A stretch of 64,000 nt of DNA, from the NCBI RefSeq assembly GCF_009914755.1, contig NC_060927.1; one strand, written 5' to 3'. The notes beneath the pieces are model-generated. The model saw only the letters and a list, made by a program, of their open reading frames with translations, searched no databases and was not told the DNA's origin. The position numbers and the translations under genes were made by a program. This stretch comes from the human T2T-CHM13v2.0 reference genome, Homo sapiens. Positions 1 through 64,000 of this stretch are shown here, piece after piece (position 1 is the first letter of the stretch; each line of letters opens with the position of its first letter).

Positions 1-49
1 CTTTTTCTGAAAGTTTTTAATTTAGTTGCAACGTATCTGCAGTTTTTAA

Positions 50-335
<286 letters not shown>

Positions 336-559
336 GGTTGCAATCTTTTTATAGAGGCTAAAAACTATAGTATAATCTGTAGTTCCTTTTCCATTTGGGT
401 ATTTTCTATCATTTCTCTACTTACAAAGTGACCACTATAAGGTTCTAGTCAACAGTCATTTTTTCCTTTGTTTCTATAAAACAAAATTTTGTATTTAAAA
501 TTTCAATAAATCTACTTTTATTTATTTTGTTTTATTTTCATTAAAAGGAAGCTTTGGTT

Positions 560-1500
560 TTATTATTTTCATTTTACTCTAGACACAGACATTTAATAAC
601 TCTCAATTCTTTTTCAGAAAACTCTTTGATATTCTGACCTATTTATGCTCCCAGAGGCATTCTTAGAATTATCATTTATAAAGTCATGTTTATGCTTTCA
701 TTGAGACTTTACCAAAGCTATAATGAAAGTTGCGAACATCTGACATCTTTAGAATATGATAGTCTTTATATTCAGAAATACAGTTTGCCCCTCTGTTTAT
801 TTCAATATTCTCCCAATAAAACTTAGTCGTTTTTCACGTCATTTGTAGCTTTGTAACTTATTCCTAAATATTTACTAAATGTTTACTTTATTGTAAATTG
901 GATTCCTTTTGCATTGTTTTCCCCATATACTTTCAATTTTATTTGTTATTATTTCCTTTTGGCATGTTGTTTTATTATTTTCCTGAATATGTTAAGTAGA
1001 GGCTTAGTTCATCTTTTTTATTATTATTATTCTTTACTTCTATACAAATTGTGGAATTTTGAGTAATAAATGTTTTACTAAGTGCTATTTTGGCAGCATT
1101 CCATACTTTTAAAACATACTGTATGTATATTTTCATTGCATTTTCTTGCTCTGGGTTCCTTCCCTGACCTAGGCACTTTTTTAAAACACTTTTAAAAATG
1201 TTTTTATGCATTTGGCTCATTTTAATTCCATTTTTATTATTTGTTTCTATTTTTAATGTATTGTAGCCTAAAATGTAACCCATAGGATATCAGCTTTTAA
1301 AAATCGCTTGCATACCTTTTCATCCCAGCATGTGATCCTTTTGAAAAGGGTTCTAGTATACTTGAAAAGCAAGTGCATTTCCACATCCTACTTCTATGCT
1401 CTCTACAAATAATAGTTAATTCTATTTTACTAATCATGATATTCAATTAGAATTCTGAGAATTTTTTGTCTCTTTGTTATCAATCTAATTAGGATAATCT
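560..1500 (-). mobile_element. Highly diverged L1M fragments
   Basis: T-rich sequence with weak resemblance to antisense old L1; boundaries uncertain. Confidence 0.3.
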
Positions 1501-1609
1501 TAATATGGCAGTTTCACTGACTTTTTCTCATTTGGATCTATTATTGAAGAACTGATAACCAGTCTTTTACTGTCTTACCAGTAGCATATGAGCCAGATAA
1601 TAATACGAA

Positions 1610-1730
1610 ATAATACGACTTATCATACAAAGTGGGAAAATTTTCACAGTGAAAAGAGATGCTGCTATTAATTATGCTGGACCAACAGTTGTAAACCAGG
1701 ACTCTGAGCCAATCCAAGATAACTTTACTC
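1610..1730. mobile_element. MER94-like hAT MITE
   Basis: AAAGTGGGAAAATTTTCACAGTGAAAAGAGATGCTGCTATTAATTATGCTGGACCAACAG resembles the MER94 core. Confidence 0.5.
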
Positions 1731-1945
1731 TACCTGAGAGTAATCTCAGGTATTCACTAGGGATGTTCTACACTAGCCTAAAAGGTGTTTGGGCAGTCAA
1801 CCAGGTCATATCTTGGAGGGTTTAAATGTAAACTACTCAGAGAAAAACGTAACAGAAGGATGAAGAGAAAAAGAGATACATATTGAGAAAAGACACTAGT
1901 CAGACATCTTGAGGCAAAAGAAGTTACAATCAAGAAAATGCAATA

Positions 1946-2218
1946 CCTGTAATCCCAGCACTTTGGGAGGCCAAGGCAAGTGGATCACCTGAGGTCAGGA
2001 GTTTGAGACCAGCCTGACCAATATGGTGAAACCCCGTCTCTACTAAAAATACAAAAATTAGCCAGGAGTGTTGGTGTGCGCCTATAGTCCCAGCTACTCA
2101 GGAGGCTGAGGCAGGAGAATTGCTTGAACTTGACCCGGGAGGTGGAGGTTGCAGTGAGCTGAGATCGCGCCACTGCACTCCAGCCTGGGCAACAGAGCGA
2201 GACTCTGTCAAAAAAAAA
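1946..2218 (+). mobile_element. AluS (Sx/Sq-like), 5'-truncated by about 20 nt
   Basis: Starts CCTGTAATCCCAGCACTTTGGGAGG, both arms present, short A tail; flanks AAAATGCAATA / AAAATCAATA. Confidence 0.95.
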
Positions 2219-2934
2219 TCAATAAAGAGGAGTGGGGAGAGAAGACATTTATTTGGTGACAAAAGAAAAGGTATAATAGGAGAAGAGAAGACTGTGAAAA
2301 CGCTCACAAGAAATTGTGGACTTACAGCATAGGGAGCAGCTACATCAGGGGAGATGTTACCTAGAATTAATATTAAATAACTAGTTGTCTTTGCTTCCTA
2401 AACTATGTTCCAGTTTCACAAGGCAAGCTATATAGCTACTGAGACATTTTCTGTTTCTTTATTTTTCTCTACTCATTCAATAGAACATTGGTTGAATTAG
2501 CATGAATGTGTATCTGTGACTTGAAAGTTGAAAAAGTTTCACAAAATTCTATATCTGTAAAGACTTAACATATAAGAGATGTCCAGTAAATGTCAGTTGC
2601 ATGTGTTAATATGTATTTCACACCTATCAAAGGTGATAACACTGTTTGCTCTTAGATGAAGGAGCTGTGGGTGATTTTTGTTTTCTTCTTTTGCTTATCT
2701 TTATTTTCTAAATTCCTTATAATTAGTAATGAAGAGAGAAAAAATAAAGTTATCAAAATCAACAGGTGATTTGATAAGTTTGGGTATTTGGAGAAATTCT
2801 CAAATTTAATAGCTGAAAGAATTTTAGAAAAAGGAAGGAGTAATATTCAGAAAGTAAAGTTATCAAGAGGCAAGCCATGAAAATCAGACTACCACATCAT
2901 TTACTAGAGATGCAACAGTTAAACCTACCTTCAC

Positions 2935-3065
2935 TTACTTCCTGCTTTGGTACAATGAAGACAAGAGAAATATTTTCGCTATGGAATTGCTATATGTATT
3001 AAACGAGATAATGTTAAGTGAAGCACTTAGACCAGTGCCAGGCATGACATAAGTGCTCAAGGTAC
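2935..3065 (+). mobile_element. MIR fragment
   Basis: ATTAAACGAGATAATG...AAGCACTTAGACCAGTGCCAGGCATGACATAAGTGCTCAA matches the MIR 3' part. Confidence 0.7.
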
Positions 3066-4469
3066 TGGCTATGAGCTAGGGGCTTAGAGAGCTACAGAGG
3101 AAATAGCAGCATCAACGACGACAACAACAATTAACAACAACAAAATAAAGAAGTGGCATAAATATAGAAGAGCGATTATCAAACCAGAACTGCCTTCCTT
3201 CGCTCCATTAAATCTTGGTCCTCAGCATGATTGTGACTGTTCTGAAAACCCACAGGACATATTTCAGTTCACAGAGAGGCCCTCCTTCTTAAGTGCTTCA
3301 CCTCCCTCTTCCAGATTGCCCAGGCTAGAGAGATCCTGCACTGCCCTGCTCTGCCCCACGGTGCCAGCCAGATGTCTGGCTCCTTGAGATTTATCCTTTG
3401 CCACATACAAAGAAGCAAAAGTTTTCTGGTTACAGAATTATAAGATTTCATTAGAACAACACAGAAAGGTTACCCATGTGGTTGGTATGTGTCATTTTCG
3501 TTCTTTTTTAGCAACAAACCAAATGGAAAAATGTGTAAGAAAATATGCTAGAAAAGAATTTTAAAAAGGAAAAAGTATCTTGTGTATATGAATATACAGA
3601 GTTTAGGAGCAAGAGGTGTAGTAATAATAGGGAAAATTAGATGAATATTAACATCAACTTTTGTTATTTTTATTTATATTTCTTTTACAAGTATTATGCT
3701 GATAATGCTAGCACTTTAGATGCTACCCCTTAAAGCATGCCTATAAACAGGTAACATCTGTTTTCCTTAAATTCCTTAGACTTAACTCCTCAAAGATACA
3801 GACCATACATCTCAATATTTCCTTGCACATAGTAGGTGCTCAATACATGACAGTTAAATAAACATAGGAGAGAATAAACACATACTATAGACCCAGTCTA
3901 CAAAATATTATATGAGCTATAAAGGAATCAAAAGTCTTTAAGATGCTTCGGGGAACTGCAGAGCTGTAATATATCTGGGCCGCCAGTAAAAGCTGACTGC
4001 TGAAGGTAAGTCTTTAGTAAACTAAATTTATTGGTGTTGTCAGTGCCTCTAAATTTCTTGCTCTTAAATCTAATATGTCACTCTAAAGCTCCTAATGGGG
4101 GCCTTTCATTTTCTTACCTGTTTAATTAGTTCCAAATTCCCAAACCAGAGGCAACACATTAACAACTGCAAAACAAAACAAAACAAAAATATCCTCATCT
4201 GAAATTTTATTTAGAGTATTGCTCTAGGCTCAAATTAATTCTGCTATCTCATAAACCTTACATGTGTCAGCTCCCTTTAATAACTGACTAACTTTAGTCA
4301 GTATCTATCATTTAACCAAAATTATAAAGAACTTACTTTATGCCAAGAACCATCTTAGGTATTTTGGATTAAAAGCTAATTTAGCCAGCTTCTTACATTT
4401 CTGGTTTTCTTTTGCATTATTAGAGCTTAACTGCTTGGTTCAGGACTGCTGCTTCAGATGATCTGGCTC

Positions 4470-4870
4470 TTGTAGTTTGAGTAATGCTAGCTCCTATAAT
4501 CAATGAACTGCATATCAGTGGTGGCTTAATCCAGAAGAAATTTCTTTCTTTCTCACATGATGTTTTTGGTCAGTAGGTGACTCTCCTGTCATGTGCCAAG
4601 GTTCCCTTCCTCTCAGGCTCTACCATATTCAACTTGGATCTTAAAAAGTCACACTTGAGATCATCTCTATTCTTTTCATACTGAAGTGGAAAAAACATGG
4701 AAGATTGTGCATGGGAGATTTTAGTGCTTGCCTGAATGTGGTGCACATAACTTCTATTTACATTACTCTGGCTAGAAATCAGTCACATGTCCACACCTAG
4801 CTTCAAAGAAAGATCTAAGCTGTGTGCCCAGGAATGAGAGTCAATGAGTTTGCTAAATAGCTATCCAGGC
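4470..4870 (-). mobile_element. Old MaLR LTR (MLT1J/K/L-like)
   Basis: CACATAACTTCTATTTACATTACTCTGGCTAGAAATCAGTCACATGTCCACACCTAGCTTCAAAG is typical antisense MLT1 sequence. Confidence 0.6.
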
Positions 4871-5065
4871 TTCGACATATCTCTCAACTCTGTATACTGC
4901 AACTAGACAGGAGACACCACATTGCCACGACCCACCCAGACATCTGGGATACAACCTGTCAGCTGGGCTCATAGAGCCTCCACCTCCCACTTCCTTCATG
5001 TATTCCTGGGCCAAGATAACTTTCCTTCAGTGTTTTCCAATATTTCATTATACAAACTGTGCATG

Positions 5066-5636
5066 TGTGATAGGCAACCCTCAAGATGACTCACAGTGAT
5101 TCTCACCTCTTGCTATGCACGCCCTGTGCAATCCTTTCCCCTTGAATATGTGCTAGACCTAACAATGAACTTCAACCAAAAAAAAAAAGAAAAAAAAAAG
5201 GTAGAGGCGATGTTATGTCACTTCCAGAAATAAGTTATAAAATGACTGATTTTCTTGATCACTCACTTGCTTTCATGTTCTGAAGGAAGTCAGCTCCCAC
5301 ACCATGTGCTGCCCCAAGGGTAAACACACACGTCAAGGAACTAAGGAAGGTCCCTGGCCAACTGTCAGTGAGAAACTGAGGATCTCAACAGTCAGTGAGG
5401 AACTGAATCTTGCCAACAACCACGTGTGCAAACTTGGAAGCAGATCCTTCCCCAACTGCACCATCAGATCAGACTACAGCCCCAACTCTGACATCTTTAC
5501 TGAAACTTCACTCATAAGAAACCTTCAACTGGAGCATGCACCCAGATTCCTTATCCACAGAAACTGGGAAATGATTTTTTGTTGCTTTCTGCCACTAAGT
5601 TTGGGGTAACTCATTACACAATAATTAATAAATATG
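5066..5636 (+). mobile_element. MaLR LTR (MLT1F-like)
   Basis: TGTGATAGGCAACCCTCAAGATGACTC start, GAGGAACTGAATCTTGCCAACAACCACGTG core, GCCACTAAGTTTGGGGTAA end. Confidence 0.8.
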
Positions 5637-6419
5637 CTACTTATTGCCAATAGGGCTTCCCTCTTCCCTTAGCTGCTCTTGCAAAACACCTGTATTCAGA
5701 TGCCTCCAAGATTGTGTTTCTGCAGAGTATCTGCATACATGGTCTGAGAATGCCACATATACATATTTTATACACATATATATTTATAGTAAATTATATA
5801 CAAATGCATGCATATAATTTCAAAAAGTCCCATTTTTATACAACTTTTTTTATGTTCTTTTTAACACAGCAAAATTTTTACTATACAAATTTGATCTGTC
5901 TTTTTAAAACTTAAAATCTTCACAGTTACCTTTTGTCTAATATTTGGTTGTTAAAAATACAATCATGTTATGATACATTAAACTAATCTTGGAATATATA
6001 TGAGAAATATATTGCCTAATTTAGGTTTAGATGAAAAGAAGAACCAAACAATACATAGCCAAATTATTGAGGACAATAATCTTAATGTATTCACTATTGT
6101 ATTGCCTATAACTCCTAGCATAGAGTATAGCACATATTCTTTTTGGAGCAAATAATAAAACTTGTTCTACTTTAAGGTAGATTTTCTCACAGACTCTAAC
6201 AAATTCTTGATGTGAAAAGAACAAAAATTTTAGAGCCATGCTTTTTCATCTGCAAAATATAGAAGTCAGTGTTTATTCTTTTATCGCTGTAAGGGTGCTG
6301 TGAAAAATAATGTGATAAAATGTTGAGAACAAAACTTTGGAGCAGTATCTTCAGGACTTTTTCTAATTTAAAACTTCTGGAGAGTTTGCAAGTAGATATT
6401 TCCTAAAAGGCAGCCTTAC

Positions 6420-6645
6420 ACAGTTTGAAGAACCTGGGCTTTGAAATCAGAATATGTCGTCCCCACTCTGGCATTTACCTATGATCTCCAAAAAGTAGCT
6501 TAACTTCTTTGAACTGTTTTCTCCATCTGTAAAATGGAGATTGTATTGTACCAAAATAGCTCGTAGTGATGTTGTGAAGCTCCAAAAAATAGATACACGC
6601 CATTATTTTATAAACTATAAAACACTATATAAATGTTAATTATAA
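6420..6645 (+). mobile_element. MIR
   Basis: GGGCTTTGAAATCAGA...CTTAACTTCTTTGAACTGTTTTCTCCATCTGTAAAATGGAGAT core. Confidence 0.75.
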
Positions 6646-6744
6646 TCATTATTTTTAAACACAAGTGTTCCTGTATAGGCAGATATATAAGCTCATATTT
6701 TCACATTATTTCATTTTTCCAGTTGATAATAATAATAATGAACA

Positions 6745-6869
6745 TTTGTGCATGATGGCACATGCCTGTAGTCCCAGCTACTTGGGAGTCTGAGGCAGAA
6801 GTTCTAGTTCAGCCTAGGCAATATAGCAAGACCCTGTCTCTAAAAAGTAAATAAATAAATAATAAAAAG
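6745..6869 (+). mobile_element. Monomeric Alu (FLAM/FAM-like) with internal deletion
   Basis: GGCACATGCCTGTAGTCCCAGCTACTTGGGAG...GCAAGACCCTGTCTC plus A-rich tail; 15-bp TSD TAATAATAATGAACA at 6730-6744 and 6870-6884. Confidence 0.85.
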
Positions 6870-6884
6870 TAATAATAATGAACA

Positions 6885-7070
6885 AAGAACATCTTCTAAG
6901 GGCTAGATACTATCCTAAAATCTTTATATGTATTAACTTTACAATTTAAAAATCTGAGGAAGAGAGATGTTAAATAATTACCGAAAGCCACACTGCTAAA
7001 AATTATTGACAGAGCCTGGAATTAAACCCTAGAAATCAGCCGCTAGAGTCTGCCCTTAATGATGGCACAA
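6885..7070 (-). mobile_element. MIR
   Basis: CTGAGGAAGAGAGATGTTAAATAATTACCGAAAGCCACAC...GGAATTAAACCCTAG, antisense MIR. Confidence 0.7.
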
Positions 7071-7199
7071 TATCACATTCCAAATAAATTTTATTATGTT
7101 TGCAGAGATGTGTTCACACATACATACAAACACACAATATTTTTTAAACTACAGCCTGTATTACATGCAGATGATCTTGGGTTTTCTTTGTCTTTTTTC

Positions 7200-7950
7200 T
7201 CTTCTGGGATACTATATTACACTGAATAGTCATGTTCCCTCAGGCCCTTCTGGCTGTGACAGTTTCTCAGACTTTCTGTATTTGTTATGACCATGACAGT
7301 TTTGAGGATTACTGGTCAGGTGTCTTGTAGATATCCTTTAATTGGGATTTGTCTTATTTTTTTCTCATTATTGGGCAGGGGTAATGTGTTTTTAGGAGGA
7401 AGACCACAGAGGTAAATGACTATTCTCATCACATAATATCACGGGCATATACTGTCAATATGACCTACCACTGTTGATGTCAACCTTGATTATCTGGCTT
7501 CAGATACGATTTTTCAAGTTTCTCCACTGTAAAGTTGATTTTTTTGTCCAGTTCCCATACTGAATTCTTTGGAAGAAAGTCACTATGCTTAGCCTCCGCT
7601 TAAGAACTGGGAAAATAGTCTCTATCTTCTAAAGAGTTGAGTACCTACATTAATTATTTGGAAATCACAGGAGATTTGCCTGTTCTTTCAAATTTATTTA
7701 TTGGTCCAATCATTTATTTAGTCAGCATAAGACTTATGGATCTTTATTTTGTAATTTGGATTATAATCCAATACTACATCAATTTTATTGCCCAGATGGT
7801 TTTAGCATTGGCCATTGGGAGCTCTTTTGGTGGCTTCTGTGTCCCTTTGACATACAGCCATCATTGGGGAGGTTGTTTGATTTACTTGGCTTGAATACAT
7901 TTTTGCTTTCTGGCACAATATGTTTTAGAATTCCATTAAAATAATAATAT
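7200..7950 (-). mobile_element. L1MC (L1MC1-3-like) 3' UTR
   Basis: CTGTGACAGTTTCTCAGACTTT...GACAGTTTTGAGGATTACTGGTCAGG...GGAAGACCACAGAGGTAAA resembles the antisense L1MC 3' end. Confidence 0.75.
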
Positions 7951-9830
7951 CTCCTGCAAGATTTTATTTTGAATTCTGGCTTATACCAGAAAGGAAGTAG
8001 GAAAGTATGAGCCTAACCACTTCAGCTCCCGTCCAGTCTTATTTAGAAGGATCTCATAGTCTCTCTAACACTTCCCTTTTTAGGCCAATTGTTTGGGGTC
8101 ATAAGTTCCTCTGAGAATCTGATTTTAAAAAAACATAAACAAAAAAACAAAAACCTGTGATCCCCACGAAATGCCTATGAACACTCATCCATTAGATGTA
8201 CATGAGCTCTTCTGGTTTCACAAACCAACTAAAGCTTACCCATGCACCCTGCACTAGGGCTGGCGCCTCTATCCAGAGGAACATGCAAGCAAGCATCTAT
8301 TCTGGAGAAGGCCTTATCAACCTCAGAAGCTGGAGAAATAATCAGTTCCTATTTATAATCTTAGACTTTTAGGGCTAAGAACCATGAAGGATCATGGCAG
8401 TCCATTTCGATAGATGAAAAAGTGAGGCTTGTAGAAATAAGCTGACCTGCCTAGTACACTCTGTACCCACATGGCGAGCCTTGGCTTCTCTTCTGATCCC
8501 AAGACCATGGCTAGTTCCATCCACTGTGTTATTGAAGGAGGGTTTGACATTCCTGAATTTAGGGTAACATAGCATTTAATCATTTTGCTTTTTGACAAAC
8601 TGCTGAACGAAAGTTTCCTTCAGATTCATACTATTATTTACCAACATCTTTCTCCCAAATCACTTCAAATGGGAAACTATAGGACAAAATAAACCACCAT
8701 CCTTAGAAAGGCAGAAAACCCTGTTCTGAGGATCCGCTGCTCTCCTGGTATTTGCATTCCCTTGCTTCCCTAGTTTCACTCTCCCCTGTCATTATATAGT
8801 TTCCTTTCTCTCAGAAGTTCAAAGAGTTGGAACAGCTCAGAAGGAAATGAGAGTCTGAACATAAGTTTTCTGGGGAAGCACTTAAGAAAATAAGCCTCAT
8901 ATTCCTTTTTAAGTCATATCCCACTCAGTTTCCATGGTGAAGATAAACTCCAGTCTGGGATTTGGAAATCCATATTGTTGTGCCTGGGGCTAGAACTAGA
9001 GAAGCCAGGCTGGCTGCTCTAAGACTGGGGGAGGAGGAGTACCTAATGGCTTTATCTCCAACCACTTCCTTGAAGTGTCCTGTCATTTCAAATCTAAAAC
9101 CTCCTTAGAATAACATAATTAATTAACAAGACTATTTGGAATGAAAAGTTCTTGGAAGAGCAGTCCCAATGCCACCCACCCCCCCCCCCAAAAAAAAGCA
9201 TTGCAGAGATGTTCTTATATGCACCCTTCAACAAACAAATAAGAACGGAAATGTCCATGAACCTGAATGCATAGAGCTATTTGGGCCTATTCTAATATGC
9301 TCTTCAATGAGATTTACCTGCATATAGCAGTAGAGAAATGGGATGAATAACATGAATATGTTGCACATTCAGTGTCAAGAATTTTTATCAGAAATAAGAA
9401 TCTGGAATTCCCCAGCTCCCTGTTATGAAATGCAATTCAGCATGTCTATGGGCATGAGTCAAGACCAACTCTCAACTACCACTCTCATCTCCTCCTTCCA
9501 GTTAATTAAGTTGGGCTTCCAAGATCCAAAGTTGTCCCCAGTCATTGAAGGAAATAAATGGTACCTTACCACCTTACAGTGAAACTAGCAAGTAGGGAAC
9601 CACAGCACAAATGCAGATTTAACACAACTAATCTGCAACTGTCACTTTATTTCAAATTAAAGCATTCAAGAAAAACAGCCTGCCTTCATGAAGTAGAAAC
9701 ATAAAGTCATAGCTAACATTAAAGAAGTCGCATGGAAATTATTTGATTTTTTCATGAGAGTAAATAATGGAAAAGACGGGATGTGCACCCAAAAGCATAG
9801 CGCTTTTTATCCAATAAGGATCACTGCAAG

Positions 9831-9874
9831 CACCTAAACCCAGAAAATCAATCACCTAAACCCAGAAAATAAAT
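9831..9874. repeat. 22-bp tandem duplication
   Basis: CACCTAAACCCAGAAAATCAAT followed by CACCTAAACCCAGAAAATAAAT. Confidence 0.9.
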
Positions 9875-10184
9875 AATTTCTTCCTTCAAAAACAGGTTCA
9901 TTTGAGTAAAAATTAGAGAAGATGGTCATTTTGAGAAGTTTTTCAAAAAAGAAAACAGGTTGAGCTATCTTTCTAGGTTATTAACAAATTGAAATTGAAC
10001 CACAAAGAAAAAGGGAGATGCTATTCAATAGTTTTTGGTAATGTAATCCAAAAAAATCAACGAATAAATTAAGATTCCAACATCTTCCAGTAAGTAGGTG
10101 AAGTTCAAGGTCTTTAACTGAAGCTGGAATATTGACATGTTAAAATCATGTTCCTCTCAGTGTACTCTGAGGGTCTTCATAGAC

Positions 10185-10300
10185 AGCTGCATTAGAATGA
10201 CATGGGGAGTGAGGAAATGATTGGGGGCTGCATGTAATACAGATTCCTGGATCCAGCTGCAGATCAATTGACTCTGAATCTCCAAGTGATTCTGCTACAC
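10185..10300. mobile_element. MER5-like hAT-Charlie fragment
   Basis: GCTGCATTAGAATGAC...TACAGATTCCTGGATCCAGCTGCAGATCAATTGACTCTGAATCTC. Confidence 0.5.
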
Positions 10301-13300
10301 CCTGAAAGGGGAAAATCTCTGCCTTAGAAACAATGCAATGTAGTGGAAAATGCCTTTTCAACTGATAATGTACATTCTTAGACAAAATTGGTTTTGAATT
10401 TATGATATGATATAGTTCAATTTGATCAGCCACTACACATCATAAATTTTTAAAACAAAATGATTTTCGTTAAGGCAAGCATCCACTGTGATAGTTGAGC
10501 AGTTTTATATCTGGAGACTTCAGAATATTCTTATAAAATAGGAAGTTGGACTCTTGGCAAAATGCTCAGTTATGGGTTTTTGTTTTGTTTTTAATTTTAT
10601 AAGTATACATCTATCTAAAATATAGGAAAGTTTTAGAGTAGGTTACACAACTTATTCCTTAATTAGCTTTCTAGATCCCTTTCCAGAAAATATCCTTAAA
10701 CGCACATTGGCTTAGAGTTGAGTTTTATTGATTCCCCAAACTTGAATGTGGTAAAAAATTTTTTCACAAGTTGCTGTTTTTAATTTTCCAATTTCCAAGA
10801 AGGTGTGATGACTAACAACACATATTCCATGCATTCTAAATGTTCTGATCTTTTAAAATTGCTCTTTGGCATTTTTGATCCAGGCAATAAGTAAAATCTT
10901 TATCAGGCAGTGAGTGAAAATTAAAGAACCTGTGAAAGTATAAACAAATCTTGTTATAATTATCACTAGGTTCTGAATCATTAAAACATATTTGTAGAAG
11001 CAAAATATTATGTGTTCCAAAACCCACCGCTCACAGATCAACAGCATGTCTTAGAAAGAGTGCCAAGAGCCATGGGTCCAATCTGAGCATGAGCTCTGTT
11101 TCAAGATGCAGAAACCAAGGTAAGAAACTAACTATGTCTGTTCTTTGCATCTTAAGCAGGCAAAAGAAATGTATTTCATGGGCTTTCACACTTTATTTGA
11201 AGATTATCATAAACTGAGAATTTCATACTGTAAAACCTCTAAACAGTAAACCTTTAATACAGCCTGTCATGCATTTCACAGCCTTCCATGAAATGGTGTC
11301 ATCTGAATTTCTCCTGCAGGGTTGAAAGTATTAGACTTAAAGTTAAAATTCCACATTCTGGAATTAAGAATTATTTTGCAATGAGCAAAGCCCTCCTAGA
11401 CAAAACTTATTTACATTGATCCTGTCAACACATTTTACTTGTTTTTTTAAAGTATTGATTTTAAGAACTACTATATTTAAATACACTGTTAGTAAATTTC
11501 AGGGTAGATTTGATTTACTGCAGCTTTGGGGTAAACTTTGCTTATCAAGTGTAATAGTGAGTAATCAGTATAACCAGAGACATGTGCTGTTACGTATATT
11601 TGTGTTAGCATTTAACTGATCTATGGAAACAATAAAATGGGTTTGGTAATCAAGTAGCGTTAGAGCTCATTAGAGGGACCTCACAGAGAAGCATCCTATC
11701 TAAAAGGGAGTGTCACATGCCTTGCATTTATTAACTAGAGTCATTTTTTAGCTTCTGCTTAGGAGACTATACTTCTAATTTGCTTAATTGCTACTGAACA
11801 AGACAGCTGAAAAGTGCACAAGGAGAATTAAAAAAAAATCCCTGATAACACAAGAAGTAAATTAATCCCCTCCTGAACAAATAAATCAAAATTTTAAAGA
11901 TACTGAATGTAGACAAAGCCAATCCAAGGAGAAATTTCACTGTGAGAAATGTGATGAAGTAAAAAAGAACTGTATGTTCTCCACACAAAGCAACTCCACA
12001 TTGGGTAGATAAAATGATGGGATAAGAGGGTTTTGTAGGAGCTCAGCCCTCATGAAGTTATCTAATGGGATAAAAACCTTAACAAAGAATTAAAACAAAG
12101 ATGGCAGGCTTTAATTGAAAACTTGATCAATTAGCACAGAGGCCATAAGATAGAGGCAGCAGAGCATAAAATTTGATTAAACAGAACCATACATCCTGCT
12201 TTATTTCCAGCGATGTGGTGAAACAGATGACCTTGGAGGGGGAAAAAAAGATGTTTTTGAGGATGAAATAGTCCAGAATGGTGGTTAAAACAAAGTTCTT
12301 ATGAGAAGTTTTGTGTATAAGAATGCTTTAAATTAAAATTCACATTTATATTCAAAGGAGAAACCACAGAGATGTAAGTTTAGATAATTGACATATAATC
12401 CAAATTTATGACACTGTATCAGGGCAGATGGGATGCAGAAAATAATTTTATTTCATAAATGTGAAGAACTGAGCATATTATGGTTTGCTGACTACTCAAA
12501 TTTTCTCGCTCATTTTGGCCCTATTTTCACTCATTCTGTAATGACAGAATGAAACAGATCCAAATTACAGACTTGAGCCCAGTTAGAACGAAAGTATGTG
12601 AAAAATCTCTCCCGAGAAGCCACTCTGTTATGGTGCTCAGCTTATTCTTTCAGAAGAAGGTGATGAGGAAGAAGAACTAGAGGAAAGCTGGAATATTCTT
12701 CCATACCTGCTACAATTTTGAATAAATTGTGTTCTGTGTTCTGTTCATTGACTGTCAGGAATAATAGCAAAAGTAGGCAAGAAAATTTTACATTCAAATA
12801 TGAAATAGTTAATATTGAGACCATGTAACAATTTTTCCATCATTTTTTCCTCAGCTAGTTATGGCTGAGTATTCCTTCCCCTTTTCATTACTTATTACTT
12901 CACCTTATTTCATTTCTAATTTCATCTTGCTTTTTTTACTTTCATGTAATGTCCTCCCATCGCCTCCCCCAGTGCTTGTACACTTGTAGACCAGAGTTAG
13001 GTTTTGCTGCTGCCTCCAGGTAAATGCACACTTATTACTAGAAAATAAATGACATGAGAAGGGACTCCAGGAAAAAATAAGAAAGAAAACCATTAAGTCT
13101 ATAGAAACAGAAGATATTTGAGGAGAAAGCAGCAACTTTCTACTTCAAAAACTACCAATAAAAGCACTGCTGCAAAAAAATCTGTTTCTTGCAAAGCTAA
13201 AGATGTTCAGTGTAAATGGAGAGTAAAAAGGCTTGCCATTCTGGTCTGCAGAGAAGACAGAGACTAAATGAAAAATCAGTGGTGTTCTTTACTCCATAAG

Positions 13301-13861
13301 AGCACCCCTCTTCACCCATGCATTCACACTCACAAGAGGCTATGGAAGTGGCAGAGACTCATGTCAGCTGTCACTAAGGGAGACAATGATTCTGCCAGTC
13401 AATATTAAAATGTATCTGCAGGCTCAGATGAGCATACTCTGCTCTTAAGCCTATTACTGTTTCCAAAACAAAAGAATGCATCTTCTTTCTCCTGTCGTTT
13501 CAACTGCCTTCAATCTTTCCTTCTCTGATTCCATCCATAGCCCATTTTTTCCTCATGATTTTTCCTGTATAAAAATGTTAAAGCAAGAGGACAGAGCAGC
13601 TACACCACCCAGACTATACCCCGACTCTAAATATTACACTAAGTACCAGATTCGAATATTGAGTGAGCAACCTCACATTTTAGCAGCTCATGCTTCTGTG
13701 TAATGAGGATATACACCAAAATCTACAAGTCTCACAGGTGGATTTACTTATACATTGGGCTCTCGAAGAAACACCTGCTTAGCCTTTATTCTAGAGATAA
13801 ATGTGGCCTCTTAAATTAAATAATAAATGTTAAGGTGAATTTTGTAAAGTTTCTTCCGAAC

Positions 13862-14380
13862 TGATTCTCAAACTTGAATGTGCAGGTGCGTCACCTGAGG
13901 ATCTTGTTGAAAGGCTGAATTTGAAGCAGCAAGTCAGGAGTGGGGTCTGAGATTATGCATTTCTATCAAGAGGCCTGCTGCAGACTGAATATGCTCTCCT
14001 CATATTTATATGTTGAAATTCTAACATCTAATACGATGGTTTTAGAAGATAGAACTTTTAGGAGGTGGTAAACACATGAATGTAGAGCCCTTATAAACAG
14101 AACTAGTGCCCTTATAAAAAAGACCCCAGACAGTTCTTCATTCTTCTTTCTGCCATATAAGGACAAAATGAAAAGTTGACATTCTGTAACCCAGAAGAGG
14201 GTCTTCACCAGAACCCCACCATGCTGGCACCTGATCTGGAGCTGCCAGCCTCCAGAACTGTGAGAATGTGGTTTATAAGCTACCCAGTCTATGGTACTTT
14301 GTCATAGTAGCCTAAACTGACTAAGCCACTTCCAGATGAGGCTAGGCTGACAGTGCTGGTCTGGGCAGCAAGAAGCTAGT
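13862..14380. mobile_element. MER5A-like MITE split by an MLT1A LTR
   Basis: TTCTCAAACTTGAATGTGCA...TCACCTGAGGATCTTGTT...GGGGTCTGAGATTATGCATTTCTATCAAG; resumes CTTCCAGATGAGGCT after 14328. Confidence 0.7.
13976..14328 (+). mobile_element. MaLR LTR MLT1A/MLT1A0
   Basis: TGCTGCAGACTGAAT start, CCAGCCTCCAGAACTGTGAGA core, TAGCCTAAACTGACTAAGCCA end. Confidence 0.85.
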
Positions 14381-14442
14381 ATACCTATGTTCTGATACAT
14401 AGTAGGCATTGGATAAAAGCTGGTTACTGATAATGTTTCTAT

Positions 14443-14900
14443 GGTTAACCTAAATAATAAACAGAGACAGGCTATCTAAAGCAAAACGCTATTTATTTGG
14501 GAATGGAGCATTGCAGTGGGACTACATATACTCTAGTAAACTATGTGCATATTCAGGAGATAAAAGAAGACAAAAGTTTTTAAAGGAAACATGAGAAGAT
14601 TACATAATTGCTTTGAGATAATTAACCTTGGCTACAAATCAATAACAAGGATGACACCAGTATGAGTTTGGACAGGCAATTGCTGGGCAGATGTCCTTGC
14701 AGTAGTACTTTTTTGTGTAAGATTACAGTGGTCTTTGTGCAAGGTTGCAGTTTTTGCAGTCTTTTGTGATGGTTTTCTTAACAGAAATATAAACACGAGA
14801 ACCTTCTCTTCACAGACTTCCCTGGCTGTATTTGTCAGGATTTTTGTTTGTTTTGTTTTTGAACACAAATGACTCCATTTTGATTCTGATATCTTTCATA
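14443..14900 (-). mobile_element. ERV1 solo LTR (MER65-like)
   Basis: Minus strand starts TATGAAAGATATCAGAATCAAAATGGAGTCA; 4-bp TSD CTAT at 14439-14442 and 14901-14904. Confidence 0.75.
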
Positions 14901-15315
14901 CTATTGATATTTTTAGAGCTTCTACTCTAAAGTTTTCTCTGAAACAGCTCATGTGAGCTCCTAGGATGAATTCCTACTACCTATATCTTGATTCCTAGCA
15001 TTAATCACATCATTTCCCACTAGAGATTGGCCCAAAGAATATTAAAGATTGCCAACCCAATGAACAGGGTTAATTAGAATAAAAGCTGCAAGCCTCACTG
15101 GGTACATGCAGCTCTTTCTTGCATAATAAAAGCTGCCTTCCTTCTGATGCTGCAAACAGATAGCACACATTTTCATTCCCAAGTGGTATCACTGACAATT
15201 TCCATTAAACAACATCTAGCTGGAAAATCTTTTTCACTTCCTGGAAGTCCTGTACTATTCTGTATCTTCTCTTTGCATTTAAAGCGAAAAGTTAAAGTAA
15301 GGTACAGCCACACAA

Positions 15316-15611
15316 TTTCTTTTTTAAAAAAATTATTATACTTTAAGTTCTAGGATACATGTGCGGAACGTGCAGGTTTGTTACCTAGGTATACACGTGC
15401 CATGGTGGTTTGCTGCACCCATCAACCCATCATCTACATTAGGTATTTTTCCTGACGTTATCCCTCCCCTAGTCCCCCCAATCCCCGACAGGCCCCGGTG
15501 TGTGATGTTCTCTGCCCCATGTCCATGTGTTCTCATTGTTCAACTCCCACCTATGAGTGAGAACATGTGGTATTTGGTTTTCTGTTCTTGTGTTAGTTGC
15601 TGAGAGTGATG
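15316..15611 (-). mobile_element. L1PA (PA7/8-like) 3' end, 5'-truncated
   Basis: ATTATACTTTAAGTTCTAGGATACATGTGCGGAACGTGCAGGTTTGTTAC...CCCACCTATGAGTGAGAACATG. Confidence 0.92.
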
Positions 15612-17247
15612 TTTTTTTCCTTCAAAATTTTGCTTACCCTTTGATTCTATATGGTAAACATCCAGCCTACCTGATAGCTTCTTTATTTTCTCTCAGGCAT
15701 CTGTTGTTGCCAACACCTGACTTTGTGTATTAAAAAGTTGTCTATCTGCTATGCACTAACATTACCTGAAATATGTCACACCAAGTGAAGCATGCATATG
15801 AGCACTACCTTCCAGGACCAAACAGAGGCCCACTGTTGCAGAAACCCAATAATAAAAGTAATCCACGTGGTGGGATCAGTTGTACAGTATTTTGTGAGCA
15901 CTGTTAGTTTAAATGATCAGTTTAAAATCAGTGTCTTGGAAAAAAATAAAATAAGCATAACATGATGATAATTTTTATGCATATTAAATTGCAGGGCTCA
16001 TGAGATGGGAAACTTTTTAATGTGTGTGGGGTTTTTTTAGAACCACTTATAAGCTAACCAAATTAAAAGATTCAGCGTGCGAGCAAGTGAGAAAGCGACT
16101 TTGTGAAGGGTGCCAATCTAATTACAGTACAGCATGTCCCTAGAGGCTCATTGGGAGCTGCATCATCACTTATGTATGTCACCTTAAACCAGTTAACTGA
16201 CTCTCCACCATTTTTAAGAGAAAATAACATTGCTTTAAAATTCTTCCTCATTGGGTGATACTGACATTTTATCGTTTATAGGATCATTTTTCTTCTGTTT
16301 TCAGATAAATTGTAACAAAATAAAATGGAAAGACCTTAAGTTTCTGTAATGTGGAATGTAATTTTCCTTTTTCTCATGGTCCTTACTTCTCCAGTATTCA
16401 TTTTTATCTTTAACTGAGATATTTTAAAGTTCATTCCCACCCTCACAATTTTGTTTACTCCTCACAATTTCTCCCACAATCACTTTCACTTTAATGTACC
16501 AATCTCTGACTTGAAAATTCAAAAAATTTCCAGTAAAAATTGTCTTTTGTCTTCAGGCTGATCACATGCAATGCCTTTTGTGTCTGTCTACTGAGATGCT
16601 GGGTTTCCTGCCTTCAATTTACCATCAGAATCTGAATTTCATGCCTGTTGCTTTGGCTTTAAGACTCTATCTTGGTACTGTGGCATTTTGATTAATTCTC
16701 AGAGCAAACTACAAAATAAATATATGCTAGCCCAACAAGAAATCTATGTAATCACAGGCATTAATATTTTCAAGGGTATAGAGTACAATGGAAATCCCCA
16801 ATTAAAATTCCATTTGTTCTAAAAGTTGGTTTTTAAATCTGTTTTTTCAAAAACATTTTATTTTATGGGGAATTGGATTTCAACTAGTAACCGTAAGAAC
16901 AAATATACTCTTTTAAGTCATGGTTCTAAAGGGAGTTGTATTGATATAGATTTAAAACCCAATTTTTCTCAATTTATGACAACACTACAGTAACAAAAAC
17001 AAAAATTTCATGCTAAACAACTCTTCACAAAGCCACTACAAAATTTCCCAAGCTAGTCAATACCCTTCACAATATTTCCTTTTTTCCGGGTGTATCAATG
17101 TGGCAAGAAATAATCAGATAAAATAAAATAATGAGAGGCAGAAAGGAAAGAAAATCTGGAAAAGGAAAAAGAATATGTGACCAGAGGATGGAAAGTTGGA
17201 GCAAAATGAGAGACAAATAGGAGAAAGAAATGGGAAAAATGAAGCAG

Positions 17248-17530
17248 AACTAAATGCAATGTAATATCCTGGGTTGGGTTTGGAAGAGAGAAAGGATGTT
17301 AGTGGAGAAAACTGGCAGAATCCAAATAAAGTCTCTAGTTACAATAATGCAGCAATGCTAATTTCTCTTTAGCATTGATTTGACAAAAGGAATAGGATTT
17401 GACAAGAGTATCATGCTTTTGTAAGATATTAGCTAAGAAGGAAGTGAGTGAAAAGTATAAGAACTCACTATCTTTGCAACTTTTTTGTATATCTAAAGGT
17501 ATCACAAAATGAAAAGCTTTTGTTTAAAAA
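17248..17530 (+). mobile_element. Old L1 (L1MC4/5-like) 3' end
   Basis: AACTAAATGCAATGTAATATCCTGG...CTATCTTTGCAACTTTTTTGTATATCTAAA. Confidence 0.65.
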
Positions 17531-17599
17531 TGAAAAAGAATTAGACAAAGAAAGAAAATAAAATATAGTCAACTCACTTTTTTGTTTGATTTTTAGGGA

Positions 17600-18150
17600 A
17601 GGCAGAAAGAATACAGTGATAAGAAGACAGGTTTGGTTTGGTTCTGGTACCAACAGATCATAGTGACTTGACATAAGAGATTTGCAAACCTCAGTCCTTC
17701 CACCTGTAAATTACGAATAATACATTGACCCTTGAATAACATGGGTTTGAACTATGTGGTTCCACTTATATGTGGATTATTTTCAATAAATATTTTAGAA
17801 AATGTTTTGGAGATTTGTCACAATTTGAAAAAGCTTGCAGACTAATTGCATAGCCTAGAAATATCCTAATAATTAAGAAAAAATTATGTCATGAATGTGT
17901 AAAATATACATAGATACTAGTATATTTGGGTGTTAATTGACTTTATGTTGCATGTTATCAATAAGCCTTCCAGTCAACAGTAGGCTATTAGTAGTTAAAT
18001 TTGGGGGGAGTTAAAACTTATACAAGGATTTTCAACTGTGCAAGGGTTGACGGCCCTAACTCTCATATTGTTAGGGGTCAACTATATCTGTCTCAGAGAT
18101 TCTTGTGAGTTTTACATGAAATAAAGTATAAAACGGCTTAAAGCAATCAC
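17600..18150 (+). mobile_element. MIR interrupted by a Tigger2 MITE
   Basis: CCTCAGTCCTTCCACCTGTAAA before the insertion and GATTCTTGTGAGTTTTACATGAAATAA after it. Confidence 0.6.
17723..18084. mobile_element. Tigger2a/MER8-family Tc-mariner MITE
   Basis: Terminal inverted repeats CATTGACCCTTGAATAACATG ... CATATTGTTAGGGGTCAACTA, flanked by TA dinucleotides. Confidence 0.85.
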
Positions 18151-18679
18151 TGCCAACTCTCAGTCTTGTATTCACACATAGAGTTGCAATTTGTCTTTGA
18201 AATAAAATTGACCTGCTAGTACATTTTCTCTTCAAGTTCAATCTAGTAAGCTTTCTCGTTTTATTTTATTTTCAACTTTAAAGCGCTATCTTAATAGCAA
18301 TTCTTTTATTCTTCCTTATCTTAAGATATAAATGACATAATTTATTTCTATGACTGTCGTCTTATAAACAGAAATGATATTTAAAATATTCGAAAACCAG
18401 TTTTAACCAATTACAACAGATTCCACAACCAATCAGAATAGACACCAGCCACAACCAATCAATCAAGCCAATAAGGAATATACTCATGACAATCAGCTTT
18501 AATTATAAGATTCGCAGATCACAGTGGCTGCCAGTTCATAACCATTACCTCAAGGGAGAAATCTGTATCATCCACCACCTCTCCATTTTCTTTGTTCTAA
18601 GAAGGGTTTTGAATTGGAACCCTGCCATTATCTTGGACACAGTGCTAGATCTAAAGGACAACAGCTGGTCTGAGTGGAG

Positions 18680-19122
18680 CCAATAGTTATACCTCATTGC
18701 CCGAGCAACAGTGATTACTCTGAGGGGTGGACAGATGACTTAAGATGGCACTGAGAAGATTCCGCATCCTCACTCATCGTGGGATAAGGCCTAGGTTGTT
18801 TTTTCCAGGGAACAGCATGTGAATCAAATTGAGCCAAGCAGAGAGGTTTTTTTTTTTTAAATAATTTTCCCAAACATGGCCTTTCTTCTCAGGATGAGAC
18901 TTTGCAAGGATATGAGTGTAAAAGCAGCTGAAAAATCATGGTTTGTTATATTTTTTTACAGTTAGTTTCAAAAACTAAAATTGACACATAGAAGCAAAGA
19001 TATGGAGAGAGAAAGAGAAAGCAGGGGAAGAGCAGTTAAGATCAATAAAGTTTTCCTCTTTTTGGTCACGACTAGTTTAAATTAGGTTTCAGTCACTTGT
19101 AACCGGAGTTCTGTCTGATACA
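18680..19122 (+). mobile_element. Old MaLR LTR (MLT1J/K-like)
   Basis: Ends CTAGTTTAAATTAGGTTTCAGTCACTTGTAACCGGAGTTCTGTCTGATACA. Confidence 0.5.
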
Positions 19123-19749
19123 CCCCTCCATATGTGTTCCTAAATCCTATCCACTGCCAATTCCTTTAGGGTCTTCCATATACACTCAATTATCCTTTCC
19201 TCTCTCCAAAATATTTCATCATTCTTACTTCAGTGAATTCTTCTGTCTGCCTTGAAATATTCACTTGTCTGGATCCCTCACCTTGAAATAAATCTTCATA
19301 TGACTTGTAAGCTCCTCAAGTTACACTCATATTTCTTTCTAGCTGTTTACAACCAAACTTCATGAATACGGTTTTATATTCTCAACTCTCATTCCTTGAC
19401 TTCCTATAATGTGACCTATTTTCAGTACTCAGAAGTATACTTCCAAGATTTCAAAAGCCTTCAGATCAGACTTCTGCTTTTCTTTTTTTCTTATTCATCA
19501 TTACAAATCTCCATCAGAGTATATATACTCTATTATAATACATTAACTATAGCACTTCTACTGGATGGTGATTAAAACAATAGGCTTAGCCCTGAACATA
19601 TTTGTAAGTTCTAGAGTCTCATCAACTACCTACCATATGTTTACGTTTAGGTATCCCACAATTACTTTAGAATCATGATGTCTATAAATGAACCTATCTT
19701 TATAAACCAAGCTTACTTCCCCTGACTTTTTTGTTAACCCATTAGGAAA

Positions 19750-19880
19750 AGGGTCCAGCAACTTTTTCTGAACAAGGCCTGATAGTAAATACTGTAGGAT
19801 TTGCAGACTATACAAATATGGTCTGTGATCCAACTGTTCAACTCTTCTGTTGTAACGTGAAAGCAGTCATAGATAATGGT
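19750..19880. mobile_element. MER58A-like hAT MITE fragment
   Basis: CAGCAACTTTTTCTGAACAAGGCCTGATAGTAAATACTGTAGGATTTGCAGAC...GAAAGCAGTCATAGATAAT. Confidence 0.75.
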
Positions 19881-20599
19881 CATCAAACTCTGATTTGATG
19901 CATATATAGTGTTATCCATGTGAAATTTGTTCATATAAGAAGACTTCCTGTGCAAAATTATAGGCTATGATCTCTTTAAAAGAAAGAATTGTCATTTATT
20001 CCCTTTGTATGTCACAGCTCATTATACCATGACTTGCACAGAATGGAAGGATAATTAGCAAGGATTTCCTGGAGTAATCTGTCCATGCTTTTTTGTTGTT
20101 GTTGTTGATTCCAGGGGTTGCACAGAGTGAACATCATCATCATGCAACAACAAAAAATCAGCATAAGATCTAGAAGTTATATGAAAATAGTAACTTCCTA
20201 ACTGCTATATTTTACTTGAAGAGTGGAGAAAACAATCTCTTAACTGCTAATGTTGGCTTGGAGGGAGGAGTGATGTGGAAAGTTCTTGGTAAATAAAAAT
20301 TTAGTTTGTAAAGAAGATATGGGAAACATCATGAATACAAGATCTTTTCTACAGGTTCCAGAATCATCAGTAATCCTAACTGCACTGATTCTTCCTGATA
20401 ATGTCATCTAATTTTTCATATCTAGTTGGTACACCCATTAGGAATATAACCAATAACCATATGGTGAAGAGTTTAAGTGTTATTTGTCCTTTAATGGGGG
20501 GTCATCAATGACTTTTTATATCTATCAAAGACTAAAATAATCCCTCTAATCCTCAAAGCCTTGACTTTTATAATTGCTTACAAATTCATTTTCACTCTG

Positions 20600-21950
20600 G
20601 GAAAAGCCATAGCTACATAAAACAACAAGAAAGATAAATCGTAATCAATCTAAACAAGAATTTAATGTAGTGGAAATGAAAAGAAAGAATCATATTTTAA
20701 TGACTTCCTAGATCAAACAATCTGAATGAACATACTACAACCTATAGAGTTTTGTTTCCTAATGGGTATTAATTTTAGACTTCTTATAGTTTCTGGCAGA
20801 TATGTGTAAAACCCAGCCATTATTTTTAAGTATGTTACCCATAGCATTTTCCAAGTATAGTAGCATAATAAGACATGCAAATAATGATCTAAGAGCAGGA
20901 AAGAAAGAGGTTAAACCTCTATATTAGTGGGAATTTTCTGCTTTTAGACTAATCAGTTATCATTGAATAAGTTTTAAAATGTAATTTACTGTTACTAAAT
21001 GGCCTACAATTTAATATTTCTCTGAAAATTGGTCAGAGGTTACAACTCTTTAAAATATTAAATCAGTTACAGGACATCTGCTGACCTTGTCACATTGACA
21101 ATAAGATTCTTCAGATCCCTAAGTTGTCCAAAAGCATTTATGTTTTGATAGATGAGTAATGGAATATCTGGTATTTTCCAGTCATTAAATTAACCTCTTA
21201 CTCAAAACATGTCCCCAAATTTTTCACTCAATATAATGTACATGCCAATCTTTCACATATATATGCTAATACTATAATTTCAAATTTGCAAACATTGTAA
21301 AATATTAGTTGATTCAAATGAGATTATATGTGCAAACAAGACGAACCTTATAATGTAGCTTTGTGCCAAATATCCTGACTTTTTCTAAAACACTCAGGAA
21401 TGAAGTCAGATTCTATAAAGCCCAAGCTTAATTGAACGAGTTGAAACTGATCAGGACAAGACATCACCTTGTATTACGTTTAGATATGAACATTAGGAAA
21501 GATGAGTACAGTCACAACACTGGTAGAGCAATCTAGACTAATGTTATGCCATATGCAACTGGCTCATGACAAGACATTTATAACACAGTCGGGAAGAAAC
21601 ATTTCCCTAATTCATCTATGACCAAGAAGTTTCAAAATGGAGTCATACTATTAAAGGAAGTAAAAAATCTTGATTGTGGATTTAATGATGAAGATCTGTG
21701 TAAAGCCATTACTAAATACAAGGAAGAGAATAGGAAAACTATTATTTTTGTTAAAAAGGGAAAAATCAAGGTAAAAACATGGTTCCTCCAAAATTTGAGA
21801 TAAGTAAGAGTGAGATATTGAAAACCTTAAGGGACTCAAAAATAAATTTCCTGTCCTGGAAAGGGAACTCAGGAATGGTCATTAAAGGAGATCATTTCAG
21901 AGAGCTAATAGATCTCTTATAAGTCAAAAAAAAAATTACCACTGTTCTAA
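20600..21950 (+). mobile_element. Degenerate Penelope-like retroelement reverse transcriptase fossil
   Basis: Manual translation gives colinear PLE-like blocks IVINLNKN/NVVEMKRKNHI, ILNQLQDI, LVTL, KFFTQ..ANLSHIYANTIISNLQ, YMCKQDE, LKL..LDMNIRKD, CGFNDEDLCKAI..NRKTII, with stops and frameshifts. Confidence 0.65.
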
Positions 21951-23419
21951 CCGATCAGGACCTCTGTGAGGATGAAACCAAGTTAATGGCTAAATATGTT
22001 GTTGGAATTCACTACTGGAAAAAAAAGTGAACAAAGGTTACCATCTCTGTGGAAAATAACTTGGTCACTACTTGCATTGAGTTAAAATATGATTTAAAGA
22101 GTATTTCTCTAACACACAGTGCTTCCCTAGTAGGGAAGCAGTTGACACACAGACAACACATGAGATTCCTAACCTCAGATCCTGCCTTATTCCTAGTTGA
22201 TTAAATTATGTGAGAGATATTTCAAGTGAAGACAGCCAGAGAGAAAAAAATATTTACTTTCTACGTTGTACTGGAAACCATAAGGAGTTTTCTTCAAATC
22301 ATATGGATGAAAAAGAAGCTGTAATTTAGCAATTTCTAATGAGCTATGGTTCTGTCTGAGCCTGAGTTTACGCTTTGATAAGGTTCTTTAAAAATGCATT
22401 TCCAGAGATACACTTTCATAATGAATAATTTATTTTTATATATGTAATTTATGTGAAAGATCAGCAGGGGAAAAAAAACTAGCATCATTCTAATCTCAGA
22501 AAGTATTTTTCCTTTTATCGATACATTTGTGTGGTCCTCTAAAAATCCCTGCAAGTACCACAGCTATAGACTCATGTCCTTAGGAGTACACGTAATATGC
22601 ACACTTTGATGCTCTTATTGCTTAAGAAGAATATTTTCCAGCTGTGCTTTTGCATTAAAGAAAATGACTCTGTTAGTATAAAACTCTCTGCCATCAAACC
22701 CCTTGAGAATCCTGTGGCATATGGTGCATCTCGGTGGAGTGTAGATTGGTGGGTGTGGCCCGGTGGTTACTTCTCTGGGGAGGTGCAGCTTCACTTTCAC
22801 TCCAGGAGTCACAGTAAAAAGTATAAATTTGCATCATACAATAAGAGCATAAAAGCCTTTGCCAGCCTTTTGGCAATATCTTTTCCTTAAGCTGGCAAAC
22901 AAAATTCAGCAGATGCTTCCCCAGATGATTCCACACTGATGAGCATTATATATGCAATCTATCTCATATGATTGTACAACACAGATCGCCATAAACATTC
23001 CATGTTTCACAGTCTGTCTGACAACTGATCTATGATTCTTTAGGTTTCCTGGGCATAAAATCACTGTGCATTTGGTGATCTGCCCACTAATCCAGGTGGG
23101 AAAAATAAAGTTTGTGATGACAAGCCTTATCTTCCCTGATTTATTAGTATAGGTGTATGTGAAAAGGATGAGTTCTGAGCAAGCTTTCTTATTGTGGACA
23201 GCACAGATGCAAGAAAAGTCAAGACAAACTCAGATATCTTGGCCAGAAAATATTGAAAAATTCAGGTAATAGTATCTTCCTCTGCTCTGTGGCAGTTTAA
23301 AAAGCCCCATGCATCCAATTCAGAAATACACTGACCCATTGCTGGATTGGCATTCATCTGTCCTCCAGTCTGCTGTTCCTTCCAATCTAAACAATGCTGC
23401 ATGATAAGAAAAAAAAAAT

Positions 23420-23700
23420 AGTTTGTTGGAACCCAAGTGGCCTGGCTTCTAATCTCTTATCTGCTATTTATTAGTTATATGACTTTTGATGTATTTATTA
23501 ACTTGGAATGTATAATAATAAGAATTTTTTTTGTGAGGCATATTATAGTCTCTATGAAAAAGGCACTATGAAGACCCTGAGTAATCACTTAAACTTCACC
23601 ATAATATGAGATATAGTCTAATATTATCCCCTTTTAAAAATAAAACAATAAAGCTTAGAGCACTTAAATTACCTGACTAAGTCATACAGCAAGTAAGTCA
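23420..23700. mobile_element. Two degenerate MIR fragments (opposite orientations)
   Basis: CCTGGCTTCTAATCTCTTATCTGCTATTTATTAGTTATATGACTTT and TTAAATTACCTGACTAAGTCATACAGCAAGTAAG. Confidence 0.5.
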
Positions 23701-23895
23701 CAAATCTTTCCCACACTTATCTTTTCTTACATATCAAGGCTACCCGTGCCTAAAACCAGGCTTCATATCTCCTGCCTAAATAATAGCAAGAGCCTCTTGG
23801 GGATGAAGAAAATGGAAGATTCAAGAATTACTCAAAGGCTTCTAAGAAAGCAGATCATTGATAGTGCTTTTAAACAAGGTACACTAAATAGAAAG

Positions 23896-23896
<1 letters not shown>

Positions 23897-23936
<40 letters not shown>
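23897..23936. repeat. (AC)20 microsatellite
   Basis: Perfect AC run. Confidence 0.98.
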
Positions 23937-23945
<9 letters not shown>

Positions 23946-24321
23946 GCAGTGAGATAGAAGGAGATAATGAGTTCAGGTTGGGAAAATTTTAATGTACTAT
24001 GTAATGTACAAGTGGGTAATGCTCATCAGGCAAGCAGGTTTAGGTGGTATCTGGATTCTGGCCAGAGCATGGCAATATACCATGAAAGTACATTACATTA
24101 AAAAGAAGAGGAAAAATGTACCAAACAAGACAAAGAACGTAAACTAGAAAAAAGTCAATCTTACAGAAAAGAATTTCCTCATAATTTCTCCATGTTATAC
24201 AGAAACAATAAATCCATTGATTCAGTAAAACAAACACTCAAAGATTGGATAATGAAATAAAAGAATAAGATAAAAAGGAGTGACTTAAGACACAACAAAG
24301 AAAGTTGAAGACTAAAATAAT

Positions 24322-24829
24322 CTTCTGTGTCTGAATATTTGTGGCCCCCTCCAAAATTTATATGTTGAAACCTAATCACCAAAGTGATAGTATCAGTAGG
24401 AAGGGCCTTTGGGAAGTGAATAGGTCATAACATTGGAGCCCTCAAGAAAGGAATTATTACCTTTATAACAGAGGCCCCAAAGAGCTGCCTTGCTCCCTCC
24501 ACCACGTGAGGACATGGAAAAAAGATGGATGTCCATGAACTAGTAAGCAGGCCCTCATCAGACACTGCATCTATTGACATCTTGATCTTAGACTTCTGAG
24601 CCTCCAGAACTGTAAACTTCTGTTGTTTATCAGCTATCCAGTTTATGATGTTTTGTTAAAGTGGCTTGAAAGGGTTGATCTGTGCAGCAAACCACCATGG
24701 CATATACATTTACCTGTGTAACAAACCTGCACATCCTGCATATGTACCCCAGAAGTTACAATAAAAGTTTCAGGAAAAATAAAATAAAATAAAATAAAAA
24801 TTTTAAGTGACTTGAAAAGATTGACACCA
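24322..24829 (+). mobile_element. MLT1A0 LTR interrupted near its 3' end by an L1 tail
   Basis: GTCTGAATATTTGTGGCCCCCTCCAAAATTTATATGTTGAAACCTAATCACC...GCCTCCAGAACTGT. Confidence 0.85.
24672..24804 (+). mobile_element. Very short L1PA (PA8-13-like) 3' end
   Basis: GGGTTGATCTGTGCAGCAAACCACCATGGCA...AACAAACCTGCACATCCTGCA plus (AAAAT)n tail; TSD AAGTGGCTTGAAA (24659-24671) / AAGTGACTTGAAA (24805-24817). Confidence 0.9.
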
Positions 24830-25020
24830 TCTCTACGTAACTGACAAATAAGTTAGATTCGCACAAAGAAAGCAGTAGAATAAAGGCGTTTAGAATTTGA
24901 AAAATTGAGAAGGAAAATATCATCAAACTAAATGTAGATTAAAAAATAGTTTCAAGAAACTAGACAGAAGCGAATTATATTTAAAAATCAGGCAAAATGT
25001 TCCATTATAATAACTGCTGT

Positions 25021-25871
25021 CGCTCTTAGTTTGTTTTCTGTTGCTAAAAACAGACTATGATACAGTTTGAATATCTGTCTGTCAAATCTCATGTTGAATT
25101 GTAATCCCCAATATTGAAGGTAAGGCCTGGTAGGAGATGCTTGGTTCACGGAGGCAGATCCCCCATAGTTTGGTGCTTTCCTTGGAATAGTGAGTGGGTT
25201 CTCATGAGATCTGGCCGTTTAAAAGTGTGTGGCACTGCCCCCTGCCCTCCTTTTGCTCCTGCTTTTTCCATGTGATGTGTCTGCTCCTGCTTCACCTTCT
25301 GCTGCTGTGAGTAAAAGTTCTCTGAGGCCTCTGCAGAAAACAAGCAGATCCCAGCGCCATGCTTCCTGTACAGCCTGCAGAACTGCGAGCCAGTTAAATC
25401 TCTTTTCTTTATAAATTACCAAGTCTTATAGCAATGCAAGAACAGCCTAACCCAGACTACTTGGCACTGAATAATTTATAAAGAAAAGAGGTTTATTTAG
25501 CTCATAGTTGGCCAGGCTGAAAAGTTCAAGGGCATGGCCCTGGCTTCCAGAGAAGGCTTTCATGCTATGCTACAACATAGTAGAGAAGTTCAAAGGGGAA
25601 GCACACATGTGCAAAGAGGGGAAAACCTGAGGAGCTCCTGGCTTTATAACAGTCAACTCTCACGGGAAGCAATCTATTCCTTGAGAACTAATTCAGACTC
25701 CAGAGAACAAGGACTCACTCACTGCTGTGAACATAGCCCCAATCCATTCATGAGAGATCTATAATAACACCACAACCCAAACACCTCCCACTAATCCCCC
25801 CCTCCCAAAATGACCACATTGGGGATAAAATTTTGGTAAAGACAAACTATTAATATATCCAAACCATAGCA
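25021..25871 (-). mobile_element. MST-family LTR (MSTB2/MSTC-like), split by MSTB
   Basis: TCTTAGTTTGTTTTCTGTTGCT...TAATTTATAAAGAAAAGAGGTTTATTTAGCTCATAG...ATCCAAACCATAGCA. Confidence 0.8.
25058..25454 (+). mobile_element. MSTB-like solo LTR
   Basis: TGATACAGTTTGAAT...GAACAGCCTAACCCA with perfect 5-bp TSD GACTA (25053-25057, 25455-25459). Confidence 0.9.
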
Positions 25872-26954
25872 TTGTTCCTGTAGAAATCTATCCATAAAAT
25901 GAATAAATAACAGACTTCATTCAATGATGTAGTTCAAGAAAATTTCCTTTGAAAAAAGAGAAAACTGCAGATTAAAAGAGCATACAGGAAAATTTAATGT
26001 AGACTCTTTAAACCAAGACATATTGCACTGAACAACTGAACTTCAGGGACACAATAATTATTTAGATATAAAGACAGGCTTCTGTTTCCTGCTGGGAAGG
26101 ATAAGGGGGGTTAGGGAAAGATGATCCAGGATCGCAAAGAGACAGGAGGCTGCAGAAATAGACAGTATGAGAACACATGTTTATCTGAGGCAGACACAAC
26201 TCAATCCAGTAAGAACAATTTAGCTAGAATAGTTAACAGTTGATGGAGGTAAATGTGGGTTGCTAAGAGAGTGGGGGAATCCATGGAGCTGAAAATGCAA
26301 GGGGAATTTGCACCCTCTTGCCAACTTTTGTTACATGGGCCCAACTTGTTGAGAGTACTGAAGAGTTGCTTTTCTTGGTGTAGTTTAGGGATGATAAAAG
26401 TCTTCACTGGGACCCTTCCAAATTTCACTATATGGAATAAGAGATTTAATTTGTAGAAGGGCAATATAATCTGCCACTCTTAGTGCACTGGTAAAACCCA
26501 TTACTGCTATGGAAGGGGAGAGAAAAAAAAAATCTTTAGTTCTGAGGAAGAAGCAGAAATGACTGCCGGCCCCAGAGCTACAGCTGAGGGAGGGATATGA
26601 GCACAAAGAAGGTCACGGCATTGACACTCAGGAATATAGTGCCTGCCTAAGACTGAAGCTTAATCAGAATAATAAAAAATGCAATTTTCCTCTACCTCCA
26701 TTATCAGACTAATATCAATGGAATACTGCACCAAGATCATGGAGATAGTTTCTCCCAGAGATGCAGCACAAAGGAGTGACCAAAAGTTAAGAGTGGAGCA
26801 ACACTGAGAGAAAACCACTGGAATATCAGCCCCCATGCTAAATACAAGATAATACAAGGTATCATTGGAGGTATTTGATGCCTATGGTACCACAAGGATA
26901 ATTAAGGCAACCACAAAACCCCAGTCCAGCCCACCTCCAGATTAGATGAAGTTA

Positions 26955-27313
<359 letters not shown>

Positions 27314-27754
27314 GGTATATCCACTTCCAGGGATACAATTTAGTTATCCCCATCTCTATTCTTCTACACAAGAGGGTTGCTATCAACAAATAATTTTAAG
27401 CATACGAAAAGGCAAAACAAAATAACACATCCAAAGAGCCAAAGGAATCAACACAACTAGACCCAGATATGACATCAATGCAGAAAATATGAGACAGAGA
27501 ATTTAAAATAACTACAATTAAAATATTAAAGGCTCTAATGAAGAAAGTAAATGATAAGCAAAATGAAGATTCCTTTTAAATACATATCAAGGCAGAAAAA
27601 ACTAACCTACAAAAGATTAAAAAAAAATCAGGCTGGCCTCAAACTTCACATCAACATTCAAATACAGCAAAACTAACTGTGGTATACAAAGTGACCCAAC
27701 ATACCCACAATACACCCACACAAAATACCATTCAGTTATCAATGCCAAGAAGTC

Positions 27755-27993
27755 TCTATTTATTTATTTAGACAGGCTCTTACTCAGTTGGCCAAGCTGG
27801 AGTTCAGTGGCACAATCACGGCTCACTGCAACCTCGACTTCCTGGGCTCAGGTGATTCTCTTACCTCAGCCTCCTGAGTATCTGGGACTATTGGTGTGTG
27901 CCACCATGCCTTGCTAATTTTCTGTATTTTTTGTAGAGATGGGGTTTTGTCAAGCTGCCCAGGCTGGTATTGAACTCCTGGGCTCAAGTAACC
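27755..27993 (-). mobile_element. AluJ, 5'-truncated
   Basis: GGCTCACTGCAACCTCGACTTCCTGGGCTCAGG...GAACTCCTGGGCTCAAG; TSD TGCCAAGAAGTC (27743-27754) / TGTCAAGAAGTC (27994-28005). Confidence 0.93.
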
Positions 27994-30900
27994 TGTCAAG
28001 AAGTCATTACTAAACACACAAAAAAATGTTCAGAAATTTGCTACCTACACTCCTCGTAGAGAAAAAAATAATAAAACCAGCCAATTTTAGATTGGAATTA
28101 ATATTCATACCTGAGAAATAGAGATATTATATTAAGAGACATAGAAGTGAACACTAAACTCATTCTATAAAAATATAGACACTTAACTCAAAAAAAAATT
28201 CTTCAAATAAATAAAATCCCACTGAATATATATTGAGTGCTTAATATGTTCCAGGCATTACTCTGAATAAATGGAATTGAGCAGAGAAAAGGAACAAACA
28301 AAAATATTTGTGTGCATGAAGCTGACCCATTTAGACATAAAATTACTGAATAACAAGAGAATTATGACTGCAAAACTAGATGTGAATTCTATAATCCTAG
28401 AAAATTCAAAATCAATTGTTTAAGTGATAAGAACCAGAATATAAGGATAGGAAAGCTGAGAAGATGCATCAAAAATGCTAAATTTTCCTCTTTCATGGCA
28501 TGGCTTCAATTGTTTTCAATTATAAACATGTTCTTTTAAAAATATAACTCAAAAATTGTAATTATTTTCACAATTTTTTCCTTAAGGAGAATTTCTTTTA
28601 AATCCTTTGTTGTAAATTTATTTGAGATTCATCAATTCTTTTAATTTCATTTTAGTCTCTTTTTCTTGTTGATTTCAAGTAAAAGTAAAATCAATCTTAT
28701 TTTATTTTTCAGTTTCTACAGTACCGTTCAATAGTTCTAAAATTATTTTTCTATTATTTATCTGAATTATGTCTTATATAATGTTTGTCTAGAGTAATGA
28801 GGTTTATTTTCAAATAGTGGGATTGCTTTTTTCTTAATTTTATTTTGTACATTTCTGTACTGTTTAAATTCTCTACAATGAGCATAAATTATTTTTATAA
28901 ATAACAATATAACTTTTTTTTCTCAAAAGGCAAGTTATTACTGGGTGGTGAGAATATGAATGATGGTAATTTTCTTCTTTGTCTTTTTCTTTAGTTTGGA
29001 AAAAAAAGGATTTAAATAAAGTGACAGTGTAAAATACCGAGTAACATGAAATGTGACAATGTTTTAAAAAATGGAATAACAGGCAGTCTGGTAGATAAAT
29101 AAGCTTCTGGAGGACAGAGTTGTACCCACCAGGAACTACTATGAAGGATCTAAGAGCATTCTCCCCATCCCTTTTCAACATGAATTACTTCAGAGTCAGA
29201 GATCTTTGAGAAATAGTTTTGCTCTTTGAGGAGTGGTGATGGACAGAAAATCTGCATGGGGAACAAAGGTTGCTGGATCTGTCTGTCTGGCTTGCTCCAA
29301 GAGGTACATGTGCGCTATTAGCCACTGTCACCCAAATGGTCTGTATTGCCTCTGTTTTGGTAATAGGATCCTAATTCTGAACTAGTGAACCAGACTAATA
29401 CCTGAGCTGCTTTTTTTTTAAATCCCTGAAAAGGGAAGCAAATCATTTCATTTAAAATGTTATTTAATATGCCTAAACTATACTGACTAGGAATTTCTAT
29501 TCATTTCTCGCTGAGATAAGCTAATGGCTACATGGTAAACTCTCCAGGAAATAGTTACACGGAAACCGGGAATGAGTCCAGGTTCCCTTTTGTTGTTTTT
29601 GTCAACCAATAGCACAAATCCTCTTGAAACCTGCAGCTTATCATGCTCATTATCTAAAGTGGAACAAAAACTGCCATTAATGTTCCAGAGGGGGCCTTGG
29701 GTGAGAAGGTGGAGAGATGAGAAGCTTTAAAATATGGAACACTTAGTTCAGGCTGGGGAAGTGTCTGAAGTAAAGTTTTTTAAAAGAATCATAGTAGAAA
29801 ATAGATTGCATATTTTCATAAAGTAAATTGCCTGGGTAATACATAAATTTAAAAGACAGTAGTTCTTGTTACCTTCACAATGTGCCCCGTGTTCTGAATA
29901 TATACCTGCTGTCAGATTCTGTCTATTCACGAATAGCAATGCTTCACATTCTATGGCCATAAGAAGATTTATTTTAAAACAATAGAGAAAGTCACCAATT
30001 AGCAGCACAAAAGGGAAAAAACAGAAAGAGAAAGAGATTCCTTGTTCAGCAGGGATGCCTTTTAATGCTTTCTTGTCAGACTTCTATGGCTCCATGCGCT
30101 CTATCAGTTACTTTAGGTCTCAGACATGGAACATTTCTTTCAAAAGGTCATCCCTACATGGCATTTTCCCCCATTCAATTTTTAGAAATTCTAACCCCAG
30201 TAAGTTTAACCATCTAGGAGCCTGAGAGCAACAACATATTTCAGTGCTGCTGAAACCAGTGTTAGATTAAATACAGGCCTCATGGATGTTTTCCATATGA
30301 CATCTTTGTAGCTGCAACAGCCTACTCAAAAATCATCAGCTTTCAAGGTGTTGAGGTTTGCAAGACATCAAGAAAATTGAAGAGCACAACATTATTAGAT
30401 TTTAAAACTATGGTCAAAGTATAACCTATTTTAAATGTAATGAATTTTCAACCAATAAAAGGTCAACAATAGCTCTTGAGTCGTGAGTACATGTATAACC
30501 CTGGAGCGCTACACAGTATGATCTGGACAATTTGCAGAGTAACCACAGTCTGGGAGATGCATGCCTGCTAGAAAGTCACCTTTCAAGTCATTGTTTGTCT
30601 TTGCCTTTATGGAGAAGGTGAAATACACTTCAAAGCTTTAAACACACTCTCAGAATTTAGGGACTTGCCACCATTTAGAAACTGTTTGAGGACAATGAAG
30701 GTTGAAAGGCTTCAGCCTATAAAGTCCCTCAGGATTTGAGATCAAAGCTGAGGCCAGTTCAAGAAATCTGCAGCCAATGGTAGCTCAATACATAGGAGAA
30801 ATGGTCAGCTACCCTTTGTTATCATTTGAGGCAGAAAAAAAGTTTTCCTACCCATGATGATTTCATCATTAAGTCTAAACAGGGTCTAACAACACCATCA

Positions 30901-31929
30901 TTAGTGCACCCTTTTAGTGTGCCTGCATGTGGGGTGTGGCATGTGTGTTAAAATTAAGAGGTAAAATTGGTGATGGGGTGGAAATCAGTACACCAATAAA
31001 AAATATTTAATTAAATTCATTAAGTGTTTATAAGGTAAAACCTACGTGTCCTATACAAGGGCCCATGCTACATTGCTTCATACTGGAGACAGTGAAATAT
31101 AGTGATATTTATGATAGATTTTTAAAGATCTTACAATTTAAAGACATAAAAATTGATCTTTTTCTTTTAGAAAGAATATAAATTGAGAGCTAAAATTTGT
31201 ATTCAATAAGCAAAACAAATACTTTGTTTATGCGTTAGCTCTATTAGTACGTGAAAGAAAGAAAACTGAAGAAGAAAAAGGACAGAAGGGTTCAGAGAGA
31301 ATGAAAAATGGAAGGAAAACATTGAGGAAAGATACACATGGAGAGAGGTTAACACACAAGACAAATAAAAACATGTAAGAAGGGAGGATTACTATATGAG
31401 AAAATCAGAGGAAGAGAAAAGAGAAATGGAAAAGACAAAAGAGGCAAAAAAAAAAATAAAGGAGAAAAACTCAGAATGATGGGGAAGACAGAGGTAAAAG
31501 AAAAGAGATTCCAGAATTTTTTTAAGTACCATAAAAAAGCAGAAGAAAAGTGAGACTGAAATACAGACACTGGCTGAGGTAGAAGGAATACAGATAAGTA
31601 TCACAGATTCTGAAGTATTAGGTAGAGATAAACTGTTCGTGTCCTATTCTGCTGCTCTCTTCTCTGGCAAATTTAGACAACATGATTAATTCTCTTTGAC
31701 GTCCTGAGTGAGCATTGGTCATAGCCCAGAAGATCCCCTCTGAGTATATAGCCACATTAGCCAAGTAAAAAGAAACATTTTCTCAGACTTGCCAAGGTAT
31801 GACTGGTGAGATTACACTCTAGAGGATATTCCACCAAAAAAAAAAAATCTAGATTTTGGCTGAGAGATTTCCAAGTGATAATTCAAGCAAGGTTTTCAGA
31901 AGACTTCCTGAATATGCAAATCTCCATAT

Positions 31930-32148
31930 CATATTTCTCAACTGTGGCACTGTTGACATTTCAAGCCGGATAATTCCTTCTGTGCCAGGGTTGTCTGTGT
32001 ATTGTAGGATTTTAGCAGAATCCCTGACCTCTCTGTACTAGATGCCAGTAGCACCTGCCTGTAGCTACAATCAAAACCAGACATTGCCAACTGTCCCCTG
32101 GGGAGCCTGGGTGGAGTGCAAAATCACGCTGTGGAGCACCACTGCTCT
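31930..32148. mobile_element. MER20 hAT MITE
   Basis: TTTCTCAACTGTGGCACTGTTGACATTT...CTAGATGCCAGTAGCACC...CCAGACATTGCCAACTGTCCCCTGGGG...ACCACTGCTCTA. Confidence 0.88.
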
Positions 32149-32245
32149 AATGCATTAACATTAATGAGTTTGCACAATTAGATAGCAAAGAGTAGGAAAT
32201 AGGTATTTCCTGGATAAGGTGTGATGCTGCACAGAAATTAACCAT

Positions 32246-32282
32246 GTTGAGTCCAACACCTTAACCACTCGGCCATCACAGC
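32246..32282 (-). pseudogene. 5'-half tRNA-Ser(CGA) tailless retropseudogene
   Basis: Minus strand GCTGTGATGGCCGAGTGGTTAAGGTGTTGGACTCAAC corresponds to tRNA-Ser(CGA) from nt 1 to the anticodon loop; perfect 16-bp TSD CACAGAAATTAACCAT at 32230-32245 and 32283-32298. Confidence 0.88.
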
Positions 32283-33284
32283 CACAGAAATTAACCATAT
32301 CTAAATTACAGTTAGTCCCAATTTCCTCTCACCCACCTTCACAAACCCATAATGTTAGCTTAGTTCTATACATCCCTTCTAGGAGACCTGGGACCATTGG
32401 TCTAACCAGAGTTTGGAGAGAGTCCCCGGAGCACCAACTATAATCAGGACAGTCGGCTGGGTGCTTCTTATCAACTCTGGATTGAGGGCGGTGGCCACAG
32501 CATCAAATGGGCCAACACAAATACTGAATGACAAATGCTTTAGAGTCAGATTAACTATAGTACAGGAGGGGGGCATGATTTTCTGGCACAGAATCCTCCA
32601 CTAGAGTGTCATTTTCCTCTCTAGGCTTTCTATTTGAAAACCCTCAGAGAACATTAAAAACTTCAGTTTTAGCAGGTGCCTGGCTTTGCTGAGTTCAATT
32701 AAGTTGCACAGTTTCTAAATTACCCCCCAGATATTAGCCATAGGCTATTGAGACACAAGCCAGGCAGGATGCAGGCCAGGGTCTAAGGATTCTAATCAAC
32801 TCCAAAGAGGAATTTCAACTCCTAAAACGACCCTGGAATTTTGCCATGAGCAGGTCTTTGAGTTCGGCTACTTTATTTAGATAGCACTATGATGAGGCAT
32901 AGCCATCAGGACATTGCTATGCTATCTTTCATATGTAATTTTCTTGCTTATGATGCCAGCTTTCAGTCAGCCTTTACCCCATGGTTTTTTGTTTGTTTGT
33001 TTGTTTTTATTTTTATTGTTTTGGTATACAGATCTCTTTTCAATACAACTTTTTTATTATGCAGAAAATAAACTTAACTACTCAGATAACTCTGTTTATA
33101 TTTGTTAGCAGACAAAAAAAGTGAGAAATACACGTTAGATTAGAAAAATAGAAACTATACCCAAAAGATAGAAAATGAAAAGTGAAAATCTGTCTTTCCT
33201 TCCTTTTCCTCAAGAGAAATCATTCTCTGCAGTTTCAAGTGACTCTGGGCATGGGAAATCACCATAACTGAATGCACACATATA

Positions 33285-33348
33285 TTCACTGTCCACTAAT
33301 GATGAGGCTTTGGATATGCAGCACATTGTTAGAAAATAAATATCAATT
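33285..33348 (+). repeat. 64-bp local direct repeat, copy A
   Basis: 57/64 identical, ungapped, to 34934-34997. Confidence 0.9.
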
Positions 33349-33744
33349 ATGATTTCACATAGAAAGATTTTATATTAAGCATCCTGTTCTCTACTTTTAT
33401 GAAAATCTGTTTTAGAGATTATCCCATCTGTTTTCATAGTGACCTAGATCAGTCTTTTGAGGATTGTTCCACATGAAATTGTGTGGATATATAACTCTAA
33501 TCTGTATGCTATTGAAAGCAACTTTAGGTTTTTGTTGTTGTTGATGATGATTTTGATACTACACAGAAAGACACAAAGAATACTCTTGTACATAAATCTT
33601 AGTAAACTTTTGCAAATGTATCCATAGGAAACATTTTCTAATGATTTTAAAAGTGTAATATCTCTAGACTTCCTCCTGGAATCATTCATTCTGGGAGAAG
33701 TTTCAAAATGGTCTCTCATCTAGTCAAAAAGTACATATTTGAAT

Positions 33745-34042
33745 AAGAAAAGACCACACACATATTACATGTTTCCATTTATATAAAATGTCCAGAATAG
33801 GCAAATCTATACAGACAGAAAGTAGACTAAAGGCTGCCAAGGGCCTGTATAGAAAGGGAAATGGGGAGTGATTGAAAATGGAAATAACCTTCTTTCGGGG
33901 GTGATAAAAATGTTCTGGTATTAGATAGTAGTGATGATCACACAACTGCAATATATTATACTACAAACCACTTCATCATTCACTTTAAAAGTGTAAAATT
34001 CATGGTATGTAAATCACGCCTTAATAAAGCTATAATTAAAAC
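33745..34042 (+). mobile_element. L1MB7/8-like 3' end
   Basis: TTCCATTTATATAAAATGTCCAGAATAGGCAAATCTATACAGACAGAAAGTAGA...GGGGTGATAAAAATGTTCTGG...AATAAAGCT. Confidence 0.85.
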
Positions 34043-34619
34043 TATGTATGTGTACATGTAATTTCTACATAAATAAGCAACTATTTTTGTATGTGAATAT
34101 TAATAAGAACAAAGTTGGAAATCTCTACCCAGTTGGGCCTGGACTGACCCAGAGAAAAAAGTGATATTGACCTTGGGTACAAAAGAGGCCAGACTACATT
34201 CTAGGACCCAGATACTTTTTCATTATTTGAAGGGTATCTGTAGCTATATATGGATGCTAATTATATTTTCTGAGGCAATACTCAGAGATTTTATGTAACT
34301 GGTACAAGTTCACTTGTAATCAGACTTACAGTTAGACAGAATGCTTGAGAGCATGTCTGTTCTGGGAAGCTGAGGAGTGAAGTTTCAACACATGCATAGA
34401 GCTAGTATTATCCTGAAAGTTGGAAATAAGAAACAGCAGTTCAAACAAGTACTAAATTACTTCTTATTATGTATTCATTTGGAAATTATCTATTTCACTT
34501 ACAAGGGCCAATTGAAATACAGAAGTGTTAAAATAAAAGCTGCCCAAGTCACAGAAGGCAACCAAAAAGAGGAGGTTAAACATCAGAATTAAAGCGTATA
34601 TTTATATATATTTAATTTG

Positions 34620-34642
34620 ATATATATATATATATATATATA
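34620..34642. repeat. (AT)n microsatellite
   Basis: Perfect AT run. Confidence 0.9.
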
Positions 34643-34933
34643 CAATTACTCTAGAAAGAATCTTAAAGAAGTTTTTTTTTACTACTACCATGAGACTCTT
34701 TGTTTGACAGTCATCTGATTTACATAAAATCAAATCTGGAAACTGAAAAGAAAGAGATAATTACATGCAATTACTTTGCCATGGAAGGTGGTTCCTATTA
34801 CTAAATGGATTTACGTTTCTTTTTTCTTTCCCAATTATCACCACCTGAAAAGAAAAAGAAAAGTCCCTTACATTAACATTCTTGTGTAACCACATTTATT
34901 ATTTGGGGATGAAGGAAGGATCCTCTTTTAAGT

Positions 34934-34997
34934 TTCACTCTCCGCTAATGATGAGGCTTTGAATATGTAGTATATTGTTAGAAAATAAAAATCAATT
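34934..34997 (+). repeat. 64-bp local direct repeat, copy B
   Basis: 57/64 identical, ungapped, to 33285-33348. Confidence 0.9.
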
Positions 34998-35583
34998 CAT
35001 TTACTCCTCCAGGTTTATGTGCAGATTTGGATCCGAGTGTGTTCTTTTCAGACCAAATACTTAGTTCTACAAGTTTTGTGCTTTCTGACTGCCGAATGAT
35101 ATAAGCTCAGTGGATTTTTGCCTTATTCTCTAACAGTCTGGCATTTTTCCAGACCAGAAAAAATTATGTAAATCAGAGAAAAAGAGAAATCTACTATGTG
35201 CTTTATGGAAATTTGAAGAACAAAAGAAGAAACAGAGAAGAACCTGAGAAAGGTGAATTGGCTGTTATTACAATTTTAAAAGGAAATTTTTGAACATATT
35301 GGAATCTAAGGTGTGTATCTAATAATCTGACCTAGATCAGTCTATAAATTACATACATATATATATGTATATATACCTAATTTTGGGGGTTTTCTTCTTG
35401 CTCATTGGATTTGGATTAAATATAAACTGTAACTATACATAATATATGTTACATATTATATATAATATGTTTGTAACTATAATAATATAGTTATATTTAA
35501 CTGTATATAATAATATATATAATGTAACTATATTATATATATAGTTATATATTTATATTCCTTAGAATACCAGCCTGATAAAT

Positions 35584-35603
35584 AAGGTGTATATATAAGG
35601 TGA

Positions 35604-35658
<55 letters not shown>

Positions 35659-35840
35659 TTATATATATATATACACACCATGTATATATATATACACATA
35701 CCATATATATATATACACACACCATATATATATATATACACACCATATATATATATACACACCATATATATATATATATATATACACCTTACATATACAC
35801 CTTTTATATATATATATATACACACACAGGTATATATGTG
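35584..35840. repeat. Compound (TA)n/(CA)n microsatellite with CACACCA(TA)n higher-order units
   Basis: (TA)17 core and several CACACCATATATAT units; source of the YI-repeat ORFs. Confidence 0.97.
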
Positions 35841-36261
35841 TGCAGAGAGAGAGCATTTGTGTGAGAGCAAGAATGCTGAGTTGGCTTTATTCACAAGGGA
35901 GAAAAGATGCAGAGCAAGTGCAAAATTCTAGAATATGTTATTAAAAGGTTTTCTCACTACCTTTAAACCAATGTAACTCACATATTATACACCGTAATTT
36001 ATATAAAAATTGAAATTACACCTGTCACCTACATTTCAATGGTTTGAGCCAGAAATCTGCTCTCTACTTTTTAGATAGTAAAACATTATACTTACATGGA
36101 ATTACCTGAATTCAAACATCCACCTTCATCTGTTAAGTTTTTATTCCTACCAAAATTGTAATGTTTTAAATATGAAGAGTAAACAGAAAGCCTATAATAA
36201 AGGTAGGAGAGTAGCATTCATTTAAAACACTTAATCTGCTTATAGAAAAATTCGTTAATCA

Positions 36262-37042
36262 TAAAACTGCTTTGCAAAGATTATGACAGCAAAAGAAATG
36301 TAGCGTGGCTGACTCCATCTTGTTTCTAGCCTCACAGGCTGGCTGTCTTCACTCATTCCTGGGTGTAGGCCAAGCTAAACATGGGAGGATTTTAGTTTGT
36401 GGCTTATCTTTGAAACAAGGATGATATAGTCCCTCCCTAAAACTAACCCCCTTCTTGCTCAGGGATGGAAAACTATCTTTATAAAATAAATGGAAGGCCA
36501 GGAGATAAAGAGTATAGGACGGGTCTGAATTCTGCTAAAATGTAGGCATAGTTTCTATAATCCCCCCTTACTGCTCAAGAGTCCTGTGGCCAGAGGTCAC
36601 AAGATTTGTGATTTCCTCAATTGCTTCTGCAGATAACATCACTATTATAGAACCTAAGATTGCTCTTTGAGATGATTTTCAGATTTTTGCACTCTAGCAA
36701 CAGACTAATCCCGCTTGGACCATGACTCATGACTCACGACTCATCCAGTCCCGTGGTCCCCACCCGAAAGTGAACTCAGCACATGAGGACCATTTTCCAT
36801 ACCCCTATGATTTCATCCCCAACCAAGCAGCAGCACCCATTCTCTAGTCCCCTCCTCACCAATTTATCCATAAAAACCTTAGCCTCTGAGTTCTCAGGGA
36901 GGCTAATTTGACTAACAATGAACTCCATCTTCCACATGGCAAGCTTTGCATTAATTAAATTTTTTTTTTACTGCACTACTACTGGCTCACTGAATTGCTT
37001 TTGTCTATGCAGTGACCAGGAAAAACCCATCAAGTGATTATA
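36262..37042 (+). mobile_element. ERV1 solo LTR (LTR8A/LTR8B-like)
   Basis: TAAAACTGCTTTGCAAAGATTATGACAG...GACTCCATCTTG...GGCCAGAGGTCACAAGATTTGTG...GATAACATCACTATT...GTGATTATA. Confidence 0.85.
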
Positions 37043-37694
37043 TTTACAACTGAAAAAATAGGTTGAATAAAATATTGATTTCCCTATTCATGAAGAAGCA
37101 ATGAGAAAAGGTAAGTTATATATTTTTTAAAAAGTTAGTCTTTTAAAGGTTTTTCTCATGATCAGGATCAGAAAAACCATAGAAATGTTTTGATCATTGT
37201 GCTTTTCTGTGGATGAAATAATTCCCAAGGATATCCCTTGCCATGGAATCAGGTCCAGAGAGGGAAGGGGAACAGAAACGAATTCTTCAGGCTTGGCTTC
37301 CCAGCCACCTTGTCTGTGAAATGAACTTTCTTTTCTAAGAAAAGCCTAAAGGATTTCATCCTTCCAGCTACTCCGTAGTTGAAGCAGGATTACTAATCTG
37401 GCTGATTTACACCCACCACTAAATTATCTATAAGAGAGAAATTTTTCCCCTTTGCAGTAGTCTCAAATTTATACATATATAGACACACACTCACGTAAAC
37501 TTATAAACATATATATATATGCATGTGTGTGTATATATATAATTAGTTAAGACTAAAATTTGTAATGTGCTTCAGTTTGCAAAGCAATTTCATCGTATGC
37601 TCTTCCTTCTGATTATCATACAGGGCAGATTATTATCCCTAAACTTAAGGAGATGGCGAGGTCATGTAACTTGTCTGATGTCACACAGCTATAA

Positions 37695-37805
37695 TGATGG
37701 TTCCCCAATGTATACATGTATCAAATCATCTTGTTGTATGCCTTGAGTATACACAATTTGTATTTGTCAATAAAAGATTTCAAAATTTAAAAATAGAAAA
37801 AAGAC
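37695..37805 (+). mobile_element. L1MA/MB 3' terminal fragment next to an antisense MIR
   Basis: ATGTATACATGTATCAAATCATCTTGTTGTATGCCTTGAGTATACACAATTTGTATTTGTCAATAAA. Confidence 0.7.
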
Positions 37806-38926
37806 ATTGCTAGGAACACATAAAAAATACACTTTGTTTTAAACTTTAGTTTTTATATTATGTAATTATATATATAACACCTCTGATTTTATTTAACAGA
37901 TACCACTGATCAGTTAGCAATGGTTACTAAGCAGTTAGTTGAATCAGTTTTTAAACTCAGCCCCAAGTTGGAAATTTCTTTTGGACTGTGATATTTTGAA
38001 TCACCGCTTCTGAATTTCCAGTAAATGTAATAGAATCATCTTGAGCTCAGGCAAAAGACGTTTATTTTCCTTCTTATCAGGTGGAAAGTATATTTGTTAT
38101 ATTTTAATTTGATACATTTTAATGAAACCAAATTTCAGTTACACTTGAAGGATAATATCTGCGAGGAGAAAGAAGATAGAGAATTTGGAGTCATCCAAGA
38201 GCTGAGGAAAAATCTACACTGTAATTCCAATTTACCTATTAAGGTCATTTACTCAGAATCATTAGTTTCATTTTTCTATGGGACCATTTCCCTGAGGTGA
38301 AGCCCCAGCATGTCAGACCCTCTTAACAACAGAGAACATTATGAATAATAAATGAGACTAGTGAAGCACTTTAACTGAGTGCTATGTAAGTAATATTATC
38401 TTAAGAGGAAGAAAAATATTCATGTGGGAATTGAATCTGATTTCTTTTTCGCACCATATGGTGATCTCCATGTTAGTACAAAGAATGGCTTGATCTTTTT
38501 TTAATGGAATAAGATTTTGGTGGAGGTCAATACAGGCTCACACTGCAGTGAAATCTCTAGAATATCACAACACACACAACACAGTAAAATAAAACTAAAA
38601 TTCTCAAAAATCTCCATTCAAATCCACATGATCAAAACTGAAAACACTGATAACATTAGGATAGAAATGTGGCAAGACGTATCTTCAAAGTAATGAAATT
38701 CCTTTCTTTATGACATAAAAGAGAAACTATCATTCATAACATAGATACTGAGAAATTTTTGGCTAGAAATGAGCAAAATCATAATTATTACCAATACATA
38801 AAGTCTTGATAATAAACCAAAAAATTAGATCAAGAAGTTGATTTCTTAGTGTGGTTATTTCAAGGCACTTCTAGTTACCCAATATAGGACTGATTCAAAA
38901 CATCAAACCTTAGGAATAAAGACTTA

Positions 38927-39278
38927 TTTTTTAATCCAGTCTATCATTGATGGACATTTGGGTTGGTTCCAAGTCTTTGCTACTGTGAATAGTGATGCAA
39001 TAAACATATGTGTGCATGTGTCTTCGTAGCAGCATGATTTATAATCCTTTGGGTATATACCCGGTAATGGGATTGCTGGGTCAAATGGTATTTCTAGTTC
39101 TAGATCCTTGAGGAATCGCCACACTGTCTTCCACAATGGTTGAACTAGTTTACAGTTCCACCAACAGTGTCAAAGCATTCCTATTTCTCCAAATCCTCTC
39201 CAGCACCTGTTGTTTCCTGACTTTTTAATGATCACCATTCTAACTGGTGTGAGATGGTATCTCATTGTGGTTTTGATT
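38927..39278 (-). mobile_element. L1PA (PA4-6-like) inverted 5' segment, end of ORF2
   Basis: Minus-strand peptide WRFLKDLELEIPFDPAIPLPGIYPKDYKSCCY...WNQPKCPSMIDWIKK matches the L1 ORF2p C-terminus. Confidence 0.95.
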
Positions 39279-39657
39279 AAGAAAATGTGGCACAAATACA
39301 CCATGGAACACTATGCAGCCATAAAAAAGGATGATTTCACGTCCTTTGCAAGGACATGGATGAAGCTGGAAACCATCATTCTCAGCAAACTATCACAAGG
39401 ACAAAAAACCAAACACTGCATGTTCTCACTCATAGGTGGGAATTGAACAATGAGAACACATGGACACAGGAAGGGGAACATCACACACCAGGGCCTGTTG
39501 TGGGGTTGGGGGAGGAGTGAGGGATAGCATTAAGAGATATACCTAATGTAAATGACGAGTTAATGAGTGCAGCACACCAACATGGCACATGTATACATAT
39601 GTAACAAACCTGCACGTTGTGCACATGTACCCTAGAATTTAAAGTAAAAAAAAAAAA
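39275..39657 (+). mobile_element. L1PA sense 3' segment (ORF2 end, 3'UTR, poly-A)
   Basis: [21 protein letters not shown]...[11 protein letters not shown], then the L1 3'UTR and A12. Confidence 0.95.
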
Positions 39658-40300
39658 TTTTTTTTTTAAAAGACATTTTTTAAGGAGCCTCTAATCCTTT
39701 ATGGGTCAAGGGCCCATTTAAGAATCTGTGAATTAATCATTAATGTACATAATTGTTAAATTCTGTGCAATATTTCAAGGAATTTACAGCACCTAGTAAA
39801 ATCCATTGGAGGACGCTCCAGAAATCCACATCTTTTTTCTAATGCTTGTGTACTATTCTCCAACCATCCTCCTCCTAAAAATTAGTGAAGAATGTCCCAA
39901 AAAGTGCCTGGAGGATGGGGGCAATGTAAGGGCAGAAAACTGAATAAGGTATACAGTGTTACCAGCACATGCAGATTTGGAATATTGAATACTGAAATAG
40001 TAGTGTTCCAAAACACCATTGCCTGGGAGACGTTGTCTCCCACCACACAAAAAGTGCCAAGGTATTGCATAAGTGGAGAAACTGCTTTCATGTTAGACTA
40101 ATTGCTACTAAAGGACTTTTAACCTTTTTTCTTCAAATGCACACACATACATACAAATCAGTTGCCAGCAGAAACTCTTTTTCTTATTCTGGAAAGTGAA
40201 TGAAGACCTCCACCCCCAACGCACATAGATGCAGAGCGCTTAGGTTTCAGTGACAGAGCTATACTGCCGCACAGCTATTGCTGAAGTTAACAATTACACT

Positions 40301-40326
40301 AAAAAAAAAAAAAAAAAAAAAAAAAA
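40301..40326. repeat. A26 mononucleotide run
   Basis: Uninterrupted poly-A with no adjacent SINE or LINE body. Confidence 0.95.
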
Positions 40327-40382
40327 GGTAGCAGTAATAAAGGCCCTAAAGCTGGAAGAAGACATGTTACCATAGACAAGGT

Positions 40383-40448
40383 GTCATGAGAAGAGAATAA
40401 GTCATGAGAAAAGAATAAGTCATGAGAAAAGAATAAGTCATAAGAAAA
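40383..40448. repeat. 18-bp minisatellite, about 3.7 copies
   Basis: GTCATGAGAA(A/G)AGAATAA x3 plus a partial copy. Confidence 0.92.
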
Positions 40449-43079
40449 TGGACAAGATCAACACAGTTACTGTTCTACTAACCACACTACTGAAGAAATA
40501 GTATTACCACACTTTCACTGAGATAATGTATTAGAGACTGATACCAGAATCTGCTATACATCCTTCAGAATGCATTGAACATTATATTTTATGTTCATTT
40601 TATAGGCTTACAACATGTTGTATAGTTTTCTTCAAAGATTAGATTCAGTAATTTTCAGAAAATTACTTTCTCATCATCATTTAAGTCCAGCTAAAGAGTC
40701 TTTCAGATTATTGCTATAGTTAGTAATGCTTTCTTAAGTGATTCATCTGGCTTATATATCCCACATTTTCCTAAATAATTTCTTCATTAAAGTACATTTA
40801 TTTAGGGCATTCTTTATATGTAAGACTTTACTTTTAAATCTTTTACAATATAAGCCTATGATGTCATAGCTTTATAGCACAAACATAGAATATCTAACAA
40901 TAATTAACTAGAAAAAAACAGAAGCAACCTAAAAGGATAATTTACATTAACCTCTACTTTTAAAAGCCTATTTTACATTTCCTATTGAATGATTCTTTCC
41001 AGATGTAATAGCACAAAGAACACTGTTAGAGAAGGGGAAAAAAGTGAGAAAAATGGAAATAGGAGATAAATTGAGGGAAATAAAGAAAAGCAAAATAGCA
41101 TAAAACACCATTCTAGCTAATGCTTTTACTTTACATTTTATCAAATACACTAATCTGTTGTTTCTCTATTCATGCGTTTTTGTAAAAGTAGCATCATTAT
41201 TTGGATCTGATCCCTTTGAAAATCAAGAAAGTCCATACATAGTCTAAAAAAGTCCATGTTTTTTAGAATTGTTGAATTCTTTCTATAATCTTCTACAAGT
41301 AAAATAAAACACTAGTAATTTCTAACAGAATTTAATAGGTCAGGATAAAAATTTGAAGATAAGCTAAATTCATAGTAATTTACTGCTAGAAGATCAGTTT
41401 TTGTTTTTACTTTTGTACAACTCTATTTGATGGAGAGTGGTTGTTTTCTTCTAGTCCAACATCCCTTTTTACTACTTAAGTAATAGGATGTTATCAGATT
41501 CTCTCTTAGGGAAATATATTTTGGAAAAAAAGTTAATCTTCATTCACCTACCCATCTCTCTGAACATATTTGGCCAATCACAATATTTCTTCTTCTGTGA
41601 TGAGTTAGTTCAAGGTTTGGTACATGAACTCAACAAGAGTAACCCTCAGGGCATTTTGAACGGAGCTTTCAGGGAGATGCTCTTTTGCTTAAGCTACTTT
41701 GAGTTTAGTTTCTATTGCTTACAACCCAAAGTCTTGAATAATACATTAGTGTAATGTTTCCTCTATGTAAAATTAATACTTTTTGAGTGGTAAACAGTGA
41801 ATTGATGAAAAACGAAGAGATTATTTTAACATGCATAAATTCTAATATAGTGTATTTTTATTTCCCCAAGAGTTGGTGTATATTAGCAAGACAGATCATT
41901 TGGAATTAGAGTATGGTCTATGTTTACAGAATTTTTGTCTTATAAGATTCAGCACACTGAGCCACAACCAAGAAATAAAAAGAATACAAAATCCTTATCT
42001 GCATGTGTGTGAAAATAAGACATAAAATGAGTGCTGATGGATGGCTGACATCGTGTTTCAAACTGGGAAGTTGAATAATCATAACTACCTGCAAGTTCTA
42101 CCTATAAGTTCTAAGACGTTTTCTGTAAATCAATAAGATTGATCATGTTTGTTTTATTTTTGAATAATAATGAAGCTCTAAAAACTCAAATTAGGTTAAA
42201 AATGCATGTAGAATAATTATGATTCATAACAAAACAATAGAAATGAACAAAATATACTACTCTTAATTCTACAAATTAATATGGGTAAAGAAATTCATGA
42301 ATATACACAGTCAAGAATGACAAAACAAAAGGAAATTTTCAACGCTAGGGTAATTAATAACATAAACTATGCATTGGCTTCGATTTCTAACCAAAATACA
42401 GCTCATACTTTATCGACTGATTCAAACGAATTTTTCATTTTTTATTTTGGAAGGAGCAGTCAAATGCTGCCAGCTTGAGCAACTGAATGAATTAGCTTCC
42501 TCAGGAAAAAATTATGGAGAATGGCCAAATTCTCAAAATTGATGCTTTAGAAATCAATGAGCATAAGTCAATTTGATGAAAACATTCTTTCTGAACATGA
42601 GATCTTCCTCTGTGACCCAAAGATATTTTTAAACACATAGTCAACTTTTACAGATTAAAAAGAGAAAAAAACATTGCTGCAATTTCTAGAACATGGCACT
42701 AGATTTTGGAATTTCTCCATTTTAATAAAACTAAATAAATAGTTAATGACAAACATAATAAGGGTAGTATTATCAAAAGCAAAAAAAAATCTTCCAAAAG
42801 TGTAGTACGTTTAATACTTGTAATCTCATTCAGTCTAATATGCTTGCGATGAAGCTTCAAAATAAGTATTGACACTATTTTACCCCGATGGAAAACAAGT
42901 CTTACAGTGCCTTTTGCATTAACCCTTTTAGAAAATAACAAATTACTCTGATGCTCTGACCTAGGTGAAGAGTGGACAAAAATGACTGCATGTAACTAAA
43001 AGGAAATTTCCTGTTCAGAATTCTATCAACATACAATGATAGTTCCACCTTAAAATTTGGCTTCAAGAAGTGTTACCCA

Positions 43080-43200
43080 GCGATGGGTTCAATAGAAACC
43101 AAACCCCAGCATTATAATGTACCCATGTAACAAACATGCACATGTACCCTCTGAATCTAAAACAATATACATAAATAAATAAACAAATAAATAAAATTAG
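43080..43200 (+). mobile_element. L1PA16/L1PB-like 3' tip
   Basis: GATGGGTTCAATAGAAACCAAACCCCAGCATT...ACCCATGTAACAAACATGCACATGTACCCTCTGAATCTAAAA plus (TAAA)n. Confidence 0.8.
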
Positions 43201-43335
43201 CAGATGAAATTAAGAGAGAAAAAGGGAAATGTTATCCTGAAAAGCCTGGCTTCTAAAACAAAATAAAATAATTTACATAAAGAAATTTGAATGTAGTAGA
43301 TACTTGTAAGTCTTTTCTGTTCTTAAAATATTCAG

Positions 43336-43644
43336 GCCAGGTGTAGTGGCTCAAGCCTATAAGCCCAGCACTTTGGGAGGCTGAGGCAAGAGGATCACTT
43401 GAGGTCAGGTGTTTGAGAACCTGGCCCACATGGTGAAGCTCCTTCTCTACTAAAAATATAAAAATTAGTCAGGCATGGTGGCACCTGCCTGTAGCCCTAG
43501 GTACTCGGGAGGTGGAGACAGGAGAATTGCTTGAAACCAGGAGGCAGAGATTTCAGTGAGCCAAGATCTTGCCACTACACTTCAGCCTATGAAACAGAGT
43601 AAGACTCTGTTTCAAACAAAATATAACATAAAATAAAAAATAAA
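43336..43644 (+). mobile_element. Alu (AluSz-like), full length
   Basis: GGCCAGGTGTAGTGGCTCA...GGATCACTTGAGGTCAGG...GACTCTGTTTC plus A-rich tail. Confidence 0.95.
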
Positions 43645-43690
43645 CTAATCAAACAGGATCATTAATTTTGGGAATCCCAAAGGCCTAAAC

Positions 43691-43881
43691 CAGTTGTTCT
43701 CAACCCAGCTGCATATTAGAATCACCTAGAGAACTTTATAGGATTATAGATTCCTTAGGCTTACCACCATAGGCATCCTGAGATTCTGCTACAATAGGCG
43801 TAGTCTGGGACTCAGGCATCTGTAAAATTTTTTAAAGGTTCCCAGATAATTTTAACGTGTAGCCATAACGAAGAAACACTG
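43691..43881. mobile_element. MER5A/B MITE
   Basis: CAGTTGTTCTCAACC...ATTAGAATCACCT...TTCCCAGATAATTTTAACGTGTAGCCA...GAAACACTG terminal inverted repeats. Confidence 0.8.
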
Positions 43882-45024
43882 GCCAAGACAGATACATAGT
43901 ATGTAGGTACCCACACATTTTATTGCATGAATGAACAAGTGAATAAATCAATCAAAATAGAGCAGTAATTTACTTTTACTTAGAACTGTTCTCTCTCTAG
44001 CTCGTTTGCTCCTAAACATACGTCACTGCACACAACTCAAATTAAATTTGACCCTATTGCTTCCTAATAGTCCACAATTATGCAGCATCTTTTAACCTGG
44101 CAAGGTAATATGTTTTTAAATAGTTCTTCTGCCCACCTTGATTCGGACCATCTTATGTCTGCCAATGTGAGACACTTTAAACACTAATACCATGAATATA
44201 TCTCTACTTCACAACAGACAAAGGGAAAGTATTGAAACTACTGTCCTCTACATGCTTGAGAAATAATGACTTTTCCCTGAAGATATTATAATTAGGTAAC
44301 TTCAATTTAAGAAATGTAAAGACTATTTTGTGGGGAAGAGGTGTTTTAAAAGAAAGAAAATTATCACCGTTTTAAAATTATTAAATCTTTGAATACAGTG
44401 ACCACAGTTTATATGTACACAGTAGATATTCAATAAATATTTGCTAAAGTTAAGAATAAAGGAACCAAATCTTTCAAAAGGAAAATTCTCAGATCTAATC
44501 TAGATTTTTAAAAAAGTATAGAACTAAAATATGCAAATTTTTTCCACTCAAAAATATACTATGTATATACATTAATATACTAATTTACATAAAATTTGTA
44601 TGTAATGTAATATTTTAGAAAAAAATGATGTTAAATAGAACTGACAGCAGCAAGAAATTCATTATTATGGTACAATATTGTCTTGGTGCTTTTTTTCTCC
44701 CTCTCTTAGATGGATAACAAGTCACCAAATATGATCTCATAGTTTATGATGTCTTCTATATTTCAAGTCACCAAAATATGCCCTGATCAGCTACCTCCAT
44801 CCATCTTACCTTTGGGCTGAAAATGTGGGATACTTTTTTGTCTTTCCTGTCAACTGAATGTACAATAACTGCCCAATATTATGAAACATGTTCACCTTCT
44901 TAGGACTACAGTCATTTCAAAAATGTTAAAAGATCACACAATATATCCAGTTTCAAATTAGAGCCAGGTTAACCTGTTACTATAGTTACTAAATCCCCAA
45001 AAGAAATGCATGCAAGCACATAGA

Positions 45025-45026
<2 letters not shown>

Positions 45027-45069
<43 letters not shown>
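45027..45069. repeat. (GT)21 microsatellite
   Basis: Perfect GT run. Confidence 0.98.
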
Positions 45070-45070
<1 letters not shown>

Positions 45071-45085
45071 ATGTGTGTAGAATAC

Positions 45086-45458
45086 TGATATGATTTGTCT
45101 GTGTCCCCACCCACCCAAATCTCATCCTGAATTGTAATCCCCATAATCCCTACATGTCTCGGGAGAGGCCTGGTGGGAGGTGATTGAATCATGGAGGCGG
45201 TTTCCTCCATGCTGTTCTTGTGGTAGTGAGTGAATTCTCATGAGATCTAATGGTTTTATAAGGGGCTCTTCGCCTTTCCATATTCACTCTGTCTCTCACC
45301 TGCTACCATGTAAGATGTGCCTTCCACCTTCCACCAGGATTTTGTTTCCTGAGGCCTCCCCAGCCATTCAGAACTGTGAGTCAATTAAACCTCTTTTCTT
45401 TATAAATTACCCAGGCTCGGGTAGTTCTTTTACAGTAGTGTGAAAACTGACTAATATT
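45086..45458 (+). mobile_element. THE1D-like MaLR solo LTR
   Basis: TGATATGATTTGTCTGTGTCCCCACC...GAACTGTGAGTCAATTAAACCTCTTTTCTTTATAAATTACCCAG...GACTAATA. Confidence 0.9.
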
Positions 45459-45911
45459 ATACAAATAGGAATCATTTTAGTTTTAAAACTTTGAGAAACA
45501 GAAGAATTATATAAACTAGAACAATGGTTCTTAGTAATGAAATGAAATAGAGACTGTAGATGCAACTATATGATGCACTTGTGGGCTTATTTACTTACCT
45601 TCATTTGTAAACTCTCTACATTTATAAAGGAAATCCTTCCAATATAACTAGGGAAAATGAAATTTTAAATTTCAAAAGTAAAATATTAAATCTCCCTTCG
45701 AATCTCAAATATTAAAAATATCTTGTGATACCTCGATGTGCAAATCCCCTAGAGTACATTCCTTTTGTATGGATATGATGTCAGCTCTGTTAAAAAACAA
45801 ACAAACCATTCATGTTAATAACACAAAAGGCAGGCCTTTTCTATTTTAAATTATTTGAAGATGTATGTGTATATACATGTGCACATGTGTGTATTCAAAG
45901 CTTTTGTTATC

Positions 45912-46271
45912 TGTGATGGTTAATATTAGGTGTCAACTTGATTGTATTGAGGGATGCCTAAATGGCTGGAAAAGTATTGTTTCTGGGTGTGTCTGTGAGG
46001 GTGTTTCCAGAAGAGACTGACATTTGAGTTGGTGAAAAGAGAGGAAGGTCCATCTTCAATGTGGGTGGATACCATGCAATTTGCTACGAGTATGCCTACA
46101 ACAAATCAGGCAAAAGAAGGTGGAGTAAGTTTGTTTGCTGAGTCTTCTGGCTCCTTTTTCATCTTCCTGTGCTGGAAGCTTGCTTCTGTTCCTCCTGCTT
46201 TTGGACATCAGATTCCAGGTTCTTCAGCCTTTGAACACCGGGGCTTGCACCAGCCCCTGCCCAGGGGCTCT
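45912..46271 (+). mobile_element. ERVL LTR MLT2A-like, 3'-truncated
   Basis: TGTGATGGTTAATATTAGGTGTCAACTTGATTG...GGGTGTGTCTGTGAGGGTGTTTCCAGA. Confidence 0.85.
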
Positions 46272-47186
46272 TTGCATAGTAGTATCTCAATGTGGTTTTA
46301 ATTTGCATTTCCCTAATGACTACTGTTCTTGAATATCTTTCACAAACTTTTTTGATTCTTCTTTGGTAAAGTGTCTCTCCAAATCTTTTGCCTATTTTTA
46401 GTTTCTTTTTTCTTATTATTTAGTTTTAAAATGCTTTTTATATATTTTAGATACTAATCCTTTATCAGATACTATGTGATTTGAAAATATGTTCTCCAGT
46501 CTTCTTGATCTTCTCAATCTCTTAACAGTCAGTGTCTCTTGCAGTGAAAAAGTTTTAATTTTGATAAACAGAAATTTATCCATTTTTTCCTTGTAAGTAT
46601 CTTGCCTTTGGGGCATCTAAAAACAGATTGACTAACCCAATGTCATAAAAATGTTCTCTTATGTTTTATCTACATGTTTTACAATTTTACATTTAGGCAT
46701 ATCACCCATTTAAATTAATTCTATATAAAGTCATGAGATGTGTATTGAGATTTATATTTTTGCATGTATATTTCTAGTTGCACTGCATAGTTTTTTTAAA
46801 ACATCATTTTTTTCATTGTCTTTCCATTTTTGTCAAATAGCAGTCAATCTTATTCGTATAGATCTATTTTGGTACTCTATTCTCTTCCATTGATCAATTT
46901 GTCCATTCTTCTGCCAATACAACACTATTTTGAGTGCTGTAAATTTAGCGTGAATCTTAAAATTAGATAGAGTGGATCCCCAAACTTTGTGATTTTTTAA
47001 AAGAATTTTGTCTCTACTAGTTCCTTCTCCTGTCCAAAGAAAGAAATGTTATATCAGCTTTTTAACATCTAATTCTTGCCATCATTTTGATTGGAATTGC
47101 TTTTAACATAGATCAACCTGGGAAAACAGTACATCTGAACAATACTAAGTCTTTCAGTCCAAAAAGAGGATGTATCTCTTCATTTG

Positions 47187-47519
47187 ATGGCACATGAGAA
47201 GGAATGTGAGTTGGTATTAAGGACCTAAGAGAAGCCCCCAGTTGACTACCAACAAGGAAATGGGAACTTTAGGCCAAAAATCACAAGAAAGTAAATTTGA
47301 CCAATGACATGAATGAGCTTGAAAGTGGATTCATCCATACAGCCTGCAGATGAGAGACTAACCCGGACTACACCTTAATTTTGGCCTTCTGAGACTGTCC
47401 AGGCAGAGAACCCAGAATGTCAGAATGTTTACCTGCAAAATTGTTAGATAATTAATTTGTTTTGTTTCAAGTCACTGTGTTTGCTGTTATTTGCTAAACT
47501 ACAATGAAAAACTAATACA
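47187..47519 (+). mobile_element. MLT1E-like LTR 3' portion
   Basis: CAACAAGGAAATGGGAACTT...TGAATGAGCTTGAAAGTGGATTC...AAAACTAATACA. Confidence 0.75.
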
Positions 47520-47520
47520 A

Positions 47521-47960
47521 TACCTTTGTATAATCCCTTCTTCTTGAGTGTGAGTTGGACCTAGTTACTGATTTCTAATGAATACAACACATCAAAAGGG
47601 ATGCATATCAATTCCATAATTAGGTTATAAATGACTCTGGCTTTCACCCTGCTGAAAATCTCTCACTATGGCCTGCTCCACTTGCATGTTTTAATGAAGC
47701 AAGCTGCCATGGTACAGAGGCCAATGTGTGAAGGAACTGAGGGCAGCCTTTGGTTAATAGCCTGTAAGTAATTGAGAACCTGACAGTAACAGCCCATGAG
47801 TAACTGAACTCTGACAAGAACTATGTGAGCTTTCCCAGTTGAGCCTTCACATGAGACTCCAACCTGGATAGATTTCTTGATGGTAAGATAACAAATGTGT
47901 GCAGTCTTAAACCATTAAATTTTGGAATAATTTATTATGAAGCAGTAGATATCTGATACA
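47521..47960 (+). mobile_element. MLT1F-like LTR
   Basis: GTATAATCCCTTCTTCTTGAGTGTGAGTTGGACCTAG...AAGGAACTGAGGGCAGCC...GCAGTAGATATCTGATACA. Confidence 0.75.
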
Positions 47961-48163
47961 TATTTTATTTTAACTTACCTATAACCATTTTTCATGTGTG
48001 TGTGTGTGTTATATATAACTTAGTGATTGCTCTAGGAATTACAATATATATGTATAACTTATTAGTCTATTAAAATTAATATTTACAATTTCAAGTAAAT
48101 GATAAAAATCTTATAACCATATAGGTCCTGTTAACCTCTCTCCCTTTATGCTGTAATTTCCTA

Positions 48164-49241
48164 TGAGGTAGTAGGCAGTATAATGCCCCCTCCCCAACAC
48201 AAAAAAATATTCACACCCTGAATCTCAAAACCTATTAATAAGTAAACTTACAAGGCAAAAGGATCTCTGTGAGTGTGATTAAAGTTAAGGACTACTGTGG
48301 TTTGAATGTAAATGTCCCTCCAAAATTTATATGTTAGAACTTCAACCCCAAGAAGATAGTATTAAGAGGTGGGGCTTTTGGGAGGTGACTAGGTCATGAG
48401 GGATCTGCCTTCACCAATGGGATTAGTTCCTTTATAAAGGAGACCTTTGAAAGCTGCCTGGGACTTCCGTTTCTTTTTCCATGTGAGGACACAGCATTTG
48501 TCCCTTTTTGCTTTTCTGTTCTTCCACAGTGTGAGGACACATCGTTTGTCTTCTTCTCCGGAGGATGCAGCAACGAGGTGCCATCTTGGAAGCATCCTGG
48601 ATCCAAGCACCCTGAGAACAATGCTTCGGCACACACTAAATCTGCCAGCACCTTGATCTTGAACTTTCAAGCCTCCAGATATGTGAGAAATAAACTTGTA
48701 TTATTTGTAATTACCAAGTCTGGGGCATTTTGTTATAGCAACCCAAATAGACTAAAACAAAGACCTAAATCTTATCCCAGATTGTTTGGATGGGCTCAGT
48801 CTAATCACATGCATCCTTAAAAGTTGAGATCCTTTCCTGGCTGCTGTCAAAGAGATGTAATGGAAAAAAAAGAAAGAGGAAGATTTGAAGTGTGAGAGGG
48901 ACCTGACTCACTGTTGCTGACTTTGAAGATGACAGAAAGGGACCATGATCCAAAGAATGTAGACATCCTCTAGAAGCCGGGAACAGCTCTTACCTGACAT
49001 CAAAAGGAGAAATAGGGACTTCAGTCTTACAATCACAATAAGCTGAATTCTGTTAGCACCCTGAGTGAGCAAGAAAATAGTTTTGTACAGGCTCCATGAA
49101 AGAATACAACCAAAACCATGGTTTTAGCCTAGTGAGACGCATGTCAGACTTCTGATGTACAGAACTATAAGATAATAAATCTGTATTATTTAAGTTACCA
49201 AAGTTGTAGTAATTTTATGACAACAATAGAAAACTAATGTA
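48164..49241 (+). mobile_element. MLT1D-like LTR split by an MST/MLT1A LTR
   Basis: GGCAAAAGGATCTCTGTGAGTGTGATTAAAGTTAAGGA | ...GACTTTGAAGATG...CAATAGAAAACTAATGTA. Confidence 0.8.
48293..48759 (+). mobile_element. MSTD/MLT1A1-like solo LTR
   Basis: TACTGTGGTTTGAATGT...TAGACTAAAACA; 5-bp TSD AGGAC / AAGAC; internal repeat of TGTGAGGACACA. Confidence 0.85.
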
Positions 49242-51166
49242 TATGAATCACATATATATGTGTGTGTGTGTGTGTCTATGTATGTGTATATACACACATA
49301 CGCAAATGAGCAGGCACACACACACACACACACACGCAATTGTAAACTCCATTATACAATATGATGTTTTTGCTCTCAAGCATTATAAATAGTTTAAGAA
49401 ACTAAAGAGAATAGAAATAGGGATTATATTTACTCATACATGTATTATTTCTACTGCTCTTCCTTCATTCTTTAATTTTTATGTTTTTATTATTTTTCTT
49501 CAGCCAAAAGATATTTAGCTTTTTTTCTTTAGAGAAGGTCTGCTGCCAATGAATTACCTTAGTTTTCTTTCATTTAATAAAGTCTTTATTTCACCTTCAT
49601 TCTTAACAGATGTTTTTACTGGTTATGGAATTCTGGGTTGACAATTATTTGTATTTATCATGTTAAAAATATTGTTTCACTCTCTTCTGGTCTCAATGAC
49701 TACTAATTTTTTATTTATCTTTTGTTTTCATCAGTTGATTTTTATGTATATAGGATTTTATTTTTTGCTTATATTGCTGAGGTTCATTGAGCCTCTTGAT
49801 TCTGTAAATTTTTTATGTCCTTTATTTAATGTGAGATGTTTTAAAATAGTATTTCTTTTATTTTTTGCACCGGGCTCTTTCCTCTCTCCTCAATCTCCAA
49901 TGACATCAATGTTAGACCTTTTAATATTGTTCCACAAGTCTTCAAGACTCAGTTTATTCCTATGCTATTTTTTTCTTTCCTATACAATTTGAATAATTTG
50001 TATTGACCTATATTCAAATTCAAAATATACACTCTCTCATATACACTGAGAGCCTCTAATAAACATTTCTTTTCTTTTTGCATCTTCTTAAGTCTAAAAT
50101 TGTCATATGATTATTTATAGTGCTTATCTCTTTGCTGAGAACGTTCACCTTTCCATTCATTTCAAGAGGGTTTGTCTTACTTCATGGACTAAAATGGTGT
50201 GACTAATTCCAAACTTAGGGCCATCTTGGGGTTGGCATATGATAATCATCTTTTAAGAGAATTAAGGCTTTTCTGGTTCTTTGTATGTCAAATAATTCTG
50301 GAACATTTTACATATAGTGGGACTCTAAGTACTATAAAAAGCCTCTAGAGAATATTGTTAGTTTGTTTTTTGTGTTAGCATGCAATCAAACTAGTTAGAT
50401 TCAGGTTATAATTCCCAAATCACTGCCTTCTGTGAGTTGTGGTTCCAATATCAGCTTAGCTTTTGTAAGCTGCTTTGCAAGCCCACTTCCAACGTGTATC
50501 ACCTAGGGACAAGCCTGGGACCTGGGCAGTGTTGTACACCATAATTTAATTATCTAAGCATTTCTATGGTTCTTTGTTTCAGTTGCACAGTGCAGCCCAA
50601 GGATTAGCCTAAGTCTTCATACATAAATTTAAAATATTCAGTTATCTCTTCTCTATAGTTTACCTCACACTCTCTGGTTTCCAGGGGCTCTTTTCCTAGA
50701 CCCTGGCTACAGACTCATTATGTTGTCCACACTTCTTATGTCTGAATCATCCTCTGGACAAAGTAGTGAGTAAAAAAGAGAATAAAAATAATGGTATTCC
50801 CTTGACACTCTTCAGAACATGTATATTTCTTTTCCAAATTCATCTGGTGAGAGAGAATTTTCTCTCAGACTTTTAAGCACCTATGCAACTGCTGCTGTCA
50901 CCCTGCCAACACAGGAATGCACCTTCATAAATGGGGCTTGCCTCCAGTCAGAGCTAGAGGAGTAAAAAGGGAAAGAAGAATTATGGTAATTTTTCCTACA
51001 TGTACATTTTCTATCTCAGAGAAGCCCATTTCCCAGTCCTCTGCTATGAAAGAGGATTTTTCTTGGAGCTTTCTTTGTCAGTGCACAAAGTGAAATTCCA
51101 TGGTTTAGGGCACCTAAAATCTAAACCCAGAGATATGGGAAAGAAAAACAAAACAAACCAGGAAAC

Positions 51167-51290
51167 ATGGTGATGGCTCATGTCTATAATCCCAGTGCTT
51201 TGTGAAGCTGCAGGGGGAGGATCACTTGAGGTGAGGTGTTCCAAACTAGCCTGAGTAACATGGCAAAACTTGTGTCTCAACAAAAGAAAA
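51167..51290 (+). mobile_element. Monomeric Alu (FLAM_C-like)
   Basis: GATGGCTCATGTCTATAATCCCAG...GGAGGATCACTTGAGG...TGTCTC; flanks AAACAAACCAGGAAAC / AAACAAATCCAGGAAAC. Confidence 0.85.
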
Positions 51291-53166
51291 CAAAACAAAT
51301 CCAGGAAACTTACCACTGTATTGCTCATTTTTCAGATTTTGATTTCTCTAGTAAATCTGTCTGGTATTATTTACTTTTCAGAGTCATCAGATAGTTGCCT
51401 TGTGTAATCTGTCCAGGAATTTTAGTTGTTTTCAGTGGAAGAAATAGGGTGGAGTGGGTTTAATCCTTCTTAGCTGAAACTAGAGATTGCTATTTTAAGT
51501 TGACATTCACATTGCCTACATTCCTTCACCTCTTTCACTACTCTAAGGTTTCAACTACCAACTTCTTGCTTTGAGGCTCATTTTTTTAGTAATAAATCAT
51601 ATTTTATCATATGACTCCCTAGTACACATCACAATGTTATTTCCATCTTTAATGATGACTATCTCTTAAACAGAAGTGATCCATTTTTTCTTTCCAAACC
51701 TGTTTGGGAAAAGCTAGGCTAGTAAAATTAAACAATTCCTTTACTATAGAACTTCTGAAGCCTTTAATATGTTAATCTGGATTCTAAATTTCTAGAAGTG
51801 GAATACAGTGCATTGCAATTTCCAAACATATTTAACCTCTAAATATTTTTCCCATGAAACTAAAGTTCTTCAGAACACAATTTGTGAAATAGTCTTACTA
51901 CTAACTCCACATATCTTACAGCATTTATGTTATTTACCCCAACCTATCTTCCTTCTAAACTTATTAGATGCTATTCTAGGACCAATGTAAGGTGTACCTT
52001 TTGTAAATTTAAAGAACTGTTCCAGATCTTTGCTAAAATAATTCTGCTTTTACAACATTAAACATATGCTGCCACACAACATTGCTAAGTATTCTGAAGA
52101 CAATTCCCAGAAAGAATGTATAGAATGGCTTAATTTTAAACATAGCCTATGAATGTTGTAACTAATTCAGTTAGAGATAGGCACATTTACTAGGCTTTAT
52201 AAAAATAGCCTTAAAATTAAAGGTGCAAAGATTGGAGGATAATGGCATTGTTTTTATCTTTTGAATGAGATAGCAATAAAAAAATTTGGTAACTGATGAA
52301 TACCAAGGTAATACATAAGAAAATACTTGACCCAATACTTGAGAAACTCAAGAAGAAAGTAATAAAAATCACCATCATGTAAAAGAAACTCCATATATGA
52401 AATATTATGCCAAATGCTTATGGTGCAAATCCGTAGTAGCTTCCACAGTATCCATTCTTTTTTTCCTGAGAATTCTTGATATAGGTTTGAAAATTTTTGC
52501 AATTCTGAGGAGGAGCTAAATATATCAAGATATGACAATAATTACATTACAAATTCCTGAATACCAAGATTATTTGAGGGGTGTCCATGGGATTCAAGAT
52601 GATATTTAATGTCAGGCTCTCTCCTGGGAATGTTTGAACAAAAGTGACCTCTTTGCTCTGAACTATATATTATACAGATGTGAAACAGTGGAACAAATGT
52701 AGCTATTTTCTTCTATGAGTGAATAAAGCCAAGACACAAAAGATGCCAGAATTTAGAAAAATAATTGCTGAGAAATATAGCCAATCTTTGATATTACCTT
52801 TCGATTTTTTTCAGTAAAGCAAATTGTATTCATTATGTATTGCTGAATAACAAATTGTCCTAAAACTTATTAAAATAATAATAAGCATTTATTATCTCTT
52901 ATGTTTTCAATAAGTCCAAATTCAGACTGCACACCATGGGATAACTTATCTGATTCATAATTAGAGGGCCTCAGCTGAAACACTCAAAGCTTGATATCTG
53001 TGAGCTGGAGTCATTTGAAGTTTATTCACATGTGCATTTGGACAATGATGCTGGCTGACAGTTGGGGAACTAGCTGGGATCACTGGCTGAAACACCTACA
53101 CATGGCTTCTCCATGTGGAATAGGCTTTGTCTCACCATGGTAGCTAGGTTCCAAAAGAAAGCATGC

Positions 53167-53214
53167 AGAGAGAGAGGAGGGAGGCAAGGGAGAGAGGGAG
53201 AGAAAGAGGAGGGA

Positions 53215-53267
<53 letters not shown>
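53167..53267. repeat. Polypurine tract including (GA)22
   Basis: Perfect GA run at 53221-53264 preceded by G/A-rich sequence. Confidence 0.97.
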
Positions 53268-53268
<1 letters not shown>

Positions 53269-53433
53269 TATGTTGCCTATTATGACCTAATCAAAATTCA
53301 AGTAAGATTTCCTCTGCTTCATTCTGTTGCATCTCTTACTTGGAGAAGTGTATCCACTTTTTAGGGAAAGGAAATATAAACTTCCATATTTCCATGGAAG
53401 TGGTCAATATCACATTACAAGAAGGGCATTGTG

Positions 53434-53480
53434 AGATACACCTAATGTTAAATGACGAGTTAATGGGTGCAGCACACCAA
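53434..53480 (+). mobile_element. 47-bp internal fragment of a young L1PA 3'UTR, no poly-A
   Basis: AGATACACCTAATGTTAAATGACGAGTTAATGGGTGCAGCACACCAA; compare the L1 at 39535-39580; ATTGTG on both sides. Confidence 0.9.
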
Positions 53481-53672
53481 TTGTGGAGTATGTATTGGCA
53501 GACCCATCTTTTAAAATGATAATCTACAACATAAACATACATTTATTGCGTATGCCAATTTGAGTTAAATTATTTGTTGTGTGCACTAAAATACACAATT
53601 TGCATCACACTTACATATGTTATTTTCATTTAATGTGCACAACATCTCTAGGATAAAGGAACTTTTAGTACA

Positions 53673-54306
53673 TGTATCAGAGTTCTCCAGAGAATCACAA
53701 CAAATAGGATGATAAGATGGATAACTGATAGATGATAGATAGATAGATAGATAGATACATAGATACATAGATACACAGATAGACAGATGATAGATAGATA
53801 GATAGACAGATGATAGATAGATAGATGTAGATTTTACGGAACTGGCTCATGTGATTGTGGGAGTTGACAACTCCCAAATCCATAGGCAGGACAACAGGCT
53901 GTAAACTCAGGCGAGAATAATGTTGTAGTCTCGAGTTTGAAATCTACAGAGCAGCTGGCAGGCTAGCAACTCACACAGGAGCTGATGTTACAGTCATAAA
54001 TTTAAAATCTTTAGGGCAGACCAGTAAGTTGGAGACACAGGCAGCCTTTCTATGTTGTAGCCATGAGTCAGACTTCCTTCTTGGAAGTAAAGTCCTCCTT
54101 GGAAACCAAGTTTTTTCTTAACACTTTTGATTCATTGAATGATGTTCACCCACATTATCAAAGGTAATCTCTTCAGTTAAAATCACTGATTACATATGTT
54201 AATCACATTTACAAAATACCTTCACAGCAACATCTAAACTAGTGTTTGACCAAAACACTGAGCAACATAGCCTAGCCAAGTTGACACATAAAATTTAACC
54301 ATCACA
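53673..54306 (-). mobile_element. ERVL 3' LTR (MLT2C/D-like)
   Basis: TGTATCAGAGTTCTCCAGAGAA...GGAACTGGCTCATGTGATTGTGG...GCCAAGTTGACACATAAAATTTAACCATCACA. Confidence 0.88.
53727..53832. repeat. Compound (GATA)n tetranucleotide repeat within MLT2
   Basis: GATA/CATA/GACA units. Confidence 0.95.
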
Positions 54307-55640
<1,334 letters not shown>

Positions 55641-55879
55641 AAAAATTTTAAGATTGAACATCAGAATGTTTAAGAACTATTCTATGGTTACTCAACTAAT
55701 GAATGGGAAAGAAAATATTTGAAGTCAAGCTCTCTGACATAAAAATATCTTCCATAATAACTCTGTGTGGTGTATTGAGTTTGAGAGTTTTAAAAAGGTT
55801 TTCAGCATTGTGGCTACATCTAGATTTGACTCTGGTTACTTCATGAACTACTTTTAGGTTTTAGAAAGTTTTCTATTTA

Positions 55880-56165
55880 CCGTCTCAGCTTCATTCTTCA
55901 CTCTTCTTTACCCAACTCTGTACGTATAAGCTGGACACTGACTTTATAGACTGCATCAAACAGGCTCCTTTGCCTTCTGGTTTCTGGTTGAGTATTGCCA
56001 GAAGGAGATGCAAAGGTGGAAGAAAAGATAAGTCATGGTATTTATTCTCCTGCTCGGTTGTTGATGCTCTGCAATGTGTGTGTGGCTATTTCCCTTGGAC
56101 AGCTTCATCATCTGCGGAGTTAGACAATGTCTTCTCTTTCGCTGTGGCATTCCCTACAATGTCAC
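55880..56165 (+). mobile_element. LTR33-like ERVL LTR (partial)
   Basis: CTGACTTTATAGACTGCATCAAACAGGCTCCTTTGCCTTCTGGTTTCTGGTTGAG...GGTATTTATTCTCC. Confidence 0.6.
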
Positions 56166-56334
56166 CTCTGGGAAAGAAACTTACATTGAAAAAGTTGTGA
56201 CAATTGGCGGACACTCATATTACCATGTGCCTTAACAATAATAAACAAATGGCTTAAAATAATAGTGGAATAGTCATTTGAAGGCTCATTAATTGTACAT
56301 GTGAGAAACCATCCTTGGAGTCTTCTGAGGTTTT

Positions 56335-57325
56335 TACCCCATTAAGATATCTATATCTACCCAAAAGAAAATAGATAGTTATATCAAACAGACAGCTGCA
56401 CTCATATGTTTCTTTCTCTCTTTCTCTCTTTCTTTCTCTCCCTCTTTCTTTTTCTTTCTTTTTCTTTCTTTCTTTTTTCTTCTTTCTTTTTCTTTCTTTT
56501 TTTCTTCTTTCTTTCTTTCTTTTTCTTTCTTTCTCTCTCTCTCTCTTTTTTTCTGTCTCCTTTTCTTTCTTTCTTTTGACAGGATCTCCCTGTGTTGCCC
56601 AGACTGGAGTGCAATGGCACTATCATGGCTTACTGCGGCTTCAACTTTTGGGCTCATACGATCCTCCTGCCTCAGCCTCCATGTAGCTGGGACTACAAGC
56701 ACAGGCGACCATGCCCAGTTAATTATTTTTATTTTTGTAGAGGTTGGGTCTTACTATGTTTCCCAGGCTGGTCTCAAACCTCTAGGCTCAAGTGATCCTC
56801 CCACCTTGGCCTCCCAGAGTGCTGGGATTACAGGCGTAAGTCACCGCACCTAGTCAGATTCGTAATAGCATAGACATGGAATCAACCTAATTGTTAATTG
56901 ACAGATGATTGGATAAAGAAAATGAGGCATATATATATATATATGTATACACACATATATATACACTATCCACCCATTAAAAATGAATGAAATCATGTCT
57001 TTAGCAGAAACATGGATGAAACTAGAGGCTGTTATCTTATGCGAAACAACTCAGAAACAGAAGTCAAATACCATATGTTCTCACTTATAAGTTGGAGCTA
57101 AATAATGTGTACACATGGACATGGAGTGTGGAGTGATAAACTTTGGAGGCTCAGAAGGATGTGGGGGAGGAAGGACAAAGGGTGACAAGAAATTACTTGA
57201 TGGTTACAATATACATTATTCAGATGATGGATGTACTAAAAACCAAGATTTCACAGCTACGTAATATATGCCTGCAAAAAAATTGCATTTGAACTCCTTA
57301 AATTTATATAAATAATAATAATAAT
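56335..57325 (+). mobile_element. L1PB4-like 3' end interrupted by AluJ
   Basis: ACATGGAATCAACCTAA...GAAATCATGTCTTTAGCAGAAACATGGATGAAACTAGAGG...AATAATGTGTACACATGGAC...AAATTTATATAAATAA. Confidence 0.85.
56408..56855 (-). mobile_element. AluJ with tail expanded into an approximately 170-nt CT-rich microsatellite
   Basis: Pyrimidine tract 56408-56577, then GACAGGATCTCCCTGTGTTGCCCAGACTGGAGTGCA...GCTGGGATTACAGGCGTAAGTCACCGCACC. Confidence 0.95.
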
Positions 57326-57329
57326 ACAA

Positions 57330-58114
57330 AGGTAGAATGGTTGCTTAAGGGTTCATTAGTTATACATCCAACAAACCATCCTGTGAGGCTTCTTAGGTTT
57401 ATACTTCTTTAAGATGAAGTCTAAATGTTTAACCCATATAGAACCTAAAAGGTGGAGATGAGATGACCCCTTCTTATTATTACCCCAAATAATTCACTTA
57501 AGAAATGTATGCTTCTGGCCCCTGAAATATGGAACTTGGTGAACTTGGTGGTCCTGTGCTTAAGGGAGACACGGTTCCATTAGGGGAGCACAGTTAATGT
57601 TTGTATTAAATGGAAGCTGAGGCTGGAAACTGGCCATTTTGTACTCCTCATTAAACCAGGAGGGAGAGAAAGACAACCTTCTACTGAATGGGTGATTGAT
57701 CTCAATTACCAAGTGGAAATTGGCTTGCTGCCTCATAATGAGGGCAAGGAGGGTTCTAGTGAATTCTCTCTAAAACTTGAGAATTCACTAGATCACTCCT
57801 TAGTTCTCCATTACCCATAACCCTGATCAATAGAAACAATCGAATAAAAACAGAACCACCAATAAGTTCTATTCTGGGAGTTGTGTCTCTCAAAATGATA
57901 AAATCCTCAGTCACAGTGCTGATAGATAGTAAGGGTTATGAAGCACACTCGCGATGGTTAATGTGTTATGTTTCTGGGGGAAGTATGACTGAATTGACAT
58001 TACTGTGTAATGATATAGTCACTGATTAGAATTTCTGTTTCCTGTGTAAGGGACACAGAATTGTCATTCAGAAAAAGCATCAAGAATGGATGCTGAAGGA
58101 CAAAAGAGGTATTC
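57330..58114 (+). mobile_element. Older ERVL-class internal remnant with a dUTPase-like segment
   Basis: IKWKLRLETGHFVLLI (57605) and VIDLNYQVEIGLLPHNEGKE (57692); purine tract AAAAGAGG before the LTR. Confidence 0.7.
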
Positions 58115-58500
58115 TGTGGTGGATACTCTGTCCTACCAGAACCACCCTCTACACTTCCTCACCTTCTTGCTGTTACAATCTTCCTTGCTTTGTAGCTTTT
58201 GGTTAGGTTTAGTTGATGGAAGGCAATAGAAGATCAAAGAGCAGGAAGAGAGACATCAGTAGAGACTATTTCCTTTATCAGAGACCACAGCTGTTGTCAA
58301 GCAGCCCCCTCCCTTGGTTCTGATAAGGACTCCTTTCTCTCTTCCTTCAAGCTCAAGGGTGATAGTATTTTCCTGGGTTATTAGTCCCAGGGTGTTTCAC
58401 CATCCATGTTAGTTTCCATTAATTTTGTCCACACACGTAAATGATTTATTTATTAAACTCTCTTCAATCACTCTTTTGAAAATGCCATCTATTTCTAACA
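58115..58500 (+). mobile_element. LTR33-like 3' LTR
   Basis: TGTGGTGGATACT start, CCTTCAAGCTCAAGGGTGATAG core, ATTAAACTCTCTTCAATCACTCTTTTGAAAATGCCATCT end. Confidence 0.7.
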
Positions 58501-61024
58501 AATGTATCATTCCAGGCAGTGATGTTATATTCTAAGAAGGCTTGTCCTCATATTTAAACTATGATCCTGTAATCCCCTAAATCCACCTGAAGCTGCTGTA
58601 GTTATATGAACCTAGTCCATTCCTGCCTCAATATTCTAGAGTCTGGCTACCTCTGCAAAAGATAAAAAGTGGACATAGGTGGTATTATCACTACTTCAGG
58701 ATCTAGAGAGTTATCTGCCCCTCTCAAGATACCATGATTTCAAAGGCCAGCAAGCAAAGTTAAACGTACTGCAATTTTAAATGAAAAAAGTTAATACAAA
58801 TGTTAATCTAAAACAACAAAGTTCTAAAATAAATCAAATTGATAACATGCATAACTGGAAGAAGTTTAAAAAATCACTAAGAATTTAAGGCTAATAAAGA
58901 AAAAATTTTCAGAGAAAATTAATTCCAGGACTGTAGCTTAATGTTCTAAGAAAACAGCCATGTAGAACATCCACACTGTGATGCGTGCACCATGTGGGAC
59001 CTCCCATGCCATTGCCTACTCTGCAACTGCTAATAGAATGGTGTCAGCACAGAGGACACAAAGGAAACTAAATAAAAGGCTCTCTTTGAAATATGCTATT
59101 TGGAATAATATACTTTCTTTCTGAACACAGGAGTGCCTTTATTGTAGTGAGTGTCCAGCTTTGCATTACCTCCCACCCAAAGCTAAAACAGCAGGAAAAA
59201 TCTGAGGAGTCTCCTTTACTGCATGAAATCATGAATTTCTGTGTATCCAGTGCTACAGAAGAATGAATTGAGCACTGACCCTATGGCAAGCATTTCTGAG
59301 ACAACTCAAGAAATATAGAGCTACAATAAACATTCCTCTTTCTGATGAGATAGAAAACTGAATTTATAATTTATTTAGTATTTTTTTTTAAATCAAATAG
59401 AATCTAGCAGAAGCTGAAACTTTGACAGCTTACATTAATTAAGATACGGTGAATGGGAATCCCTCTATATGAGTTCTTCTAAAAAGTGTCAACAGTGGAC
59501 AATGCATGGAACCAGATATATTCATAAATTTTATTTTAAAGTAATGATTTTTGCAATAATAGTATGTTATCAGCACTGAACCCTACTTAAAGAAAATATA
59601 CCCAGAAGTCATACATCTAACTCCTCAAGTTTATGTCATGTTGAATTTGTAAGCATTATAAGTTGTGAGTTACCAAAGTGAAGATGTAAAATTTACCCCG
59701 TGCTCATTTTCACTTTCTTGTGAATTACCCCTTGCTAATTTTCAGTATCTTGTTTAGAGCAGACTCGGGCATGTATAATATGCAGGATGATCCATGGCAA
59801 AATGTCTGGTCCTAACTTCTATTCCTTTCTCTCCACCTTCGCTTGCAATATTTTCCTTCTAGCAAAATGTACCTAAAAGGCCACCAACAGCAGCTTTTAA
59901 TGAGAGAAAACCTGACCAAAAAGAAAAAGGTAGGAATTTCAGAATTAAGATTTGGCAGTCCTTTCCCTTCATTTGATGATGGAAAAAGATTTGGTCTTAC
60001 TGATACTATGCTTTAATGTAGAAGAAACATGGCACTCCAAGGAAATCAGATCTAGTTATCTCTTACTATTAGATGTGGATTTTCTCAACTTTTTTCTATC
60101 CTGGCTTTTTAATAAAAAAGAAAAACCAATGAATACTTCAGAAAATTTTTTGAGATAAATGCATGTGAGTTACAAATATATATATTCCAGATCTATTGTA
60201 TGGAAATAAGGTTCCTAGAATTAAGATGCCCTGTTTGGTTTATTTTTATAATTTTTATAGAATGGATTCTTTAATCTGCTATTTTTCTAGTCGTCCTTAT
60301 ATTCTACCATGTACTAATATGAAAACTTGTAAAGATTTTCTATTAGAATTTTTTGGTTTGTGGAGACTGAAAGTTAATATGACTGAAGTCAATAAGATTA
60401 GAAAGATACTCCAGAGGGGGTGGATATTATGTATTATTTCTGGGGAGAAAATTTATTAGTGTTTCTCCTTATCTCTTTTGAAAAACCAAATTTTAAAAAT
60501 TATAAGCAACAAATAAGCAACAAAATACTGAAACTATTTAGGAAATTTAAAATATCATTACTTCATAAATACTTCCTTTAGTCTCTCAGTCATTTCAAAA
60601 ATAGAATGTAAGAAGCATACAAAATAGTTGAGACAAAGTCACAAAGATATAATTTTGAATAAGCATCAGCATTGGCTGAACACTTCAGAAAACAATTGTT
60701 GATGATATGCACACTTAGCCTTTTCATTCCAAGGGCATGAAAGAAAATGGAGAGCAGTTGAGGAAATGGCTAGACAATGCCTAATATAATAACTAAAAAA
60801 CTAATCCCTGGATATTTTGAATTAGCCAAATAATAGCCAACACAGATACAGAGAGAAAAATCCTGCACACTCGACTTTCTAAATTTGCATCAAATTATAA
60901 AATTTGGAAACAACAGCTTGTTAATTTATCAGAAAGGAGCTTATATTTAAATAAATCTTCTACATTTAAAGATGAGAAAAATGAGAGTCAATGCTGTTAT
61001 TAGGTTGGTAACATAGCTACATTT

Positions 61025-61028
<4 letters not shown>

Positions 61029-61069
<41 letters not shown>
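61029..61069. repeat. (TC)n microsatellite
   Basis: TC run with one interruption. Confidence 0.95.
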
Positions 61070-62299
61070 ACCTAGCTCTCTAAATTGGTTACTCACCATA
61101 ACCATGGGATAAAAACAAATCGATTACTCATAAAAAGGACAATTTTTGTATGGTATTCAGATTAGTCATGAATATCTTGCAGGCATCTTCATCAAATAAC
61201 AGGCAATATCAAGAAGCTTAGAGAGGGTAACTGAGTTGCCTAAGATCACACAGCCAATAAGAAATTATATCCGGTGTTCTTCACTGTTGTTTTAAGTGTG
61301 AGTAGAGTCTTCAATAGTTTACCAAGATTTGAATATCAAATCAATGTTGGTGAATAGGATACAAATTACATGAGATAAATCAAAGACCATTATTTTTGTA
61401 AACTCTGAAAAGAACTACAGATAACTACAAATAGAGTGTGTATATTTCATGTGGCACAGTGGTTTAATTAAAAAAAGAATTTTAAATAGTTTGAAGATGT
61501 CATATCTTAATCAGCTGAAGAGCTATGCATGGACAAATATCAAAGTATAAGGAAAAATCTGGACTATAATTGAAATATTTCCTTGTTTTTCCATCATACT
61601 GCTTCACACTTACACTACAATGAAGCAACTTGGTTTCAACTGAATACTTAAACTCCTCAACAAATAGTTTAATTTTTGGATTAAATTTCAATTGTGCATA
61701 TCATAGATTTCTATAAATTTTATATAATTTCTCAAGTTCACTATGAATATCTTCTATGTGCCAGACATTGTGCTGGAGACTGGCATATTGGACAATATTT
61801 AAGCTATGATGGCACTGCTGTATTATTTGACCTGCTCTGGGCCACTTTGAATGAATTTATCAGAATTCTATGACAAGAAAATGAAAAGAACAAATCATAG
61901 CTGACAGTAATAAAACATGCCTGAGCTTTGATTGATTACACTCACAGTCATACACAAAAGAGGCTTTCCTTCAATGTTCACTATGAGGACATTAATAAAA
62001 AATATAATGCAGGGATGGTCAATTCTAGACTGCTGCCAAAATATAAAGAAACAGGTAATTATTTTCCAGGTATTGGCCAACCATCATTACTCATCCTTTT
62101 CTTCCCAGGCAAGCATTACATTTATGTCTACCTTTTGGTGTTTGGAAATATTCTTTGTAGTTATATGTGTTCTTCAAAAGGTCTGAATTCATGTTTGGTA
62201 GAACAAATCTTGCATGAACTACATAGGTCCAGCGATTTAGATTTCTTAGGATTCTCTTCCTCCTCAATCACACTCCTTCATTTTCTACCCAATACTCTC

Positions 62300-62590
62300 T
62301 AGTGCAGCGCTTACCAAACCTCAGTGTACATCAAAATCCTAAGGAAAGTTTGTTAAAATACAGATTTGGGAGCCTTTCTCAAAAATTTTGAGACATTAGG
62401 TTAGAGAAGAGAATCAAGAAGCTGCATTTCCTACAAGTAATACTGACGCTGCCCGTCTACCAACCAGACCTTGAGTAGCAATACTCCAGTGGCTTGCTAC
62501 AGAAAGTGTGCTCTGCAGACCAACAGCATCACCATCACCTCAAAGTTTGTTAGAAATGCAGAATTTTGGCTCAACCATAGATCTACAAAA
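62300..62590. mobile_element. Two adjacent MER5-like MITEs
   Basis: GTTTGTTAAAATACAGATT...CTGCATTTCCTACAAG and GACCAACAGCATCACCATCACCTCAAAGTTTGTTAGAAATGCAGAAT. Confidence 0.7.
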
Positions 62591-62733
62591 TGCTTTCCTC
62601 AGGCAGAGTCATTGGGTGAAATTATACACCCATAGGATATAATGTCATTGCTAGTAGACAGAAAGCATAGACCCTTTAATCTTCTAGGACCTATGCTCAG
62701 TTTACTTGCCTATGGGTTAGGCCTGTGTTTGCT

Positions 62734-63222
62734 TGTGGCAGTTTGCAAATGTAGCCACAATACTTGTAGCCACTGCCATAAAGGGATGAAGTCTGTATCC
62801 TTGTTTCTTGAATCTGGACAGGCCATGTCATTTGTTTTGATCCACAGAATGCACTGAAATTGGCACTAGGAAAATACAAACCAAGGCTTTAAGAAACCTA
62901 GCAGCGTCTTCTCTTGATGTTCTAGGGACTTCTGCTACTGGCATCATATGAAAAAAGCTCAGGCTAGCCTGCAGAATGATAAGGCACATGTGACCCACTG
63001 TTACCCTAATCCACAGTCTGCCAAGCCCAGAAGAAGAATTGCCTATTTGACTGGCAGCTGACTACAGTTACATGAGTGAATCTAGTAAGGTCAGCAGAAG
63101 AACTGCACAGCGGAACCCAGACAATAATAGCCATGCTACAAAATTGTGAGCTAAATATATGGTTGTTGGTTTGAGTCACTAAGATTTGAGGTGGTTTGTA
63201 TATAGAAAAAGATACTGATATT
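62734..63222 (+). mobile_element. MLT1G/H-like LTR
   Basis: TGTGGCAGTTTGCAAATGTAGCCAC...CTTGAATCTGGACAGGCC...GTCACTAAGATTTGAGGTGGTTTGT...ACTGATA. Confidence 0.8.
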
Positions 63223-64000
63223 TGCTTCCCCTTAATAATTTCCTTCAAGACCTATGAAGACTAATAAAAAGAGAATTATGATAGAGCAGGCTCTGAGGTT
63301 TCTCCTGTTATTAATTGCTTGGCTCTATTTTCTTCCACTAGGTGAGAAATAATCATTGAGAATAGATCAAAAACCAAATTGTAATTTTTTAACAAATAAA
63401 AGAAGCAAACAGCAATCCAAAAAATTCAAAAAAACCTGTCTTACTTTTATAAATCACATATAGGAAAAATATTGAATGTTGAATGTGTTCTTGCAGGATA
63501 TAGAAGAATTCATTTGGGAAATCAAAGTCAATCGTCAAGAAGGAGCCTCAGGAGTGGCTGTTATAGGCACTCACAACCTCTATTTCCTTGGATCTCTATG
63601 GCACCAAGGGCTTGCAAGCGTTTCCTGATATATTCAGATTGATTTGGCAAAGTTTTAGCCTCACGGTCTGGACATATTTCTCTTATAAGATAGTACAAAT
63701 ATAAAAAGATGCCAAATTTTCTCAGATAAATTCCTTGTTATTAGCCAAATTACTACTAAGATTTTATTAAAATTGTCTTCAATTAGAAAAGCTAACATTT
63801 GAGTGCATTTAGTAATATAAGCAGTAGGAAATAAGAAAAAATTACTAAACAGTAATAACAATGGGAAATTTCACTAAGAAAATTTTGCAAAAAAAATCTG
63901 AAGCTACTAAAATTAAATCAGGATAAAACTTGCACAAAAAGAGACAAATCTATGTATAAAATTAAAGCCTGTAAACAGACCCTGTTTTATATGAGAATTG

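What the first reader, a model, noticed from the sequence alone, without database searches (positions are those of the whole stretch)
32230..32298. Tailless 5' tRNA-half retrocopy (tRNA-Ser CGA) with perfect 16-bp TSDs
Seen: a 37-nt insert between two identical CACAGAAATTAACCAT copies. Its minus strand, GCTGTGATGGCCGAGTGGTTAAGGTGTTGGACTCAAC, starts exactly at the mature tRNA 5' end, stops in the anticodon loop and has no poly-A. Knowledge: this matches the 5' half of human tRNA-Ser(CGA) (GCTGTGATGGCCGAGTGGTTAAGG...TTGGACTCGA), with CGA to CAA explicable by CpG decay. Tailless tRNA retropseudogenes made by L1 machinery are a described mammalian class. Inference: this is a germline cDNA record of either an anticodon-cleaved 5' tRNA half or internal priming at the anticodon loop. 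Undiverged TSDs suggest it is fairly recent. It keeps an A box but no B box, and could mis-map small-RNA reads.
Basis: partly seen in the sequence, partly recalled or inferred. Interest (0 to 1): 0.7.

Follow-up and report, generated by a model that had tools for sequence, protein, structure and literature searches.

The report
Catalogued tailless tRNA-Ser retrocopy
A 37-base copy of the front half of a serine tRNA sits between two identical 16-base target-site duplications; it is an ordinary member of a known class of LINE-1-made "tailless" retrocopies and is already listed in a published catalogue.

Summary
Window 32230-32245 and 32283-32298 are identical 16-mers. The 37 nt between them, read on the minus strand, match positions 1-34 of a human tRNA-Ser(CGA) gene exactly, followed by 3 bases of which 1 matches. 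The copy starts at tRNA +1, ends in the anticodon loop and has no A-tail.

The repeat pair is not chance. It is the only non-tandem exact 16-mer pair of its kind in the window, against a mean of 0.01 in 100 shuffles.

Noll et al. 2015 (PMC5322556), Table S2, lists hg19 chr3:104974905-104974943 as a tailless retropseudogene of chr6.trna137-SerCGA. It is the only SerCGA row. A second chr3 landmark gives the same assembly offset to within about 2 kb.

Twenty-four Gln- and Ile-derived copies from the same genome all end at tRNA positions 34-48. This copy differs from them in three ways: no 5' leader, a non-A-rich target site, and only 2 nt of primer-template homology.

Whether the template was an intact tRNA primed internally or a pre-cleaved 5' half cannot be decided from this locus. 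Its age could not be measured because no primate outgroups were available. Low interest.

The parts
32246..32282 (-). 37-nt insert. Positions 1-34 are tRNA-Ser(CGA) (acceptor 5' strand, D arm, anticodon stem 5' strand, loop up to C34), followed by 3 bases (AAC) of which one matches tRNA 35-37.
   Evidence: 34 of 34 identical to gene L002, 35 of 37 overall. The genes were called by ARAGORN.
32283..32298 (-). 5' target-site duplication in tRNA orientation. It abuts tRNA +1 directly, with no leader.
   Evidence: leader 0. L002's upstream bases are absent.
32230..32245 (-). 3' target-site duplication in tRNA orientation. On the + strand its 3' end (...CCAT) is the inferred TPRT primer from which the cDNA (+ strand 32246-32282) was extended. 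In tRNA sense its first two bases, AT, equal tRNA positions 38-39.
   Evidence: 2 nt of contiguous identity. The catalogue entry is 39 nt long, that is 37 plus these 2. The priming role is inferred from the TPRT model.
32298..32299 (+). Inferred first-strand nick site in the pre-insertion sequence (+ strand ...AACCAT/ATCT...). In tRNA sense this reads AT/ATGGTTAA, a poor match to the class consensus TT/WAAAAWW.
   Evidence: Sequence; consensus from Noll et al.. The comparison copies start mostly with A-rich words and have TT upstream in 8 of 18. Inference.
32265..32275 (-). tRNA positions 8-18, the internal Pol III A-box region, retained. The B box lies in the T arm, which is absent.
   Evidence: Alignment. 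The insert stops 45 nt before the end of the 82-nt gene. The positions of the boxes are recalled knowledge, not a tool result.

Best explanation
This is a dead-on-arrival retrocopy of the 5' part of cytoplasmic tRNA-Ser(CGA), made by LINE-1 target-primed reverse transcription. It belongs to the class called tailless retropseudogenes.

Inferred sequence of events:
1. The + strand was nicked after ...AACCAT.
2. That 3' end primed reverse transcription inside the A-rich anticodon loop of a 5'-processed tRNA-Ser(CGA). The template was most parsimoniously the chr6 isodecoder with U25. At most two primer bases paired, with A38-U39.
3. The enzyme ran to the RNA's 5' end at +1.
4. A second nick 16 nt away, followed by fill-in, produced the 16-bp duplication.

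The copy keeps the A-box region but lacks the T arm and B box, the variable arm and the acceptor 3' strand. It is therefore neither a tRNA gene nor a likely Pol III unit.

Shown: the anatomy, the parent family, the catalogue entry, and the class-typical end point. Inferred: L1 as the enzyme, the order of nicks, and internal priming.

My confidence of 0.9 applies to [quoted passage not shown]. Within that, I put internal priming on an intact tRNA at about 0.6 and a pre-cleaved 5' half at about 0.3.
For: **Anatomy.** Searches show a perfect 16-bp TSD, 34 of 34 identity from tRNA +1, an end in the anticodon loop and no A-tail.

**Not chance.**

**Class definition.** Read in Noll et al. 2015, Introduction, Methods and Results. 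The class is 5'-complete, 3'-truncated in loops, tailless, TSD-flanked and dependent on L1. The insertion site is complementary to 2-18 nt of the RNA.

**Catalogue.** Table S2 has the row chr3 104974905-104974943 chr6.trna137-SerCGA, the only SerCGA row.
- The offset to T2T is 2,999,339.
- The next chr3 landmark I could match is a 43-nt GlnCTG copy, hg19 110359089 = T2T 113360419. Its offset is 3,001,330.
- The listed 39 nt equals the 37-nt insert plus the AT microhomology.

**Same-genome comparison.**
- 24 of 24 truncated Gln/Ile copies end at tRNA positions 34-48.
- 18 of 24 have TSDs of 11-18 nt.
- 13 of those 18 overlap the tRNA end by 1-9 nt.

**Related copies.** All nine Ser-derived rows in Table S2 are 34-39 nt long. 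A Ser-AGA copy on chr3 (L072) ends at A37/A38 in the equivalent loop.
Against: - The target site (AT/ATGGTTAA in tRNA sense) is not A-rich and differs from both TT/AAAA and TT/WAAAAWW.
- Primer-template homology is only 2 nt, which chance gives with p = 0.06. The base just before it (position 37) mismatches.
- No L1 sequence or other direct mark of the enzyme is present.
- Noll et al. reached internal priming "by default", from negative searches on 5S and U2 RNA, not on tRNA.
- No outgroup genome was available, so I did not see the empty site.
- The flanks are unique sequence apart from an old repeat ending about 120 nt away. No paralogous empty site exists either.
Confidence: 0.9

Rival explanations
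1. Same class and enzyme, but the template was an already cleaved, mature 5' tRNA half, cut in the anticodon loop (for example at the C34-G35 bond). It was copied from its 3' end after end-to-end template engagement rather than by internal priming.
For: - The copy starts exactly at +1 with no leader. All 18 comparison copies with clear TSDs carry 1-19 nt between the TSD and +1. For the Gln set this spacer resembles the upstream bases of the chr1 source gene. The template here was therefore RNase P-processed, as the substrates of loop cleavage are.
- The certain tRNA part ends at C34, followed by 3 poorly matching bases that could be filler.
- There is almost no primer homology and the target is not A-rich, so pairing to the A-rich loop is not evident.
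- A 2025 preprint (10.1101/2025.02.02.635956; passages read) proposes tRNA halves as the source of the 1-37-nt tRNA parts in tRNA/L1 chimeras.
Against: - Noll et al. found no support for truncated-RNA intermediates, though only for 5S and U2 RNA.
- Leaderless copies also fit internal priming on a mature tRNA.
- One locus cannot tell the two apart.
- Recalled knowledge: loop cleavage leaves a 2',3'-cyclic phosphate end. How that affects use of the RNA as a template is unknown to me.
Confidence: 0.3
2. A full-length tRNA-Ser retrocopy or gene was inserted and its 3' part was later lost by deletion.
For: None specific. The aligner placed the 3' TSD against the T arm of the tRNA.
Against: - That similarity is at chance level: p = 0.38 against 5,000 random 36-mers of the window.
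- The 3' TSD is a perfect copy of the 5' TSD and lies no more than 3 nt from the last certain tRNA base. A deletion would have had to end precisely at the TSD.
- The same end point recurs across the class.
Confidence: 0.02
3. A tRNA-derived cDNA or DNA fragment was captured during repair of a double-strand break without L1 endonuclease.
For: The nick site (CCAT/AT on the + strand) is far from the L1 endonuclease consensus quoted.
Against: A clean 16-bp duplication indicates staggered nicks, within the 8-30 nt range typical of TPRT. Recalled knowledge: endonuclease-independent events usually lack TSDs and carry deletions. In the comparison set, 2 of 18 clear copies also have AT immediately upstream of the TSD.
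Confidence: 0.04

Closest known systems
Tailless retropseudogenes (Schmitz et al. 2004, known to me only through its description in Noll et al.; Noll et al. 2015, PMC5322556)
   Same: It is 5'-complete, 3'-truncated in a loop, tailless and TSD-flanked, with the modal length for tRNA-derived members (34-40 nt). This locus is itself a row of Table S2.
   Different: The target site is not A-rich, only 2 nt of site/RNA complementarity are present, and there is no 5' leader. Leaders are present in 18 of 18 clear Gln/Ile comparison copies.
tRNA/LINE-1 chimeric insertions with half-length tRNA parts (bioRxiv 10.1101/2025.02.02.635956)
   Same: The same tRNA segment (about 1-37) is involved, and the same debate over tRNA halves as templates applies.
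   Different: Those insertions carry an L1 segment inside the same TSDs, usually antisense to the tRNA. Here the TSDs enclose only the 37 nt.
Functional tRNA-Ser(CGA) genes (L002, L003, L004, L025 in this genome)
   Same: The first 34 nt are identical to L002.
   Different: 45 of the 82 nt are missing: the anticodon stem 3' strand, variable arm, T arm and acceptor 3' strand. ARAGORN and Rfam do not call the fragment.
tRNA-derived SINEs and A-tailed tRNA retropseudogenes
   Same: An RNA-derived, L1-dependent insertion with TSDs.
   Different: It has no A-tail and no B box. It is single-copy: whole-genome searches found no second copy.

Membership tests
Tailless retropseudogene (criteria of Noll et al. 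2015, Methods) | 5' end (almost) complete relative to the source RNA (for tRNAs, at most 20 nt between the TSD and the element start) | tested here: met
   The insert starts at tRNA +1, 0 nt from the TSD.
Tailless retropseudogene (criteria of Noll et al. 2015, Methods) | 3' truncation of at least 10 nt, length at least 30 nt, identity above 69% | tested here: met
   The insert is 37 nt of an 82-nt gene, with 35 of 37 identical to L002.
Tailless retropseudogene (criteria of Noll et al. 2015, Methods) | Flanking TSDs of 8-35 nt with at least 70% identity | tested here: met
   16 nt, 16 of 16 identical. Shuffle control.
Tailless retropseudogene (criteria of Noll et al. 2015, Methods) | No oligo(A) tail at the 3' end | tested here: met
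   The insert ends ...CTCAAC and is followed directly by the TSD.
Tailless retropseudogene (criteria of Noll et al. 2015, Methods) | Truncation maps to a loop or single-stranded region of the source RNA | tested here: met
   The end point lies between positions 34 and 39. ARAGORN places the anticodon at 34-36.
Tailless retropseudogene (criteria of Noll et al. 2015, Methods) | Insertion site complementary to the RNA at the end point (2-18 nt) | tested here: inconclusive
   2 nt (AT = positions 38-39), preceded by a mismatch. Chance gives this with p = 0.06.
Tailless retropseudogene (criteria of Noll et al. 2015, Methods) | Target-site consensus TT/WAAAAWW (a tendency, not a filter) | tested here: not met
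   The site is AT/ATGGTTAA in tRNA sense.
Tailless retropseudogene (criteria of Noll et al. 2015, Methods) | Made by LINE-1 ORF2p | not testable with these tools
   Inferred from the TSD and from the class-level phylogenetic link with L1 activity.
Functional tRNA gene | Complete cloverleaf with T arm (B box) and acceptor stem | tested here: not met
   ARAGORN finds 0 genes in the window. There is no Rfam tRNA match in 31900-32650 at E up to 10. The alignment shows the 3' 45 nt are absent.
tRNA/L1 chimera (twin priming) | An L1 segment joined to the tRNA part inside one pair of TSDs | tested here: not met
   The TSDs enclose 37 nt only.
cDNA of a cleaved 5' tRNA half | The template RNA ended in the anticodon loop before reverse transcription | not testable with these tools
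   A mature 5' end and a loop end point fit this reading, but they fit internal priming equally well.

The most novel reading that the evidence does not exclude
Unlike the leader-bearing Gln and Ile copies, which come from unprocessed nuclear precursors, this leaderless copy has almost no primer homology and a non-A-rich target. It could be a germline cDNA fossil of a mature tRNA-Ser cut in the anticodon loop (last certain base C34) and picked up end-on by L1 reverse transcriptase. If leaderless copies as a group end at known cleavage bonds, the roughly 660 catalogued tRNA copies would record germline tRNA-half production over tens of millions of years. A weaker side idea: the mismatch at position 37, the first templated base, may record misreading of a modified A37. 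That this position is modified in Ser tRNAs is recalled knowledge, not tested here.
Probability: 0.3. Interest if true: 0.35.

Novelty: already known. Interest (0 to 1): 0.1.

Why it matters
The biological consequence is small. This is one neutral 37-nt fossil in a gene desert about 110 kb upstream of ALCAM, of a kind described in 2004 and catalogued in 2015.

There is a practical point. Its first 34 nt are identical to a real tRNA-Ser(CGA) gene. Small-RNA reads of 34 nt or less from that gene's 5' end will therefore map to this chr3 site as well.

There is also a conceptual point. Leaderless members such as this one are the subset on which the open question could be tested class-wide: internal priming versus a pre-cleaved half.

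Tried and rejected
1. **TSD resembles the tRNA T arm or B box.** The aligner suggested this. The Smith-Waterman score was 12 against a null mean of 10.7, p = 0.38. Rejected as chance.

2. **Flank complementary to the insert.** This is inverted repeat I4: 32211-32222 against 32256-32267, 11 of 12. It could have meant the tRNA was tethered to the target.
   - It is rare against random window 60-mers (p = 0.0033).
   - The test was post hoc, and none of 24 comparison copies reaches 11 of 12 (maximum 10).
   - I treat it as chance.

3. **Paralogous empty site.** I searched the genome with window 31750-32780. Only an old interspersed repeat at about 31933-32107 has other copies (760 candidates, 40 scored, 71-80% identity). 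Nothing spans the insertion site.

4. **More Ser-derived copies.**
   - BLAST with the insert plus TSDs found only this locus and 3 Ser genes (4 of 4 candidates).
   - BLAST with the full L002 gene gave 21 matches. ARAGORN ran on 17 of them and called a tRNA gene at each: 13 Ser, 3 Leu-TAA and 1 called Phe(aaa). Three more are the Ser(CGA) genes, and the last is this locus.
   - Pattern searches with Ser-TGA and Ser-AGA 5' parts, up to 3 mismatches, found one extra copy, L072.
   - The 3-mismatch limit misses older copies.

5. **Comparison set.**
   - I fetched 12 of 29 Gln hits and 18 of 35 Ile hits, choosing those outside the known tRNA gene clusters.
   - Two further chr17 Ile hits with the same matched string as L057 were not fetched.
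   - Before counting I dropped 5 full-length copies (L046, L053, L069, L070, L071) and 1 duplicate (L060).

6. **Literature gap.** Schmitz et al. 2004 (PMC524414) is not held. What I say of it comes from Noll et al.

8. **Dating by outgroups** was not possible; no primate genome is reachable with these tools. The locus is absent from the catalogue's table of clear presence/absence patterns (the coordinate occurs once, in Table S2 only).

Full report
**What is there**

On the + strand, window 32230-32245 and 32283-32298 are the same 16-mer. They enclose 37 nt at 32246-32282. The bases outside the two copies differ on both sides, so the duplication is exactly 16 bp.

I searched the whole genome of the window (T2T-CHM13, 3.1 Gb) with that 37-mer, allowing up to 3 mismatches. 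It found four places and none for the reversed control. They are this locus and three loci that ARAGORN calls tRNA-Ser(cga) genes.

Against the best gene, L002 at chr6:27.54 Mb, positions 1-34 are identical. Position 35 is A for G and position 37 is C for A. The other two genes differ additionally at position 25, where they have C and the insert has T.

The insert begins at the first base of the gene call and contains none of L002's upstream bases. It is followed directly by the second 16-mer, with no A run. ARAGORN and Rfam do not call the fragment.

**Is it more than chance?**

Yes. Microsatellites and three short tandem duplications aside, this is the only exact 16-mer direct pair spaced 16-200 nt in the 64 kb. 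In 100 dinucleotide-preserving shuffles the mean was 0.01. An exact 34-mer match to a tRNA gene is expected about 2e-11 times by chance.

**What it is**

The anatomy is that of a tailless retropseudogene. I read the Introduction, Methods and Results of Noll et al. 2015 (PMC5322556). The class consists of:
- retrocopies of small RNAs that are 5'-complete;
- truncation at the 3' end within loops or single-stranded regions;
- no oligo(A) tail;
- flanking TSDs of 8-35 nt;
- restriction to lineages with active "relaxed" L1.

The element meets every filter of their screen; see the membership table.

More than that, their Table S2 contains the row "chr3 104974905 104974943 chr6.trna137-SerCGA". It is the only SerCGA entry. 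I could not run a lift-over, so I checked the assembly offset with a second landmark.
- A 43-nt Gln-derived copy found at T2T chr3:113360419 corresponds to the Table S2 row chr3 110359089-110359131, also 43 nt. Its offset is 3,001,330.
- The present element's offset is 2,999,339.
- Six other comparison copies have exactly the lengths listed for rows on the same chromosome at nearby coordinates.
- The listed length of 39 nt equals the 37-nt insert plus the first two TSD bases, AT. These match tRNA positions 38-39.

The finding is therefore an already catalogued element.

**Related sequences**

Table S2 holds about 660 tRNA-derived rows (667 occurrences of "trna" in the file). The part I read is dominated by 34-45-nt entries from Gly, Gln, Glu, His and Ile tRNAs. 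All nine Ser-derived rows are 34-39 nt long.

To see the junctions myself, I pattern-searched this genome with the 5' parts of a Gln and an Ile gene. I then fetched 30 hits lying outside the tRNA gene clusters. After dropping 5 full-length copies and 1 duplicate, 24 truncated copies remained.

| Feature | Count |
|---|---|
| End at tRNA positions 34-48 | 24 of 24 |
| TSDs of 11-18 nt | 18 of 24 |
| Perfect TSDs, among those 18 | 7 |
| TSD overlaps the tRNA end by 1-9 nt (site/RNA homology) | 13 of 18 |
| TSD abuts the tRNA end | 2 of 18 |
| 1-4 nt of filler | 3 of 18 |
| TT immediately upstream of the TSD | 8 of 18 |

A Ser-AGA-derived copy at chr3:103.49 Mb (L072) ends at A37/A38 and has an A-rich TSD.

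**How this copy differs from the comparison set**

1. It has no 5' leader. All 18 clear comparison copies carry 1-19 nt between the TSD and +1. For the Gln set this spacer resembles the bases upstream of the chr1 source gene. Those copies came from unprocessed precursors; this one came from a 5'-processed tRNA.
2. The target site is AT/ATGGTTAA in tRNA sense. It is not A-rich and differs from the class consensus TT/WAAAAWW.
3. Site/RNA homology is only 2 nt (p = 0.06), and the base before it mismatches.

**Mechanism**

Most likely this was target-primed reverse transcription by L1 ORF2p. The + strand was nicked after ...AACCAT. cDNA synthesis started in the anticodon loop and ran to the RNA's 5' end. 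A second nick 16 nt away gave the TSD. The anatomy is shown; the enzyme and the order of events are inferred from the class.

The exact end point is ambiguous between positions 34 and 39. Only 1 of the last 3 insert bases matches the tRNA, which chance gives with p = 0.58. Counting the AT, 3 of 5 bases match, with p = 0.10. A 34-nt copy plus a 3-nt filler fits equally well.

Two template forms remain open.
- **Internal priming on an intact tRNA.** Noll et al. favour this "by default", from negative evidence on 5S and U2 RNA.
- **A pre-cleaved 5' half.** A 2025 preprint proposes this for tRNA/L1 chimeras (passages read).

The missing leader, the minimal homology and the non-A-rich site lean slightly toward the half model for this copy. 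One locus cannot decide. I put internal priming at about 0.6 and the half at about 0.3.

**Parent gene**

T25 matches only the chr6 gene L002, and the catalogue also names a chr6 gene. However, position 25-26 is a CpG in the other genes. A later C-to-T change from those parents cannot be excluded.

**Age**

No outgroup genome was available. The locus is not in the catalogue's table of clear presence/absence patterns.

Perfect TSDs are weak evidence of youth. In the catalogue 1,183 of 2,454 elements have them, while 258 of the 406 datable elements are shared by all anthropoids.

With recalled one-lineage divergences, the probability of no change at 64 non-CpG sites is 0.34 for orangutan-split age, 0.14 for macaque-split and 0.03 for marmoset-split. 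This gives a loose preference for a catarrhine-or-younger insertion. The element is present in both hg19 and T2T-CHM13.

**Leads that went nowhere**

- The TSD's apparent likeness to the T arm is at chance level (p = 0.38).
- An 11-of-12 complementarity between the 3' flank and the insert (32211-32222 against 32256-32267) is rare against random sequence (p = 0.0033). It was found post hoc and is absent from all 24 comparison copies.
- The flanks have no paralogous empty site.

**Verdict**

Interest is low. The only residual value is as one leaderless case for a class-wide test of tRNA half against internal priming, and as a known multi-mapping site for tRNA-Ser 5' reads.

Noticed in passing
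window 31933-32107: An old interspersed repeat. A genome search gave 760 candidate copies, of which 40 were scored at 71-80% identity over about 120-180 nt. No tool named the family. It ends about 120 nt before the insertion site.
   Followed up: partly
window 32211-32222 and 32256-32267: An inverted repeat with 11 of 12 bases complementary, between the flank and the D-arm part of the insert. It is rare by chance (p = 0.0033) but not seen in 24 other tailless copies, so it is probably coincidence.
   Followed up: yes
window 32277-32287 (+ strand): At the 5' junction, the last 5 bases of the TSD (CTGTG in tRNA sense) repeat tRNA positions 2-6, giving CTGTG-G-CTGTG. Microhomology-guided joining would have collapsed the two copies, so it was not used.
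   Followed up: no
window 9831-9870, 40394-40441, 53777-53821; also about 23897 and about 35613: Short tandem duplications with periods of 22, 18 and 23 nt, plus (CA)n and (TA)n microsatellites. They turned up in the 16-mer pair scan.
   Followed up: no
L055, L056 (and its duplicate L060), L057: 3 of 14 Ile(AAT)-type tailless copies have G rather than A at anticodon position 34. This could be the reverse-transcription signature of inosine-34 in a mature tRNA (recalled knowledge), a later A-to-G change, or descent from an Ile-GAT gene.
   Followed up: no
L072 = G000:C3:103491262-103491794 (copy at about 103491512-103491548, minus strand): A Ser-AGA-type tailless copy ending at A37/A38. Its TSD is about 14 nt with 2 mismatches, and about 18 nt separate the 5' TSD from tRNA +1. 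To my eye the context looks L1-derived, but I did not test that. It is not among the nine Ser rows of Table S2 seen.
   Followed up: partly
L042-L052 versus L073/L074: Gln-derived tailless copies share the diagnostic body variant of two chr1 Gln-CTG genes. They also share a 5-8-nt leader ending in TGA-like bases, which resembles those genes' upstream sequence. This suggests one precursor transcript gave many copies.
   Followed up: partly
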